Of a stretch of DNA of 64,000 bases, positions 1 through 64,000 are shown one piece after another. The first letter of the stretch is position 1; every line of letters begins with the position of its first letter. The notes under the pieces were generated by a model. The model was not told the DNA's origin and did not search any database. It saw only the letters and a program-made list of their open reading frames with translations. Source of the stretch: an uncultured delta proteobacterium (GTDB lineage: Bacteria; Desulfobacterota; Desulfobacteria; Desulfobacterales; B30-G6); contig CAWGLD010000001.1 of assembly GCA_963823335.1 (NCBI GenBank), forward strand, positions 1,696,001 through 1,760,000, written 5' to 3'. A program made the position numbers and the translations under genes.

Positions 1-1354
1 TTTTCATGTGATCACCTCGATTTTCAACGTGTTTTTCATGCGGATCGAGCGGGGAAATATCAAACCGGTGCGGCACGGTGTCAGTGACGAGCAGCTGGAT
101 GACCTGGCATCTTTCGGTGTGAAAAAACTGGAAGATTTTACCTGGAAACATATGCTTGACTTTTACTCATGCGCCGATTGTGGCAGGTGTTCTGATCAGT
201 GTCCTGCCAATGCCGTCAAACGGCCGCTGTCGCCGAGATTCATCTCCATCAAGGGCAGGGACGCCATCTTCAAAAATTATCCCATCTATCCCGTCGGCGC
301 CTTTGCTCCGGAGAGTGAACCGCTCATGGGAAACGTGTACCAGGAAGATGAAATATGGTCGTGTACAACCTGTGGCGCCTGTGAGCAGGAGTGCCCGCTG
401 GGAATCGAGTATATCGATAAGATCGTCGACCTTCGCCGGGGCATGGTTGACGAAGGCACGGTACCACAGTCCCTGCAGAAACCATTGAGTGCCCTGGAAA
501 AAAGGGGTAACCCCTGGGGCAAGATGGAGAAAAAAAGGGCCGACTGGGCAGAAGCTCTGCCGGAAGAGGTTCAGGTAAAGGTTCTGGGGAAAAAGGAAAC
601 CGCCAGAACGCTTTATTTTGCCGACAGCATTACCTCCTATGATGACCGGATGCAGGATATCGGTCGAGCCAGTGCCAGGATCCTGCAAGCAGCTCACGAG
701 GATTTCGGTATTCTCGGTAAGGCCGAAAAGGACAGTGGTAACGAGGTCCGGCGGTTTGGTGAAGAGATGCTGTTTCAGGAGCTGCGGGATAAAAATACGG
801 AGGCGATTCTCGCTTCGGGTGTCGAGGGAATTGTCACAGCTGATCCGCATGCATTCAATGTCCTCAAGAATGAGTATGCCGATATTCCGCCGGTGGAACA
901 TATCAGCCAGTATGTCCTGCGACAGCTCAAGTCCGGAAAGCTGAAATTTGTGCCGGCCGACAGCAGCGGCAAGGTTTATACGTACCATGACCCCTGCTAT
1001 CTGGGACGGCATAACGGACTATACGAAGAACCCAGGGAGGTCATCGATGCAATTCCCGGTATCAAGCGGGTCGACATGAAAAAATGTCGGGACCGCTCGT
1101 TCTGCTGTGGTGGCGGAGGGCTGATGCTTTTCTATGAACCCGAAGAGGAGCAGCGTATGGGCGTTCTACGGGTTGAAATGGCAGTCGAAGCGGGCGCCGA
1201 TGTCATTGTTACCGCATGCCCTTTCTGTCTCGTAAACATAGAAGACGCCATCAAGGTCGCTGGAATGGAAGGCAAGATGGAAGCCATCGACCTGGCCGAA
1301 CTGGTGATACAACACACGGCTGAAAATGTGGAACCGGCAGTATCTGAAGCGTAA
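1..1354 (+). CDS. Fe-S oxidoreductase, HdrD/GlpC (CCG-domain) family; probable ETF:(methyl)menaquinone oxidoreductase; 5'-truncated by the window edge
   Basis: Two CxxCxxCxxxCP motifs, YHDPC and CCGGGG motifs; lies upstream of etfBA. Confidence 0.85.
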   Translation, partial: FHVITSIFNVFFMRIERGNIKPVRHGVSDEQLDDLASFGVKKLEDFTWKHMLDFYSCADCGRCSDQCPANAVKRPLSPRFISIKGRDAIFKNYPIYPVGAFAPESEPLMGNVYQEDEIWSCTTCGACEQECPLGIEYIDKIVDLRRGMVDEGTVPQSLQKPLSALEKRGNPWGKMEKKRADWAEALPEEVQVKVLGKKETARTLYFADSITSYDDRMQDIGRASARILQAAHEDFGILGKAEKDSGNEVRRFGEEMLFQELRDKNTEAILASGVEGIVTADPHAFNVLKNEYADIPPVEHISQYVLRQLKSGKLKFVPADSSGKVYTYHDPCYLGRHNGLYEEPREVIDAIPGIKRVDMKKCRDRSFCCGGGGLMLFYEPEEEQRMGVLRVEMAVEAGADVIVTACPFCLVNIEDAIKVAGMEGKMEAIDLAELVIQHTAENVEPAVSEA

Positions 1355-1732
1355 AACAACTACCGGCATGCAAGCATGGCGACGGTATATAGTGCGGCCG
1401 GTGGATAATCCCTGTTCGACCGTGAAAAACTCGCTCAAAAGAGGCCGTAATACCGAACAGCGCCATATCTTGATGATGAGTTCTTATCGGTTTTCCGGGT
1501 GTGATTACATATGTAGCTATCTCAAACTGTTCGGTATAACGGTCTCTAATGACCTCAGACAGTTTCACGATCTCTCATGGATCACCCATCGGCCTTGGAG
1601 GTGCTGCCCTTCTGGGTTTATAGGCTTGTATGAGAATTGAAGCAAAAGTATCGTTAAATAGCGACAACGTCGCGTCAAATAAAATCGTGCAACGATTTTA
1701 TCATGGAATAAATTTTAAATGGGAGGACGGTT

Positions 1733-2524
1733 ATGGAGATCTTGGTATGCGTCAAAAGAGTTCCGGATACAGCGGAAAATGAAATCGAGGTTAATAAGGA
1801 CGGCACCGGCATCGATACAGATGACCTGGTCTACTCGGTGAACGAGTGGGACAATTATGCTGTGGAAGAGGCAATCCAGATACGAGACGATGTGGGGGGA
1901 AGTGTCACCATCGTATCGGTGGGCGACGAGGAATCCGAAGAGGTGGTAAGACGGGAAATGGCCATGGGGGCCGACAATGGCCTGCTCTTGACGGATGATG
2001 CCTTTGAAGGCTCTGACGGGAAAGGTACTGCGACATTATTGAAAGCAGTTGTGGAGAAGGGCAATTATGATCTTATCCTGACGGGCGCTCAGGCAGATGA
2101 CGGGGCCGGCCAGGTCGGTGGTATGGTGGCGGCCATGCTCGACATGCCCTATGCTTCGCTGGTAAACGCCATCGAGGTATTGGATGACAAGAAACTGAAG
2201 ATCGGCAGGGAAATAGAGGGCGGCAACCAGGAGATGAGCGAAATAGAGCTGCCCTGCGTCCTTTCCATCCAGACCGGTATCAATGAGCCTCGCTATGTCG
2301 GTATCCGGGGTATTCGCAAAGTGGCATCCATCGAAATTCCTGTTTACGGCACAGGTGACCTGGGGGTTTCCGCCGAAACGGTGGGACAAGCCGGAGCCCG
2401 GGTCAAACGCATGGATTATTTTGTGCCCGAACTCGGTGAAGGCGCCGAGATGCTGGAAGGGAGTACCGAAGAGATTGTTACGAAACTGATTGAATTACTC
2501 AAGGCCAAAGGAGGGATCAAATAA
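1733..2524 (+). CDS. etfB: Electron transfer flavoprotein beta subunit
   Basis: ILVCVKRVPD start, INEPRY motif; GGAGG RBS. Confidence 0.95.
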   Translation: MEILVCVKRVPDTAENEIEVNKDGTGIDTDDLVYSVNEWDNYAVEEAIQIRDDVGGSVTIVSVGDEESEEVVRREMAMGADNGLLLTDDAFEGSDGKGTATLLKAVVEKGNYDLILTGAQADDGAGQVGGMVAAMLDMPYASLVNAIEVLDDKKLKIGREIEGGNQEMSEIELPCVLSIQTGINEPRYVGIRGIRKVASIEIPVYGTGDLGVSAETVGQAGARVKRMDYFVPELGEGAEMLEGSTEEIVTKLIELLKAKGGIK

Positions 2525-3486
2525 TGGCAAAGATGTTTACCTATATTACGTATAAGAACGGGGTCCCTGATGATTCAGCTCTGGAGCTGGTGAACGCCGC
2601 TAAAAAGATAGCACCCGACGCATCGCCCACGGCGGTTGTTGTGGGCTCGGGAATCGATGCGCTGTGTGGCGAGGTGGCCGCTTCCTATGCCGAGGTCTGG
2701 AAGGTCGATAGCGAGGCCCTCGCCTATCCCAATGCAGAGGTCATCCGCAAAGTGCTGTCGAACATATTGCCCCAGGGTTGTATTCTCCTGGTACCGCACG
2801 ATACTTTTGGAATGGACCTGTCACCGGGTCTGTCCATAAAAATGGATACGGTATTCATACCGGACACGGTCGGGTTTGAAGGCCTCGAAGGATCGATACT
2901 GAAATGTATCCGGCAGGAATATGGTGGGGCTGTCAGCACCCATGTGTCATGCGATATCACCGGGGGAGCCATCATCAATATCCGTGCCGGGGCATTCCAG
3001 CCGGATGAGAGCAAGGCTGCCTCCGGTCAGGTTGTTGACAAATCGGCGGATGTCGGTGATCTGTCCACCAAACGTAGGTATCTTGAAACCGTGGCGGCCG
3101 AAGTGGGCGATGTAGACATTACCAAGGAGGATGTGCTGGTTTCCATTGGACGCGGTATCGAGGAAGAAGACAACATCGAAATCGCAGAAGACCTGGCAAA
3201 AGCAATGGGTGCCGTGGTCTCCTGTTCGCGACCCATTGTAGACGCCAAATGGCTTGAGAAATCCCGCCAGGTGGGAACGTCCGGGCAGACGGTCAAACCC
3301 AAAGTCTACCTGGCCTGCGGCATCAGCGGTTCGTTTCAGCACCTGGGTGGCCTCAAGGGGAACCCCTTTGTCGTGGCCATCAACAAGAACCCCAAAGCAC
3401 CTATTTTCCAGATAGCTGACGTGGGTATCGAAGCCGACATCCTCGAGTTTCTACCGGAGCTGACAGAGGCTATCGAAGCCCTTTAA
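2524..3486 (+). CDS. etfA: Electron transfer flavoprotein alpha subunit
   Basis: RQVGTSG..VKPKVY.ACGISGSFQH and AINKNPKAPIF motifs; TAATG overlap with etfB. Confidence 0.95.
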   Translation: MAKMFTYITYKNGVPDDSALELVNAAKKIAPDASPTAVVVGSGIDALCGEVAASYAEVWKVDSEALAYPNAEVIRKVLSNILPQGCILLVPHDTFGMDLSPGLSIKMDTVFIPDTVGFEGLEGSILKCIRQEYGGAVSTHVSCDITGGAIINIRAGAFQPDESKAASGQVVDKSADVGDLSTKRRYLETVAAEVGDVDITKEDVLVSIGRGIEEEDNIEIAEDLAKAMGAVVSCSRPIVDAKWLEKSRQVGTSGQTVKPKVYLACGISGSFQHLGGLKGNPFVVAINKNPKAPIFQIADVGIEADILEFLPELTEAIEAL

Positions 3487-3537
3487 AATCGCTTTGCGAT
3501 TTTAAAGGGAGGCGACTTTGTCGCTTGACTAGTTGTA

Positions 3538-3582
3538 TTAAAAACCCCGATTCGGCTTTTCAAACCGATCGGGGTTTTTTAA
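3538..3582. terminator. Bidirectional intrinsic terminator
   Basis: AAAAACCCCGATT...GATCGGGGTTTTTT hairpin between convergent genes. Confidence 0.85.
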
Positions 3583-3951
3583 CGACGGACGGATCCCCAG
3601 CTGAGAATCGAACCCAGGATTAGAAGGCCGCAGCCAATCCACAGTCTCGTTCCCGGCACAACTGTGAGATATAAACAGCAGCAGCATATAACTCACGAAC
3701 AGTGCGCCGCAGCCTAGCAGGTATCTTAGCGGCAGCCGCATGATTTACTGCCGTCTCCGACTGGAGCGCAGAAGGGAGACCAGGGCGGCAATACAACTGA
3801 CACTGTAAACGGATGCCGCGGCGGTTACCGGACCAAGCTGCTCGGAAAGACTGCGGGCAAAGGCGACCGTCGTGCTCCAGATCAAAATGGACCCAAAACC
3901 GCCTGCCGTGGCAAAATATGAATTGTTCGCTGTTTTCGTGGTGTGGGGTAA
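3579..3951 (-). pseudogene. yddG: YddG-like DMT aromatic amino acid exporter relic
   Basis: Reads ILIWSTTVAFARSLSEQLGPVTAAASVYS..., has an in-frame TAA (3745-3747), then YLLGCGALFVSY, then jumps frame to the C-terminal RLWIGCGLLILGSILSWGSVRR*; the middle is missing. Confidence 0.75.
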
Positions 3952-3959
3952 GGCCTCTC

Positions 3960-5429
3960 CTATTCCAGGCGATCGATGAGCTCGCAGAACAGGCGCACAC
4001 CGAAACCGGTACCGCCGGGATCACAATAGGCTGTCCCCTTTTTCTGGTGGGCAGGGCCAGCGATATCGATGTGCGCCCAGCGGGTGCCTTCTGCAAAACC
4101 CGACAGAAACAGGGCCGCTGTAATGGCCCCGCCCCAACGTGTACTGCTCATGTTGTTGGTGTCGGCAAGTTCGCTTTTCAGGAGCTCCCTGTAATCTTCC
4201 GGCAGGGGCAGCCGCCAGATACGTTCATGGGTTTTTTGGCCGGAATCGATGATGGCCTGGGCCAGGGCATCATCCTGTGTAAAAAGACCGGCAATCTTTT
4301 CCCCCAGCGCCATGACACATGCACCGGTCAGGGTGGCGATATCGATCATGACGTCGGGCTTGTATTTCTTCATGGTGTAGGACATGGCATCAGCCAGAAT
4401 CAGGCGGCCCTCTGCATCCGTGTTGCCGATCTCGATGGTTTTTCCGGCATGGCTCGTGATGATGTCACCCGGTCGCGTGGCGCTGCCTGAAATCATATTT
4501 TCCACCAGGGGAATAATGCCGAGGATCCTGACCTTGGGTTTCAGTTTTGCCGCGGTGATGAGTGTGGCGGCGACGGCTGCCGCACCCGACATATCGCACT
4601 TCATGTCCTCCAAGCCACCCGTGGGCTTCAGGTTAATGCCGCCGGCATCGAAGGTAACACCTTTGCCCACCAGGGCAATGGTTTTTTCTGCACTTTTGGG
4701 CGCATATTCCAGGACTACCAGCCGGGGTGTATTCTGGCTGCCGGCTGCCACAGCCATGAGGGCGCCGAATTTTTCCTGTCGGAGTTGTTTCGGGTCAAGA
4801 AGGGTTGTTTTGAGATTTTCTTTGCCGGCCAGAGTAATGAAGTCCTTGCTCAATTGGGCCGGTGTTTTGTCATTGGAGGGTGTGCTGACCCAGTCTCTGG
4901 CCAGGAGGGTTCCCTGACAGATGACTTCGACCCGCTTGGGTAGTTCCGCATACACCTTGACGGTACTTGCCGGGAGTGCCAGGGTGATATGTTTCAGCGG
5001 TTTCAATTCTTTCTTCTCTTTATAGCGGTCGAAAACATGGTTGCCAAGACAGGCTCCCTCTAAAATCGCCGAAACCAGATTTTCTTCCGCCACGGGCACC
5101 AGGTCCGAAGACGGTGTTCCAATCACGATCTCCTTGAGTCCGCGTTTGATGCTTGATTTGACGGCTTTTCCGGAGAAGGCCCGCAGTTTCTCGGAATTCA
5201 GTTTCCCGTGTTTGCCGAGACCGATAAAGATCACCCGTTCCACCTGGGTGCCGGCAGGGTTGTAGAGGGTGAGTTTCTCATCCTGTTTGCCATGGAATTC
5301 TTCTATTTTCTTGGCCTCTTCTGCCAGAGTTGACAGGAGGTCTGTATGGATGTCCTTGTCTTCACAGACAGGTATGGCCAGTGTGGATATCTTGTCTTTT
5401 TTAAGATCATAGGTTTTCAGTTTTAGCAT
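3960..5429 (-). CDS. pepA: Leucyl aminopeptidase (M17)
   Basis: GKGVTFDAGG, MKCDMSG and NTDAEGRL motifs. Confidence 0.97.
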   Translation of the reverse strand: MLKLKTYDLKKDKISTLAIPVCEDKDIHTDLLSTLAEEAKKIEEFHGKQDEKLTLYNPAGTQVERVIFIGLGKHGKLNSEKLRAFSGKAVKSSIKRGLKEIVIGTPSSDLVPVAEENLVSAILEGACLGNHVFDRYKEKKELKPLKHITLALPASTVKVYAELPKRVEVICQGTLLARDWVSTPSNDKTPAQLSKDFITLAGKENLKTTLLDPKQLRQEKFGALMAVAAGSQNTPRLVVLEYAPKSAEKTIALVGKGVTFDAGGINLKPTGGLEDMKCDMSGAAAVAATLITAAKLKPKVRILGIIPLVENMISGSATRPGDIITSHAGKTIEIGNTDAEGRLILADAMSYTMKKYKPDVMIDIATLTGACVMALGEKIAGLFTQDDALAQAIIDSGQKTHERIWRLPLPEDYRELLKSELADTNNMSSTRWGGAITAALFLSGFAEGTRWAHIDIAGPAHQKKGTAYCDPGGTGFGVRLFCELIDRLE

Positions 5430-5448
5430 GGGTCACCTCGTAGGAATT

Positions 5449-5594
5449 TAGAAGCTATCTCAAAAAAGTTCTTTGGTCCAATTTCTGTGTTGGTCCCTTG
5501 CTTCAACTCCTCGGAATACCACAGTATACCTGTGGGTTGAAGTACGGGTCCGCCTTGAACTATAACCAAAATCCTTTTTTTGAGATGGCTTCTA
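5449..5594 (-). mobile_element. 146-bp MITE-like element, family A, copy 1
   Basis: Terminal inverted repeats TAGAAGCYATCTCAAAAAA; homologous to 8784-8929 and 16100-16245. Confidence 0.8.
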
Positions 5595-5713
5595 GTAAGA
5601 AAGCTGTTGGCGACGAGTCTTTCGCACAGAAGAGACAAGGTCGCGATTCATTAAATCGTTTAGTGCTTTAATTGTTTATATGCACGTAGTTATAAGATCG
5701 ATTGGCAACCGTG

Positions 5714-6439
5714 TCAATGTGTGGGAGAAAATGGCCTGCAAGTGCCATGCCCCGGGCAGAGGATGCCTGATATGCCCAATTGTTTGATTTTCTCATGAGA
5801 TACCTCCTGATCCTCCGGGCTCGACACAAAACTGTTGAGTAAGACCCCGCCGTTGAGAACAACGATAAAATCCCCGGAAATAAAGACCCTGGATTCGGGA
5901 TCCCAGAAAGAGGTTTCATCGGGTCGATGACCGGGTGTCTGCAGGGTCAAAAAACCGGGCAGGACGTTCGTCTCATCGGCGAAATAGTTAACACGATCCT
6001 GTGGGAAACCTTTTTTAAAGGGTGTTCCATAAAGTGCCCCTCGAAAGACATCCCTCAGGCTGGGCCGGTAAACATACGCCTGCATGCAGGGAATCAGAAT
6101 CTCTTTGAGGGCCCGGGACCCGGGAAAAGGGACCGTCTTCTGTCCCCGAACAAGGGGTCTGGCTTTTTCATGAAACCAGATCTCGGTCTTTTGGTAGATT
6201 TTTTTTAACCCGATCCAGCCCGATATATGATCCACGTGAAAGTGAGTGCAGACGACCCGTTTCAAGGGTGGAAAATCCCTTAACACCTTCAGGAGGAACA
6301 GGGTGTCGGACGGCATACCGCAATCCACCAGATAGGTCGTATTAGCGTCAGTGTCCACAAGCAGGTAGCAGTTGCTGGTGCTGCCCCAGAACTGGTAGAG
6401 CGCTCGCGAGCCCGACAGCTTTTTTGTGTACAGGATCAT
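5714..6439 (-). CDS. MBL-fold metallo-hydrolase
   Basis: LVDCG, THFHVDH, TPGH, SGD and PGHG motifs; start codon uncertain. Confidence 0.88.
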   Translation of the reverse strand: MILYTKKLSGSRALYQFWGSTSNCYLLVDTDANTTYLVDCGMPSDTLFLLKVLRDFPPLKRVVCTHFHVDHISGWIGLKKIYQKTEIWFHEKARPLVRGQKTVPFPGSRALKEILIPCMQAYVYRPSLRDVFRGALYGTPFKKGFPQDRVNYFADETNVLPGFLTLQTPGHRPDETSFWDPESRVFISGDFIVVLNGGVLLNSFVSSPEDQEVSHEKIKQLGISGILCPGHGTCRPFSPTH

Positions 6440-6565
6440 GTGGTTATCATGCCGGAAATCGAGTGCCTTGTCAAAGAGGATGACAAGGTGAACATAAACC
6501 CCTTGCACCGGCGGTCATACTGTGGCATGCCAGGCATACGTAAAATTTTTCAAAGGAATCGCTTG

Positions 6566-7798
6566 ATGACGAATATGACGGGTTCCGATACTGCTCTCCG
6601 ACTGCAAGAGGCCCTGGAGATGACACTGGCGCATGTCCATCCGTTTCCGGGTGTTCGGGTTCCGCTGTCGGAAGGTCTCAACCGGATCATCGCCTCGGAT
6701 ATCCGGTCCAGGGTTGATTCACCCTCCATGGACGTATCCTTGATGGATGGTTATGCTGTAAGGTCGACCGATCTTTCCAGGGCGGCAAAAGAACGGCCGG
6801 TGCTACTGGAACTGGCTGGGACAGTGGCTGCAGGCGGACTTCCGGGTCGAATTGTCAAACCGCGGCATACCATCCGGGTGTTGACCGGAGGGCCGATACC
6901 GACCGGTGCGGATGCGGTGATTGCGGAAGAAGTTACAACACGGCAAGACCGTCTCGTTGAATTTTATCAAAGCGCTGAATGCGGCCACAACATTTTGCCC
7001 AGGGGAAGTGACGTGGCAAAAAGACAAGTGGTTGCCAGGGCGGGGTGTCTGCTAAGACCTGGATTGCTGGGCATGCTGGCCGCAGCGGGTCACAGCCATG
7101 TCGAGGTGGTTCGAGCACCCGAGGTCGCCATCATCGGCACGGGCGATGAGGTGGTGACCCCTGGAGACCCGTTGCCGGAAGGAAAACTCTATGCCAGCAA
7201 TATCACCACGATGGCCGGCTGGTGCCGGCGTTATGGTTTTCGAACACGGCTTGGCCTGGTTGGTGACGAGCCAGAGGACATTGCCCGGACCCTGGGTCCA
7301 ACCATCGATCAGGTCGATGCCGTCGTTACCAGCGGCGGTGCCTGGGCCGGTGACAGGGACATGGTGGCAGCGGTGCTCCGGCGCCTGGGGTGGAAGCAGG
7401 TTTTTCACGGGATTCGCATGACCCCGGGGAAGGGGGTTGGTTTCGGTTTGCTCGACCAGAAGCCCATTTTCATGCTGCCGGGTGGGCCGTCAGCCAATGC
7501 GATGGGTTTTCTGCAGATTGCGCTGCCGGGGCTGCTGAGACTGGCAGGGTATCGCCATACAGGTCTGCCCGAAATGAATGTTCAACTGGCAGGGGAACTG
7601 CACGGCAGGCATGCTGACTGGACGCAGTTTGTCTTCGGAACAATAGAAAAACAAGGCGGCCGGCAGATATTCAAGCCTTTGCTGATCCGCAGTAGACTTC
7701 AGGCAGTGGCCATGGCAGAGGCCATCGTGGCCATACCCGAAGGAGAGACCCGTATGGCGGTCGGTACGGTCGTCAGGGCCCAGATTTTAAACACATAA
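6566..7798 (+). CDS. moeA: Molybdopterin molybdotransferase
   Basis: SLMDGYAVR, TGGPIP.GADAV, TGDEV and TSGG motifs; start uncertain. Confidence 0.9.
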   Translation: MTNMTGSDTALRLQEALEMTLAHVHPFPGVRVPLSEGLNRIIASDIRSRVDSPSMDVSLMDGYAVRSTDLSRAAKERPVLLELAGTVAAGGLPGRIVKPRHTIRVLTGGPIPTGADAVIAEEVTTRQDRLVEFYQSAECGHNILPRGSDVAKRQVVARAGCLLRPGLLGMLAAAGHSHVEVVRAPEVAIIGTGDEVVTPGDPLPEGKLYASNITTMAGWCRRYGFRTRLGLVGDEPEDIARTLGPTIDQVDAVVTSGGAWAGDRDMVAAVLRRLGWKQVFHGIRMTPGKGVGFGLLDQKPIFMLPGGPSANAMGFLQIALPGLLRLAGYRHTGLPEMNVQLAGELHGRHADWTQFVFGTIEKQGGRQIFKPLLIRSRLQAVAMAEAIVAIPEGETRMAVGTVVRAQILNT

Positions 7799-7836
7799 TC
7801 TATAAGCAACTTTTATGGTTGACTTGAGATTTCAAA

Positions 7837-7912
7837 TTGAAGAACCTCGCAGCATGCGAAGCACTGCCGAACGGCAGAACCTACGGGGAATGCGCTCGCT
7901 GTTGCGGTTCAA
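7837..7912 (+). repeat. Family B palindromic repeat (TGAAGAACCCCGC..CGGGGAATGCGCTCGCTGTTGCGGTTCAA)
   Basis: Related copies at 8748-8776, 39461-39542, 40850-40874(-) and 62046-62097(-). Confidence 0.7.
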
Positions 7913-7993
7913 AATTCGATGTTGGGCGTTCAATGTTCATTTCGTGTTTTCGTGATAAAAGATCTTTTTTTTCGGATTTTACTGTTCAAAATG

Positions 7994-8111
7994 AGCAGGG
8001 CTGAAGCCCTGCGCTACGGTTTGATGTCTGTGTGACTTTGTAAAGCAGGACTGAGCCCTGCGCTACAGTTTGATGCCTGTGTGACCTTGTAGCCCAGCCC
8101 TTTAGGGCTGC
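7994..8111. repeat. GTAG-type REP cluster (BIME-like)
   Basis: GCAGGGCTGAAGCCCTGCGCTAC within a ~49-bp tandem duplication, then an inverted GTAGCCCAGCCCTTTAGGGCTG. Confidence 0.75.
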
Positions 8112-8134
8112 CGGAATAATAACATCCGTACTAA

Positions 8135-8674
8135 ATGGAGTCATATATGCCCATACCCATCCTATCCATTGTCAGTAAAAAGAATTGCGGCAAGACCACC
8201 TTGCTCGAAAAACTTATTCCGGAGTTGAAGCGGCGGGGGTATCGTGTGGGTACGCTCAAGCACGATATCCATGGTTTCGACATCGATCACGAAGGCAAGG
8301 ATACCTTTCGGCACAAGGCTGCCGGAGCAGATGTCGTTGCCATTTCCTGTCCCTGGAAGGTGTCCGTCATCAAGGATGTTGTGCAAGAACTGACACCGCA
8401 GCAGATCGTCGAGCAATATTTCGAGGATGTGGATATTGTTTTGACGGAGGGATACAAACGAGCGAAATTACCCCAGGTCGAGGTTTTTCGCAAGCAGGCC
8501 CACCATCAACCCATCCATACTAAGGATCAACCCAAAACCCTTATTGCCCTGGTGTCTGATGTGCCCCTGGACCTGGGCGTACCCCATATCGATATCAACG
8601 ATTTCAAAGCACTGGCAGACCTGATAGAAAAACGGTTTTTAAAAAATCCGTCTCAGAACAGCAAGTCGGTCTGA
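8135..8674 (+). CDS. mobB: Molybdopterin-guanine dinucleotide biosynthesis protein B
   Basis: GKTTLLEKLI, KHD.HGFDIDHEGKDT and EGYK motifs. Confidence 0.95.
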   Translation: MESYMPIPILSIVSKKNCGKTTLLEKLIPELKRRGYRVGTLKHDIHGFDIDHEGKDTFRHKAAGADVVAISCPWKVSVIKDVVQELTPQQIVEQYFEDVDIVLTEGYKRAKLPQVEVFRKQAHHQPIHTKDQPKTLIALVSDVPLDLGVPHIDINDFKALADLIEKRFLKNPSQNSKSV

Positions 8675-8679
8675 GTGCC

Positions 8680-8746
8680 TGCCATTTCGGCGAAGGCGGG
8701 AATCCAGCCGGCCTTTTTCCAGACGCCCGCTTTCGCGGGAGTGACA
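8680..8746. repeat. Family D palindromic repeat (ATTCCCGC..GCGGGAAT type)
   Basis: GGCGAAGGCGGGAATCCAG...CCCGCTTTCGCGGGAGTGAC; related copies at 17471-17523 and 32747-32810. Confidence 0.7.
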
Positions 8747-8783
8747 ATTGAAGAACCCCGCAGCATGCGAAGCACTAATTATT

Positions 8784-8929
8784 GAGAAACGCTCTAAAAA
8801 ATAGGATTTTGGCTCAAGGACAAGGCGGACGAGCGTTTCAACCCACAGGAATACTTTTGTATTTCGAGGAGTTGGAACGTGAGCCCAACGCAGAGAGTGA
8901 GCCAAAAGATATTTTTACGAATGCTTCTC
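8784..8929 (+). mobile_element. 146-bp MITE-like element, family A, copy 2 (overlaps the carB stop)
   Basis: Shared core CAAGGCGG..TTCAACCCACAGGAATAC..GTATTTCGAGGAGTTG..CAACGCAGA; degenerate TIRs. Confidence 0.75.
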
Positions 8930-11900
8930 GTAGTATTCCTGCAGGCAGTTATAGGTCATGGGCTGCTGACGCATCATTTTCAGACCACGTACGATGGCTT
9001 CGGCCGCGGACAGGGTGGTGATGACCGGAACCCGGTATTTGGTGGCAGCCCACCCGATGGCGAATTCATCGGAGCGGGCCCGCTGGCCCAAAGGGGTATT
9101 GATGATCAGATCGATACTGCGGTTCTTGATGTCGTCCACCACATTGGGCCGACCTTCGCTGGCTTTCAAAACTTCTGTTACGGCAATGCCCCTGTCGGCG
9201 ATGTAGGTCGCCGTTCCCCTGGTGGCCACCAGCTTGTAATTCATCTTCTGCAGACCGGCGGCAATGGGCACGATTCGCGGTTTGTCATTGTCGTTGACGC
9301 TCAGGAACACGGTGCCGGATTCGGGCACGGTGATACCGCTGGATAGAAAGGCCTTCATGACAGCCTCGCTGAAGGTCGGTGCTATGCCCATGACCTCGCC
9401 GGTGGACCGCATTTCCGGACGCAGGTATATATCGGCCTTGTCAAAGCGCTCAAAGGGGAAAACAGATTCCTTGACGGCGACATAGGCCGGTCGATCCCGA
9501 AAACTGACCTTGAACCGCTCTAACGATTGACCGGCCATGACCTTGACGGCAACCTTGGCAATGGGATTTCCCGTAGCCTTACTGACAAACGGGATCGTTC
9601 TGGATGCCCGGGGGTTGACCTCGAGGACATAGAGCGTATCGAACAGGATCGCAAACTGAATGTTGATCAGGCCCTTTACTTTCAGGGCCTTGGCCAGCAG
9701 GCGGGTATATTCCTTGATATCCTGCAACTGGTTCATGCTCAAAAGATAGGGCGGCAGGACAGCCATACTGTCACCGGAGTGTACGCCCGCTTCTTCAATA
9801 TGCTGCATGATGCCGCAGATTTTCGTGATTTTGCCGTCGGATACGGCATCGACATCAAACTCGTAGGCATCCTCAAGGAATCGATCCAGCAAAACAGGGT
9901 GTTCCTCAGAAGCGCTGACGGCATTTTGCATGTACTGTTTCAGGGATTCGGTGTTATAGACAATTTCCATGGCCCGGCCTCCCAGAACATACGAGGGCCT
10001 GACAACCAGCGGGAATCCGATTTTGTGACCCACATGCATGGCAGCGTCGATAGAGGTGGCAGTTCCATATTGAGGGTGCGGAATGTCCATTGAATCCAGG
10101 AGAGCCCCGAAACGATCACGATCTTCCGCCAGGTCGATGGAATCCGGTGATGTACCCCAGATCGGCACACCCGCTTTTTCCAGGGCCAGGGCCAGCTTCA
10201 AGGGTGTCTGCCCTCCGAACTGAACGATGACACCCAACGGTTTTTCGAGTTCGATCACATCCAGGACATCTTCATAGGTCAAGGGTTCGAAATAGAGCTT
10301 GTCAGCCACATCGTAGTCCGTGCTGACGGTCTCCGGATTACAGTTGATCATAATAGCTTCGATTCCCAGTTCTTTCAGGGCCAGGATGCCGTGAACACAG
10401 CAATAATCGAATTCAATCCCCTGGCCTATGCGATTGGGACCGCCGCCTAGAATGATGACCTTATTGTTTTCTGAAGGAATGGACTCATTCTCGGGATCAT
10501 AGGTGGAATAATAATAGGGTGTAAAGGATTCGAATTCGGCCGCACAGGTGTCCACGATTTTATAGGCGGGCAGCACGCCCTTTTCTTTGCGCAGGCTGCG
10601 AATATCAAGCTCGGTCTTACCGGTCAGCAGGGAGAGGTGCTTGTCAGAAAAACCAAAGCGCTTGGCTTTTCTGAGAGTTTCCGGTGCAAAGGTCTGGAGC
10701 TCTTTATAGGTTTGGGACAGGTGCTTTTCAACGTCGACCAGCTGTTGAAGATTTTCCAGGAACCAGATATCGATGCCGGATACGGTCGATATTTCCTTGG
10801 GGCTGATGCCGTTGAAGAGGGCTTGCCAGATCTTCAGGATACGATCCGGTGTTCCCCATCTCAGGTCATCCATCAAATCATCATGGGTGAGCTGGTCGTA
10901 AGAGAAGTTCCCATGGGCATGAAAACCCGACCAGCCGTTTTCAAGGGACCGCAGGGTCTTGTTCAAAGCCTCTTTGAAGGTCCGACCGATGCCCATGGCT
11001 TCACCCACCGACTTCATCTGCGACGTCAGGCGGTGGTCGTTCCCGGGGAATTTTTCGAAGTCCCATCGGGGGATCTTGACCACAACATAATCGATGGCGG
11101 GTTCAAAACAGGCCGGTGTTTTTCTGGTAATATCATTGGGAATTTCATCCAGGTGGTATCCGATGGCGAGCTTGGCGGCAATCTTGGCAATGGGAAACCC
11201 GGTGGCTTTGGATGCCAGGGCGGAGCTTCGGGATACCCGTGGGTTCATTTCGATGACCACCATTTCACCGGTTTTCGGGTTGAGCCCGAACTGGATATTG
11301 GCCCCTCCGGTTTCAACACCGATTCTGGTCACGATTATTTTGGCTGCATCCCGCATGGCCTGGTATTCCGCATCGGTCAAGGTCTGGGCCGGGGCAACCG
11401 TGATGCTGTCTCCCGTATGAATGCCCATGGGGTCGAAATTTTCGATGGAACACACGATCACAAAATTATCGGCCGCATCCCGCATGACTTCCAGTTCGTA
11501 TTCTTTCCATCCCAGGATGGACTGTTCGATCAAAATTTCCTTGACCGGGCTGGCGTTCAGCCCCCACTGGGCTGCCTGGGGAAATTCTTCTTTGTTGTAG
11601 ACAACACTTCCGCCGATACCTCCGAGGGTGAACGCAGGTCTGATGATCAGCGGAAAACCGATGGTGGCGGCCAGTTTCTCTGCCTCCTCCATGGTGTGTA
11701 CGCAGCCCCCATCGGGAACGTTCAGACCGATCTCCTTCATGGCATTGCGAAAAAGATCCCTGTCTTCCGCCAGTTGGATGGTTTCCAGATTGGCGCCGAT
11801 GAGTTCTACACCGTACCGATCCAGGACCCCGCTTTGGGCCAGCTCGACGGCCAGGTTCAGACTGGTTTGACCACCGATTGTGGGCAGCAGCGCATCAGGG

Positions 11901-12145
11901 CGTTCTTTTTCGATGATTTTGGCGATGACATCGGCCTGTAAGGGTTCGATATACGTTCGATCCGAAAATTCCGGGTCCGTCATGATGGTGGCGGGATTGT
12001 TGTTGATCAGAATGACGATAAACCCCTCTTCCCGGAGGGCTTTACAGGCCTGGGTGCCGGAATAATCAAATTCGCAGGCTTGCCCGATGACAATGGGGCC
12101 GGATCCGATGACCAATATTCGTTTTAGATCTTTACGTTTTGGCAT
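8915..12145 (-). CDS. carB: Carbamoyl-phosphate synthase large subunit
   Basis: MPKR...[17 protein letters not shown]; duplicated ATP-grasp domains; 1076 aa. Confidence 0.99.
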
Positions 12146-13244
12146 GGAATTGTTTCATTTCCTCTACAAATTGTTTGAAAAGATAGCGACTGTCGTTGGG
12201 CCCGGGCGATGCCTCGGGGTGATATTGTACCGAGAAGGCCGGCAGGTGTTTGTGTCTGAGACCCTCGAGGGTATTGTCGTTCAAATTGATGTGGGTGATT
12301 TCAATTTCCTCCCGGGGCAGGCTTTCAATATCGACATTGAAGCCATGGTTCTGGGAGGTGATCTCCACCGCCCCGGTGTGCAGGTTTTTTACCGGATGAT
12401 TGGCACCGTGGTGACCGAACTTCAGCTTGACGGTTTTGGCCCCCATAGCCAGGGATAGGATTTGATGCCCCAGACAGATGCCGAAGATGGGTATCCGTCC
12501 CAGAAGATAGCGTGCTGCCGCCACTGCGTATGTCACCGGTTCGGGGTCGCCGGGTCCATTGGAAAAAAAGATGCCATCCGGTTTCCAGGCCAGGATTTCT
12601 TCCGGTGGCGTGTGGGCCGGAAAGATGCGCAACTTGCAGCCGTGATCGTGAAGCGCCCTCAAAATCGAAAACTTGACGCCGAAGTCATAAACGGCCACCC
12701 GGTGGTTGTGTGGGCCGGTTTTGTCGCCAGGGTCTTCAAGGGGCCAGGCATAACTTTCATTGGTGGTAATTTCCTGAACGATATCCCTGCCAACCAGCTG
12801 TTTACTGTCCGCCAGTTGTTTGGCAAGGGCCGACAAGGGTTCATCAGAGGTGGTGATCAGGCCCATTTGAGAGCCATGGTCCCTCAGGTGCCGGGTGATG
12901 GCCCGGGTATCCACATCGCTGATCCCGCCTACACCATGGTGGGTCAAATATTCATCCAGGGATCTGTCGGCTTGCCAGTGACTGACAACCGGGCTGTATT
13001 CCCGAATGATGAAACCTGAGGCGTAGATACGTCGGGATTCAAAATCCATTGGATTGACGCCGTAATTTCCTATCTGGGGGTAGGTCATGACCACCATCTG
13101 AAAATGGTAGGAGGGATCGGTCAGGATTTCCTGATATCCCATCATGGCTGTATTAAAAACCACTTCTCCGATGGCGGTTCCCTCGGCCCCCAGGGAAAGA
13201 CCTTCAAAACAGGTGCCGTCTGCCAGTAGTAGTCTTGCTTTCAT
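12132..13244 (-). CDS. carA: Carbamoyl-phosphate synthase small subunit
   Basis: GEVVFNT, SNGPGDP, GICLGHQ and QYHPE motifs. Confidence 0.99.
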
Positions 13245-13286
13245 AGTTTTATATTCTCTACTTTACGAATCTGCCCTTTTAGGTGT

Positions 13287-13344
13287 TTAGACTGTCAGGC
13301 TGTTAGACTGTTAGCCGCTAACAGTCTAACAGCCTACAGCCTAA
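13287..13344. repeat. Long hairpin built from inverted octamer tandem repeats
   Basis: TTAGACTG TCAGGCTG TTAGACTG TTAG followed by its near-perfect reverse complement. Confidence 0.8.
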
Positions 13345-13362
13345 CCTCCTTGTGTTTCGATA

Positions 13363-14622
13363 TTAATCTCTCTTGAATTTACTGTAATCCGGCTGACGAT
13401 ACCGGCTTTCACCGCTGCCCTCGATGTCCAGAAGTGCCTCCACCTTCAAGGGCAGACCGAACAGCTGAATAAAGCCGTGGGCATCCTGTTGGTTGTAGAC
13501 ATTGTCTTCCCCAAAGGAAGCGTAATCCTCGCGATACAGGCTGAAAGGACTTTTGCGGCCTGCAATGGTAGCATTGCCCTTGTATAGTTTCATGCGGACC
13601 GTTCCCGTAATCTTATGCTGGGTTGTCTTTACAAAAGCATCCAGGGCTTCCCGAAGCTGCATGAACCACATGCCGTTGTAGACCAGTTCTGCATATTTGA
13701 CGGATACGAAGTCTTTATAGTGCATGGTGTACTTGTCCAGGCAGATACTTTCGAGGGCCTGGTGCGCGCGGTATATGACGGTGCCTGCCGGTGTTTCGTA
13801 AATGCCGCGGCTTTTCATTCCCACCAGACGGTTTTCGACAATATCCACCCGACCGACACCGTGCTGACCGGCAATCGAATTTAAACGGGTGAAAAGTTCC
13901 AGGGCGTTCAGCTTTTCGCCATCAAGGGCAACCGGGTTTCCCTTGTTGAACCCGATTTCAATATAAACGGGTTTATCGGGTGCATCTTCAGGGCTGACCG
14001 TCAATTGAAACATCTCCTTGGCAGGTTCGTTCCAGGGATCTTCGAGGAGACCCCCTTCATGGGAGAGATGGAAAATGTTGCGGTCGCGGCTGTAAATGTC
14101 CTTTTCTGTCTGCTGGATGGGAATGTTGTACTTGATGGCGTATTTGATAGCGTCTTCACGGCTCTTGATTTCCCATTCGCGCCAGGGGGCGATGACCTTC
14201 AATTTTGGGTTCAGGGCCATGATGGTCAACTCAAATCTTACCTGGTCGTTGCCTTTCCCGGTACAGCCGTGGGAAACAGCATCAGCCCCTTCGGCCTCGG
14301 CGACATCCACCAGTTTTTTGGCGATCAGCGGTCGGGCAATAGACGTGCCTAACAGGTACTCGCGTTCGTATACCGCACCGGCCTGCATGGTCGGGAACAC
14401 GTAGTCCACCAGAAATTCTTCGCGCAGATCCATCACCACCAGCTTGCTCGCACCAGATGCAATGGCTTTTTCTTCCAGACCGTGCAACTCTTCATCTTGT
14501 CCCAGGTCGGCAGCGAAGCAGATGACTTCGCAATTTCCATAGTTGTTCTTGAGCCAGGGTACGATCACCGAGGTATCCAGTCCTCCGCTGTAGGCCAGGA
14601 CGACTTTTTTAACCGTTGTCAT
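13363..14622 (-). CDS. argG: Argininosuccinate synthase
   Basis: [22 protein letters not shown] and [16 protein letters not shown] motifs. Confidence 0.99.
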
Positions 14623-14639
14623 GATTGCTGCTCCTTTTC

Positions 14640-14674
14640 AAAAAAAAAACCCGGCAATTGCCGGGGGTTTTTGT
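14640..14674 (-). terminator. Attenuator terminator upstream of argG
   Basis: CCCGGC-AATT-GCCGGG hairpin followed by 10 U on the minus strand, just before the argG RBS. Confidence 0.9.
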
Positions 14675-14693
14675 ACTTTTTGGATTTCTACCA

Positions 14694-14780
14694 TTATTCG
14701 TATTTCCACAAAAAACACCCGGGCAGTAAAAGGGTACGACAACGTCGGCGGGTGAAGTTTTGGATCTTATCGGGTGTCAT
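14694..14780 (-). CDS. Putative arginine attenuator leader peptide MTPDKIQNFTRRRCRTLLLPGCFLWKYE
   Basis: AGGAAGG RBS; CGC CGA CGT TGT CGT Arg cluster; ORF overlaps the antiterminator strand. Confidence 0.8.
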   Translation of the reverse strand: MTPDKIQNFTRRRCRTLLLPGCFLWKYE

Positions 14781-14812
14781 GCTGCCTTCCTGACTGAGAT
14801 TAAATCTGGCGC

Positions 14813-14841
14813 AATATGTCAAAAAAGAAAAATCCTGTCAA
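14813..14841 (-). promoter_or_regulatory. Sigma70 promoter of the leader-argG-carAB transcript
   Basis: TTGACA (14841-14836), 17-nt spacer, TGn-CATATT extended -10. Confidence 0.7.
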
Positions 14842-14884
14842 CCATGAAATATATAGGAAGTGCTAAGTGATCTAACGTTGATCC

Positions 14885-14946
14885 AGCACAGAGCTTCAGC
14901 TCTGCTCGTAGACCTTTATTTTTGCAGGTCTGAAGACCTGCGCTAC
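14885..14946. repeat. GTAG-type REP pair downstream of argB
   Basis: AGCACAGAGCTTCAGCTCTGCT and GCAGGTCTGAAGACCTGCGCTAC; compensatory variants of the 7994 REP. Confidence 0.65.
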
Positions 14947-14988
14947 ATTACATGGAAAAACCAGCGCCGGCACACCGGGTATGGGTGT

Positions 14989-15792
14989 CTATCGTTTCAG
15001 GAGCGTGCCGGAGCGGCATTCACCGGCTACAATTTCCTGCAGGGTGGCAATACCTGCCCATTGGATAATGTAAACGGCAGGCACCTGATTTGCCAGCGCT
15101 TTGAACGCCGACGTCATTTTCGCCAGCATGCCTCCCTTGATGGTGCCGTCGGCAATGCGTTCCCGGGCCTGCTGTTCGGAAAGGGTCCGGCAGACAGTCT
15201 CGCCGTCTATGACACCAGGAACATCCGTGATGAACACAAGCCCCATACAGCCGATTTTCGCAGCCAGGGCTGCTGCGGCACTGTCTGCATTGACATTGAA
15301 GCTGCGCTGGTTTTCATCCCCGGAGATGGGTGAAATAACCGGTACACGACCTTTCTTGAGGGCGCGCAGGACAACCTCACCATTGATCTGTTTGATGTCG
15401 CCCACAAATCCATACTGCCTGCCGTCACGGGTCATGGGCTTCACTACAAAGAGCTGTTCGGTTTTCCCAGACATGCGTTGACAGGAGACACCGTTATCCG
15501 TCAGCCAGGACGCGATACGCGTGTTGATGGTTTCGGAGAGAACTTCTTCAATGATGGTCATGTCCTCGGCCTGGGTGACCCTGATGCCATCGATAAACAG
15601 GGTCTCACGGCCATGATCTTGCAGGGCTTTCGATATCTCGGCCCCCCCCCCATGTACGATGATCGTCTCGATATCGGGAACGGCTCTGATAGCCTGGGCC
15701 AGTTCGCGGAAACCGGATTCTTTTTCAAATGCACGCCCACCGATTTTAATCAGCAGTCTGGGGTTCGAGGATTTCAGGTTTCTTGGGCTCAT
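14989..15792 (-). CDS. argB: Acetylglutamate kinase
   Basis: IKIGG, IVHGGG, DGIRVT, NVNAD, TDVPGV and GGMLAK motifs. Confidence 0.93.
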   Translation of the reverse strand: MSPRNLKSSNPRLLIKIGGRAFEKESGFRELAQAIRAVPDIETIIVHGGGAEISKALQDHGRETLFIDGIRVTQAEDMTIIEEVLSETINTRIASWLTDNGVSCQRMSGKTEQLFVVKPMTRDGRQYGFVGDIKQINGEVVLRALKKGRVPVISPISGDENQRSFNVNADSAAAALAAKIGCMGLVFITDVPGVIDGETVCRTLSEQQARERIADGTIKGGMLAKMTSAFKALANQVPAVYIIQWAGIATLQEIVAGECRSGTLLKR

Positions 15793-16099
15793 TGAGTTTC
15801 TTGGGCTATTGGGTTGCTTACGGCTGTTGGCGGTCGTTTTATCTGTCTATATTATCATCGATCATTAGCAAACGCCAGCCCTATAACTGTTGTCATAACA
15901 TGTTCTTTTGGACGTTATTTGCCGGAGCGGTTTCGGATCGTTTTTCTGACAAACGCTCTAAAAAAACTCAACAAACCCAATGAACTCAACGAACAAAGAA
16001 TTTCTCGAATCTTTATGTGTCTTTTGTATTTAAAGTTTCCACGGATGTCAAAGCAGGCTTTCTTTCGAAAGACATTTCTGATAATGACGATACTTGTAT

Positions 16100-16245
16100 T
16101 AGAACCCATCTCAAAAATAAGATTTTGTCCCAAGGTCAAGGCGGTCTCGAGTTTCAACCCGCAGGAATACTGTTGTATTTTGAGGAGTTGAAACGAGAGA
16201 GCAACACAGAAATTGGGACAAAAGACATTTTTGAGATAGGTTATG
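16100..16245 (+). mobile_element. 146-bp MITE-like element, family A, copy 3
   Basis: TAGAACCCATCTCAAAAAT...ATTTTTGAGATAGGTT TIRs; same core as the other copies. Confidence 0.8.
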
Positions 16246-16271
16246 GATAATGTGTACTCAAGGAGAATAAG

Positions 16272-17354
16272 ATGAAAAAATTTGCCGAGACCACCCAGCA
16301 AACCTACGAGGGATGGAAAGAATTTTACGAAAAGCCTGCCGATGAAAAGAACCGGTTTTTCCAGTCGGGCGGTAGATTGATCGACATTATATTTGCTCAG
16401 CAGTTTGACAGATCTTTTTTAGATCGCATGAGCCGGCTGGGGGATATGATTCGACTGCTGGCGAAAACCAAGCTGGGCCAGAACCATCTCAGGCATCTTT
16501 TGCCGCATAAAAGGGCCATGCTGTATTTTTCTCAGCCGTCGACCCGAACGTTTCTTTCATTCCAAAACGCCTGTCACATGCTGGGGCTGAGCGTGTCTGA
16601 AATCCGTGGAACCACCACCAGTTCAGAGGTGAAGGGTGAATCACAGGAGGATACGATACGGACGTTTGCCAGTTATGTGGACCTGATTATTTCACGGCAT
16701 CCGGAAGCCGGATTTGCTGAAAAGACAGCCTGGGTCCTGAATCAAACCGACCGGGCGGTACCTGTTATCAATGGCGGATCAGGACCTGATCAACATCCCA
16801 CCCAGGCGCTGCTGGATATTTACACCCTCGAACGGGAGTTCAGCAAGAACGGCGGATTGGACGGTAAAAAAATTGCCATGGTGGGTGATTTGAAGAGAGG
16901 TAGAACCGTTCGTTCCTTGAGTTATCTGATGAAAAATTATCGGGATGTCGAGCTATATTTCGCTGCTCCGGAAATTTATAAGATGAAAGACGATATCACG
17001 TCTTTCTTGACACGTCATCACATCCCCTACCATGAGACCGAAGACTTTGAAAGTATCATGCCGCTGGTGGATGCCATATACATGACCCGAATTCAGAACG
17101 AATATTCGGAGGACCCAGCCCATGAAGCGGAAACCTATCCTGCTTTTCATTTCAAGAAGGAGCACCTTGACAATATCCAGGCGCACTGTGTCATTCTGCA
17201 CCCGCTGCCCCGGCGCTATGAGATCGATGTGGCCGTGGACAAGGATCCCCGGGCAGCCTATTGGCGGCAGGAACGCAACGGCATGTGGATCCGGGCGGCC
17301 TTGATTGCCTATCTCTTCAAGGTCGAGAGCGAGATTGTGGATGTGTTTTCCTGA
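16272..17354 (+). CDS. pyrB: Aspartate carbamoyltransferase catalytic subunit
   Basis: PSTRT, KGES, HPTQALLD, GDLKRGRTVRSL, TRIQ and HPLPR motifs; AAGGAG RBS. Confidence 0.92.
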   Translation: MKKFAETTQQTYEGWKEFYEKPADEKNRFFQSGGRLIDIIFAQQFDRSFLDRMSRLGDMIRLLAKTKLGQNHLRHLLPHKRAMLYFSQPSTRTFLSFQNACHMLGLSVSEIRGTTTSSEVKGESQEDTIRTFASYVDLIISRHPEAGFAEKTAWVLNQTDRAVPVINGGSGPDQHPTQALLDIYTLEREFSKNGGLDGKKIAMVGDLKRGRTVRSLSYLMKNYRDVELYFAAPEIYKMKDDITSFLTRHHIPYHETEDFESIMPLVDAIYMTRIQNEYSEDPAHEAETYPAFHFKKEHLDNIQAHCVILHPLPRRYEIDVAVDKDPRAAYWRQERNGMWIRAALIAYLFKVESEIVDVFS

Positions 17355-17470
17355 AATAACGGGTTTTAGGTGTTACGTTTTAGGTTTTAGGAAAGCAAAA
17401 GGAAAAGATTTTTCATCACGAAAACACGAAAGTACGAAAACGCGATAAAAGAACCATAGCATCTAATAAA

Positions 17471-17523
17471 ACTGGATTCCCTGCTGCAATTTATCCCGCA
17501 CTTGATGCGGGGCGGGAATGGCA
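17471..17523. repeat. Family D palindromic repeat
   Basis: CTGGATTCCC...CCCGCACTTGATGCGGGGCGGGAATG. Confidence 0.6.
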
Positions 17524-17593
17524 ATCTTGAGTTTTTAACTGACGGAGTAATAGCATAAGGGCCTACCCTCCAACCCTCGGACCCTCCAGCCCT

Positions 17594-18349
17594 TTATAGT
17601 CTACTCACCATCTCCTTCACCGCGGTTTTGGTGAGAGATGCCGTGTCGTAGGGCGATATTCCCGCCAGATCCGCCTCGATCAGCGCATTGTCATAGGGCA
17701 GGGATCCCAGATAATCGAAACCGGCCAGGTGGCGCTTCAGAAAATCCTCATCTTTCTGATTTCTGATTTTATTTCCGACGACTGCAATGTTTTTGAGGCC
17801 GATTTCTGCCGCCAGAAATCGGATATGTTCTGCCGTGTCGATGCTTCTTCGGCCAGGTTCCACAACCACCAGGAGTTTGTCCACCGCCTGGGCCGTGCCT
17901 CTGCCCAGATGTTCGATACCGGCTTCCATGTCCATCACCACCACTTCATCCCTTATGAGAACGATGTGCATCACCAGGGCTTTCAGGAGCGTGCTTTCCG
18001 GGCAGATACATCCGGCGCCGCCTTTTTTGACCCCCCCCAGGCGCATGAGCTTGATATTTTCGAACTTGATGGACAGGGCATCAGGCAGGTCGTCGACTTT
18101 TGGGTTCAACTTGAAAAAACCGCCGATGGTGCCGGGTTTGGCTTCCGTTCTTTCAAAAATGAGGTCTTTCATTTCGGCTATGGGGGTAATGGTTTCAGCT
18201 TTGTCGATGCCGATGGCCGAGGCCAGATTGGCGTCCGGATCTGCATCGATAGCCAGCACATGCCTGCCATCGTCATTGAGGGTTCGTATGAGGAGGGAGG
18301 AAAATGTTGTTTTCCCAACACCGCCTTTTCCGCTGACCGCTATTTTCAT
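17594..18349 (-). CDS. cooC: CooC/AcsF-type nickel-insertion ATPase
   Basis: GKGGVGKT, DADPDANL, GCIC and DMEAGIEHLGRG motifs. Confidence 0.92.
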   Translation of the reverse strand: MKIAVSGKGGVGKTTFSSLLIRTLNDDGRHVLAIDADPDANLASAIGIDKAETITPIAEMKDLIFERTEAKPGTIGGFFKLNPKVDDLPDALSIKFENIKLMRLGGVKKGGAGCICPESTLLKALVMHIVLIRDEVVVMDMEAGIEHLGRGTAQAVDKLLVVVEPGRRSIDTAEHIRFLAAEIGLKNIAVVGNKIRNQKDEDFLKRHLAGFDYLGSLPYDNALIEADLAGISPYDTASLTKTAVKEMVSRL

Positions 18350-18542
18350 GGGGATTCCTTTGCTTTGAAATTTATGTAATCGATAATATAGCCCCCTTAG
18401 GCTGCATCTTGAGCTTACCTGCCTGAGTCATTATATGATAATACAGAATGGACAAATAACAACTCATAATCAAATATCCACAAAGGTTCTTTCCGGTCGG
18501 GGCAAACCCCCCATAACTACCATATTTTGTTATCTTTAAATA

Positions 18543-18573
18543 TTGACACACAACTTGTTGTAGGTTATATAGT
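18543..18573 (+). promoter_or_regulatory. Sigma70-like promoter of the pilus operon with a palindrome in the spacer
   Basis: TTGACA-17-TATATA; ACAAC-TT-GTTGT inverted repeat in the spacer. Confidence 0.5.
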
Positions 18574-18720
18574 CGACTACATTTCAAATGTGCGAACCAA
18601 ATCGTCTGATTTTATGGTCCGGAAGTCCTTTTTTCTGTCCTGACGGACAAAGGGAGAGGTGTATCCGTGACACCTTTTCGGTTATTTGCCGGACGACAGA
18701 GAAGGAGCAGGTCTCAATAA

Positions 18721-20121
18721 ATGCTCAAATCTAAAAAGAGCGCAATGACCGTCGTGCATGGAGATAAACTGTTTTTTGTCTCGTATGCCGGCGATACCAT
18801 GCAGGTGGACCACACGGTTTCCCTGGACCTGTTTCTGGAAGACGATTTCAGCTTATCCTCTGTCCCTGCAGCTGTCCGGGGTAGAAAAAATCGTCTTCTG
18901 GTGGCGCCTGATTACTGGGTCGGGCAGACAGACCTGACACTGCAATCCCAAAAGCGGTCTATTGTGGCGCCCTTTGTGGAAAGAAAGCTGACCTCCGAGC
19001 ATCCTGAACTACCCGATATCGGCCTATTTTTCGACTATACGTTTTCAGAGGAGCCGTCGGAACAAGGCGGTATTTATGCCTTTTTTCTTCAAGAGCCCTT
19101 GTCTTACCAGCTTTACCAAAGACTCGCAACCTATGACATGGCCCCCATGGATATCACGATACCCGCATATGTCTGGGGCAAGAAACTCCAGAGATTACAC
19201 CCGGAACTGGCCGATTCCGGTGGGGGGCTGATCCAGAAACTTTCTTCGGCCTCCTATTTATATTTTTATCATAAAGGACAGTTCCTGTTCTCGCGTAGTA
19301 TTCAATTCTCGGATTCCGCAGGGGGAGCGACAGATGCGCTCGATGCGCTGACATATGAAATCAACCAGTCGTTCTATCTTTTTTCACAAAAGGAAAAAGC
19401 CGAGCTGGAGCATATTTTTATCCATTCATCCCGTAGGGAGGATGCCGCAGAACTGGCCGAAAGTCTCGGGAGGGAGGTTCACTCCCTGGATATTGGTGAC
19501 GGAGCTGCCGGGTCGAATCAGGCAATGACTGAGATGCTGGGACCTTGCGGTGTTTTTACAGCCAACGATCTATCGCCGGCAAGCAAATACCTGGCGGTTG
19601 CGCAAAGGGACCACGCCAGAGACAGGGAGTGGCGTCCGGTTCAGGTGGCAGGGGTGATTGTCGGGATTCTGCTTTTTCTGCTTCTTGGGGGAGAACATTT
19701 TTTTCTGCTTAAATGGTCGAAACAGGATCCGGGTCTGAAAAATGCGGGTATTATGGCAGGTCGATCTTCCAGGGAGATCATCCAGCAATACAAAGTGGCA
19801 CTCGATCTCATTCTGCAGGAGACGCGTCGACCGTCTGCCTGGAAAACGATGATGGATCTGGCCGGTTGTTTTCCGGTAAATATCCGGGTCAAGGATATGA
19901 CGCTGGTGGTGGGAGAACTCCCCAAACTGGCCTTGACCTGTGTTGTCCGGTCGGAGAACATGGCGGAATTCAAAAGCTCGCTGTCCATGCTGCTGGAAAA
20001 TATTGGCAAGACTTTCACCACCAGCCCCATGTTGGAAAAGCGGGATATCGAATTGGGTGAGGTTTTACCCGGACAGGGCTATACAGATTATCCTATTCAG
20101 TTTGAACTCAGGCTGCGATGA
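18721..20121 (+). CDS. PilM/PilN (MshI)-like pilus alignment protein
   Basis: Cytoplasmic region with FLFSRSI/EINQSFY, one TM helix, PilN-like C-terminus; first gene of the secretin/pilin operon. Confidence 0.6.
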   Translation: MLKSKKSAMTVVHGDKLFFVSYAGDTMQVDHTVSLDLFLEDDFSLSSVPAAVRGRKNRLLVAPDYWVGQTDLTLQSQKRSIVAPFVERKLTSEHPELPDIGLFFDYTFSEEPSEQGGIYAFFLQEPLSYQLYQRLATYDMAPMDITIPAYVWGKKLQRLHPELADSGGGLIQKLSSASYLYFYHKGQFLFSRSIQFSDSAGGATDALDALTYEINQSFYLFSQKEKAELEHIFIHSSRREDAAELAESLGREVHSLDIGDGAAGSNQAMTEMLGPCGVFTANDLSPASKYLAVAQRDHARDREWRPVQVAGVIVGILLFLLLGGEHFFLLKWSKQDPGLKNAGIMAGRSSREIIQQYKVALDLILQETRRPSAWKTMMDLAGCFPVNIRVKDMTLVVGELPKLALTCVVRSENMAEFKSSLSMLLENIGKTFTTSPMLEKRDIELGEVLPGQGYTDYPIQFELRLR

Positions 20122-20642
20122 AAAATCGATTAATCCGAAACTGGATCGCCGTAGGGATTGTATGGGGTGGGGCCCTGGTCATGACCTATTTGAACCTGCA
20201 GACGATCCAGCAAATCAAGGCGAAACAGGAAGCCATCGAATTCATGCAAATTGATGACGCTTTTTTAAAGAATAACTTTGAAAAGGTTACCCGGGTGCTC
20301 AAGCGGCGGGCGTCCCTGCATAAACCCATCGATTCCATACAGATAGAGTTGTTGTCAATTGAAGACAGACTGAGATATCTTGCGCAAAAGAAGAATTTGT
20401 CCGAAATTCGCCTGACCAGCGATCAAACGGCCATTCAAGTGGACCGGATTCCCCTGGAGCTGTATGCACGCGGCACTTACCGGGATCTGGTTTTCTGGCT
20501 TCAGGCCCTGGAGACCGATGCGCCGTTTCTGGTGGTGACCGGTGTCAAGATGGATGAAAACAGGGATGGAGAAGGGTACCGCTTTCAGGTCGGGATCGAT
20601 TTTCGTTTCACTTTAGCCGAAAGCGAAAACGATTCCGCATAA
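20118..20642 (+). CDS. PilO/GspM (MshJ)-like protein
   Basis: N-terminal TM, coiled coil, P.EL..RGTY..L..WL..LE motif; ATGA overlap. Confidence 0.6.
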   Translation: MKNRLIRNWIAVGIVWGGALVMTYLNLQTIQQIKAKQEAIEFMQIDDAFLKNNFEKVTRVLKRRASLHKPIDSIQIELLSIEDRLRYLAQKKNLSEIRLTSDQTAIQVDRIPLELYARGTYRDLVFWLQALETDAPFLVVTGVKMDENRDGEGYRFQVGIDFRFTLAESENDSA

Positions 20643-20674
20643 AACCCTGTATTTGGGGAAAAGAAAACAGGAAC

Positions 20675-21232
20675 ATGGTAGTCAAGGGAAATCCCAAAAG
20701 ACTCATCATTGGATTGTGGGTGCTGGCAGCCCTGCTGATTTTCTGGTATAACGTCGCCGTCATGATGTCTTTGATTGACAAGCCCCTTCCGAGTCTGTCG
20801 TCAGATGCGAGGGCAACGATTGCCAAGTGGCAGCGTCTGGAAACCTACAATGCCCTGCGATTGAAAGAGATCGTAAGCCTGCAGGAAATCGAAAAAATAT
20901 TTGCCAGAATCGACGTTGGAAAGGCCAAGGCGGTCCTGCCGGCCAAGAAACGCGAGCCCATGCCAAAAACGGTCCGGAAGCCGGAACCGGTCATAAAGAA
21001 AAAGGTCGAGCTGCCTTTGCTGAACGGTATCGTGACTGTTTATGGCACGGACGGAGACGCGGTCTATCTGGCCGTGATCGACGGAAAGACCCATGAGGAA
21101 AAAAGCAGCATCGGCGATTTCGTTATTGAAAGAATTGATACCAAGGGTATTCTGCTGGCCCAAGACAAGGAAAGCTGGTTTGTACCGGCACCCACGGTAG
21201 AATTTTCGGTGGATAAGAGTATGGAGGAATAA
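20675..21232 (+). CDS. MshK/PilP/GspC-like pilus accessory protein
   Basis: N-terminal TM, LP.LNGIV...AVIDGK...IGDFVIERI motif. Confidence 0.55.
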   Translation: MVVKGNPKRLIIGLWVLAALLIFWYNVAVMMSLIDKPLPSLSSDARATIAKWQRLETYNALRLKEIVSLQEIEKIFARIDVGKAKAVLPAKKREPMPKTVRKPEPVIKKKVELPLLNGIVTVYGTDGDAVYLAVIDGKTHEEKSSIGDFVIERIDTKGILLAQDKESWFVPAPTVEFSVDKSMEE

Positions 21233-22731
21233 TGCGCTGCGTCCCAAGAAGCAACATCTGGTTTACCGTCATCGTGTTCATGCTTGGAACGGTCGTGGGT
21301 TGTTCGGTTCATGAGCCGCGACCGGTCGATCTGGAAGGCTTTGATGACATCCAGCCCCACGAGGTGATTCAGGAGCAAAAACCGGATACAACACTCGGGT
21401 CGGTCGTCATAAAGGAAAAGCTGGCACCCATTGTCCAGGACATACAAGCGGATGCGACGATCTATTCCGGGGTATTCAGTGATGTCGCGCTGGCTGAAGT
21501 TTTAAAGGTGATTACGCGTGACAGCCATCTGAACCTGTCGGTGGCATCGGATGTGAATCTGAATCGCCGCCTCACAGTCAACCTTCAGCAGGCCACCCTC
21601 ACCGAGGCGCTCGATATGGTGGTGGTCAATGGTGCCGGGTATGCCTGGAAAATTGAAGGGGACAATCTTTATGTCAAGGTCTTTGAAGAGCGGATCTATC
21701 AGTTCGATTACCTGGATATGGCCAATGAGACCGATATCGAAATCGGTGGGGATATGCTTGCATCCAGTGTCGAAGAGTCGGGCGTGAGCGGTAAATTTCA
21801 GATCAAGGCCAACCGCGATACCAAGATAACGGATGTGTGGGTCAATATTCAGGAAACCCTGGATCTGTTCAAATCTGAAAACGGCATCGTGCGCATCAAC
21901 CGAAATGCCGGTATTATTTACATGGCAGACAAGCCCGGGAAGGTTGCCTCCATGGTTCGGTTTCTGGACTCCCTGATGGAGGCCTTGCATCGCCAGGTGT
22001 TTATCGAGGCCAAGATTATGGAGGTACGCCTCAGCGAGGACAACAGTTACGGTATCGACTGGTCCAACGTGAGCATCGCCTTCACCGATTCGGGGAATAC
22101 GCTTACGGACGTGTTCAACCTCAGCATCAACGGTGGCAGTTCCATTGTCAAGGCCGGTCAAAGCGGTTTTTCGGCCATGCTGGATTTTCTCAAGACCCAG
22201 GGGGATGTGTCCGTTGTATCGAATCCGCATCTTTCGGTGATGAACGGCCAGTCGGCGGTGCTCACGGTGGGGTATCAGTTCCCGTTTGCCGATGTGGATG
22301 GCGTAGATCGGGATACCGAGACCGGCGTTGTCACCTACGGTGCCTCTATCAAACGGGTCGTTTTAGGGTTGCAGCTCGGTATTACGCCTCACATTTCCAG
22401 TGACGGTATCGTGACCCTGAATATCATTCCCACCATTACCCGTATTCAGGGCGAGGAGGATGTGGAAATTCCCACGGATTCCCTTAGAACCCAGACCATC
22501 AGCAACCCCATTATCGATCTCCAGGAGCTTTCCACCACGGTGCGGGTTCGGGAAGGCAACTCCATTGTTTTGGCAGGACTTATCAGCCAGATCCGGCAGG
22601 CCAATCAAAAGGGGCTTCCCCTGCTCGGCAGTATTCCGGGTCTGAGATATTTTTTCGAGCACGTGGAAGATGTCATGGAGAACAAGGAACTCGTTATTTA
22701 TATCACCCCGTATATCCGTAAGGTCGAGTGA
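21232..22731 (+). CDS. MSHA-type secretin lipoprotein (MshL/GspD family)
   Basis: Lipobox VVGC; QVFIEAKIMEV, GIDWS, SNPHL.VMNGQ.A and ELVIYITP motifs. Confidence 0.9.
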   Translation: MRCVPRSNIWFTVIVFMLGTVVGCSVHEPRPVDLEGFDDIQPHEVIQEQKPDTTLGSVVIKEKLAPIVQDIQADATIYSGVFSDVALAEVLKVITRDSHLNLSVASDVNLNRRLTVNLQQATLTEALDMVVVNGAGYAWKIEGDNLYVKVFEERIYQFDYLDMANETDIEIGGDMLASSVEESGVSGKFQIKANRDTKITDVWVNIQETLDLFKSENGIVRINRNAGIIYMADKPGKVASMVRFLDSLMEALHRQVFIEAKIMEVRLSEDNSYGIDWSNVSIAFTDSGNTLTDVFNLSINGGSSIVKAGQSGFSAMLDFLKTQGDVSVVSNPHLSVMNGQSAVLTVGYQFPFADVDGVDRDTETGVVTYGASIKRVVLGLQLGITPHISSDGIVTLNIIPTITRIQGEEDVEIPTDSLRTQTISNPIIDLQELSTTVRVREGNSIVLAGLISQIRQANQKGLPLLGSIPGLRYFFEHVEDVMENKELVIYITPYIRKVE

Positions 22732-22831
22732 TACATATACATTAAACACAAAACCCGAAACAGCAAACACAACGTACCAAACACCAAACACAAAACGCAA
22801 AACACGAGATGTCGCAACTGAAAGGAGTCTG

Positions 22832-23410
22832 ATGATGAATAGCTTGAGAAAAAAAATGACAGACAATTCCGGTTTTACCCTCGTGGAGATCGCCATAGTG
22901 ATGGTGATTATCGGTCTTTTGATCGGCGGTGTTCTCAAAGGGCAGGAGATGATCAAAAATGCCAAAATCAAGCGCGTGGTCAAGACCTCGGACGAAATGC
23001 GGGCGGCTGTTTTTACCTACCAGGACCGTTTTGGTTATCTGCCAGGCGATGACCCCGATGCTATCACGCATACGGGCGCTGCCGTAACAAACGGCAACGG
23101 CAATGGGCAGATCGCTGCGGCTGAAGACGAAGATGTCTTTATTCATATGGCTACCGTGGGGCTCATTTCCGGTTCACCCACCACGTATGCCACTGCTTTT
23201 CCGAGCCACCCGTTCGGGGGGACTTACTACGTGTTGTACCAGAACCGAAACGGCAAGTCGTCCAACTGGATTACCTATACCTTGGTGCCGGTAGATGTTG
23301 CCCTCGCCATGGACACGAGCCTCGACGACGGGGTTTATACCACGGGTTCCATTCGGGCCAGCGCCGCTTATACGGGTACAGCACCGGTGACGGTTTACGT
23401 GGATCTCTAA
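22832..23410 (+). CDS. Type IV prepilin, probably the major pilin
   Basis: G|FTLVEIAIVMVIIGLLIGGVLKG class III signal; AAGGAG RBS. Confidence 0.9.
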   Translation: MMNSLRKKMTDNSGFTLVEIAIVMVIIGLLIGGVLKGQEMIKNAKIKRVVKTSDEMRAAVFTYQDRFGYLPGDDPDAITHTGAAVTNGNGNGQIAAAEDEDVFIHMATVGLISGSPTTYATAFPSHPFGGTYYVLYQNRNGKSSNWITYTLVPVDVALAMDTSLDDGVYTTGSIRASAAYTGTAPVTVYVDL

Positions 23411-23494
23411 AACAGGTCGATCCATTGTGTGTGCGCCTGAGTGTTCTGCAAACCGCGTGTTGAAAGCGCAGCGAGGTGGTCCCTTTTGCCAACC

Positions 23495-24562
23495 ATGGAC
23501 AAAAAAGGGTTTACAATCATAGAAGTGGCCATTGTCATGGTAATTGTCGGTTTGCTGGTGGGGTTTGGCGCGACCCTGATAGGACCTTTGACGGAGCGGT
23601 CCAAACGGATGGCCACCACCGAAAATATCATGGGGGCGGTGGAATCGATTGTGGGATTTGCAGCCGCTGAAAAACGCCTGCCCCTGTGGGGAGACAACAC
23701 GGTCGACGGAAGTCTGGATGAGTTCTGTGAGGTCGTTACCAAAAGAAGAGACAGCGCTGCAAAACCCATATACTACTTTCTTGACAGTCGACTGACGACG
23801 CCCGGGAGCCTGTGCGGCCGCAAAACCACCGCTTTGACGGTCTGCCGGGACAGCGCCTGCACCGACCGCATACCCAACATCGCCTTTGCCGTCGTGAGCG
23901 GGGCCATGGACTATAACCCCCAGACCGGTATCGTGACGTCTGGCTGCCCGGCCGGACAGACCTGTATCGGCGTCTATGAACCGGGAACGGCGAACATTGA
24001 CAATTGCACCAATGGGACCAACTGCCCCAATTTCGATGGTGCGGTCGACAGGATCAACAGATCCGAATCCTATGACGATATTGTCGACTATGTCAGCCTG
24101 GGTGAACTGAGGACCAAAAGCGGATGCCAGGGTGCGCCCCTGAAGATATTGAACAACGAATTGCCGTCGGGCAGCATGAGCAGCACCTATTCCGCAACGA
24201 TTTATGCCGAGGGAGGGGTCCCCTTCGGCAGTGGCGGAAAGTATACCTGGTGCGTCGAAATCGGCAACCGCAGTGCATCCGAAGGTGTTCCGGGCGGATT
24301 GAACATAGCCCCGGGTTTCGTTCGCTATCCTGACGATACCTCTCCAACCAGTTGCTCGGACCAGGCAGAAACAGCCTGGTCGTCCTATCAGGCCGATGAC
24401 CTGGTCATTTCAAGGGGATCGGGTCTGACGGAACCAGGCTCGTTTCTGATTACCGTCAATGTTAGAGACGACAGCCGGAGCGGCAACGATCCGGCTTGTA
24501 ACAGCGCGGGAAACGAAGATAACTGTGCACGCAGGTCGTTTGTTTTGACGGTGAATCCCTAA
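23495..24562 (+). CDS. Cys-rich minor prepilin
   Basis: MDKKG|FTIIEVAIVMVIVGLL; many Cys pairs; Ig-like C-terminal part. Confidence 0.85.
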   Translation: MDKKGFTIIEVAIVMVIVGLLVGFGATLIGPLTERSKRMATTENIMGAVESIVGFAAAEKRLPLWGDNTVDGSLDEFCEVVTKRRDSAAKPIYYFLDSRLTTPGSLCGRKTTALTVCRDSACTDRIPNIAFAVVSGAMDYNPQTGIVTSGCPAGQTCIGVYEPGTANIDNCTNGTNCPNFDGAVDRINRSESYDDIVDYVSLGELRTKSGCQGAPLKILNNELPSGSMSSTYSATIYAEGGVPFGSGGKYTWCVEIGNRSASEGVPGGLNIAPGFVRYPDDTSPTSCSDQAETAWSSYQADDLVISRGSGLTEPGSFLITVNVRDDSRSGNDPACNSAGNEDNCARRSFVLTVNP

Positions 24563-24564
24563 TC

Positions 24565-25121
24565 ATGTCTGTCCACAACAACAGGGGTATCACCCTTTTG
24601 CCTTTGATCCTCATGGTGGTGGTTTTCGGCGCCCTGTTAGGGGTCGGCATGGGTGTGGTCAAACAGCGTGTTCAGAAAATCCAGCAACAGAAGACGGCAG
24701 AAACCGTCACATCGGCGATTCAGTCCATTTTCAGCTGGTCCATTGAAACCGGCACCCTGCCCATATGGGGAGACAACACACCCGACGCCACCAGGGACGA
24801 GTTCTGTGAAATTGTAAAAGAAACCCAAGACCCGTGGCATCAGGGCTTTGTCTACATCTACGCCGGCGGGTTGACTTCGGTTGCCGGCGGTGGCATCTGC
24901 GGAAAGACATCCACGGGGATTTCCGCCGCCGCCGGTGATATTGCCTTTGCTCTTCACATCTTTAAGGGCATTGTCGGACGGTTCCGGGACGCATTCCCGT
25001 GGTCGATCTGGCCATCGGGGCGGATTTTCAGGGGACCGCCAACTTCTTCGAAGGCCTCATCGACGGTGTGGCCATTTACGATCAGGCGCTGACGGCCGAA
25101 GAAATACGGGAGAGTTATTAA
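24565..25121 (+). pseudogene. Pilin-like adhesin with a LamG-like C-terminus, internally deleted and frameshifted
   Basis: RG|ITLLPL pilin leader; segment paralogous to the previous gene; another frame (24999-25121) gives DLAIGADFQGTANFFEGLIDGVAIYDQALTAEEIRESY*. Confidence 0.7.
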
Positions 25122-25415
25122 AAAGAAGGGTTCGAGGGTTGGAGGGTGATACAAGGATTCGAGGGTAGCTGACAGTTATCAACGGACAGCGGCATCCCAG
25201 CGTCCCAGTATACAAGGGGCTTAGGGTTAAGGGCTGATAGCAACACAATAAACGCAATGAACATAAAAACCCCCAATCAACGCGCTTATGGCGTAAACGC
25301 AAAATCGAATGCTGTGTGCCGCCAGCGGCAGGTGTGGTTCTACTGCCACGAAGCGCTGCCGCCCGGCAGAAAATATCTCGTTGTTTGCCACGAGGTTTTA
25401 CAATAATATCAACTG

Positions 25416-26462
25416 TTACAGAAAGTCGGTCATGGCAAAGCCGATACCGATGCTGGTTTCTTTGGAGTCGTAATCAATCAGGCTCTGGCCGTAGCCATGA
25501 AAGCCCTGGATGTAGCCCTTGAGGTATCTGTAATTCCACAGGGGAAAGCTCCAGGCTGCTTCCACCGCCCCCTTGTCGAAACCGGACTCCAGGTTGTTGC
25601 GTGTCATAACTGAGAAGGTATTTCTATGCCACTTGTAGGCGGCCAAGAATTCGCAATGGCCCAGGTAATCTGTAATGTCCTTGTTGTTGTCGTCTTTGTC
25701 TTTTTCGGGAAGCCGGTACCACGGTCTGATGCTAAATATCAGGTTGCCCTTTTCAAAAATGAAATTGGCATAGATCCTGTTCCAGCTTCTGGAAATGGGC
25801 TCGTTCCTCCCGTTGGACTGATGCATAATTCCAAATTGATTGACAACGTTATCAATCCCCCAAAAGGACCAGTCATTGCGGAACTGCAGCCATCCTTCCG
25901 GCTGGTAATTCGTTTCCCGGAAGGGGGCCGATAAATCGCTGTTATACACCTGCCAGTAGGACCGCACCGTATAGGCACCAAAGAAGTCAATTTTCCTGTC
26001 AAACACATCGATGGCCAGCGGCACTTTGATGCTGAGCTGGAACTGAGACTCGGTCTTGTCCAGATCCAGGTTGGAATCATTGGACGCTTCACGCCAGGGA
26101 TCGTTGTTGGGGCTGTTGTTGTAGCAGGCCAGCAAAATAAAATTGGGCTTGTGGGACATGAGGGTAAACGGCCGCAATACATTCTTGGTATCGGTGTAGA
26201 TTCTCTCTTGTATGAGACTTGCTTTGTCTTCACCGGTAGCGGTCAGTTCCTCAGACTGGCACTTGGCCCGCAGATCATCAATTGTGGACTCGCCAGGAGA
26301 GGTCTCCATGGCTCTGAAAAGACAATCCTGAAAAGCTGCATCATCCGCCTCACTGTATTCGGCAGCAGCCATTCCGAGGCAGGTAAAGACCCCAAAAAAA
26401 GCTGCCAGAATAATTCTCGTTCCTTGTGTTCCAAAAGAATATTTCCTGCTTCCGTGTTTCAT
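25416..26462 (-). CDS. pldA: Outer membrane phospholipase A
   Basis: FQLSIK, PFRETNYQPE, HQSNG, SRSWNRIY and GYGQSLIDY motifs; GGAGG RBS. Confidence 0.93.
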   Translation of the reverse strand: MKHGSRKYSFGTQGTRIILAAFFGVFTCLGMAAAEYSEADDAAFQDCLFRAMETSPGESTIDDLRAKCQSEELTATGEDKASLIQERIYTDTKNVLRPFTLMSHKPNFILLACYNNSPNNDPWREASNDSNLDLDKTESQFQLSIKVPLAIDVFDRKIDFFGAYTVRSYWQVYNSDLSAPFRETNYQPEGWLQFRNDWSFWGIDNVVNQFGIMHQSNGRNEPISRSWNRIYANFIFEKGNLIFSIRPWYRLPEKDKDDNNKDITDYLGHCEFLAAYKWHRNTFSVMTRNNLESGFDKGAVEAAWSFPLWNYRYLKGYIQGFHGYGQSLIDYDSKETSIGIGFAMTDFL

Positions 26463-26514
26463 TTTTTGCCTCCTTTTCATGTCAGTACAAACAATGGTTA
26501 TCCTTTTTTTACTC

Positions 26515-28053
26515 TCACAAGAGAGTCCGGTCAATTTCCACCACGACCCGTTGTTCTACATACCCGAAGAACGGGTTGTAACGCAGGCGCATGAGCTGAT
26601 CCAGGGGTGCGGTCAAAAGATGGGTCTCGCCGCGCGGCTGAAGTCTGCCAAGAGAAAGCCCCTGGTAAATGCCCTTGCTGTTCTCGTTGGCACCGTAGAC
26701 CGGGTCATCGGGAGAGAACGGCACTGCCACGTGCGTCAGAGAATACACATTGGGTGGCCAGGAGAGGTCAAGGGCCGTGGAATCGATGGTAGCTGACCGG
26801 GGGGCCTTGGTTCGCTGGGCCATACGATCGGAATTGCGGGTCATGTTGGTGATAACCGTGAGCCGATAGGGCAGATCCGATCTGGCCTCAAGCTCTTTGA
26901 GCGGTTTGTCGGTGGCCGTTGGAATAAAAGGCTCGAGCTGGTCAAAGCGGTTCACGTCGAACACGACGAGTTCGGCGCCCTTGTTCTCGAGCTGTCCATA
27001 GAGCCGGTGGATGGTTGCAGACGTGTCCACCGTGGCGTCGATCCACGAGAGAAAAGTGAGTACCGGTGGAAAGTCGGCAAATCTGCCGGCAGCGCGCGTT
27101 TCTTCTATCTGCTGCTGCAGTTTCTTTGTGATTTCATATGCCTGACGTCCCGCATTTTTCGGGAACGAGTTATATTTAAAGGGGTCGTACTCGGGCTTGA
27201 TGTCGAGCCATTTGAACTTCTCAAAGAAGGGTAGAAAGCTCAGGAGTTTGTGAGCGTTGGCAATTTTGCCGAAGGCTGAGACACCGATTTCCGGTGAGAA
27301 GAGCAGCAGCCGGTCCGGGCGCGGCAGGCTCGGGTCCAACAGCGAGTCAAGAGAGTACTTGACCGCCAGGGCGCCACCATTCGAATATCCTGCGATCACA
27401 AACGGCTGATCGGAACCGATCTGCTCACGGACGTGGCGTGCGCCGATCCGGCCGGCCGCCATCCAGTCCTCCCAGCGCACCGTTGTCAGGGCTTCTGGAA
27501 CGGTCCCGTGAGCGGGAAGGCGGAGACCTAATATGTAGAATCCTCTGGCGTGAAGTATCTCGCCGATGCGACGCAGGCTGTATGGCGAATCGGTGAGACC
27601 GTGTAAAAGCAGGGCACCACCCTGAATGTGCTCCGGGACGAGCTCGAATGTCCGGTTCCAGTTGCCCAGCGGGGGTTTTGGGTCCTGCGGCCCGCCGGTG
27701 CGGTAGCGGCAGAATTTCAGGTCATCCGTGGACTCCACACGGTCGTAGACCTTTTCTTTAAGATCGCGGAAGAGCCGCTCTTCCTGCTCGAGGTAATCCT
27801 GAAGCGTGCTCTTGGGAGTCTCATCACGCGCCGTGAACTCTCCCGATAACGCGGTCGTGTGCCAGATTTTCAATTCCGGCATGTTTCGTGACACAAATGC
27901 CAGGACAAGCACTACGGTGAAGGCCAGAAGCCCTGTGAGCAGAACAGCCCTCAGGATCCAGACGAGAGAGCGCTTGATACCCTTCCGGTGGTCCCCGGCC
28001 GGCGCAGAAGATTGCTGGTTTCGAGAACCGGTTTTGGGTGATTTTTTGTTCAT
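26515..28053 (-). CDS. Membrane-anchored alpha/beta hydrolase
   Basis: HGLTDSP and GYSNGG nucleophile elbow; N-terminal TM. Confidence 0.85.
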   Translation of the reverse strand: MNKKSPKTGSRNQQSSAPAGDHRKGIKRSLVWILRAVLLTGLLAFTVVLVLAFVSRNMPELKIWHTTALSGEFTARDETPKSTLQDYLEQEERLFRDLKEKVYDRVESTDDLKFCRYRTGGPQDPKPPLGNWNRTFELVPEHIQGGALLLHGLTDSPYSLRRIGEILHARGFYILGLRLPAHGTVPEALTTVRWEDWMAAGRIGARHVREQIGSDQPFVIAGYSNGGALAVKYSLDSLLDPSLPRPDRLLLFSPEIGVSAFGKIANAHKLLSFLPFFEKFKWLDIKPEYDPFKYNSFPKNAGRQAYEITKKLQQQIEETRAAGRFADFPPVLTFLSWIDATVDTSATIHRLYGQLENKGAELVVFDVNRFDQLEPFIPTATDKPLKELEARSDLPYRLTVITNMTRNSDRMAQRTKAPRSATIDSTALDLSWPPNVYSLTHVAVPFSPDDPVYGANENSKGIYQGLSLGRLQPRGETHLLTAPLDQLMRLRYNPFFGYVEQRVVVEIDRTLL

Positions 28054-28628
28054 TATTGTATCTCCGAAATCATGTCGTATAACGGCAGCATAATCGAAAG
28101 GGCGATCAAGCCGAAAATACCACCGAACAGGGGGGGTTCAACATGTATTTGTGAAACTGGACCTGCCCCTTGGGCGTTTTGGTGTAGAGATAAACCAGAA
28201 ATCCCGATATCAGCGCGCCCCCCAGCAGCCAGAGCCAGGAATTCTGGCAAAAACGATTTATGTTTAAAACCACCCTGGTGACACCGGGAAGCGCCACACC
28301 CAGGTCGTCCAGAATGCTGGAAATGAGCTCGGTGTCTGACAGGGACGGTTTGATGATATAGACTGTAGAGGCCTTTACTGCCAGGGTTGTCCAGCAGGGA
28401 TCGGCAGAACGTTGTTTTGCCGGTGCCGACTTCTCCCACCAGGAGCAGAAAACCCATACGGCTGTTGATACCGTAAAGCAGTTTGTTGATGGCATTCTGA
28501 TGGGTAACGGAATAGAACAGATACTCGGGATCGGGTGTGATGGAAAAGGGTGCTTCGTCTAAATTGTAGAAGTCGAGATAGACCCTTTCTCTGGCAGGGT
28601 CATAAGTCGAAGGCCCTCTGGTATTCAT
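28053..28628 (-). pseudogene. Collapsed relic of an ExeA/MshM AAA ATPase fused to PilC/GspF fragments
   Basis: PFSITPDP..GEVGTGKTT (ExeA); frameshift to PSLSDTELISSILDDLG; then LPGVTR..WL (PilC middle) and EPPL..IALSIMLPLYDM (PilC C-terminus). Confidence 0.75.
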
Positions 28629-28752
28629 AGCCCTTGTTATCCGTATCCGAAATGGTGTAGGTTTGGGTGCGTATTTGCAACACTTACGCTGGGTTTGATT
28701 GTGAGCGTAAAATATATTAGAAACCATTTGAAGTCAACCACCTTCACTATAC

Positions 28753-30765
28753 ATGGATAGATACAGAATCATGAAATCAATCCAAAGTAATACCGAATCA
28801 AGACCTGAGATTTTGGCCCCGGCAGGCAACAGGGCTTCCTTTTTAGCAGCCATCGCCGCCGGTGCGGACGCGGTGTATTGTGGTCTGAAGCAATTTTCTG
28901 CCCGCATGGCAGCGCCCAATTTTACTTTTGAAGAGCTGGCAGCCTTGACACGCCTTGCCCATGCCAGGGGAATCAAGGTGTATGTGGCCTTTAACACCCT
29001 GGTAAAGCCCGCAGAACTGGGCAGGGCCGAAATCTTTCTACAGCGATTGAAATATGATGTCGATCCGGATGCATTGATCGTTCAGGACTTGTCCCTGCTT
29101 GCACTGGCGCGAAAGACCGGGTTTAAAAAAGAGCTGCATCTTTCTACCCTCACAAACGTGAGTTTTCCGGAGGCTCTCAATCTCGTGCGGCATGATCTTT
29201 CTGTGGACCGTGTGGTGTTACCCCGGGAACTGAACATCGACGAAATCAAAATGATGGCGGAAGCATGTCCGGAGGATCTGGGTCTGGAAGTTTTTATTCA
29301 CGGTGCCCTTTGCTACGGTGTTTCCGGAAGATGCTACTGGAGCAGTTATTTTGGTGGAAAAAGTGGTCTCAGGGGCAGATGCGTCCAACCCTGCAGGCGG
29401 CGTTACCGTGGAGAGCATGGCAATGAAAGATATTTCTCGTGCCAGGACCTGAGTCTGGATGTGCTGGTCAAAGTACTTCTCTCGCTTCCGCAGATACGGA
29501 CCTGGAAGATCGAGGGCCGCAAAAAGGGACCCCACTATGTCTACTACACCGTCACCGCCTACAAAATGCTGCGGGACGAAGGCAGTGATCCCAAAAAGAA
29601 GCGTGCGGCCCTGGAACTTCTTGCCATGGCCCTGGGACGTGTGTCTACTCATTACGGCTTTTTGCCCCAGCGACCGCAGAATCCCATTGATCTGTCCGCC
29701 CAAACCGGATCCGGGTTGCTGCTGGGCCGTATCCAGGGTTCGAAGCATCAATCCTACCTGGTTCCCCGGGAGGCCCTCATGACAGGCGATGTTCTCAGGA
29801 TCGGTTATGAAGATGATGCCTGGCACGTGGTCAGACGCATGAAGCAGTTTGTGCCTGCCCGGGGACGTTACCATCTGAAGGCACTTTCCCGGGACCGCCG
29901 GATAAAGGGAGCACCTGTTTTTCTGGTGGATCGTCAGGAAGACCATCTTCGTGACATGATAGTGGAACTCGAGCAGGAATTGGTTATCGGAGAGCCATTG
30001 AAGCATTACTCAGAGCGGAATATCAGGTCTCTGGAAAAGACCCAAAGACCCATCGACACAAAAGCATCTGTCGTCGATATACAGGTGAATCGAAGCCCGG
30101 TTTCCAAAAGCAAGTCAGGTGAGACCGGTTACTGGCTGTCGCCGGATTCCCTGGCGGCATGTCAAAAGACCCTCGTAAAAAAAATCTGGTGGTGGCTGCC
30201 GCCCGTGCTTTGGCCCGGTCAGGCAGGAGCGCTTCATGAATTGGTCGGTCTGGCAGTCCGTTCAGGAGCCGGACGTTTTGTATTGAACATGCCCTGGCAA
30301 TCCGTTTTATTTGAAAGACCTAACCGGTTGACCCTCTGGGCAGGGCCCTTCTGCAATATCGCCAATGGTTTTGCGGTCGGGCCTTTGAAACAACTGGGAT
30401 TTTCAGGTGTCATCGTCAGCCCTGAACTGGGGCAAAAGGATTATCTGGCACTTCCCGGTCAGAGCATCCTGCCCCTGGGAATCGTGTTGTCCGCCAACTG
30501 GCCCTTGTGCATTTCCAGAACGTTGGCGGAACAATTTAAAGAAGGGACACCGTTCACCAGTCCAAAGGGTGAAACAGCCTGGGCAGCAAAATATGGAGAG
30601 GATTTCTGGCTGTTTCCCAACTGGGAAGTGGATTTACAGGGAAAAAGAGAATTGCTGGCGGCCGCGGGTTACACTGTTTTTGTGCACCTGTCTGAACCGG
30701 TTCCGAAAACAGTCAGCATCAAGCAGAGACCCGGTCTCTGGAACTGGAAACTGGGAATGAAGTAG
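28753..30765 (+). CDS. Peptidase U32 family protein (RlhA/TrhP-like RNA hydroxylase)
   Basis: PEILAPAG, HGALC..SGRC, RGRCVQPCR and KIEGR motifs. Confidence 0.88.
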   Translation: MDRYRIMKSIQSNTESRPEILAPAGNRASFLAAIAAGADAVYCGLKQFSARMAAPNFTFEELAALTRLAHARGIKVYVAFNTLVKPAELGRAEIFLQRLKYDVDPDALIVQDLSLLALARKTGFKKELHLSTLTNVSFPEALNLVRHDLSVDRVVLPRELNIDEIKMMAEACPEDLGLEVFIHGALCYGVSGRCYWSSYFGGKSGLRGRCVQPCRRRYRGEHGNERYFSCQDLSLDVLVKVLLSLPQIRTWKIEGRKKGPHYVYYTVTAYKMLRDEGSDPKKKRAALELLAMALGRVSTHYGFLPQRPQNPIDLSAQTGSGLLLGRIQGSKHQSYLVPREALMTGDVLRIGYEDDAWHVVRRMKQFVPARGRYHLKALSRDRRIKGAPVFLVDRQEDHLRDMIVELEQELVIGEPLKHYSERNIRSLEKTQRPIDTKASVVDIQVNRSPVSKSKSGETGYWLSPDSLAACQKTLVKKIWWWLPPVLWPGQAGALHELVGLAVRSGAGRFVLNMPWQSVLFERPNRLTLWAGPFCNIANGFAVGPLKQLGFSGVIVSPELGQKDYLALPGQSILPLGIVLSANWPLCISRTLAEQFKEGTPFTSPKGETAWAAKYGEDFWLFPNWEVDLQGKRELLAAAGYTVFVHLSEPVPKTVSIKQRPGLWNWKLGMK

Positions 30766-30818
30766 GGTTTACTGAGTTTTTTTTCAAATCCGAAACACAA
30801 AACACCAAACACAAAAGA

Positions 30819-31226
30819 TTATCTATCCTTCAGACCGGATTTCAGTTTTTTTTCGAGATCGGCGAAGAGGTTCTTGCGCTTTTCTTTCTGGTCGGCCTGA
30901 ATAGAGGCTACTTTCTCTGCATAGCCTTTGCGGGTGGATTTGAACTGCTTCAACGCTTCGTCAAGCTTGCTTTCCTGATCCGACATGGGGATTTCTTCCA
31001 GAAGGGTATGGTCTTTTATAAAGAGACGCATTCCATACGCACCTTCGACGATTTCAAGAATCCCCATTTCCACAAGCTTGTTGCATATGAAATGACCTTG
31101 TTCAAGGGAGAAACCCAGGAGGCTGCAAACATCTTCGATGGATGGAGGGGCGGATTTTTGATGATCTAAAATCCGGATTGCGGAAACAAATAGATGAGAA
31201 TGATGATAGGTTTTTATGGTTTTCAT
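30819..31226 (-). CDS. Hypothetical protein with a winged-helix-like N-terminus
   Basis: PPSIEDVC..L....ICNKLVEMGIL; charged helical tail; start uncertain. Confidence 0.65.
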   Translation of the reverse strand: MKTIKTYHHSHLFVSAIRILDHQKSAPPSIEDVCSLLGFSLEQGHFICNKLVEMGILEIVEGAYGMRLFIKDHTLLEEIPMSDQESKLDEALKQFKSTRKGYAEKVASIQADQKEKRKNLFADLEKKLKSGLKDR

Positions 31227-31239
31227 TGCATGCCTTTTC

Positions 31240-31268
31240 TTGACATAGAAATGTAATAAGCGTAACAT
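31240..31268 (+). promoter_or_regulatory. Sigma70 promoter of eno
   Basis: TTGACA-17-TAACAT. Confidence 0.6.
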
Positions 31269-31326
31269 TTATTTCAAAATAGTCAAGCGTGCATCAACCA
31301 ATCGTTCAAACGGAAAGAGAGGCCTC

Positions 31327-32604
31327 ATGACTGAAATCATTGATGTAATTGCCAGAGAGATACTGGATTCAAGGGGAAACCCTACGGTGGAGGTAGATGT
31401 CGCCCTGGCCTGCGGTGCTGTGGGGCGAGCAGCCGTTCCCTCCGGTGCATCAACGGGAAAGCGGGAAGCCCTGGAACTGAGAAACAAACGTTCGAAAAGG
31501 TACGGCGGAAAAGGAGTGACCAGTGCTGTAACAAATGTTATCAAAACCATTGCGCCGGCGATTCACGGTATGGATGCCTCGGATCAGGTGGCGCTCGATT
31601 TTACCATGATCGCGCTGGATGGTACCACCAACAAATCGAAACTGGGTGCCAACGCCATTCTGGGTGTATCCATGGCGGCGACACGGGCAGCGGCCATGGC
31701 ATACGGACTTCCCCTCTACCGGTATCTGGGTGGTATCAATGCCCGGTATCTGCCCATGCCTATGATGAATATCGTCAATGGCGGTGCTCATGCAGCTAAC
31801 AACCTGGACATACAGGAATTCATGATCGTCCCCATTGGTGCCTCAAATATTGCCCAGGCTGTCCAGATGGGGGCCGAAACGTTTCACGCACTGAAAAAGA
31901 TTTTGAAAGACAAAGGCCTGAACACCGCCGTCGGGGATGAAGGCGGTTTTGCACCGGACCTGGCTTCAAATGAAGAGGCGCTGCAATACATTGTCGATGC
32001 CATAGTGGCTGCCGGGTATCTACCCGGAAAGGATATCGGTCTGGCACTGGATGCGGCCGCCAGTGAGTTTTATGTTAAGAAAAAATATGTTCTGGCATCA
32101 GAGAACAAGAAACTGACCGCCGATGAGATGATCACCTACTATGAGCAATTGATCGACACATATCCCATTTTGTCCATTGAAGATGGACTGGCAGAGCAGG
32201 ACTGGGCCGGCTGGGAAATTATGACCGACCGTCTGGAGGGAATGATCCAGATTGTGGGTGACGATATATTTGTGACCAATCCAAAAATATTCAGCAAAGG
32301 GATACAGGAAGGTATTGCCAATTCCATATTGATCAAGCTCAACCAGATCGGTACGGTTACGGAAACACTCGATGCCATAGAGATGGCCAAGCAGGCGGGA
32401 TATACAACGGTCATATCTCACCGCTCCGGTGAGACAGAGGATACATTCATATCCGACCTGGTGGTCGGTGTAAATGGCGGCCAGATAAAAACAGGATCCC
32501 TCTCACGCAGCGATCGAATTGCCAAATACAACCAGCTCATCAGAATTGAAGAAGAGCTTGGCAGTGCGGCATTGTTCTCGGACGAAATATTTATCGCTCA
32601 GTGA
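31327..32604 (+). CDS. eno: Enolase
   Basis: [18 protein letters not shown] and SHRSGET motifs. Confidence 0.99.
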
Positions 32605-32638
32605 ATCTACCCCGTGCTTACGCACGGGGTAGATTCAC
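32601..32638. terminator. Strong hairpin at the eno 3' end
   Basis: GTGAATCTACCCGTGC..GCACGGGGTAGATTCAC; no clear U tract. Confidence 0.55.
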
Positions 32639-32746
32639 ATTCGGAAAGTACATGGCATTTTGCAGAACGCTGCCTTGGGCGGCTTTAGTTCGCCATTCGT
32701 TTTTATTGGCCCCGGGTTATTAGCCTGGCAACTAAATAGCGCATAA

Positions 32747-32810
32747 CGTCATGCCGGACTTGATCCGGCATCCAGTCTCTTCCTGGATTCCCGCCTGCGC
32801 GGGAATGACA
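32747..32810. repeat. Family D palindromic repeat
   Basis: GTCATGCCGGACTTGATCCGGCATCCAG..CTGGATTCCCGCCTGCGCGGGAATGAC. Confidence 0.75.
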
Positions 32811-32873
32811 GCTTTAGGGTATTTAATTGTCGGAGTAATATTGTGTCGACATGACGGGATTGGGTTATTTAAG

Positions 32874-33758
32874 ATGTTTTCAACGTTGCGTTGCATTGTT
32901 AATGTAGCAGTTTATCGATGGTTTGCCGCAATACTGATCTGCGCTTTGTTCATGATATTCCCCGGCCAGGGGTCTTATGCATATATCCTGAGGGGACCTC
33001 ACCTGCTCGAGCTGATGACACAGCAGTACGGCAAATCCAAAAGCTTGATGGTGGTTCAAAAGGTTCTGTTTTACGATGCGGTCTCGGGCAAGGTGATCGT
33101 GGAGGCCGATGAAACCCTTCGCTATCTTTTCCCTGATACTTTCCGGTCCGATTCGAACTCTCAGCATGCCTCCAGGGTTCAGCTGGTATCCGGAGGAAAA
33201 ACGCTTACGGTTATCGACCAAAAAATTGTGGCAAACGATGAAACTTTATTTGACTTGTATAAGGACATTCTTTTATACCGGTCCAGGGAATCGTTGGGGA
33301 AAAGACTGGCTGCCGCCGGCGTCGACACCTCACTTACCTGCCTGGGTCGGTTCGAAGGCCGTATCGCCGTGATACTGGGTTCCGAACAACCGGGCGAAGG
33401 GGTCTCCCAGGTGTGGGTGGACAAGGAAACATTTCAACCCATGCGCTGGGTGCTGGTGGACGGAACAGATGATACGCCGGGAATGGTCGTGGAGATTCGA
33501 TACAATGACTGGCGGCAGGTCAATCGCAGCTGGTATCCCATGCACGTCGCTATTTACAAAGATGGCGGGATGGTGAGGGAAATCAGGGTGGAATCACTGC
33601 GCGTGAATCCTTCTTTTCCAAGAGAACTCCTGGATGCCGAACAGCTGGAGAGCAAGTATTTCCATTCAATGCCCGAAAAATCGGATACGTCTGTGGAAGG
33701 TGAGCTGAGCGAAATCGAGAAAACGATTAATGAATTCAGAAAACGAATAGAAGAATGA
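32874..33758 (+). CDS. Exported LolA-like/outer-membrane sorting fold protein
   Basis: Signal-like hydrophobic segment; VWVDKETF.P and Y.DWRQV...WYP motifs; start uncertain. Confidence 0.6.
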   Translation: MFSTLRCIVNVAVYRWFAAILICALFMIFPGQGSYAYILRGPHLLELMTQQYGKSKSLMVVQKVLFYDAVSGKVIVEADETLRYLFPDTFRSDSNSQHASRVQLVSGGKTLTVIDQKIVANDETLFDLYKDILLYRSRESLGKRLAAAGVDTSLTCLGRFEGRIAVILGSEQPGEGVSQVWVDKETFQPMRWVLVDGTDDTPGMVVEIRYNDWRQVNRSWYPMHVAIYKDGGMVREIRVESLRVNPSFPRELLDAEQLESKYFHSMPEKSDTSVEGELSEIEKTINEFRKRIEE

Positions 33759-35414
<1,656 letters not shown>

Positions 35415-35613
35415 TGTGGCCGTTCCAAGTGCATATCTAAACCGGTGTTTGCAAAAAATTGTCATGGTGGTGGCGGTACCTCCCTTGACACGAAACTTTT
35501 TAAAGCTCATCACCGAAAGACTGCGCCAGACAAACGTCAGGTTTGAAAAATCGGTCCTTAGGGGGCGTGAAACGGAACTCTTTTTGCGTGGGCGCAGCTG
35601 ACAGGGGAAAAGA

Positions 35614-36384
35614 ATGCAAAGCAGAACATCTGGATCACTGGATTTTGCCACCGGCAGTTGGCCGCTCCGTGCAGACAAGCCAACACTGGTGTTTATCCAC
35701 GGCTCTTCCCAGAATCGTCTTTTCTGGCGGAGGCAGGTACAGGACCTGGTGGACGTGGCCAACACCATTGCCGTCGATCTGCCCGGACATGGGACCAGCC
35801 CGGGCCCCGGGAAAAATCATGTGACCGACTATGTCCAGGACGTGATGGATTTTATCGATGAGCTGAAAATCCCCCGTCCCATTTTGTGTGGTCTCAGTCT
35901 GGGAGGCGCCATCACCCTGGAACTGCTCATCGACCATGGCGAGCGTTTTTCGGCCGGCATTCTTATGAACACCGGTGCCAGACTGAAGGTCAACCCCCTC
36001 ATATTCGAGACCATTCAAAAAGATTTTAACATGTTTTTAGCGTCAATCATGAGCATGGGAATTTCTGCAAAAAGTGACCCAGACAAACTTGGACCGGCTA
36101 TCCAGGAAGCTTCCACTTGCCTACCCGAAGTGGCCTTGGGTGATTTTCAGGCCTGCAACCACTTCGATGTTTCGGACAGGCTGCATCTCATCAAGACCCC
36201 GGTTCTGGTGTTGACAGCTGTCGATGACGTCCTGACGCCGGTCAAATATGGTCTTTACATGGCTGAAAAGATCGCCGGGGCAAGCGTGCATACCATCGCA
36301 GATGCCGGACATTTGTCGCCCCTGGAAAAACCGGATGAAGTGAACAGTGCCATACGGGATTTTGTGCGCCAGCTTCCGGACTGA
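35614..36384 (+). CDS. Alpha/beta hydrolase
   Basis: HG, DLPGHG, GLSLGG and AGH..PLE motifs. Confidence 0.9.
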   Translation: MQSRTSGSLDFATGSWPLRADKPTLVFIHGSSQNRLFWRRQVQDLVDVANTIAVDLPGHGTSPGPGKNHVTDYVQDVMDFIDELKIPRPILCGLSLGGAITLELLIDHGERFSAGILMNTGARLKVNPLIFETIQKDFNMFLASIMSMGISAKSDPDKLGPAIQEASTCLPEVALGDFQACNHFDVSDRLHLIKTPVLVLTAVDDVLTPVKYGLYMAEKIAGASVHTIADAGHLSPLEKPDEVNSAIRDFVRQLPD

Positions 36385-36429
36385 TATCTGAAATCATGAA
36401 ACACGCACGTTGGGTGAAAGAGAGAAGAC

Positions 36430-36585
36430 ATGGGTGAGGAGAGAGGTGGAAAAGACCGTCGTTCCGGAAAGGAAAGACGCAAGGGCGGGAGCTCGGGTTA
36501 CAAGGGCCCGGAGCAAAGAAGTCAGAAATACCGCAGAAGCGATGTCGAAAGACGAAAAAGACAACCAAAAGAGATTAATAAATGA
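36430..36585 (+). CDS. Small Arg-rich protein (51 aa) with DRR/ERR repeats
   Basis: MGEERGGKDRRSGKERRKGGSSGYKGPEQRSQKYRRSDVERRKRQPKEINK; ATGA overlap with yedF. Confidence 0.65.
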   Translation: MGEERGGKDRRSGKERRKGGSSGYKGPEQRSQKYRRSDVERRKRQPKEINK

Positions 36586-37193
36586 CCCAAACGATAGATG
36601 CCAGGGGATTGGCCTGCCCCGCACCGGTATTGATGGCCAAAGAGGCCGTGGAGAAGAACCATCTGGATGCGTTGGAGGTGCTGGTGGACAATGAGGCCGC
36701 CCGGGAAAATGTGTCCCGTTATCTGGGATACCAACGGTTTTCCATCAGCGCGGTGCCGGACGGAAATGATTTTAAAATCAGCGCCCGGCGTGAGGGTGAT
36801 GCACCGGAAGCCATCCAGGAGCCGGAATTTTCTTGTAAGGCCTCCACCGAGCACACACAGAGGATCATGGTTCTGATCGCCACCGACCGCCTGGGGTCCG
36901 GTGATGATGAACTGGGCCGGAAACTGTTGATCAGTTTCATTAAAACCCTCAAGGAGATGGGGGATGAACTCTGGCGTCTGGTGCTGGTAAACAACGGTGT
37001 CAAGTTAACCATTGCAGGCTCACCTGTGCTGGCGGATCTGATGGTTTATGAAAAAGAGGGCCTGACGATTCTGGTCTGCGGTACCTGTCTGACCCATTTC
37101 GATTTGCTTGAAGCCAAACGGGTAGGGGTAACCACCAATATGCTGGATATCGTCACGGCCATGCAGTTGGCGGACAAGGTTATCAATATTTAA
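36582..37193 (+). CDS. yedF: Selenium metabolism sulfurtransferase-like protein (TusA + DsrE domains)
   Basis: IDARGLACPAPV, LG.GDDELG..L, CGTCL and TNM motifs. Confidence 0.9.
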   Translation: MTQTIDARGLACPAPVLMAKEAVEKNHLDALEVLVDNEAARENVSRYLGYQRFSISAVPDGNDFKISARREGDAPEAIQEPEFSCKASTEHTQRIMVLIATDRLGSGDDELGRKLLISFIKTLKEMGDELWRLVLVNNGVKLTIAGSPVLADLMVYEKEGLTILVCGTCLTHFDLLEAKRVGVTTNMLDIVTAMQLADKVINI

Positions 37194-37330
37194 CCTGTTC
37201 CTTGTAACCGGAATAAACGCCATTCTTGCCCGCCAGCCGCCCATTTTCACCTGGGTTAAAGCAAAATAGGTTTTCCCGGCTTCAAGATCAGCTTCGAGAC
37301 CGCGTTTGTTTTTATTGGTCATGAAATGTT
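37190..37330 (-). pseudogene. Fragment of an exported/lipoprotein gene (DUF2846-like)
   Basis: LEADLEAGKTYFALTQVKMGGWRARMAFIPV, running into the yedF end. Confidence 0.35.
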
Positions 37331-37335
37331 CTGAG

Positions 37336-38190
37336 CTAACCCAGGTTGATTAGAAAAACGGACACACTTGCCAGGGCCAGGAATGCGTAGTTGGCCGGAC
37401 GCAGTTTCTCGTGCCAAACTAGCAGACTTGCCAGGGTCGTGAGGGCAATGACTCCCAGACCCAGCATAGGATAAGCCACCGAGCCGGGTAGATAGGTCAG
37501 GGTACGGATCCAGAAATACGTGGTCAGGACATTCGTAATCCCAAGAACGGCGCCCCAGAAAAGACACTGTCTGCCGGGCCGGGTGCCTTTGAAGAGTTGG
37601 GGAAAGGTGAGAAACAGCGCCGTACCGAAAATGGTGGCCATGAAACTGCCGGGATTGGTCAAGGGCTCCAGTTCAGCCTGGATTTTAAAAGTGAAATCCG
37701 TCAAACCGTAAACCGCAAAGAGCAGCATTCCCCAGAGCATGCCTTTCCAGACCTCTTTGCCGGCCTGACTGAAACGCATGGGTTCTTTACTTGCCAGAGG
37801 TAAACAGGCAAAGGCCAGGACGAGCCCCAGAACCTGATAGAGATTCGTGTGCTCGGCGAAGAAGATCAGGGAACCCAGGGTGGGGAGGGCTGAGGACAAA
37901 CGCATCAGGGTTGTGGAGAGGGCCAGCCCCGCAACCGAAATGGACCGGTTGAAGAGCCAGAGCGAGAGCACATACATCACACCGATAAAGATGCCCAGAG
38001 CCCAGATAAAGAGCGAATTTGAAACAGGTTTTTGCCAGATGCTCCCCGTAAGAAGGGTCAGGAGGCACACGATATAGTTGACGGCCAGAAATTGCCCCAG
38101 CCTCAGTTTATTGGCATTGGCAACCTTCATGGTAATGGCCACGCCACTGGAACAAATGACGGCCAGGATTAAAAATGTTATGCCGCGCAT
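37336..38190 (-). CDS. DMT/EamA family transporter
   Basis: About ten hydrophobic segments in two repeats; W.EKL C-terminal motif. Confidence 0.85.
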   Translation of the reverse strand: MRGITFLILAVICSSGVAITMKVANANKLRLGQFLAVNYIVCLLTLLTGSIWQKPVSNSLFIWALGIFIGVMYVLSLWLFNRSISVAGLALSTTLMRLSSALPTLGSLIFFAEHTNLYQVLGLVLAFACLPLASKEPMRFSQAGKEVWKGMLWGMLLFAVYGLTDFTFKIQAELEPLTNPGSFMATIFGTALFLTFPQLFKGTRPGRQCLFWGAVLGITNVLTTYFWIRTLTYLPGSVAYPMLGLGVIALTTLASLLVWHEKLRPANYAFLALASVSVFLINLG

Positions 38191-38420
38191 GACATCCTTT
38201 TGCTGAATTTATCGTGTACCATGTTTGCAGGCTATTCCAAATATTTTATGAAACCTGACAAAGAATTCTTTAATTGCCTTTGGATATTAGCAAATTGTCA
38301 AGATATTGCAAATCAATCAAAAGGGTGCAGTTCGTCATACAGGAATGGCTGTCTGTTTGACTTGTCACGTTTCACCCTTCGCGCTTTTCTGATCAGCCTT
38401 GGCAGTAAAATCCTGCGGCT

Positions 38421-39311
38421 TCAGGCTGAAATGTCTTGCGCTGGAACCGATACGGTTTGTAAATGCTCGGGTGAGGCGTTCCGACCGATTTTTTTGCGTT
38501 CGGATGCAAGCATTTCCGTAAACCGCAAGCCATCCTGGTAGGCATATCCGAGAAACGCCTCTTCGGAATCAAATTCGGCATTTGCAGTCATAAGCTCCAT
38601 GCTCACGCACCTGTCATAGGCGGATCGTGCCATGACCGCTGCCAGCCCCTTCCAATCCACCGTACCACTGAAGAGCGGTTTGTGCTGATCAGATAAGCCG
38701 TCATTGTCATGCAGGTGAATTGAGATGAGACGGTCCTTGACCGCTTCAAGGTCTGTAAATGCCTTGTCATAAAGATTCCCGTGACCAGAATCGTAGCAGA
38801 AACCTAAAAAATCGGGACTATACTCTGAAAAGAGTTTTTGGATATGTAAAAAGTTGCTCCTGTTCAGATTCTCAAGGGCGATTTTGACCCCCTGAATTCG
38901 GGCATAAACCTGCAGTGAGTCCAGTGATTTTCGGACCTGCCTGCCAAAGAGTATCTTTTCCGTCGCTTCCGACGGTTCACCCGGCACATGCAGGATCACG
39001 ACACCACTGTTGAGCCGGGCTGCCATTTCGATCCTGTTTTTGACCAATGCCACCCCTGCCAGCCGCTCATATTCCCGCAGGGAGTAATATTTTTTTTCAA
39101 CCCCGGAAGAGGCGTGCAGGTCGAGAAGCGCAAGACCATATTCTTTCAACCACGCTTCTATACGATCCACTTCGCATCTGGAGTAGATAAAATCGGTGTT
39201 GAAGTGATAGGCCCAGTGAACATGACTGAACCCGGCGTCGGCAATACGACGGAGATAGGGTTCCGGGCACCCTTCGCTTGTCAGATAATCGGCAGTTATG
39301 GAAAGTTTCAT
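38421..39311 (-). CDS. Sugar phosphate isomerase/epimerase (xylose isomerase-like TIM barrel)
   Basis: ALEN, DSGH, HLHDNDG..DQH and E motifs. Confidence 0.85.
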   Translation of the reverse strand: MKLSITADYLTSEGCPEPYLRRIADAGFSHVHWAYHFNTDFIYSRCEVDRIEAWLKEYGLALLDLHASSGVEKKYYSLREYERLAGVALVKNRIEMAARLNSGVVILHVPGEPSEATEKILFGRQVRKSLDSLQVYARIQGVKIALENLNRSNFLHIQKLFSEYSPDFLGFCYDSGHGNLYDKAFTDLEAVKDRLISIHLHDNDGLSDQHKPLFSGTVDWKGLAAVMARSAYDRCVSMELMTANAEFDSEEAFLGYAYQDGLRFTEMLASERKKIGRNASPEHLQTVSVPAQDISA

Positions 39312-39460
39312 CGACGTTCCTTCATCAGTATCCTCATAGGTGCCTGCACCCGTGACCAGCAGATCCACGCCTTTCCCTTTGTTATATAACTTGCCTATAT
39401 GTCTTAAACTTTAAGTATAACGTGCATACGCAATTTTTCGATTGTTTGCAACCGGCCATG

Positions 39461-39542
39461 TTGAAACACGCAGCAAGCCAAGAGGAATCTTTGACCATAA
39501 GCAATTTTGTCTGATTCAGATTCGCTCGCTGTTGCGGTTCAG
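39461..39542 (+). repeat. Family B repeat, long variant
   Basis: CGCAGCAAGC..GAGGAAT...CGCTCGCTGTTGCGGTTCA. Confidence 0.6.
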
Positions 39543-39720
39543 GTTCAGGATTGCGAGATCGAAATCTGTCCAGGATAGCGCCCATCTGAACGATTAACCA
39601 TTGACAAGCCATTTCCAGGATACTACCTAAATAAAAGCATTTTTTAATATCATATGGTTGTTTTCAATACTCCTCAGGTGCAACCCCGATATCTTTCCAT
39701 CTCTTAAACAGGAGCCGTTT

Positions 39721-40806
39721 GTGAAACAGTTAAAAGGACATCTGGAAATTCTGGACCGGGGCTTCGGTTTTTTACGGTCTCTCGAAAAAAACTTTTCGCC
39801 AGGCACGAATGACACCTTTGTGCCTGAGGCGCTGATAAAAAACCACAACCTTCCCGAAGGGGGGTATATTGAAGGCAGGGGCAAGAAACAGGACGCCGGC
39901 AGCCCGAACGCACAGCTGCATTCTGTGGAAACCATCAATCAGATTCCGTTGAGCAATTTTTCCGGATTTAAACCACTCCAGGATCAAACCAGCATCAATC
40001 CCACAAAACAGTTGATCATGACCCAGGCGGACAATGATTTTACCGGCAGGACCCTCGACATGTTCAGCCCCATCGGTAAGGGGCAGCGCGGGTTGATCAT
40101 CTCACCGCCTAAATCAGGAAAAACCACCATACTAAAGCACATGGCCGCGTCCATTATTGCCAATCATCCGGATGTGGACGTATTTATTCTGCTGGTCGAC
40201 GAACGTCCCGAGGAGGTAACGGATTTCAAAAGAGGCCTCAAAGGGGCGCATGTAATTTATTCTTCTGCGGATCAAAGTATCGCGATGCACATGCGTATGA
40301 CACGGCTGGCCCTGCACACTGCCATCCTTTGTGCTGAAACAGGCCGGGACAGTGTGGTTCTGATCGATTCGTTGACGCGCATGTCACGGGCATTCAATGT
40401 GGAAACCCCAAGCTACGGGCGGACCATGACCGGTGGCCTAGGGGCCGGTGCACTGGCCGTACCAAGAAAAATCTTCGGTGCCGCACGTAATGTCGAAGGC
40501 GGCGGATCGCTGACCATAATTGCAACCATTCTGGTGGATACCGGATCGAGAATGGACGATATCATCTACCAGGAATTCAAAGGCACCGGCAATTCCGATA
40601 TCGTGCTCAGTCGGAAATGTGCTGAAAATCGAATCTGGCCTGCTGTCAACCTCAACGCATCAGGCACACGCCGGGAGGAGCTTCTCCTGAGCGACGAGAC
40701 ATATCAGGAGGTGACCAGGATCCGGAGTCTGCTTTCATCCCTGGATGAGACCACCGCCATGTCGACCCTGCTGGAGTATTTTCAGCGGGATAGTAAAAAT
40801 TCGTAA
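39721..40806 (+). CDS. rho: Transcription termination factor Rho, short form
   Basis: [33 protein letters not shown] and EFKGTGN motifs; AGGAG RBS with GTG start. Confidence 0.92.
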
Positions 40807-40849
40807 ATCTACTCTCCATATCCCGGCGGAAGGTCGGAACCCTTAAGTT

Positions 40850-40874
40850 CTTGAACCGCAACAGCGAGCGCATC
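40850..40874 (-). repeat. Family B repeat, 3' part
   Basis: GATGCGCTCGCTGTTGCGGTTCAA on the minus strand. Confidence 0.6.
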
Positions 40875-41291
40875 AAAATTAGATAGAGTTCCTTCTAACA
40901 GAGAATTAAATGTCTTGTTTCGTCTGGACATGGTGAAGATACGAAGAGAGCCAAATGTCAATATATCACCATCGTCCCCAAGTTGTACATAGAACCCGTT
41001 AAATGAGGTCGCGAACGATGCGTATGCGCCGCTGCTGAACTGGAGTGTTACGTACAGCTCCAACAAAACGGTAGATATCAGGCCCCTGAAATTTTACCGG
41101 TGTGCGATTATAATAACAACAGACCAAATATTGCATTCATAGGGTCTCCCGTGGTACCGTGGGAATGACCAAATGTTATCGGCAATTATAAGGGAGAGAT
41201 TGATAACTGGACTTATCTCCATGTATCTTTAACCAGCTGTAAAGAAGGCTAAATAACCAACAGATAGTTCAAATATCAGGAGGGGGAACGA

Positions 41292-42089
41292 ATGAAAAAC
41301 AATTTAAGCAAATTGAATGCATGGCTGAGATGTGGCATATTCGTTTTTTTAGGGTTGTGGATGATCCTGGGTAGCAACCCAGCCTATGCTGAATGGAATT
41401 TTGGCATCGGAACCGGTCTTTCCAGGTTAAGTATTAACGGTGATATGGGGTGGGAAACGAAGTTGGCTGGTCCCGTGAAAGCGGATGTGGATCTTTCACC
41501 AAGTGATACTAGCGATCTTATGGAATCAGCCTTTGGATTTGGCGGTTATGCAACCAACGGCACTTGGACCATCAACTATTCCTTTTTGCAGTTGACGTTA
41601 GGCGACGAGGGTAAAGCGTCACTGCCTGACGGCTCCAAACTAAAGTTTGATATGGACTTTGAAGTAACCAGTGCAGTAATGCTCGTCACGCGGAATGTTT
41701 ATAAATCAGAACATATCCATCTGGGATTGCAGGGGGGTCTCCGTTACACCAAACATGACCTTACAACAAAACTCGAATTCGGCGGTAATAAAATTAAGAA
41801 CAATCCTGATAACGATTGGATAGATGCAGTGATCGGTGCAACCCTTACGGTGCCGATCACCGATAAATGGAGCTGGAACAATGTTGCCAACGCCGGATAC
41901 GGTGGGTCTGATGGAACCTATTTTGGCTCTACGGGTATAACCTGGCGTTTCCTGAAGCATTGGTCAGCAACGGCTTCCGGTACGTATACCGCCGTCGATT
42001 TTGAGGAAGGCAATAAGGGTGACTCGGATTGGTATCGATATGATGTCGACGAGACTACCTATGGCATCACCATTCTTTTCAACTGGTAA
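41292..42089 (+). CDS. Outer membrane beta-barrel protein
   Basis: Signal peptide (AYA|E), alternating amphipathic strands, C-terminal ILFNW. Confidence 0.75.
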   Translation: MKNNLSKLNAWLRCGIFVFLGLWMILGSNPAYAEWNFGIGTGLSRLSINGDMGWETKLAGPVKADVDLSPSDTSDLMESAFGFGGYATNGTWTINYSFLQLTLGDEGKASLPDGSKLKFDMDFEVTSAVMLVTRNVYKSEHIHLGLQGGLRYTKHDLTTKLEFGGNKIKNNPDNDWIDAVIGATLTVPITDKWSWNNVANAGYGGSDGTYFGSTGITWRFLKHWSATASGTYTAVDFEEGNKGDSDWYRYDVDETTYGITILFNW

Positions 42090-42547
42090 TAGTGTAGACT
42101 GCATATATTCAGATCATACGCTGCACTGATTACGGGAAAACTGATACTTGGACTTATCTCCATCAATCACCCCCCCCCCTCCACCCGAAATGTCGTCTGG
42201 CCACAAAATGTAGCGGTACTTGGAATTAGCCTCGATCCAAGTTTTTGGCAAATGTAAACACAGATTTTGACAAAGCAGGAATTGTCTATACATTTTAGAG
42301 ATTGCGGCATCCAAAATGACGTCGGGATGTTTTTAGGAAAATATTATAGGTCACATTTTTTCTATAAAGTTTTTAACCACAAAAACTAAGAAAAAGACTC
42401 TATATTTCTTGGTTAATTGATGGATATATTTTTCAGTCGTTACGCAATGCGGCTTTTCATGTGTACTTTCAACATCAACAGTAGGTTTGTAATACACAGT
42501 CGCATTTAGAATGCTAAATTTAATAGTAGCCGTGGGCAATTCTGTGG

Positions 42548-43183
42548 TTACTCAATCTTTTTAATATTCAATCCAGGGTAAAGTTTTTTTGTACATTCTG
42601 GACAGATACTATGGGTAAATTCTGCCTCTGAATGATCTCTGATATATGATTCAATTTGATTCCAGTATCCCTTGTCATCACGGATATTTTTACAGGATGA
42701 ACAAATCGGCAGGAATCCTCTTAATTTTTTAACTTCAGCCAAGGCATTTTGCAATTCATCGATCAATCGTTCCCTTTCTTTTTCGGTGGATTTTCGTTTG
42801 CTAATATCATGAATAACTGAACAAAGTAGAAACTTTTTTCCAATAACAATAGGACCACTAAATACTTCCACATCTTTAATCACCCCATTAGAAAGGCGAT
42901 GCTTAAAATTGAAATAATTCCTCTTTTCAGATTTGGCCCTATCCATCTCCATAAATATTTCTTTCCTAGAGCGCGTGTTAATATCTGTAATTTTCAATTT
43001 TATTAGTTCATCTTTTGTATAACCGTAAAACAAACAAGCCGAAGGATTCGCATCATTGATGGCACCGGTTTCTGGATCAATCAAAAGCATAACCGAATAG
43101 TTATTTTCAAATAAGGATCTATATAGTTGTTCTCTATCGGAATCATTTCGTTCTAATTCTTTATGTGCATGATTTGAAGCCAT
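42548..43183 (-). CDS. PAS sensor with a C-terminal Cys-rich (CxxC...CPEC) domain
   Basis: PAS/PAC motifs, then LPICSSCKNIRDDKGYW..IESYI....FTHSICPEC. Confidence 0.85.
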   Translation of the reverse strand: MASNHAHKELERNDSDREQLYRSLFENNYSVMLLIDPETGAINDANPSACLFYGYTKDELIKLKITDINTRSRKEIFMEMDRAKSEKRNYFNFKHRLSNGVIKDVEVFSGPIVIGKKFLLCSVIHDISKRKSTEKERERLIDELQNALAEVKKLRGFLPICSSCKNIRDDKGYWNQIESYIRDHSEAEFTHSICPECTKKLYPGLNIKKIE

Positions 43184-43369
43184 AATTTTCCCTTCAGTTA
43201 GAAAGTATCACTTTGATATGGAGAACATTTCCACCTTTGCACAATTGCGGGTAACATCATTATCAGCTTTTTCAGCCGGACAAATTATGCTGATGTGGAG
43301 ACATCTGGTTCAGAAACACAACGCATTAGCAATCGTGATATGCTGTCTCAATTTGTTGCTATTTTCCAT

Positions 43370-43759
43370 CTATTTTTTATTTCTAAGCCATTGTAGTGCC
43401 TTCTCTCGTTCTCTAAAAATATCTATATATTGGGAAGAACTATGAGCAAAGGCACTGTACATCCTGGCTAAACCAAAATTTAGTATTTTAGGAGCATATA
43501 TAGCAGTTTTTTTCATATAAGTATTATTATTCTCTGTGGCCATATCATTAAAATAGTAAGCAAGTGCTTTTATTCCATCATTTGAAAGACTGCTTAAATC
43601 GGCTTCGCTTAAATCAGCAAGCTCATTTTTGTCTGGTCTCCAGACACCACTATTAAAAATAGATTTCCAGTCATTCAATAAATCCGCATCTGCTATTGCC
43701 CCTTTATAATGACTTACGAAATAGTCAGCCTCATGATTTATTTCAATTGTAATCGACAT
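43370..43759 (-). CDS. Hypothetical STAS/SEC14-like protein
   Basis: L.DLS...TAIYAP...FGLARMY...F..REKALQWL; GGAGG RBS. Confidence 0.7.
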   Translation of the reverse strand: MSITIEINHEADYFVSHYKGAIADADLLNDWKSIFNSGVWRPDKNELADLSEADLSSLSNDGIKALAYYFNDMATENNNTYMKKTAIYAPKILNFGLARMYSAFAHSSSQYIDIFREREKALQWLRNKK

Positions 43760-43917
43760 CCTTCCTCCAATAAAAGAGCATGTTATTAAAGATGCATGGA
43801 GAACATTACCCTTTTGCCAAGATTACAGATAGCATCAACTGGACTGTCAATTCAGATATATCTTACAAAGTGAAGAGGTAAAGGAATGTTCGTCTTCTGA
43901 CAATTCTATGTTTATGT

Positions 43918-44760
43918 TCAAAATTTAGTAAGACTTGGATCATAAACAACTACTTGATCACGACCTCTTTCCTTTGCTTGATATAATGCCATATCAGCAT
44001 TTTCTATGAGCTTATTTATATCTCTATTTTCATCCTGTATACTTGAGACTCCTATACTTACAGTGATACCGCCTATTGGTTTGCCACCGGACTCATCACT
44101 GCCAATTATTAGTTTTTTTAAAACTTGATTGCGACAACGTTCTGCCATGAGGGCAGCTGCAGAAATCGGCGTGTTGGGAAGAACGATAACAATTTCTTCG
44201 CCGCCATATCGTGCCACAAAATCTGTTTCACGTGCCAGATCAACGATAATTTGAGCAAGTTTTTTTAATACGATGTCACCTATTTGATGACCGTAGGTAT
44301 CATTAACTTTTTTAAAATGGTCTACATCCAACATAAGTAGAGATAGTGAAAGGTTGTATCTCTTGGACCTGTTGATTTCTTCATTCAAGCGACGTTCAAG
44401 GTAACGACGATTAAAAATGCCCATCAGTGGATCATTAATGTTTTCCTGTTCAAGTATATAGATTCGTTGAATATCATTAATTGTTGTTAAAGTTAGAAGA
44501 CAAACAATAACCACGAATATGCTACCGCCGAATAATATACCTGCCACAATTAGATTAGTAAACGTAAAATCGGAGTTCCAAATTTGAATCGCATAACTTA
44601 AATAGCCAATAATAAACAATAAGATTAAACCGAATAGAAAATTCCATTGTTTCCGCAATATTTCTTTCGGAAGTAGCCGAATTATTTTTATGCAAGGGAA
44701 TAGAGATATCGCAAGGATGATAATTCCACCAATTGTTGCTCCAAAAGTTAGAGAATTCAT
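43918..44760 (-). CDS. Membrane diguanylate cyclase
   Basis: 3 TM helices; DVDHFK.VND.YGH; RxxD I-site (RETD); RYGGEEI. Confidence 0.92.
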   Translation of the reverse strand: MNSLTFGATIGGIIILAISLFPCIKIIRLLPKEILRKQWNFLFGLILLFIIGYLSYAIQIWNSDFTFTNLIVAGILFGGSIFVVIVCLLTLTTINDIQRIYILEQENINDPLMGIFNRRYLERRLNEEINRSKRYNLSLSLLMLDVDHFKKVNDTYGHQIGDIVLKKLAQIIVDLARETDFVARYGGEEIVIVLPNTPISAAALMAERCRNQVLKKLIIGSDESGGKPIGGITVSIGVSSIQDENRDINKLIENADMALYQAKERGRDQVVVYDPSLTKF

Positions 44761-44952
44761 TTAATCTATAATTCCTATTCTGATTAATTGTTGTAATGAA
44801 TGGATTTGACTTTATCAATATTGATAAACGTTATCCACTACTCAACTGGATCAAATATGCAGATATCATTTTTCTTACGAAAACGCAAAATTCGATGGGT
44901 TATATGGGATTTTGAGACAAAATTTTGAGGTGGGTGAACCGTTAAAACAAAT

Positions 44953-45150
44953 ATGTTATCTGTGGGAGTCGATAAGGCTCATAGAGACCTGATTTTGGGT
45001 CACAGCTTACAAGGAATGGACGCTCATTACTTAAAGCAAACCGATGAAACTTTAAAAGAGGCAATTGAAAAATACACAGTTTGGTTAGATAATCAAATGA
45101 AAATGGTTTTGGAAAATGTTGACCAAGGTGTTGACCAAGCCATTATTTAA
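44953..45150 (+). pseudogene. Tyrosine integrase C-terminal remnant
   Basis: GVDKAHRDLILGHSLQGMDAHY (LGH...Y catalytic tail) next to the att site. Confidence 0.7.
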
Positions 45151-45264
45151 AGTAATAATTTTTATTCAACTTTCTAAATATATTATATTTTCAACGTTTA
45201 AAAATCATAAAATACAAATAAATAAGGGTTTCAAAAAAAACTACTTGTAACTCCTTGATATCAT

Positions 45265-45309
45265 TGGTACGCCCGGCAGGATTCGAACCTGCGGCCTACG
45301 GATTCGAAG
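45265..45309 (-). mobile_element. att site: 45-bp duplicate of the tRNA-Arg 3' part
   Basis: Identical to 49596-49640; ends at the anticodon loop. Confidence 0.9.
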
Positions 45310-45663
45310 AGCAGGAATCTCGTAATAAAAAATGCATATAATTAAAAACACTTGATTCTATTGCGCTTTTTCAACTAACTTTTGGTTTCGTTTGGAAATG
45401 TTTGGAAATATTTGACCTTGACGGGCACTAGTTGGGCACAATCCCCTTTTAAAATATTTCATTTATAATACACCAATATCTTGCCGTCAGATGAATTTCC
45501 ATGCCACCTTCATCGAGCATCCGAAAAGTAAATGAAAATGAAAAATAATTTAATAATATCATAATTCTATACATTATAACGGTCACGATTATTTAATCTT
45601 TCTGAGCGCTGAGATATTGACGTACCCATTGCTTTGGAATAAAATCCTTCTTTTTTGACGCCC

Positions 45664-47415
45664 ATGGGCCATATTATGGAGTACATCATTCAAACCCCGA
45701 TATTTATCCCCACCACTGCACAGGAGGTGCATTCCCTTGGATGGAAGCATCTGGATGTGATCTTGGTCACCGGGGATACCTATATAGACTCCTCTTACAT
45801 CGGAGTGGCCGTCATCGGCAGAGTTCTATTGAACGCAGGCTACCGGGTCGGCATTATCGCCCAGCCCGATATTCACAGCGACCGGGATATTGCCAGGCTG
45901 GGGGAACCTGCGCTTTTCTGGGGCGTTACCGCCGGTTGTATCGACTCCATGATTGCTAATTACACTGCTTCAGCCAAACGGCGCAAAAGCGATGATCTGA
46001 CCCCGGGCGGGTTGAATACAAAACGTCCGGACCGGGCGGTCATCATCTACAGCAACCTTATCCGGCGCTTTTTCAAGAAGACCCGACCCATCGTTCTGGG
46101 TGGCGTTGAAGCAAGCCTCAGGCGCATCTCCCATTATGATGCCAGGTCTGATTCGGTCAGACGATCCATCCTCTTTGACGCCAAGGCCGACATCTTGATC
46201 TACGGAATGGCGGAGCAGAGCATTCTAGAGCTTGCGCAAAAATTCAAATGTCAGGAAGACATCCGCTCGATCCGGGGCATATGTTACATCAGCCCGCAGT
46301 TTCCGGAAGCAGCGTCCGACTTTGAAGGTCCGGATATCGAACTTCCGGACCATGGCAATGTGTCGCGGGATAAAGAACTGTTCATCCAGATGTTTAAGGC
46401 TTTTTATGAGAACGCGGATCCGTTCACAGCCAAACGGCTCTGTCAGAGGCAGGACACCCGTTATCTGGTCCACAATCCGCCCCAGTTTCCACTTTCCAGC
46501 GATGCCCTCGACCGGATTTACGAGCTGCCCTATACCCGGGACGTGCATCCCTTTTACAAAAAACAAGGCCAGGTGAGGGCACTCGACACCATCCGGTTTT
46601 CCCTCACGACCCACCGAGGGTGTTACGGCGAATGCCGCTTCTGTGCCATCACGGTCCATCAGGGCCGGCATGTCGTGTCACGCAGCGAGGCTTCCCTGTT
46701 ACGTGAAGCGGCCACTTTCACGACACATTCCGATTTCAAAGGGATCATCGCAGATGTGGGGGGCGCCACCGCCAACATGTACGGCATCGAATGCGACCGC
46801 AAGCGGGTCCAGGGCGCATGCCGGGACAAGGGTTGTATCTTTCCAAAGCCTTGCAAACATCTGCCCGTCCATCACGCTCGCCAGATCCATTTGTTGAGAG
46901 CGCTTCGCGGCCTGCCGGGGATTCGCAAGGTCTTCATCGGATCCGGCATTCGCTACGACCTGATCCTTAGCGACCGCGACCACGGTGCGCTTTATCTGGA
47001 AGAAATATTGCAGCATCATGTCTCCGGTCACCTCAAAATCGCCCCAGAACACGTGCAGAATCATATCCTGGAGCTGATGGGCAAACCCGGCCGTGAGTGC
47101 CTGGAAGCGTTCATTCGCTTATTTGACGAAATTCGCCATAAGAGCCCCCACAAGCTGTTTTTGACCTATTATTTAATGGCTGCCCATCCCGGATGCATTC
47201 TTGAGGATATGCATAAACTGCGAACGTTTGCCATTCAAACGCTGCGGTTGCTTCCGAAGCAGATTCAGATATTTACGCCTTCACCCTCCACTTACGCTAC
47301 ACTGATGTATTACACGGAAACAAATCCGTTCTCGGGTCAAAAGATTTTTGTGGAAAAAAACACCGCAAATAAACAGAAGCAAAAACGCCTTTTACAAAAC
47401 CGCCGTAGCTTTTAG
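45664..47415 (+). CDS. YgiQ (UPF0313) family radical SAM protein
   Basis: LVTGDTYID, SMIANYT, HRGCYGECRFC, GGATANMY and APEH motifs; start uncertain. Confidence 0.92.
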   Translation: MGHIMEYIIQTPIFIPTTAQEVHSLGWKHLDVILVTGDTYIDSSYIGVAVIGRVLLNAGYRVGIIAQPDIHSDRDIARLGEPALFWGVTAGCIDSMIANYTASAKRRKSDDLTPGGLNTKRPDRAVIIYSNLIRRFFKKTRPIVLGGVEASLRRISHYDARSDSVRRSILFDAKADILIYGMAEQSILELAQKFKCQEDIRSIRGICYISPQFPEAASDFEGPDIELPDHGNVSRDKELFIQMFKAFYENADPFTAKRLCQRQDTRYLVHNPPQFPLSSDALDRIYELPYTRDVHPFYKKQGQVRALDTIRFSLTTHRGCYGECRFCAITVHQGRHVVSRSEASLLREAATFTTHSDFKGIIADVGGATANMYGIECDRKRVQGACRDKGCIFPKPCKHLPVHHARQIHLLRALRGLPGIRKVFIGSGIRYDLILSDRDHGALYLEEILQHHVSGHLKIAPEHVQNHILELMGKPGRECLEAFIRLFDEIRHKSPHKLFLTYYLMAAHPGCILEDMHKLRTFAIQTLRLLPKQIQIFTPSPSTYATLMYYTETNPFSGQKIFVEKNTANKQKQKRLLQNRRSF

Positions 47416-47446
47416 ACGTGCGATTCAAACGCCAACGACAATTGCC

Positions 47447-49432
47447 ATGAAAGTTGCCCTGATCTATCCGCCCACATGCGATCCAACCGGCCCTTATCTT
47501 TCCGTTCCCATGCTTACGGCGTATTTGCGAAGGAATGGGATAGATGTGCTCCCCATCGATGCCAATATTGAGGTCTATGACCGGCTTTTGCGCCGTGCCG
47601 CTTTGAATGAAATGGCCGGAAGGGTTGCCAAACGCCTGGAGCGCCTGGAACGCCAAGCTTCGCTGGCTCATACCGATCAACTGCTCTATGCGCGTCTGTG
47701 GGAAGTGCTGCCGGATCTGGCACGGGTCCCGGAAGCGGTTGAAGATGCCGTTGCTGTGCTTCGAGACCGCTCTGGTGTTCGGTTTTTTGACCCATGCCAA
47801 TATGAGAAGGCGGTCCAGACCGTTAAGGGCGCCCTGCGAATCATCAGTGCCGCCTACAGCCCATTGGTGCTGGATTTCAGCGTTTACCGGACGCCCTTTT
47901 CCCTGCTCACGCCGGAAACAATACAGGCGGATTCCCAACCTGGAAAAAATCCCTTTCACGGTTACTTTTCCGGCGAACTCGCCGATTTGCTATCATTTCA
48001 TTCCCCGGATGTGATCGGTATCTCGCTGGCCTTTCCAGGACAGGTTCAGCCCGGTTATGCTCTGGCATACACCCTGCGGCAGTCGCTGCCCGCAGCTCAT
48101 ATTACCGTAGGCGGACCAGCCATCTCTCAGATACTTGCCCGTCTCGCCCCAGAAAAGATTCCGCAGCTGCTCGGCCCCTTTCATTCGGCCGTGCTGTACG
48201 AAGGCGAAGAGACACTGCTTGCTCTCGTCCGAACCCTGGCCGGCGGCCAGACCCCGCCTCGGGTGCTTTATGGTGAACGGGGCATGGATCTTAGCCTGCT
48301 TCCGTCACCCGATTTTGAAGGACTGCCACTGGATAAATACCTTTCACCCGAACCGGTGCTGCCCTACGATCCGACCCGTGGATGCTACTGGGGCAAATGC
48401 GCCTTTTGTCATTATGGGCTGAGCCCCCGGGGCACGGCCGTATATCGGCAGCGTCCCATAAATCGGGTGGTCGCCCACCTCGCACAGTATAAAGAACGCT
48501 GGGGATGCCGAACCGTATATTTCTCCCAGGATGCCTTTGCCCCCCGAACTGCCAGAAAACTATCGCTGAAACTGCGATCGGCTGGAACATCGTTGCGGTG
48601 GGCCACCGACATGCGACCTGAACCCGACCTGACACCGAAATGCTGCCGGGATCTCAAAGACGGCGGAGCCCTGTCAATGGCACTGGGAATCGAAACCGCT
48701 GCCCCCCGTCTGCAGCGGATGATCGACAAAGGGGTTTCTCTCAAAGAAATGCAAACCGCCGTCAGGAACCTGGCGGCTGCTGACATCGCGGTGGAAGCCA
48801 TGTGTTTCACCGACTTTCCCACCGAAACCTATTCGGAAGCCAATGCCACCGTTGATTTTTTGGAGGAGATGCGGGGTCACATCTCGCTTTTTATGTGCGG
48901 GCGCTTCGGATTGTGCCACGGCTCCCGTGTCGCGCACTTTCCTGAAGACTATGGTATTCAAAAGATATGGCACCTGAAAGGCGATGAATTGAAGACGGCT
49001 CTTTTTTATGAAGAGCGCTTCCCATCGAAAAGCGATTTCGAGCGGAAAAAGCTTGATCAGACCATCAATAGGCTTTCAGCCGGTTGGTGGCTTCACGATT
49101 ACCCCTGGGCCGGCGCGCTGTCCACCGCACATACGCTGCTGTGGTATGCGCGATATGGATCAGACGTTTTCAGGCGCTTTGCCGATACCCCTCGCCGGAT
49201 AGCCAGGCCGCAAAAAAAATCTTTTCGTCCTAAGCGCTTTGATATCGACCAGATGGCGCGAGTCGCCGGTCGTCACGAGGCGGAGATCTGGCATACACTT
49301 GTTTTTGATCACAAAGCAGTGACTCCTGAGCTTTACGCCCGGTGCAGCAGCGATTATCCAGCGGAATTGCCGAAAAAGATAAAACCATCTCGCCGGCGTC
49401 TCCCCAATAAGAAGCAGAGGCGTTCCAAATGA
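47447..49432 (+). CDS. B12-binding-domain radical SAM protein
   Basis: MKVALIYPP, ITVGG, YEGE and RGCYWGKCAFC motifs. Confidence 0.85.
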   Translation: MKVALIYPPTCDPTGPYLSVPMLTAYLRRNGIDVLPIDANIEVYDRLLRRAALNEMAGRVAKRLERLERQASLAHTDQLLYARLWEVLPDLARVPEAVEDAVAVLRDRSGVRFFDPCQYEKAVQTVKGALRIISAAYSPLVLDFSVYRTPFSLLTPETIQADSQPGKNPFHGYFSGELADLLSFHSPDVIGISLAFPGQVQPGYALAYTLRQSLPAAHITVGGPAISQILARLAPEKIPQLLGPFHSAVLYEGEETLLALVRTLAGGQTPPRVLYGERGMDLSLLPSPDFEGLPLDKYLSPEPVLPYDPTRGCYWGKCAFCHYGLSPRGTAVYRQRPINRVVAHLAQYKERWGCRTVYFSQDAFAPRTARKLSLKLRSAGTSLRWATDMRPEPDLTPKCCRDLKDGGALSMALGIETAAPRLQRMIDKGVSLKEMQTAVRNLAAADIAVEAMCFTDFPTETYSEANATVDFLEEMRGHISLFMCGRFGLCHGSRVAHFPEDYGIQKIWHLKGDELKTALFYEERFPSKSDFERKKLDQTINRLSAGWWLHDYPWAGALSTAHTLLWYARYGSDVFRRFADTPRRIARPQKKSFRPKRFDIDQMARVAGRHEAEIWHTLVFDHKAVTPELYARCSSDYPAELPKKIKPSRRRLPNKKQRRSK

Positions 49433-49552
49433 CAGACGGGGATGGGATTACAAATTGTATCGATCAGATCATTACAATTTTTTGATATCCTTGATCTTGG
49501 CGAAAGATAACCTCCTGGGTTGGAAAAGCCGCTGAACTGCGCTCATCTGGAT

Positions 49553-49588
49553 AAAAAAAGGACTTGGTGGTTTCACCCAAGTCCTTGG
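49553..49588 (-). terminator. Intrinsic terminator after tRNA-Arg
   Basis: AAGGACTTGG..CCAAGTCCTTTTTTT on the minus strand. Confidence 0.8.
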
Positions 49589-49595
49589 TATTTCA

Positions 49596-49672
<77 letters not shown>

Positions 49673-49821
49673 TTGTCCCGGCAGATTCACCGATCATGGC
49701 TTCCTATAACAAATCGAACGGTTGTGCAAGAAGAAACGGGCACGGAAACCAAGCGCTGGAATACGGTTGAAACCAAACAAAGACCTGAGCTTCCAATTGC
49801 GAGGAGACCCATGCCGGTGAT

Positions 49822-50226
49822 TTAGTTCGAAGCGTCAATCAAAGGGCGTACATCGGTAATCTTGAATCGGATGGCCGCAACGATGGCATTGGCAGATGCG
49901 TCTCCCGCAGCATCGCGGATTTTTTTTCTGAAAGAATCCAGCAACTCACCATATCGTTCGTGCGCCTCCACCTCCAGATACAAGCGGATTCCGTTCCACT
50001 CCCGGGGGGATTCACCGGGCTCGATAACGATGAAACTGGCCTTGGGGTTTTCCTGCAGGTTTCGAAAGGACCGGTTGTCGCCGATGGCCATGATGACCGT
50101 GTTCTCGTCGATCATGCGGGGTGATCCAAAAACGGCTGCGTTCACATTGCCGTTCTTGTCCGCCGTCGCCAATGCGCCGATGCGTGTTTGTCGATTGAAC
50201 ATCTTCATAACCTGTTTTCTGTCCAT
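49822..50226 (-). CDS. Pyridoxamine 5'-phosphate oxidase-like FMN-binding protein
   Basis: LATADKNG.VN and RS.RNLQENPKA motifs; AGGAGG RBS. Confidence 0.85.
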   Translation of the reverse strand: MDRKQVMKMFNRQTRIGALATADKNGNVNAAVFGSPRMIDENTVIMAIGDNRSFRNLQENPKASFIVIEPGESPREWNGIRLYLEVEAHERYGELLDSFRKKIRDAAGDASANAIVAAIRFKITDVRPLIDASN

Positions 50227-50386
50227 GTCGCCTCCTTTCTCGATTGTGTTGGGGCGCCCTTTGGTTACGTTCCAGCGCCCGCCTGCTAAAGGTGTTGTCC
50301 AGGCATTTTCACATACGGCCCTTTTCACCATGTCTCAACATAATGGGCATTGCCGAACTGTCAAGACAATGGGAAATAAGGCATGC

Positions 50387-50424
50387 AAAAAAAGAGGCCG
50401 TGGTCAAATGACCACGGCCTCTTT
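50387..50424 (-). terminator. Intrinsic terminator after tRNA-His
   Basis: AAAGAGGCCGTGGTCA-tt-TGACCACGGCCTCTTTTTTT on the minus strand. Confidence 0.9.
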
Positions 50425-50434
50425 GATTTCAGAA

Positions 50435-50511
50435 TGGGGTGAGTGATGGGACTTGAACCCACGACAACCGAGGCCACAACCCGGCGCTCTACCAACTGAG
50501 CTACACCCACC
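50435..50511 (-). tRNA. tRNA-His(GTG)
   Basis: Cloverleaf with GTG anticodon, encoded G-1 and CCA. Confidence 0.97.
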
Positions 50512-50672
50512 ATATCTTAGGCGAAGGTTTTACCCCTCGCCAGTGGAAGAAAAATAAAATATCAGACAGATGTCAGCTTTTCAAGCAGAAAAAGCAGGTC
50601 GTCTAATTTTGCTGGAATAAACATGTCATGATATTATCTGGCTATTGACCATAAATGCCTACTACTATACAA

Positions 50673-50717
50673 ATAAAATCGTGGAGACGATTTTATCAGA
50701 CGCGACATTGTCGCTAT
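50673..50717 (-). repeat. Family C twin-hairpin repeat
   Basis: AGCGAC-n-GTCGC gtc ATAAAATCGT-n-ACGATTTTAT; also at 1658-1702 and 59501-59543, with variants. Confidence 0.7.
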
Positions 50718-50824
50718 ATCTCGAATCCCAGAACTGTGGAAGGTCCGACTAAACTGAGCGTTGTGCACCCTTTGTGAGATTTTGCCGCGCAGATAGCTGT
50801 AAACAAACGTTAATAAATTTTGCT

Positions 50825-51001
50825 ATGAATCGATTCTTTATTTTCATCATGCGCGCTGTTCTGGCGGCTTTCTTTGCTGTCGTCATCACCCGTTTTTTTT
50901 ACGGTAGCGTGGCACCGCTCTATGTTGCCGGTCTTGCGATATTCCTGATGGGAATGTCCTATGTCACTGAATATTACAGGCGGAAGAAACAAAAAAAATA
51001 G
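50825..51001 (+). CDS. Small two-TM membrane protein
   Basis: 58 aa, two hydrophobic segments, basic tail. Confidence 0.6.
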   Translation: MNRFFIFIMRAVLAAFFAVVITRFFYGSVAPLYVAGLAIFLMGMSYVTEYYRRKKQKK

Positions 51002-51095
51002 AAAAAAGGAGAATCGGTTAGGCATGGCATATTATGATTAAATTACAGGTAGTTAGGCAACTTAAAGCCTAAAACTTAAAACGGGTTTTGTAATT

Positions 51096-53009
51096 ATGAA
51101 ACAGATTATTCTCGGGACGGCCGGGCACATCGATCACGGCAAAACCAGTCTTATCAAGGCGGTTACCGGCACCAATACGGATCGGCTCAAAGAAGAGCAG
51201 TTGCGGGGTATTACCATCGAGCTCGGTTTTGCATCCCTGGATCTGCCCAGCGGCAGACACCTGGGGATCGTGGATGTCCCCGGTCATGAAAAATTCGTCA
51301 AAAACATGGTGGCCGGGGCCACGGGAATCGATATGGTAGCCATGGTGATCGCAGCCGACGAGGGTGTCATGCCACAGACCCGGGAGCATATGGAGATATG
51401 TTCGCTCCTGGGGGTCGAGCATGGTCTCGTGGCGCTTACCAAAATCGATATGATCGACGAAGAATGGCTGGAACTTGTGGAAGAGGATATTCGCGAGTTT
51501 GTAGCGGGAACTTTTCTGGAAGACAAGGCCATCGTTCCGGTGTCCTCAGCCAGCGGGGAAGGTATCGATGCCTTTGTTTCAGCTCTGGATGATCTGAGCG
51601 GCCGGATTCCGGAACGCTCATCGTCCAACCTGTTCCGTCTACCGGTGGACCGGGTTTTTACCATGAAAGGATTCGGTACGGTTATCACCGGTTCTCTCAT
51701 GTCCGGCAGGGTCAAGATCGGTGACAATGTCATGATCTACCCCTCTGGAATTCCTTCCAAGGTCAGGGGTATTCAGGTCCATGGAGAATCTGTGGACACA
51801 GCCCATTCAGGTATGCGGACAGCCATTAATTTTCAGGGTCTCGAAAAGGCGTCCATCGAGAGGGGGCAGGTTCTTTCCACGGCCAATGCCTTACTGCCCA
51901 GTTACATGGTGGATGTCTCCCTGCATTATCTTGAGAGCAATAAGAAAAAGATCAAGAACCGCAGCCGCGTCAGGTTTCACACGGGCACCAGCGAGATCAT
52001 GGGAAACCTGATTCTGCTGGAGCAGGAGGATCTTCGTCCTGGTGAAGACACGGTTGCCCAGATACGTCTGGATGTACCCGTGGCAGTCGTACGGGACGAT
52101 CGTTTTGTCCTGCGAAGCTATTCGCCTGTCAGAACCATCGGCGGGGGTCAGGTGCTCAATCCGGTCCCGGAGAAGCATAAACGCTTCCGGCTGGAGGTCA
52201 TCGAGGGACTGAAAGGTCTCATAACCCATGACCCGGAAGAAATCATCGCCTACCATGTGCTGGTCGCGGGGGTCAGGGGCGTCTCTTTTTCAGCACTCAT
52301 GATCATGACCAATCTGTCTGAAAAGCCACTGGATAAATACCTTCAGGCCATGCTTTCAAGAAAGGATGTCCTCCAGATCGATAAGGAGCAACGGCTGTTT
52401 GTCCATAAGGCTGGTTTTGAGGGGCTCCAGAAAGACATGGCCACGCATCTGCGGGTATATCACGATAAAAACCCCTTGAAAACGGGTATGCCCAAAGAGG
52501 AACTGAAGTCGAAACTTCCGGCCACCGTTGGAACCAGGGTTTTCACCATGGCCCTGAATCAGATGACAGTGGATACGACGATCGTCCAGGAGGGGGATTC
52601 CGTCAAGCTGACAGCCCACAAGGTCTCGTTGGGGGAAGATCAGGCCGGCATGAAGAAAAAAATAGCGGGTCTCTACCTGGAAAACGGCCTGCAGCCGCCC
52701 TATTTCAAAGAAGTGGTGAACACCCTTGACTATGATTCCTCCTACGCAAAGGATGTCCTGATGGTTCTGGTGGCGGAAGGCATTCTTATCAAAGCCAAGG
52801 AAGATCTCTATTTTCATACCGAGCCCATGCGTGGATTGAAAGAGAAATTGATCGCCTTCCTTCAGACACATGGTGAAATCACCACACCCCAGTTCAAGGA
52901 AATGACCCAGGCCTCACGGAAGTACGTCATCCCGTTGCTGGAATATTTTGATGCCAAGCATGTGACGCTTCGGGTGGGGGACAGCCGAAAATTGAGACAA
53001 CAGCATTAA
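51096..53009 (+). CDS. selB: Selenocysteine-specific elongation factor
   Basis: [19 protein letters not shown] and C-terminal [13 protein letters not shown] motifs. Confidence 0.98.
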
Positions 53010-53028
53010 AATCGTGCAGCGACTTTTT

Positions 53029-54219
53029 TTATCGAATCAGGCGGGACACAATGCTCTCGTGAAACAGCATTCCCTCGGGTGTCAGAGCGCAGCGGTCATT
53101 TTCAAGAATTACCAGCTTTTCTTCCCCGAGTTCCTTCAGGGTATCGCCGTACTGCTGATTGAAATCCATCTGAAATGATTTTTTGAAATGGGCCGTGTCG
53201 ATACCGTCGGACGTACGCAAGCCCAGGTATATGGCTTCGGTTATCTGCTGTTCAGCCGTGGTTTTTTCCCTTTCTTTTATGGGTAAGCGCCCCTGGGCGA
53301 GCGCTGCTGTATATAGCCCTATATGGCGTACATTCCAGTACCTGAAAGGCGGTGCATAGGAATGGGCCGAAGGACCCAGACCCGTATAAGGTGCAAAGGA
53401 CCAGTATTTCCGGTTATGCCGGGAGCGCCAGGTCCTATCCCTTGCGCTTATTCTTGCATAATTTGAAATTTCATATTGCTCATAGCCAGCATCGCTTAAG
53501 ACTTGTTGGGTGATCCGGAAAAGATCGGCAATACCCTGTTCGGGTGGAAGATTGAAAGCATTGCTTTTCCTCATTTGATCCAGGGGTGTTCCTTCCTCAA
53601 ATGTGAGTATGTAACAGGAAAGATGTTCGGGCGAAAAGACCAGGGCTTTTTTCAGGTCATCCTGCCACGCGGAGACGTCCTGGCCGGGGACACCGAAGAT
53701 CAAATCAAGGCCCATATTGTCAAAGCCGGCTTTTCGGGCATACGCAATGGCCTGGGTGGCATCTTCCGGTGAATGGATGCGTCCCAGGAAAGCCAAGGTG
53801 TCACGTGAAAACGACTGTACCCCGATATTTATGCGGTTGATTCCGATTTGTCTCAGAAAAGTCAGATGATTCTGGGTAACGGTTCCCGGATTCACCTCTA
53901 TGGTGATTTCAGTTTCGGGTATGAGGTTGAACAGGCTGTGGGCTTGTTGCATGAGTGTCTCGATCTGCCGGGGCGTAAGGACGGAGGGGGTCCCGCCACC
54001 GAAATACAGGGTGTCACTGAGGGTATCATGGGCGTCGACCAGAGCCATCTCCTGTAGGAGAGACTCGACAAAGGGTTGTCGCAGTGTCAGGTCGGTCAGG
54101 GAGTAGAAGTCACAGTATGCGCATTTTCTCAGGCAAAAGGGGATGTGGATATATATACCGTGCTTTGGGTTGCAAGAAGTTTCAAAAAGGTTGGGCTTGC
54201 CGACATCCGAAAAATTCAT
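53029..54219 (-). CDS. hemW: Radical SAM heme chaperone
   Basis: YIHIPFC..KCAYCDF, GGGTPS, YEISNY and HN..YW motifs. Confidence 0.93.
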   Translation of the reverse strand: MNFSDVGKPNLFETSCNPKHGIYIHIPFCLRKCAYCDFYSLTDLTLRQPFVESLLQEMALVDAHDTLSDTLYFGGGTPSVLTPRQIETLMQQAHSLFNLIPETEITIEVNPGTVTQNHLTFLRQIGINRINIGVQSFSRDTLAFLGRIHSPEDATQAIAYARKAGFDNMGLDLIFGVPGQDVSAWQDDLKKALVFSPEHLSCYILTFEEGTPLDQMRKSNAFNLPPEQGIADLFRITQQVLSDAGYEQYEISNYARISARDRTWRSRHNRKYWSFAPYTGLGPSAHSYAPPFRYWNVRHIGLYTAALAQGRLPIKEREKTTAEQQITEAIYLGLRTSDGIDTAHFKKSFQMDFNQQYGDTLKELGEEKLVILENDRCALTPEGMLFHESIVSRLIR

Positions 54220-54230
54220 GACTGTACGGA

Positions 54231-54779
54231 CTATTTGGTTTTGTATGTCTTGCCGAGTTTCATACCGATGTCCAGTGCTTTTTGGTTCAGTTCCAGAAAA
54301 CCTTTCGGTATGCGGGTTTCAATCACTTTCATAACCGATTCGGGCTGGACCAGGTCTGTCAGAGCCAGCAGGGCGCCCAGCATGCAGATGTTGAACACGA
54401 TGGGTTTGCCGATTTTCTCCATGACAGTGACATAGATGGGTATTTCCAGTTGCTTGGCATCGGCCTTTCGTTGGATTTTGACGTATCGGGAGTCGGTCAT
54501 CAGCAGACCTCCCGGCCGGATGATGGTATAAAACTTGTTGTAGGCTTCCTGGGTCAGGCAGACCAGCACATTGGGCTGGATAACCTTGGGATAATTGATG
54601 GTAGTGTCCGAAATGATGACATCGCTGCGGGTTGCCCCTCCTCGTGCCTCGGGGCCATAGGCCTGGGATTGTACAGCTGTCAGGTTGTCATAAAGGACTG
54701 CTGCCTCGGCCAGAATAATGGCTGCCGTGATGACGCCCTGTCCCCCCGAACCTGAAAAAACCATCCTGCATCGTTCCAT
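54231..54779 (-). CDS. korC: 2-oxoacid:ferredoxin oxidoreductase gamma subunit
   Basis: GSGGQG and YGPEARGG motifs. Confidence 0.93.
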   Translation of the reverse strand: MERCRMVFSGSGGQGVITAAIILAEAAVLYDNLTAVQSQAYGPEARGGATRSDVIISDTTINYPKVIQPNVLVCLTQEAYNKFYTIIRPGGLLMTDSRYVKIQRKADAKQLEIPIYVTVMEKIGKPIVFNICMLGALLALTDLVQPESVMKVIETRIPKGFLELNQKALDIGMKLGKTYKTK

Positions 54780-54781
54780 AG

Positions 54782-55586
54782 CTATTTTCCTTTCATCGCC
54801 GATGCGATGATTTTGTCGTATTCATTACAGTACTCAGGCGCCTCCACCTCATGCAGTATGCCGCGTTCTATGAGATCGGGATTTTCCTGCTTGGCCTTGG
54901 ATCCCTTGGGGGTGGTGTTTTCCTTGTAGGCCGTCATCATGTCCGCTGCCGATCCAGCGCGGTTCCTGCGGCCGAAATAGGTTGGACACTGGGTTAGAAT
55001 TTCCACCACGGAAAAACCTTCGTGCAGGATCGCCTTCTTGATAATTTCTGTCATCTGCTGGACATGATAGGTGGTTGTCCTGGCAACGAATGTGGCACCG
55101 GCTGCCTTGGAAATCTCGGCCACATCGAAAGCGTGATCGATATTGCTGAAGGGGGCTGTGGTGGCCAGGACCCCTAACCCTGAAAGGGGCGAGAACTGGC
55201 CGCCGGTCATGCCGTAGATGCGGTTGTTCATAACGATGGCCGTAATGTCGATATTTCGACGGGCAGCATGAATAAAATGGTTTCCACCGATGGCCAGGGC
55301 ATCACCATCACCCATGGGCACGATCACGTTCAGATTCCGGCAGCCCAAGTTTGACGCCGGTTGCGAAGGCCAGGGCCCGGCCGTGGATGGTGTGCAGGGT
55401 GTGAAAGTCAACATATCCGGATATCCTGGAGGAGCACCCAATACCCGAAACCATCACGATTTCGTTTTTGCTCATGCCGAGCTGCTCGATGGCCCTGAGC
55501 ATGCTGTTCAGAATGATGCCGTGGCCGCAACCCGGGCACCACATGTGCGGGAAAAATCGTTCGCGTAGATAATCTTTAATCGCCAT
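54782..55586 (-). pseudogene. korB: 2-oxoacid:ferredoxin oxidoreductase beta subunit with an apparent single-base frameshift
   Basis: WCPGCG..GIGCS..HGRA in one frame; GDGD..IGGNH and the rest in another; switch near 55335. Confidence 0.85.
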
Positions 55587-55589
55587 GGT

Positions 55590-56738
55590 TTAGGCCCCTT
55601 TACCCTGTACATATCTGAGAATATTGCGAATGTCTGTCGGAGTGATGAATACGCCGTCAACCCGGTTGACTAGGAAGACTCTTTCGGGATTGTCCACGGC
55701 CCTCTTCACGGCTCTCAATATTTGACCCGAGTTTAACTCTACGACGGCGATGGATCTGGCGTTTTTACATTTTTCCCTGACCATCTGATAGGGGAACGGC
55801 CAGAGTGTCTGGAGTTCCAGAAGACCCAGTCGTTCGCCGCGCGGACGCCTGCCCTGCACCACGTGGAGTGCCGAGCGGGCTGCCGAACCGTAGGAGATCA
55901 AAATGCATTCGGCATCCTCCAGAAAGTATTCCTTGTAGCGTGCGATCTGGTTGACATTGTTGGCTATCTTGTCAATGAGATGCCGGTGAAGCCCCTGGAC
56001 CACGGAAGGAACGGAGGATGGAAACCCCCACATGTCGTGATAGAGCCCCGTGACGTTGTAGCGATGAACCCCTCCGAAATCAGACATGGGCAGCCGGCCG
56101 TCTTCTCTGGGGAGGTAAGGGTGGTAATCGACGCCTTCCTTGACCGAGGTTCGAAGTCGTTCGACAATGGGGATATCACCTTCTTCGGGAATAACCAGTT
56201 TTTCCCGCATGTGTCCGATTACCTCGTCAAAAAGAAGGATGACTGGTGTTCGATAGGTTTCGGCAAGATTGAAGGCATCCACGGTTATGGAGAAGACATC
56301 CTGGTGATTGGATGCCGTGAGGGCAATAATCTCGTGGTCACCGTGTGTGCCCCAACGGGCCTGCATGACATCTCCCTGGCCCACGCTGGTGGGCAGGCCG
56401 GTGGATGGACCGCCCCGTTGCACATTGACGATGACACAGGGTATTTCGGTCATGATGGCATAGCCCAGGGCCTCCTGCATCAGTGAAAACCCGGGACCGC
56501 TGGTGGCGGTCATCACCTTTTTACCGGTCAGGGAGGCACCGATGATGGCGGCCATGGATGCGATTTCATCCTCCATCTGAATAAACTTGTCCCCTTGTTG
56601 GGGGAGCCTGCTGGCCAGGTGTTCTGCGATCTCGGTGGAGGGCGTGATAGGATACCCGGCAAAAAAATTGAGCCCCGCGTAAAGGGCTGCCTCCACGCAC
56701 ACCTCGTTGCCCTGGATGAACTTTATCTTTGGGTCCAT
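55590..56738 (-). CDS. korA: 2-oxoacid:ferredoxin oxidoreductase alpha subunit
   Basis: GYPITP, EDEI, TSGPG and QRGGPSTG motifs. Confidence 0.95.
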   Translation of the reverse strand: MDPKIKFIQGNEVCVEAALYAGLNFFAGYPITPSTEIAEHLASRLPQQGDKFIQMEDEIASMAAIIGASLTGKKVMTATSGPGFSLMQEALGYAIMTEIPCVIVNVQRGGPSTGLPTSVGQGDVMQARWGTHGDHEIIALTASNHQDVFSITVDAFNLAETYRTPVILLFDEVIGHMREKLVIPEEGDIPIVERLRTSVKEGVDYHPYLPREDGRLPMSDFGGVHRYNVTGLYHDMWGFPSSVPSVVQGLHRHLIDKIANNVNQIARYKEYFLEDAECILISYGSAARSALHVVQGRRPRGERLGLLELQTLWPFPYQMVREKCKNARSIAVVELNSGQILRAVKRAVDNPERVFLVNRVDGVFITPTDIRNILRYVQGKGA

Positions 56739-56874
56739 TGTTGCCCCTTTTTTTATTTTCGCGTCATGAAAAATCTGGTTCTATGGGCCAGGTCAAAATC
56801 ATGCGGCTGTTGAAGAACCTGGCTATTTTCGATTCGTTTGCTAACCCCACGGCAGGTTACAGGGAATATGCCAG

Positions 56875-57084
56875 CTATTGGGGTTCAACAATTACCTCGA
56901 TAGCAAGGTCCGGACACCGCAGTTCACAGAGTTTACAGCAGATGCAGTCTTGAGGACGGGCAGCCACAACTTTGTCGCTATCATCGAGTTCCAGGACCTT
57001 TTTGGGGCAGAAATGAACACAGATGCCGCATCCCTTGCACCATTCCCTGTTGATGATGTGTTCTTTGAGTTTGGGTTTTGGCAT
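56875..57084 (-). CDS. korD: 2x[4Fe-4S] ferredoxin, delta subunit
   Basis: CKGCGICVHFCP and CICCKLCELRCPD. Confidence 0.92.
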   Translation of the reverse strand: MPKPKLKEHIINREWCKGCGICVHFCPKKVLELDDSDKVVAARPQDCICCKLCELRCPDLAIEVIVEPQ

Positions 57085-57337
57085 ATGGATTCCCTTGACA
57101 ATCGCGACTCAGGCGGTAAACAGATGGCGTCACGGTTTATTATAATTTTTTACCAATATGTTAATCGGCAAATTACTGCCAGATAGAAGCATGGTTGTTC
57201 AATCCCAATCCCTATGACCCAGAATCCACGCTTCTATTTGAATATTGATTTTGAGGACTATTGTCAATATGATAGAAAAAAAATCGAAGTTCAGTGATTG
57301 CCGAGCTTGTCGCAGCTACAAGGAACATGTTGTAATC

Positions 57338-58342
57338 ATGAAAAAAACCATCGCGATCATAGCCATTCTCGTTCTCGGTACCGCTGCACTGCTGGGGATC
57401 CCGGCCTGGAACGTCTTTGATTATGCCGCCCAACCTTCAGGGAACGATATTTCCGAAAAATTAATCACTGTGTTGCCGGGGCAGCATTTCAAGATGATTG
57501 CGCATCAGCTGGCGAGTTCTGGAATTATTACGGATTCCATAAGGTTCAAACTGTTTGCGCGATTCAAGGGCTATGACAAGCGCATCAAGGCCGGCGAGTA
57601 CAGACTTTCAGCCGCTCTTTCCCCGAAGCAGATCCTGGAAATCATGGTCAGCGGAAAGGTTGCCCTTTACAGGATTACCATCCCGGAGGGGTACAACCTG
57701 GTCCAGATCGCCGACATCGTCTCGAAAATGGGTCTGGCAGAAGCAGCGGGGTTTATCCGGTCCGCCACTGACCCAGAAGTTGTCAATGCACTGGGGTTGG
57801 AGACTGGTTCGTTGGAAGGATATCTGTTTCCGGACACCTATCATTTCCCCAAAGGATTGCCCCTGGATGAGATCATGGGCACCATGGTGAATCGATTTTG
57901 GGATATATTTTCAACAGAGTGGCGGGAGCGGGCCCGGCAGATGGATATGAGTGTGCATCAGGTCGTCACCCTGGCATCTATTATCGAAAAAGAGACCGGT
58001 GCGGCATTTGAACGCCCGTTGGTTGCCTCGGTTTTTCACAACCGACTGGTAAAGGGGATGCGTCTGTCAAGTGATCCGACGGTGATATACGGCATCAAAG
58101 ATTTCGATGGCAACCTGACCAGAAAGCATTTAACAACGCTGACTCCCTATAACACCTACCTGAACAAGGGCCTGCCCCCGGGACCCATCGCCAATCCAGG
58201 TCTTGCATCCCTGGAGGCGGCATTGTATCCAGCCGAAACCGATTATTTGTATTTTGTCTCGAAAAAAGACAGTACCCACCACTTTTCCACCACGTTCGAG
58301 GAACATAGCCGGGCGGTGAGAAAGTATCAGTTAAAAAAATAA
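57338..58342 (+). CDS. mltG: Endolytic transglycosylase
   Basis: TIPEG, LEGYLFPDTY, ASIIEKE and GLPPGPIANPG motifs. Confidence 0.96.
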   Translation: MKKTIAIIAILVLGTAALLGIPAWNVFDYAAQPSGNDISEKLITVLPGQHFKMIAHQLASSGIITDSIRFKLFARFKGYDKRIKAGEYRLSAALSPKQILEIMVSGKVALYRITIPEGYNLVQIADIVSKMGLAEAAGFIRSATDPEVVNALGLETGSLEGYLFPDTYHFPKGLPLDEIMGTMVNRFWDIFSTEWRERARQMDMSVHQVVTLASIIEKETGAAFERPLVASVFHNRLVKGMRLSSDPTVIYGIKDFDGNLTRKHLTTLTPYNTYLNKGLPPGPIANPGLASLEAALYPAETDYLYFVSKKDSTHHFSTTFEEHSRAVRKYQLKK

Positions 58343-58482
58343 ATTCGCCTCGGCGATTTTATTTTAAAGCGGCGTTGCCGCTTTTTTTTAATAAGACTGG
58401 ACAATTTTTCCAAACGAATTGAGGGAAGAACCATTACCTTTAACAGCTTATAGTTTAAAGCGAAACCTCTTGGATGATCTCA

Positions 58483-59475
58483 ATGAAATTGACGGACGAA
58501 CAGATGGCAGGGCAGCGGTTGATGGTTGGGTTTGACGGCAACGACCTGAGTACGGATGTGAAATTTCTAATCAGGGACCTGCATGTGGGTGGCCTAATCC
58601 TCTTTCGGCGCAACATTGCAGAACCGGAACAGGTTCGGCATCTGTGCCTTTCTTCCCAGGAATATGCAAGATCGTGCGGAGAGCCGGCCCTGTTTATTGC
58701 CATTGACCAGGAGGGAGGAACCGTTGCCAGACTGAAGAGCCCCTTCACGGAATTTTCCGGCAATGTGCACATGAAGGGGACCCAGGACGCTGTCTCCTTT
58801 GCCAGGGTATCGGCCAAAGAGCTCCGGGATGTGGGCATCAACATGAATATGGCCCCGGTCCTGGATGTGGCCGTTGATCCCCGGGTCAGTATCATGAAAG
58901 ATCGTGCTTTCGGGTCTGATCCGGAATGGGTGTCCCGTCTTGGGATGGCCGTGATTCAGCACCTTCAGGAAGGGGGCGTCATGTCGGTTGCCAAACACTT
59001 TCCCGGGATCGGCAGGACCACGCTCGACTCCCATATGGATCTTCCTTTTCTGGAAACCGATGCCCAGGATCTAACTGCCATCGATCTTGCTCCGTTTCAG
59101 GATGCCATTGATAATGGTGTGGCCGGTATGATGCTTTCCCACATCTGCTACCGTTCCCTGGACGACCAGATGCCGGCCAGTCTGTCGAAGAAGATTGCCC
59201 GGGACCTCCTGAGGCATCGTCTGGGGTATGATGGCGTGGTCATGACCGACGATCTGGATATGGGTGCCATCAAAAAACACCATGATGTGCAAGCATCCAT
59301 GCAGAAAATTCTGGCTGCCGAGATTGACATTGCCCTGATCTGCCACCGCAGTCCGGATATGGAAACGGCTTTCGAAACCATCCGGTCGTTTCAGTCCACG
59401 TCACCAACGAATAGAAGATTGGGTGAGCAATCAGTGCGACGGATCATGGCCTTGAAGAAAAGGTATCTGGCCTAA
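58483..59475 (+). CDS. nagZ: Beta-N-acetylhexosaminidase (GH3)
   Basis: DQEGG, KHFPG, DSH and TDDL.M motifs. Confidence 0.94.
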   Translation: MKLTDEQMAGQRLMVGFDGNDLSTDVKFLIRDLHVGGLILFRRNIAEPEQVRHLCLSSQEYARSCGEPALFIAIDQEGGTVARLKSPFTEFSGNVHMKGTQDAVSFARVSAKELRDVGINMNMAPVLDVAVDPRVSIMKDRAFGSDPEWVSRLGMAVIQHLQEGGVMSVAKHFPGIGRTTLDSHMDLPFLETDAQDLTAIDLAPFQDAIDNGVAGMMLSHICYRSLDDQMPASLSKKIARDLLRHRLGYDGVVMTDDLDMGAIKKHHDVQASMQKILAAEIDIALICHRSPDMETAFETIRSFQSTSPTNRRLGEQSVRRIMALKKRYLA

Positions 59476-59531
59476 GATGAGCATTTCAATTTTTAAAATA
59501 AGCGACGAACGTCGCGTCAGATAAAATCGTT

Positions 59532-60530
59532 TTACGATGTTATTCGTGAGTACACATCGCTGTCCAATTGGGAGGTGTGGCCCTGGATTAGATGGTGATA
59601 ACCGGCAGCGGCAATCATGGCGGCATTGTCACCGCAGAGGCTCAAGGGAGGGATGTGAACGGTTATTCCTTTTTCCTTTGCCGTTGTTTCTATTTTATTT
59701 CTCAGGTTTGTGTTGGCGGCAACCCCCCCCACAACGGCCACGTGCCGGCAATCCATTTTTTCAGCTGCGGCAAAAAGTTTGAAGGAGAGGACATCCACCA
59801 CTGAGGCCTGGAACCCGGCCGCGATGTCCGGGATTTCCTGGCTCAGATGCTGCAGGTTCTTTTCGATATATCGACGCACGCCCGTCTTTAGACCGCTGAA
59901 ACTGAAGTCGAATTCGTTTTTATCGAGATAGGCTCGTTTGAAGAAAATTTTTTCGGGATCTCCCTTCCGGGCTACCTCATTGATGATTTTTCCTCCTGGG
60001 TAGCCGAGATCAAGCATTTTGGAGACCTTGTCAAAGGCTTCGCCGGCTGCATCATCTCGTGTCTGACCCATTAAAGCCCATGTGGTGTGCGAGGTGACAT
60101 GGTAAACAGCCGTGTGCCCCCCTGATGCCAGGAGTGCGATAAAGGGAAAGGGGGGAGGTGTCCGGGTGAGAAAAACTGAATTGATATGCCCTTCCAGGTG
60201 GTTGATGCCTATCCAGGGTATACTTAGGGCATAGGCAAATGCTTTGGCAAAAGAGAATCCGACCAGAAGGGATCCCACCAGACCGGGTCCCTGGGTGACA
60301 GCTATGCCATCCAACTGGGGGGTTGTGATTCCGGCCGACTGGATGGCCTCGTCCACCACCGGCACGATAGACTCGATGTGTTTGCGGGAGGCCAGTTCGG
60401 GTACGACCCCGCCATAGGGGCTGTGGAGCTTGACCTGGGATGCCACGATGGAGGAAAGAATTCGATTGCCGTCCTCAAGAATTGCTGCCGCAGTTTCGTC
60501 ACAGGATGATTCAATGCCGAGTGTGATCAT
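59532..60530 (-). CDS. tsaD: tRNA threonylcarbamoyltransferase
   Basis: GIESSCDE, HLEGH, SGGHT and DNAAMI motifs. Confidence 0.97.
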   Translation of the reverse strand: MITLGIESSCDETAAAILEDGNRILSSIVASQVKLHSPYGGVVPELASRKHIESIVPVVDEAIQSAGITTPQLDGIAVTQGPGLVGSLLVGFSFAKAFAYALSIPWIGINHLEGHINSVFLTRTPPPFPFIALLASGGHTAVYHVTSHTTWALMGQTRDDAAGEAFDKVSKMLDLGYPGGKIINEVARKGDPEKIFFKRAYLDKNEFDFSFSGLKTGVRRYIEKNLQHLSQEIPDIAAGFQASVVDVLSFKLFAAAEKMDCRHVAVVGGVAANTNLRNKIETTAKEKGITVHIPPLSLCGDNAAMIAAAGYHHLIQGHTSQLDSDVYSRITS

Positions 60531-60757
60531 GATGAAAAAATCGTGTAATAAAGTTTATACGCGTGCGTTAGCGTCTATTCCTGTGATCTTGTTTCTTTGT
60601 GCTGGCCACCTGCCCGGTGCCCGGTACTTTTGCTGTTCAACTGCGGCAAACAGCGCCTCGACGCTGACCGTTCGCGAGCCATGTCAGAAATCGCCGACAT
60701 GGGGTTTGGAGGGTATGGCGCCAGAGCCACCCTGGACGAAAAGAGCGCTTAACGGGG

Positions 60758-61801
60758 TTATGCCCATACGATCCGGTCTGTACCTGCTTTTCGATCGACA
60801 ATTTCTCCAATGAAATAGGCCTTTTCGTCCATGGCGTTGATGCGTTCAAAAACATCCTGGGCTGAGTTTTCCGGCACAATCGCGATCATCCCCAGACCGT
60901 TGTTGAATGTGTGTTTCATTTCCTTGTCTTCGACACCGCCGGCTTCCTTTAGAAAGGTGAAGATGGGCGGAATTTCCCAGCTGTTTTCCTTGATGATGAT
61001 ACCGCAGGCTTCGGGAATGATTCGGACTAGATTGTCTTCGAAACCGCCTCCCGTGATATGACAGAGTCCGTTAATCGGCAAGTCCCGCGATATGCTCAGG
61101 AGGGTTTCGGTATATATTCTGGTGGGTGTCAACAGTTCTTCGGCCAGGGTTTTACCCAGTTCGGGCAGGTACTCATCCAGATTCATTTTGAGCATATCGA
61201 AACAGATTTTTCGTACCAGGGAATACCCATTGCTGTGCAGGCCGCTGGAAGCGATGCCGATGAGCTGGTTTCCGACCCGTATATCAGATCCGTCGATGAT
61301 TTTGTCATTGTCCACGACACCGACGGTGAATCCGGCAAGATCATATTCGTTCTCCTGGTACATTCCGGGCATTTCCGCGGTTTCACCACCTATGAGGGCG
61401 CAATTGGCAATTTTGCAGCCATCACCGATACCGGTAATGATTGCCATGGCAGTGGTATTGTCGAGTTTGCCCATGGAGATGTAATCGAGGAAGAATAGCG
61501 GCTTGGCACCCTGAACGGCAATGTCGTTGACACACATGGCTACCAGGTCGATTCCAATGGTGTCGTGTTTTCCCGTGAGAAAGGCGATCTTGAGCTTGGT
61601 CCCCACGCCATCGGTGGAGCTAACCAGTACAGGTCTATTTAAGTTGTCAAGGTTCAGGGAGTACATGCTGCCAAATCCGCCGATGTCACTGAGGACGTTG
61701 GACTTGAATGTACTTCTGGCAATTTTTTTTATCTGGCCTACCAGTGTGTTGGCCTTGTCGATATCAACACCGGCATCGGCATATGTGAGTGGTTTTTTCA
61801 T
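60758..61801 (-). CDS. purM: AIR synthetase
   Basis: TDGVGTKL, GGETAEMPG and SSGLHSNG motifs. Confidence 0.98.
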   Translation of the reverse strand: MKKPLTYADAGVDIDKANTLVGQIKKIARSTFKSNVLSDIGGFGSMYSLNLDNLNRPVLVSSTDGVGTKLKIAFLTGKHDTIGIDLVAMCVNDIAVQGAKPLFFLDYISMGKLDNTTAMAIITGIGDGCKIANCALIGGETAEMPGMYQENEYDLAGFTVGVVDNDKIIDGSDIRVGNQLIGIASSGLHSNGYSLVRKICFDMLKMNLDEYLPELGKTLAEELLTPTRIYTETLLSISRDLPINGLCHITGGGFEDNLVRIIPEACGIIIKENSWEIPPIFTFLKEAGGVEDKEMKHTFNNGLGMIAIVPENSAQDVFERINAMDEKAYFIGEIVDRKAGTDRIVWA

Positions 61802-61938
61802 CTTGATAATCGCTTTCTCCTGGTCCTGTCAGTCAGGATACGGATGTTTGCACACCTGCGAATTGCCCTTTTACGATTGCCGATATTCCTGAAATCGGCT
61901 GTGGCGATGGGTCGATTTATGTATGCTGATAAATTGGA

Positions 61939-61967
61939 AATCTAATCCGCAGGCGTCTAAAAGTCAA
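61939..61967 (-). promoter_or_regulatory. Sigma70 promoter of purM
   Basis: TTGACT-17-TAGATT. Confidence 0.55.
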
Positions 61968-62045
61968 AACAAATTTTTGGTCTTGTCCTGGACTGTTAGG
62001 ATTTTAAATCTTGACTTGTGGCTGGAAAGCTAAGAAAGTAGCTAT

Positions 62046-62097
62046 TTCGAACCGCTACAATGAGCGCATTCCCCGTGGCTTGTTGCGGGGTTCTTCA
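62046..62097 (-). repeat. Family B repeat, compact copy upstream of hom
   Basis: TGAAGAACCCCGCAACAAGCCACGGGGAATGCGCTCATTGTAGCGGTTCGAA. Confidence 0.7.
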
Positions 62098-62141
62098 GTA
62101 GAAAAACATTATTTCCGGTTTGTCCGGGCAGGGTGATACAA

Positions 62142-63461
62142 ATGAGAAAGTCTATACAAATAGGTCTGCTGGGCTTGGGAACGGTGGGCACCGGTGTCGT
62201 CAGGATGTTGAGGGAAAACAAGGAGATCCTGGAGGCGCGTGTGGGTATGCCCCTGAAGTTAAAATATATCGCCGATATCGATCTTGAAAGGGACCGGGGT
62301 CTTCAACTGGACAAATCCATACTGACGTCGGATGCCTTTCAGGTGGTAAATGATCCGGAAGTGGACATTGTTGTCGAGATGATCGGTGGAGAGGGTATTG
62401 CAAGGGCATTGATTCTGAAAGCCCTGGAAAACAGGAAGCAGGTCGTTACCGCAAACAAGGCCCTCCTGGCCAAGCATGGCAACCAGTTGTTCAAAAACGC
62501 CATGGACAGCGGTGTGGACCTGGCCTATGAAGCGAGTGTGGGTGGCTGTATGCCCATCATCAAAACGTTACGGGAGTCGCTGGTGGGGAACCGTATTCAG
62601 TCCATGACAGGCATCCTGAACGGCACCTGCAATTACATCTTGTCCAAGATTACCGACGAAGGTATCGAATTTGATGCCGCCCTGGCCAAAGCTAAAGCCA
62701 ACGGCTATGCCGAAGCCGATCCGACATTGGATGTTGAGGGGTTTGACACCGCCCATAAACTGGCGATATTGACATCCCTGGGGTACGGTATGGAGATCAA
62801 CTTCGACGATATCTATATCGAGGGTATTTCCAAAATAACACCGCTGGACATCGCATTTGCAGGGCAGTTCGGCTACCGTATCAAACTTCTGGCCATCACC
62901 AAGGCCGGTGACAATACGGTAGAGGCGCGCGTGCACCCGGCCATGATACCCTTTGACAATCTTTTGTCGAATGTCAACAGCACGTTGAATGCCATCACCG
63001 TTACGGCCGATGCCGTGGGTGATATCCTTTTATACGGGCATGGTGCTGGTATGATGCCGACGGCCAGTGCCGTTGTCGGCGATATCGTGGACATTTCCCG
63101 GAACCTCCTGATGAACGCCAGCGGGCGTGTGCCCCTGATGTCTTACCAAATGGATCGAGTAAAACGGATTCCGGTGACACCTATCAGGGATATCACTACC
63201 CATTATTATTTTCGGTTTTTCGCCCAGGACAAGCCCGGGGTCTTATCCACCATCTCCGGAATTCTAGGCAAACACGGTATCAGTCTCAAGTCGGTGAATC
63301 AAAAGGGGCGTAAGACAGAAGGATCCGTGCCAGTTGTCATGCTGTCGCATCTGGCCCGGGAAGAGGACGTCCAGAATGCCCTGGCAGAGATAAAGGTTCT
63401 GGATGTTGTCAGCCGGGCACCCATGCTTATTCGTATCGAGGATGACAACTACGAAGAATGA
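62142..63461 (+). CDS. hom: Homoserine dehydrogenase with ACT domain
   Basis: GLGTVG, VTANK, GYAEADP and DKPGVL motifs. Confidence 0.97.
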   Translation: MRKSIQIGLLGLGTVGTGVVRMLRENKEILEARVGMPLKLKYIADIDLERDRGLQLDKSILTSDAFQVVNDPEVDIVVEMIGGEGIARALILKALENRKQVVTANKALLAKHGNQLFKNAMDSGVDLAYEASVGGCMPIIKTLRESLVGNRIQSMTGILNGTCNYILSKITDEGIEFDAALAKAKANGYAEADPTLDVEGFDTAHKLAILTSLGYGMEINFDDIYIEGISKITPLDIAFAGQFGYRIKLLAITKAGDNTVEARVHPAMIPFDNLLSNVNSTLNAITVTADAVGDILLYGHGAGMMPTASAVVGDIVDISRNLLMNASGRVPLMSYQMDRVKRIPVTPIRDITTHYYFRFFAQDKPGVLSTISGILGKHGISLKSVNQKGRKTEGSVPVVMLSHLAREEDVQNALAEIKVLDVVSRAPMLIRIEDDNYEE

Positions 63462-63495
63462 GAATAAAGTGTTGAAAAGAAAGGAATCGAACTTA

Positions 63496-64000
63496 ATGAT
63501 GAAAATCATTTGTGCGGACATGGAAGGTATTTTTACGCCTGAAATTTGGATTCGGGTTGCCAAGAAAACCGGCATCGAGGAGTTGAAACTGACCACCCGG
63601 GATATATCCGACTACGATGTGCTGATGAAAAAACGCCTGGGGATTCTGGCTGAAAACGGTCTCAAACTGAAAGATATCACGGATGTCATCGAGACCATGG
63701 ATCCTCTCGAGGGTGCATTGGATTTTCTAAACTGGGCCCGGGAGCGGACCCAGATCGTTGTCGTGTCCGACACCTATGTTGAATTTGCGCGGCCTCTTTT
63801 GCGAAAGCTGGGTTGGCCCACGCTTTTCTGCAACACCCTGACCATTTCACCGGAGGGGGACATTTCCGGTTACAACCTGCGTCAGAAGGACGGCAAGCGT
63901 CAGACGGTGCTGAGCCTGAGACGTCTCAACTACCACATCCTGGCCGTAGGCGACTCCTACAATGATATCACCATGCTCAAGGAAGCGGATGCGGGCGTGC
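63496..64000 (+). CDS. thrH: Phosphoserine phosphatase/homoserine phosphotransferase; 3'-truncated by the window edge
   Basis: ICADMEGIFTPEIW..TTRDISDYDVLM..VSDT..GDSYND (translated by hand). Confidence 0.92.
   Translation, partial: MMKIICADMEGIFTPEIWIRVAKKTGIEELKLTTRDISDYDVLMKKRLGILAENGLKLKDITDVIETMDPLEGALDFLNWARERTQIVVVSDTYVEFARPLLRKLGWPTLFCNTLTISPEGDISGYNLRQKDGKRQTVLSLRRLNYHILAVGDSYNDITMLKEADAGV

Follow-up and report, generated by a model that had tools for sequence, protein, structure and literature searches.

Leader-peptide attenuation of transcription is known classically from the enterobacterial trp, his, leu, thr, phe and ilv operons and, to our knowledge, the amino acids usually named as being under such control do not include arginine. 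The textbook picture of bacterial arginine biosynthesis is instead one of control by the ArgR repressor, a DNA-binding protein that senses free arginine and acts with ARG boxes. T-boxes, unlike leader attenuators, work without translation, through direct binding of uncharged tRNA. For RNA-level control of arginine genes, the part of a 2005 survey considered here describes T-boxes, and histidine, threonine and phenylalanine are the only amino acids for which it lists attenuators (PMC1262725). The nearest published idea that we found is the Salmonella speF leader orf34, where, in the excerpt on which we rely, ribosome pausing at two consecutive Arg codons redirects mRNA folding; the output described there is Rho termination, RNase G decay and access to the ribosome-binding site for ornithine decarboxylase, and the excerpt contains no intrinsic terminator placed before arginine-biosynthesis genes (PMC6386406). 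Cysteine-rich leaderless short ORFs acting as attenuators have been reported in mycobacteria, as far as the portion of that report used here goes (bioRxiv 10.1101/834739). The preliminary description of this DNA knew of no well-characterised classical Arg leader attenuator, and this agrees with our full-text literature searches (subscription journals and supplements being outside their scope), which returned no description of an Arg leader attenuator of arginine synthesis.

The window analysed here, a stretch of 64,000 nt from an uncultured member of the Desulfobacterales, carries upstream of argG an element that, judging from its sequence and that of its relatives, is real and conserved. Our observations cover the elements of its sequence, how far these are conserved, how closely they are linked to argG, and the alternative pairings open to them. 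Our preferred reading, to which we give a probability of roughly 0.8, is a trp/his-type ribosome-mediated leader-peptide transcription attenuator that would sense charged tRNA-Arg and control argG-carA-carB. In order of transcription, the features of the locus are the following.

14813–14841, minus strand: promoter of the leader transcript, TTGACA (−35, 14841–14836), 17-nt spacer, TG-extended CATATT (−10, 14818–14813).
14785–14791, minus strand: Shine-Dalgarno sequence of the putative leader peptide, AGGAAGG.
14694–14780, minus strand: predicted leader ORF of 28 codons, MTPDKIQNFTRRRCRTLLLPGCFLWKYE followed by a stop codon; ATG at 14780.
14749–14754, minus strand: region 1, CACCCG, candidate anti-antiterminator; the complement of CGGGTG in region 2, lying partly within the first Arg codon.
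14736–14750, minus strand: candidate regulatory Arg codons CGC CGA CGT (TGT) CGT, four Arg in five codons.
14708–14726, minus strand: region 2, CTGCCCGGGTGTTTTTTGT, 5′ strand of the predicted antiterminator, inside the leader ORF.
14659–14674, minus strand: region 3, ACAAAAACCCCCGGCA, serving as 3′ strand of the antiterminator and as 5′ arm of the terminator.
14640–14665, minus strand: intrinsic terminator found by motif scan and folding, stem CCCGGC-AATT-GCCGGG (14665–14650), then T10 (14649–14640).
14631–14636, minus strand: Shine-Dalgarno sequence of argG, AAGGAG.
13363–14622, minus strand: argG, argininosuccinate synthase, the first structural gene (NF001770, 628 bits); ATG at 14622.
12132–13244, minus strand: carA, carbamoyl-phosphate synthase small subunit (TIGR01368, 501 bits).
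8915–12145, minus strand: carB, carbamoyl-phosphate synthase large subunit (NF003671, 1638 bits), overlapping carA by 14 nt.

The promoter, the ribosome-binding site, the 28-codon ORF with its four Arg in five positions and the terminator CCCGGC-AATT-GCCGGG-U10 before the argG ribosome-binding site are thus where the preliminary description had placed them. The arrangement resembles the classical attenuators in several respects: a promoter; a short leader ORF, equipped with an ATG and a ribosome-binding site, ahead of biosynthetic genes; a cluster of codons for the end product of the operon; antiterminator and terminator hairpins that exclude each other; and an intrinsic terminator that follows this ORF and immediately precedes the first structural gene. 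As in those systems, the position of the ribosome would serve as the sensor. The antiterminator shares a strand with the terminator and would be exposed by a stall, as indicated by geometry, energies and partial covariation, the fixed-column test on the MAFFT alignment being not significant. The locus differs from the classical attenuators in its amino acid (arginine), its genes (argG-carAB), its hosts (Desulfobacterales and Chloroflexota) and the lack of sequence or model similarity to them in Rfam, and its stop codon is about 10 nt past the end of region 2, whereas the classical stop codons fall within that region or ahead of it. With ArgR control it would share arginine feedback on arginine biosynthesis and carAB, though no ArgR gene was found here, and with T-boxes it would share the sensing of tRNA-Arg charging and a decision between terminator and antiterminator. 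As in the part of the speF orf34 study considered here, pausing at Arg codons of an upstream ORF would report arginine supply (PMC6386406). From what we have of the mycobacterial report, the cysteine ORFs are similar in that runs of end-product codons occur in short upstream ORFs outside the classical amino acids, and different in amino acid, in phylum and apparently in output (bioRxiv 10.1101/834739).

By its sequence, the leader promoter is of a strong sigma-70 type. It matches at 10 of 12 positions and was the top promoter-like site in a motif scan of 8500–16500, and the block TTGACA...CATATTGCGCC was seen by eye in eight of the nine same-genus loci examined (the exception being L007). A purine-rich, Shine-Dalgarno-like word precedes the leader ATG in 20/36 Desulfobacterales-type leaders when a loose regular expression is used. 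Upstream of the leader region lies argB (NCBIfam naming), with a terminator-like site of its own at 14978–14961. The whole leader is compact, at about 200 nt. At its downstream end, the last U of the terminator (14640) is 17 nt ahead of the argG ATG and the argG Shine-Dalgarno sequence begins 4 nt past the U run; since this leaves no space for a promoter between terminator and argG, the gene would be expressed only by read-through. The distance from the end of the folded terminator hairpin to argG is 20–38 nt in 26/36 Desulfobacterales-type leaders.

The conservation of the Arg-codon run was assessed on argG loci from 40 relatives and on 80 loci from a species-level genome collection, 110 loci being fetched in all. 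We searched the 103 loci with full upstream sequence, among which some genomes are present twice, for an ATG-started ORF of 8–40 amino acids with at least four Arg per six residues within 400 nt upstream of argG. Such a run was found at 54/103 loci, versus 48/2060 mononucleotide shuffles and 9/103 reverse complements, and under the same test upstream of argG runs of any other amino acid never occurred at more than 5/103 loci. After removal of duplicates, 53 distinct leader candidates remained among the 110 fetched loci, with a hairpin and T-run in 49 of them. The element is present in 10/10 orthologous loci whose ArgG is 85–100% identical to that of the window, each with the ORF and its Arg-codon cluster (an example of the peptide in these close orthologues is MISETTQNRTRRRRRIRLLPGCFLWKYK). 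The Arg-codon cluster that had been proposed for orthologous leaders was therefore found in all ten close orthologues, and in many more distant loci as well.

Several properties of the run bear on its translation. In the 36 related leaders the ORF is 24–39 codons long, mostly 28–30, and contains 4–10 Arg, the four of the window being the fewest of the 36. Indels in the leader alignment come in threes and sixes, that is, in-frame, and the CGN changes at leader Arg codons between relatives are synonymous. The leader Arg codons are CGY (CGU/CGC) in 244 of 326 cases, versus 36.5% in the long ORFs of the window genome. Chloroflexota leaders keep the Arg run on unrelated RNA sequence and with an unrelated terminator, and many of them are almost leaderless, for example MRSHTFNRNRRRRNHTA and MFMQRRRTI. 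In one subclade (L037, L042) the Arg run folds into a perfect 8-bp hairpin of its own, CGTCGCCG...CGGCGACG.

The C-terminal half of the leader peptide, LLPGCFLWKYK, is well conserved in the genus. Such conservation would be expected if the nascent chain, like TnaC, SpeFL or the fungal arginine attenuator peptide, caused arrest from within the tunnel of the ribosome, with free arginine or an intermediate of the pathway as the signal. Across the family, though, this segment varies as peptide (AGCLMYCT, PGGFLCLT, GPGVFCVGDA) while the GCCGGGTGT nucleotides beneath stay unchanged, which places the conservation at the level of the RNA; moreover, a stall at high arginine would release the antiterminator and turn a biosynthetic operon on while its product is plentiful, which is the wrong logic. 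We regard an arrest peptide as extremely improbable.

The link between element and argG was examined with a covariance model, R1, built from the 36 Desulfobacterales-type leaders and run on 151 genomes spread evenly over the order. Matches at E up to 0.001 were obtained in 70/151 genomes, with a clear gap in score: ten genomes scored 73–124 bits and the next best 41 bits. At all ten strong matches (at least 73 bits) the gene immediately downstream is an argG of the same clade, and each match has an Arg-rich ORF, which bears out the proposed link between element and gene. No argG was found within 1.5 kb at 20 loci with weaker R1 matches. Most of the matches at E up to 0.001 were rejected as leaders, being partial and covering only the terminator part, and each of the seven full-length weak matches inspected proved to be the 3′ end of an unrelated gene together with a terminator, in one case a GGM-repeat tail. 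Only R1 scores of at least 73 bits are thus genuine leaders. The genome of the window has a single copy of the element; scanning it for an Arg-run ORF combined with a terminator gave four matches, and only that of the window precedes an arg gene. In Chloroflexota, too, genes of this argG clade are preceded by related leaders with an Arg run. A convincing leader was not found at the 20 argG loci of the order that are more distant (53–58% identity); several of these distant genes lie directly behind another coding region, so that a leader, if any, would be elsewhere.

The terminator is the best-supported structure of the leader. In the window, its CCCGGC/GCCGGG hairpin with T10 was the top terminator-like site in the scan of 8500–16500. 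Across the 36 leaders 98.5% of its alignment cells are paired, with 10 compensatory cells, a result reached by 0/500 shuffles, and every slid register of the alignment was worse; the covariation proposed for the terminator was accordingly recovered. A GC-rich stem followed by 9–10 U is kept in all 36. The canonical form of this terminator in 36/36 related leaders argues against the idea that leader translation acts mainly via Rho-dependent termination, mRNA decay or initiation of argG translation, as in Salmonella speF orf34. That idea draws on the effect of pausing at two Arg codons on mRNA folding and stability in the part of that study available to us (PMC6386406), and on the argG Shine-Dalgarno sequence lying only 4 nt past the U run. 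The latter is in no predicted helix in folds of the window leader, and we give this mechanism hardly any credence.

The antiterminator required closer analysis. The preliminary description had proposed that region 2 is complementary to the 5′ arm of the terminator; it is, but in the window the complementarity is imperfect, consisting of two 5-bp blocks and a bulge. The window duplex, at −12.8 kcal/mol (RNAduplex), was equalled by 17/200 dinucleotide shuffles when a short definition of the 3′ partner was used. In segment folds of the window, the terminator hairpin has −11.9 kcal/mol versus −16.7 kcal/mol for the whole antiterminator fold with the 3′ terminator arm not yet made. In the full-length RNA the antiterminator and terminator states are about 1 kcal/mol apart (−21.3 versus −20.4 kcal/mol) and, because these energies are nearly equal, the choice between the two must be kinetic, as it is in classical attenuators. 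The minimum free energy of the whole window leader was no better than that of shuffles (z=0.21) and is uninformative. When the ribosome footprint was masked in thermodynamic folds, the terminator persisted in every state, because long-range pairings across the ribosome were allowed; the segment folds were used instead. Since no single fold of the window decides, the case for more than chance rests on conservation in relatives.

In the relatives, the antiterminator duplex forms in all 36 Desulfobacterales-type leaders, at −12.8 to −26.8 kcal/mol. When 45 leaders were each compared with 200 dinucleotide shuffles, the duplex was matched by 0/200 in 27 leaders and by at most 10/200 in 38; the seven in which it was no better than shuffles under a simple window definition were six Chloroflexota-type leaders, for which that definition may be wrong, and the window's own. 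Region 2 mimics the 3′ arm of the terminator of each clade: GCCGGGGT here, CAGTCGGGAG in L075 and L083, and ACGGGGTT in L073. The GC core of the antiterminator never varies and therefore says nothing either way, while the distal half does vary (UUGUGG/GUACAA, CUGCGC/CGCACG, UAUGUUGG/CAACAUA), and cognate partners in it pair at a mean of −6.70 kcal/mol versus −5.44 kcal/mol for non-cognate ones, a difference reached by 0/10000 permutations. Counted in fixed columns of the MAFFT alignment, the pairing did not differ significantly from shuffles (75.5% paired versus 74.7% in shuffles, reached by 39/500; 74.5% at a slide of +1), because two registers, GCCGGGG and GGCCGGG, coexist, and RNAalifold on that alignment recovered the terminator alone. 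Support came only with re-alignment to a model carrying the antiterminator structure and a change to the majority register, which then had 85.3% of cells paired versus 70.7% and 62.0% at one-column slides, and 19 cells with both sides changed versus 6.6 in shuffles. Because such fitting favours the structure, and because spurious terminator matches make up 2 of the 44 rows, the compensatory changes give moderate support. The covariation proposed for the antiterminator thus holds in part: the pairing is strong in relatives with compensatory changes in its distal part, while the core is invariant and the fixed-column count not significant.

Region 1 could in turn sequester region 2. The pairing CACCCG:CGGGUG forms in folds of the window, and a CAYCCG motif followed by CGGGKK is found in 27/36 leaders, with no covariation or family-wide consensus for this 1:2 pairing. 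The complementarity of the CGN-rich stretch to the G-rich region 2, together with the hairpin of L037 and L042, means that RNA-level constraints on the Arg codons are real, and the CGY bias could also reflect pairing. On these grounds one may picture a conditional terminator run by a protein, a small ligand or a tRNA that binds the RNA, the Arg run being an untranslated by-product of a CG-rich helix. This is very unlikely, given that an ATG and a stop codon frame the run at a near-constant 28–30 codons with in-frame indels, that the run persists in Chloroflexota despite unrelated RNA and terminator, and that Arg is the sole enriched amino acid. Nor did Rfam searches point to a binding RNA. No family reached threshold at the locus, where the best match was Leu_leader (RF00512; 23.8 bits against a gathering threshold of 50, covering the terminator only) and Phe_leader (RF01859) was a further weak match. 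Within 13000–16500, the matches with E of 10 or less included no T-box or riboswitch, and in 13 related loci there was no Rfam match to a riboswitch, a T-box or a leader family.

Public RNA data contain the locus. Part of the stretch was present in 19 metatranscriptome runs, and in the contigs of four estuary runs (4/4) one contig spans the leader and terminator into argG. Such bridging contigs fit read-through; DNA carry-over or a strain difference is also possible. Two RNA contigs continue about 100 nt past the −35 box into sequence unlike the window and, as they extend upstream of that box, the contigs give no transcription start and may include DNA; they show neither transcript ends nor levels. 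All four runs have C for A at 14649, changing GCCGGGU to GCCGGGG on the RNA strand and adding a seventh terminator base pair that other members of the genus have as well. The window copy, with few Arg codons (4) and a 6-bp stem, is a somewhat weak member of its family, and within its genus it is the weakest switch.

The weakness of the window antiterminator and the contigs that cross the terminator in 4/4 runs are what one would expect if the ORF were an independent small gene, or no gene, and the hairpin a leaky constitutive terminator or RNA-stability element that does no arginine switching. Against this speak the occurrence of the element only upstream of argG (10/10 strong matches) and its single copy in the window genome, the conservation and partial covariation of a segment complementary to the terminator arm, and the enrichment of Arg codons ahead of an arginine gene, which is the signature of end-product sensing. 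We therefore hold the absence of a switch to be highly improbable.

Under the attenuator that we favour, translation of the leader ORF, stalling and a response to arginine are predicted from the sequence to proceed as follows. Transcription would start at the conserved promoter, and a ribosome would translate the 28-codon leader. With Arg-tRNA plentiful, the ribosome would pass the Arg codons and sit on region 2 while the polymerase makes regions 3 and 4; region 2 being occupied, the terminator hairpin and U10 would form and transcription would stop 17 nt ahead of the argG start codon. With Arg-tRNA scarce, the ribosome would stall at codons 11–15, leaving region 2 free to pair with region 3 once the latter emerges; this pairing would block the terminator, and the polymerase would read into argG-carAB. 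If the leader were not translated, region 1 could pair with region 2, again favouring termination. The spacing is compatible with this scheme. The last Arg codon is 10 nt from the start of region 2, and a ribosome protects RNA to about 12–14 nt downstream of its A site, so that region 2 would be left free with codons 11–13 in the A site. A ribosome at the stop codon covers only the last 3–4 nt of region 2, and its masking must therefore occur in transit.

Read-through would also reach carA and carB. These genes stand behind argG in 37/80 related loci, all 37 of the Desulfobacterales type and some with gaps of only 4–15 nt, and in the window assembly (93.9% complete) carAB is single-copy and encodes the sole carbamoyl-phosphate synthetase found. 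Because carAB follows argG in relatives and is single-copy here, arginine control of carAB through argG read-through, which had been suggested from the single locus, is a reasonable inference. The products of carAB are also needed for pyrimidines, which suggests that basal read-through is substantial or that an internal promoter has escaped notice; a motif scan of the 118-nt argG-carA spacer showed no promoter-like site. No match to TIGR01529 or PF02863, the ArgR models, was found in the window genome (93.9% complete), and ArgR was found in 0/151 genomes of the order, while the positive control matched 8/14 reference genomes.

These observations could be combined in a wider scenario, in which the Arg leader with argG(-carAB) would be a horizontally mobile cassette common to Desulfobacterales and Chloroflexota; it would replace the missing ArgR, put the only carbamoyl-phosphate synthetase of the cell under tRNA-Arg charging, and gain sensitivity as CGY codons, for which the window genome has no ACG/ICG tRNA, would need slow wobble by tRNA-Arg(UCG). 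We consider this scenario unlikely.

Arginine control of carAB raises the question of how carbamoyl phosphate is supplied for pyrimidine synthesis. If the proposed attenuator is true, carbamoyl-phosphate synthesis, common to pyrimidines, would be tied to tRNA-Arg charging. It would also explain how lineages that lack ArgR regulate the arginine pathway. The element occurs in this order, where 151 genomes showed no ArgR, and again in Chloroflexota, and if an Arg attenuator is indeed conserved, the list of amino acids controlled by attenuation would grow by one.

ArgG of the window shares 67-81% identity with its counterparts in Anaerolineae and Caldilineae (Chloroflexota) but just 53-58% with the proteins from most of the remaining genomes in its order and family (argG loci L062-L110 compared with L011-L030, the latter being more distant loci of the order). 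This greater closeness to Chloroflexota than to most of the order points to a probable horizontal transfer of the window's argG clade, judging from protein identity. Arg leaders are found in both phyla within this clade, Chloroflexota included. In the order-wide sample of Desulfobacterales the leader was lacking in 141 of 151 genomes, and the ArgR C-terminal domain (PF02863) was detected in none of the 151.

At position 14649, all four metatranscriptome contig sets carry C for A (plus strand), which gives a terminator stem of seven GC pairs, matching the other members of the genus; the A of the window could reflect strain variation or a mistake of assembly beside the homopolymer. In one subclade (L037, L042, L056, L060 and L065), the Arg run of the leader ORF, RRRYRRR or RRRFRRR, itself forms a perfect hairpin, being encoded by CGTCGCCG-NNN-CGGCGACG. 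Such a structure could act as a polymerase pause hairpin, melted by the translating ribosome.

The following features were recorded in the window:

13283-13340, minus strand, long near-perfect inverted repeat GGCTGTTAGACTGTTAGC GG CTAACAGTCTAACAGCC in the argG-carA spacer
14890-14960, minus strand, a pair of short hairpins (GCAGGTCTTCAGACCTGC; CAGAGCTGAAGCTCTG) located past the terminator-like site of argB and ahead of the leader promoter
16272-17354, plus strand, pyrB, aspartate carbamoyltransferase-like gene (254 bits to TIGR00670, whose cut-off is 237)
49596-49672, tRNA-Arg(TCG), called by ARAGORN

The Arg codons CGT and CGC together account for 36.5% of Arg codons in the window's own genome and 75% in the leaders. 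A whole-genome ARAGORN search returned 46 tRNAs covering every amino acid, with tRNA-Arg represented by the anticodons TCG, CCT, TCT and CCG only. The ACG anticodon was not found by this search; as the assembly is 93.9% complete, its absence may be a gap. ARAGORN also called tRNA-Pyl (CTA) and tRNA-SeC (TCA), suggesting that this Desulfobacterales genome decodes both pyrrolysine and selenocysteine.

The inverted repeat of the argG-carA spacer lacks a U run, has the same words repeated in its flanks and gives only weak, miRNA-like matches in Rfam. In three of the four RNA runs, the contigs carry a deletion of 7 nt at 13329, in this spacer. The element could serve in processing or stability, or could be a repeat. 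One of the two hairpins upstream of the leader promoter weakly matches Acido-Lenti-1, at 20 bits where the gathering score is 37.

On the far side of argB, the pyrB-like gene is transcribed divergently from it; arginine and pyrimidine genes, which have carbamoyl phosphate in common, thus form a cluster in the window.
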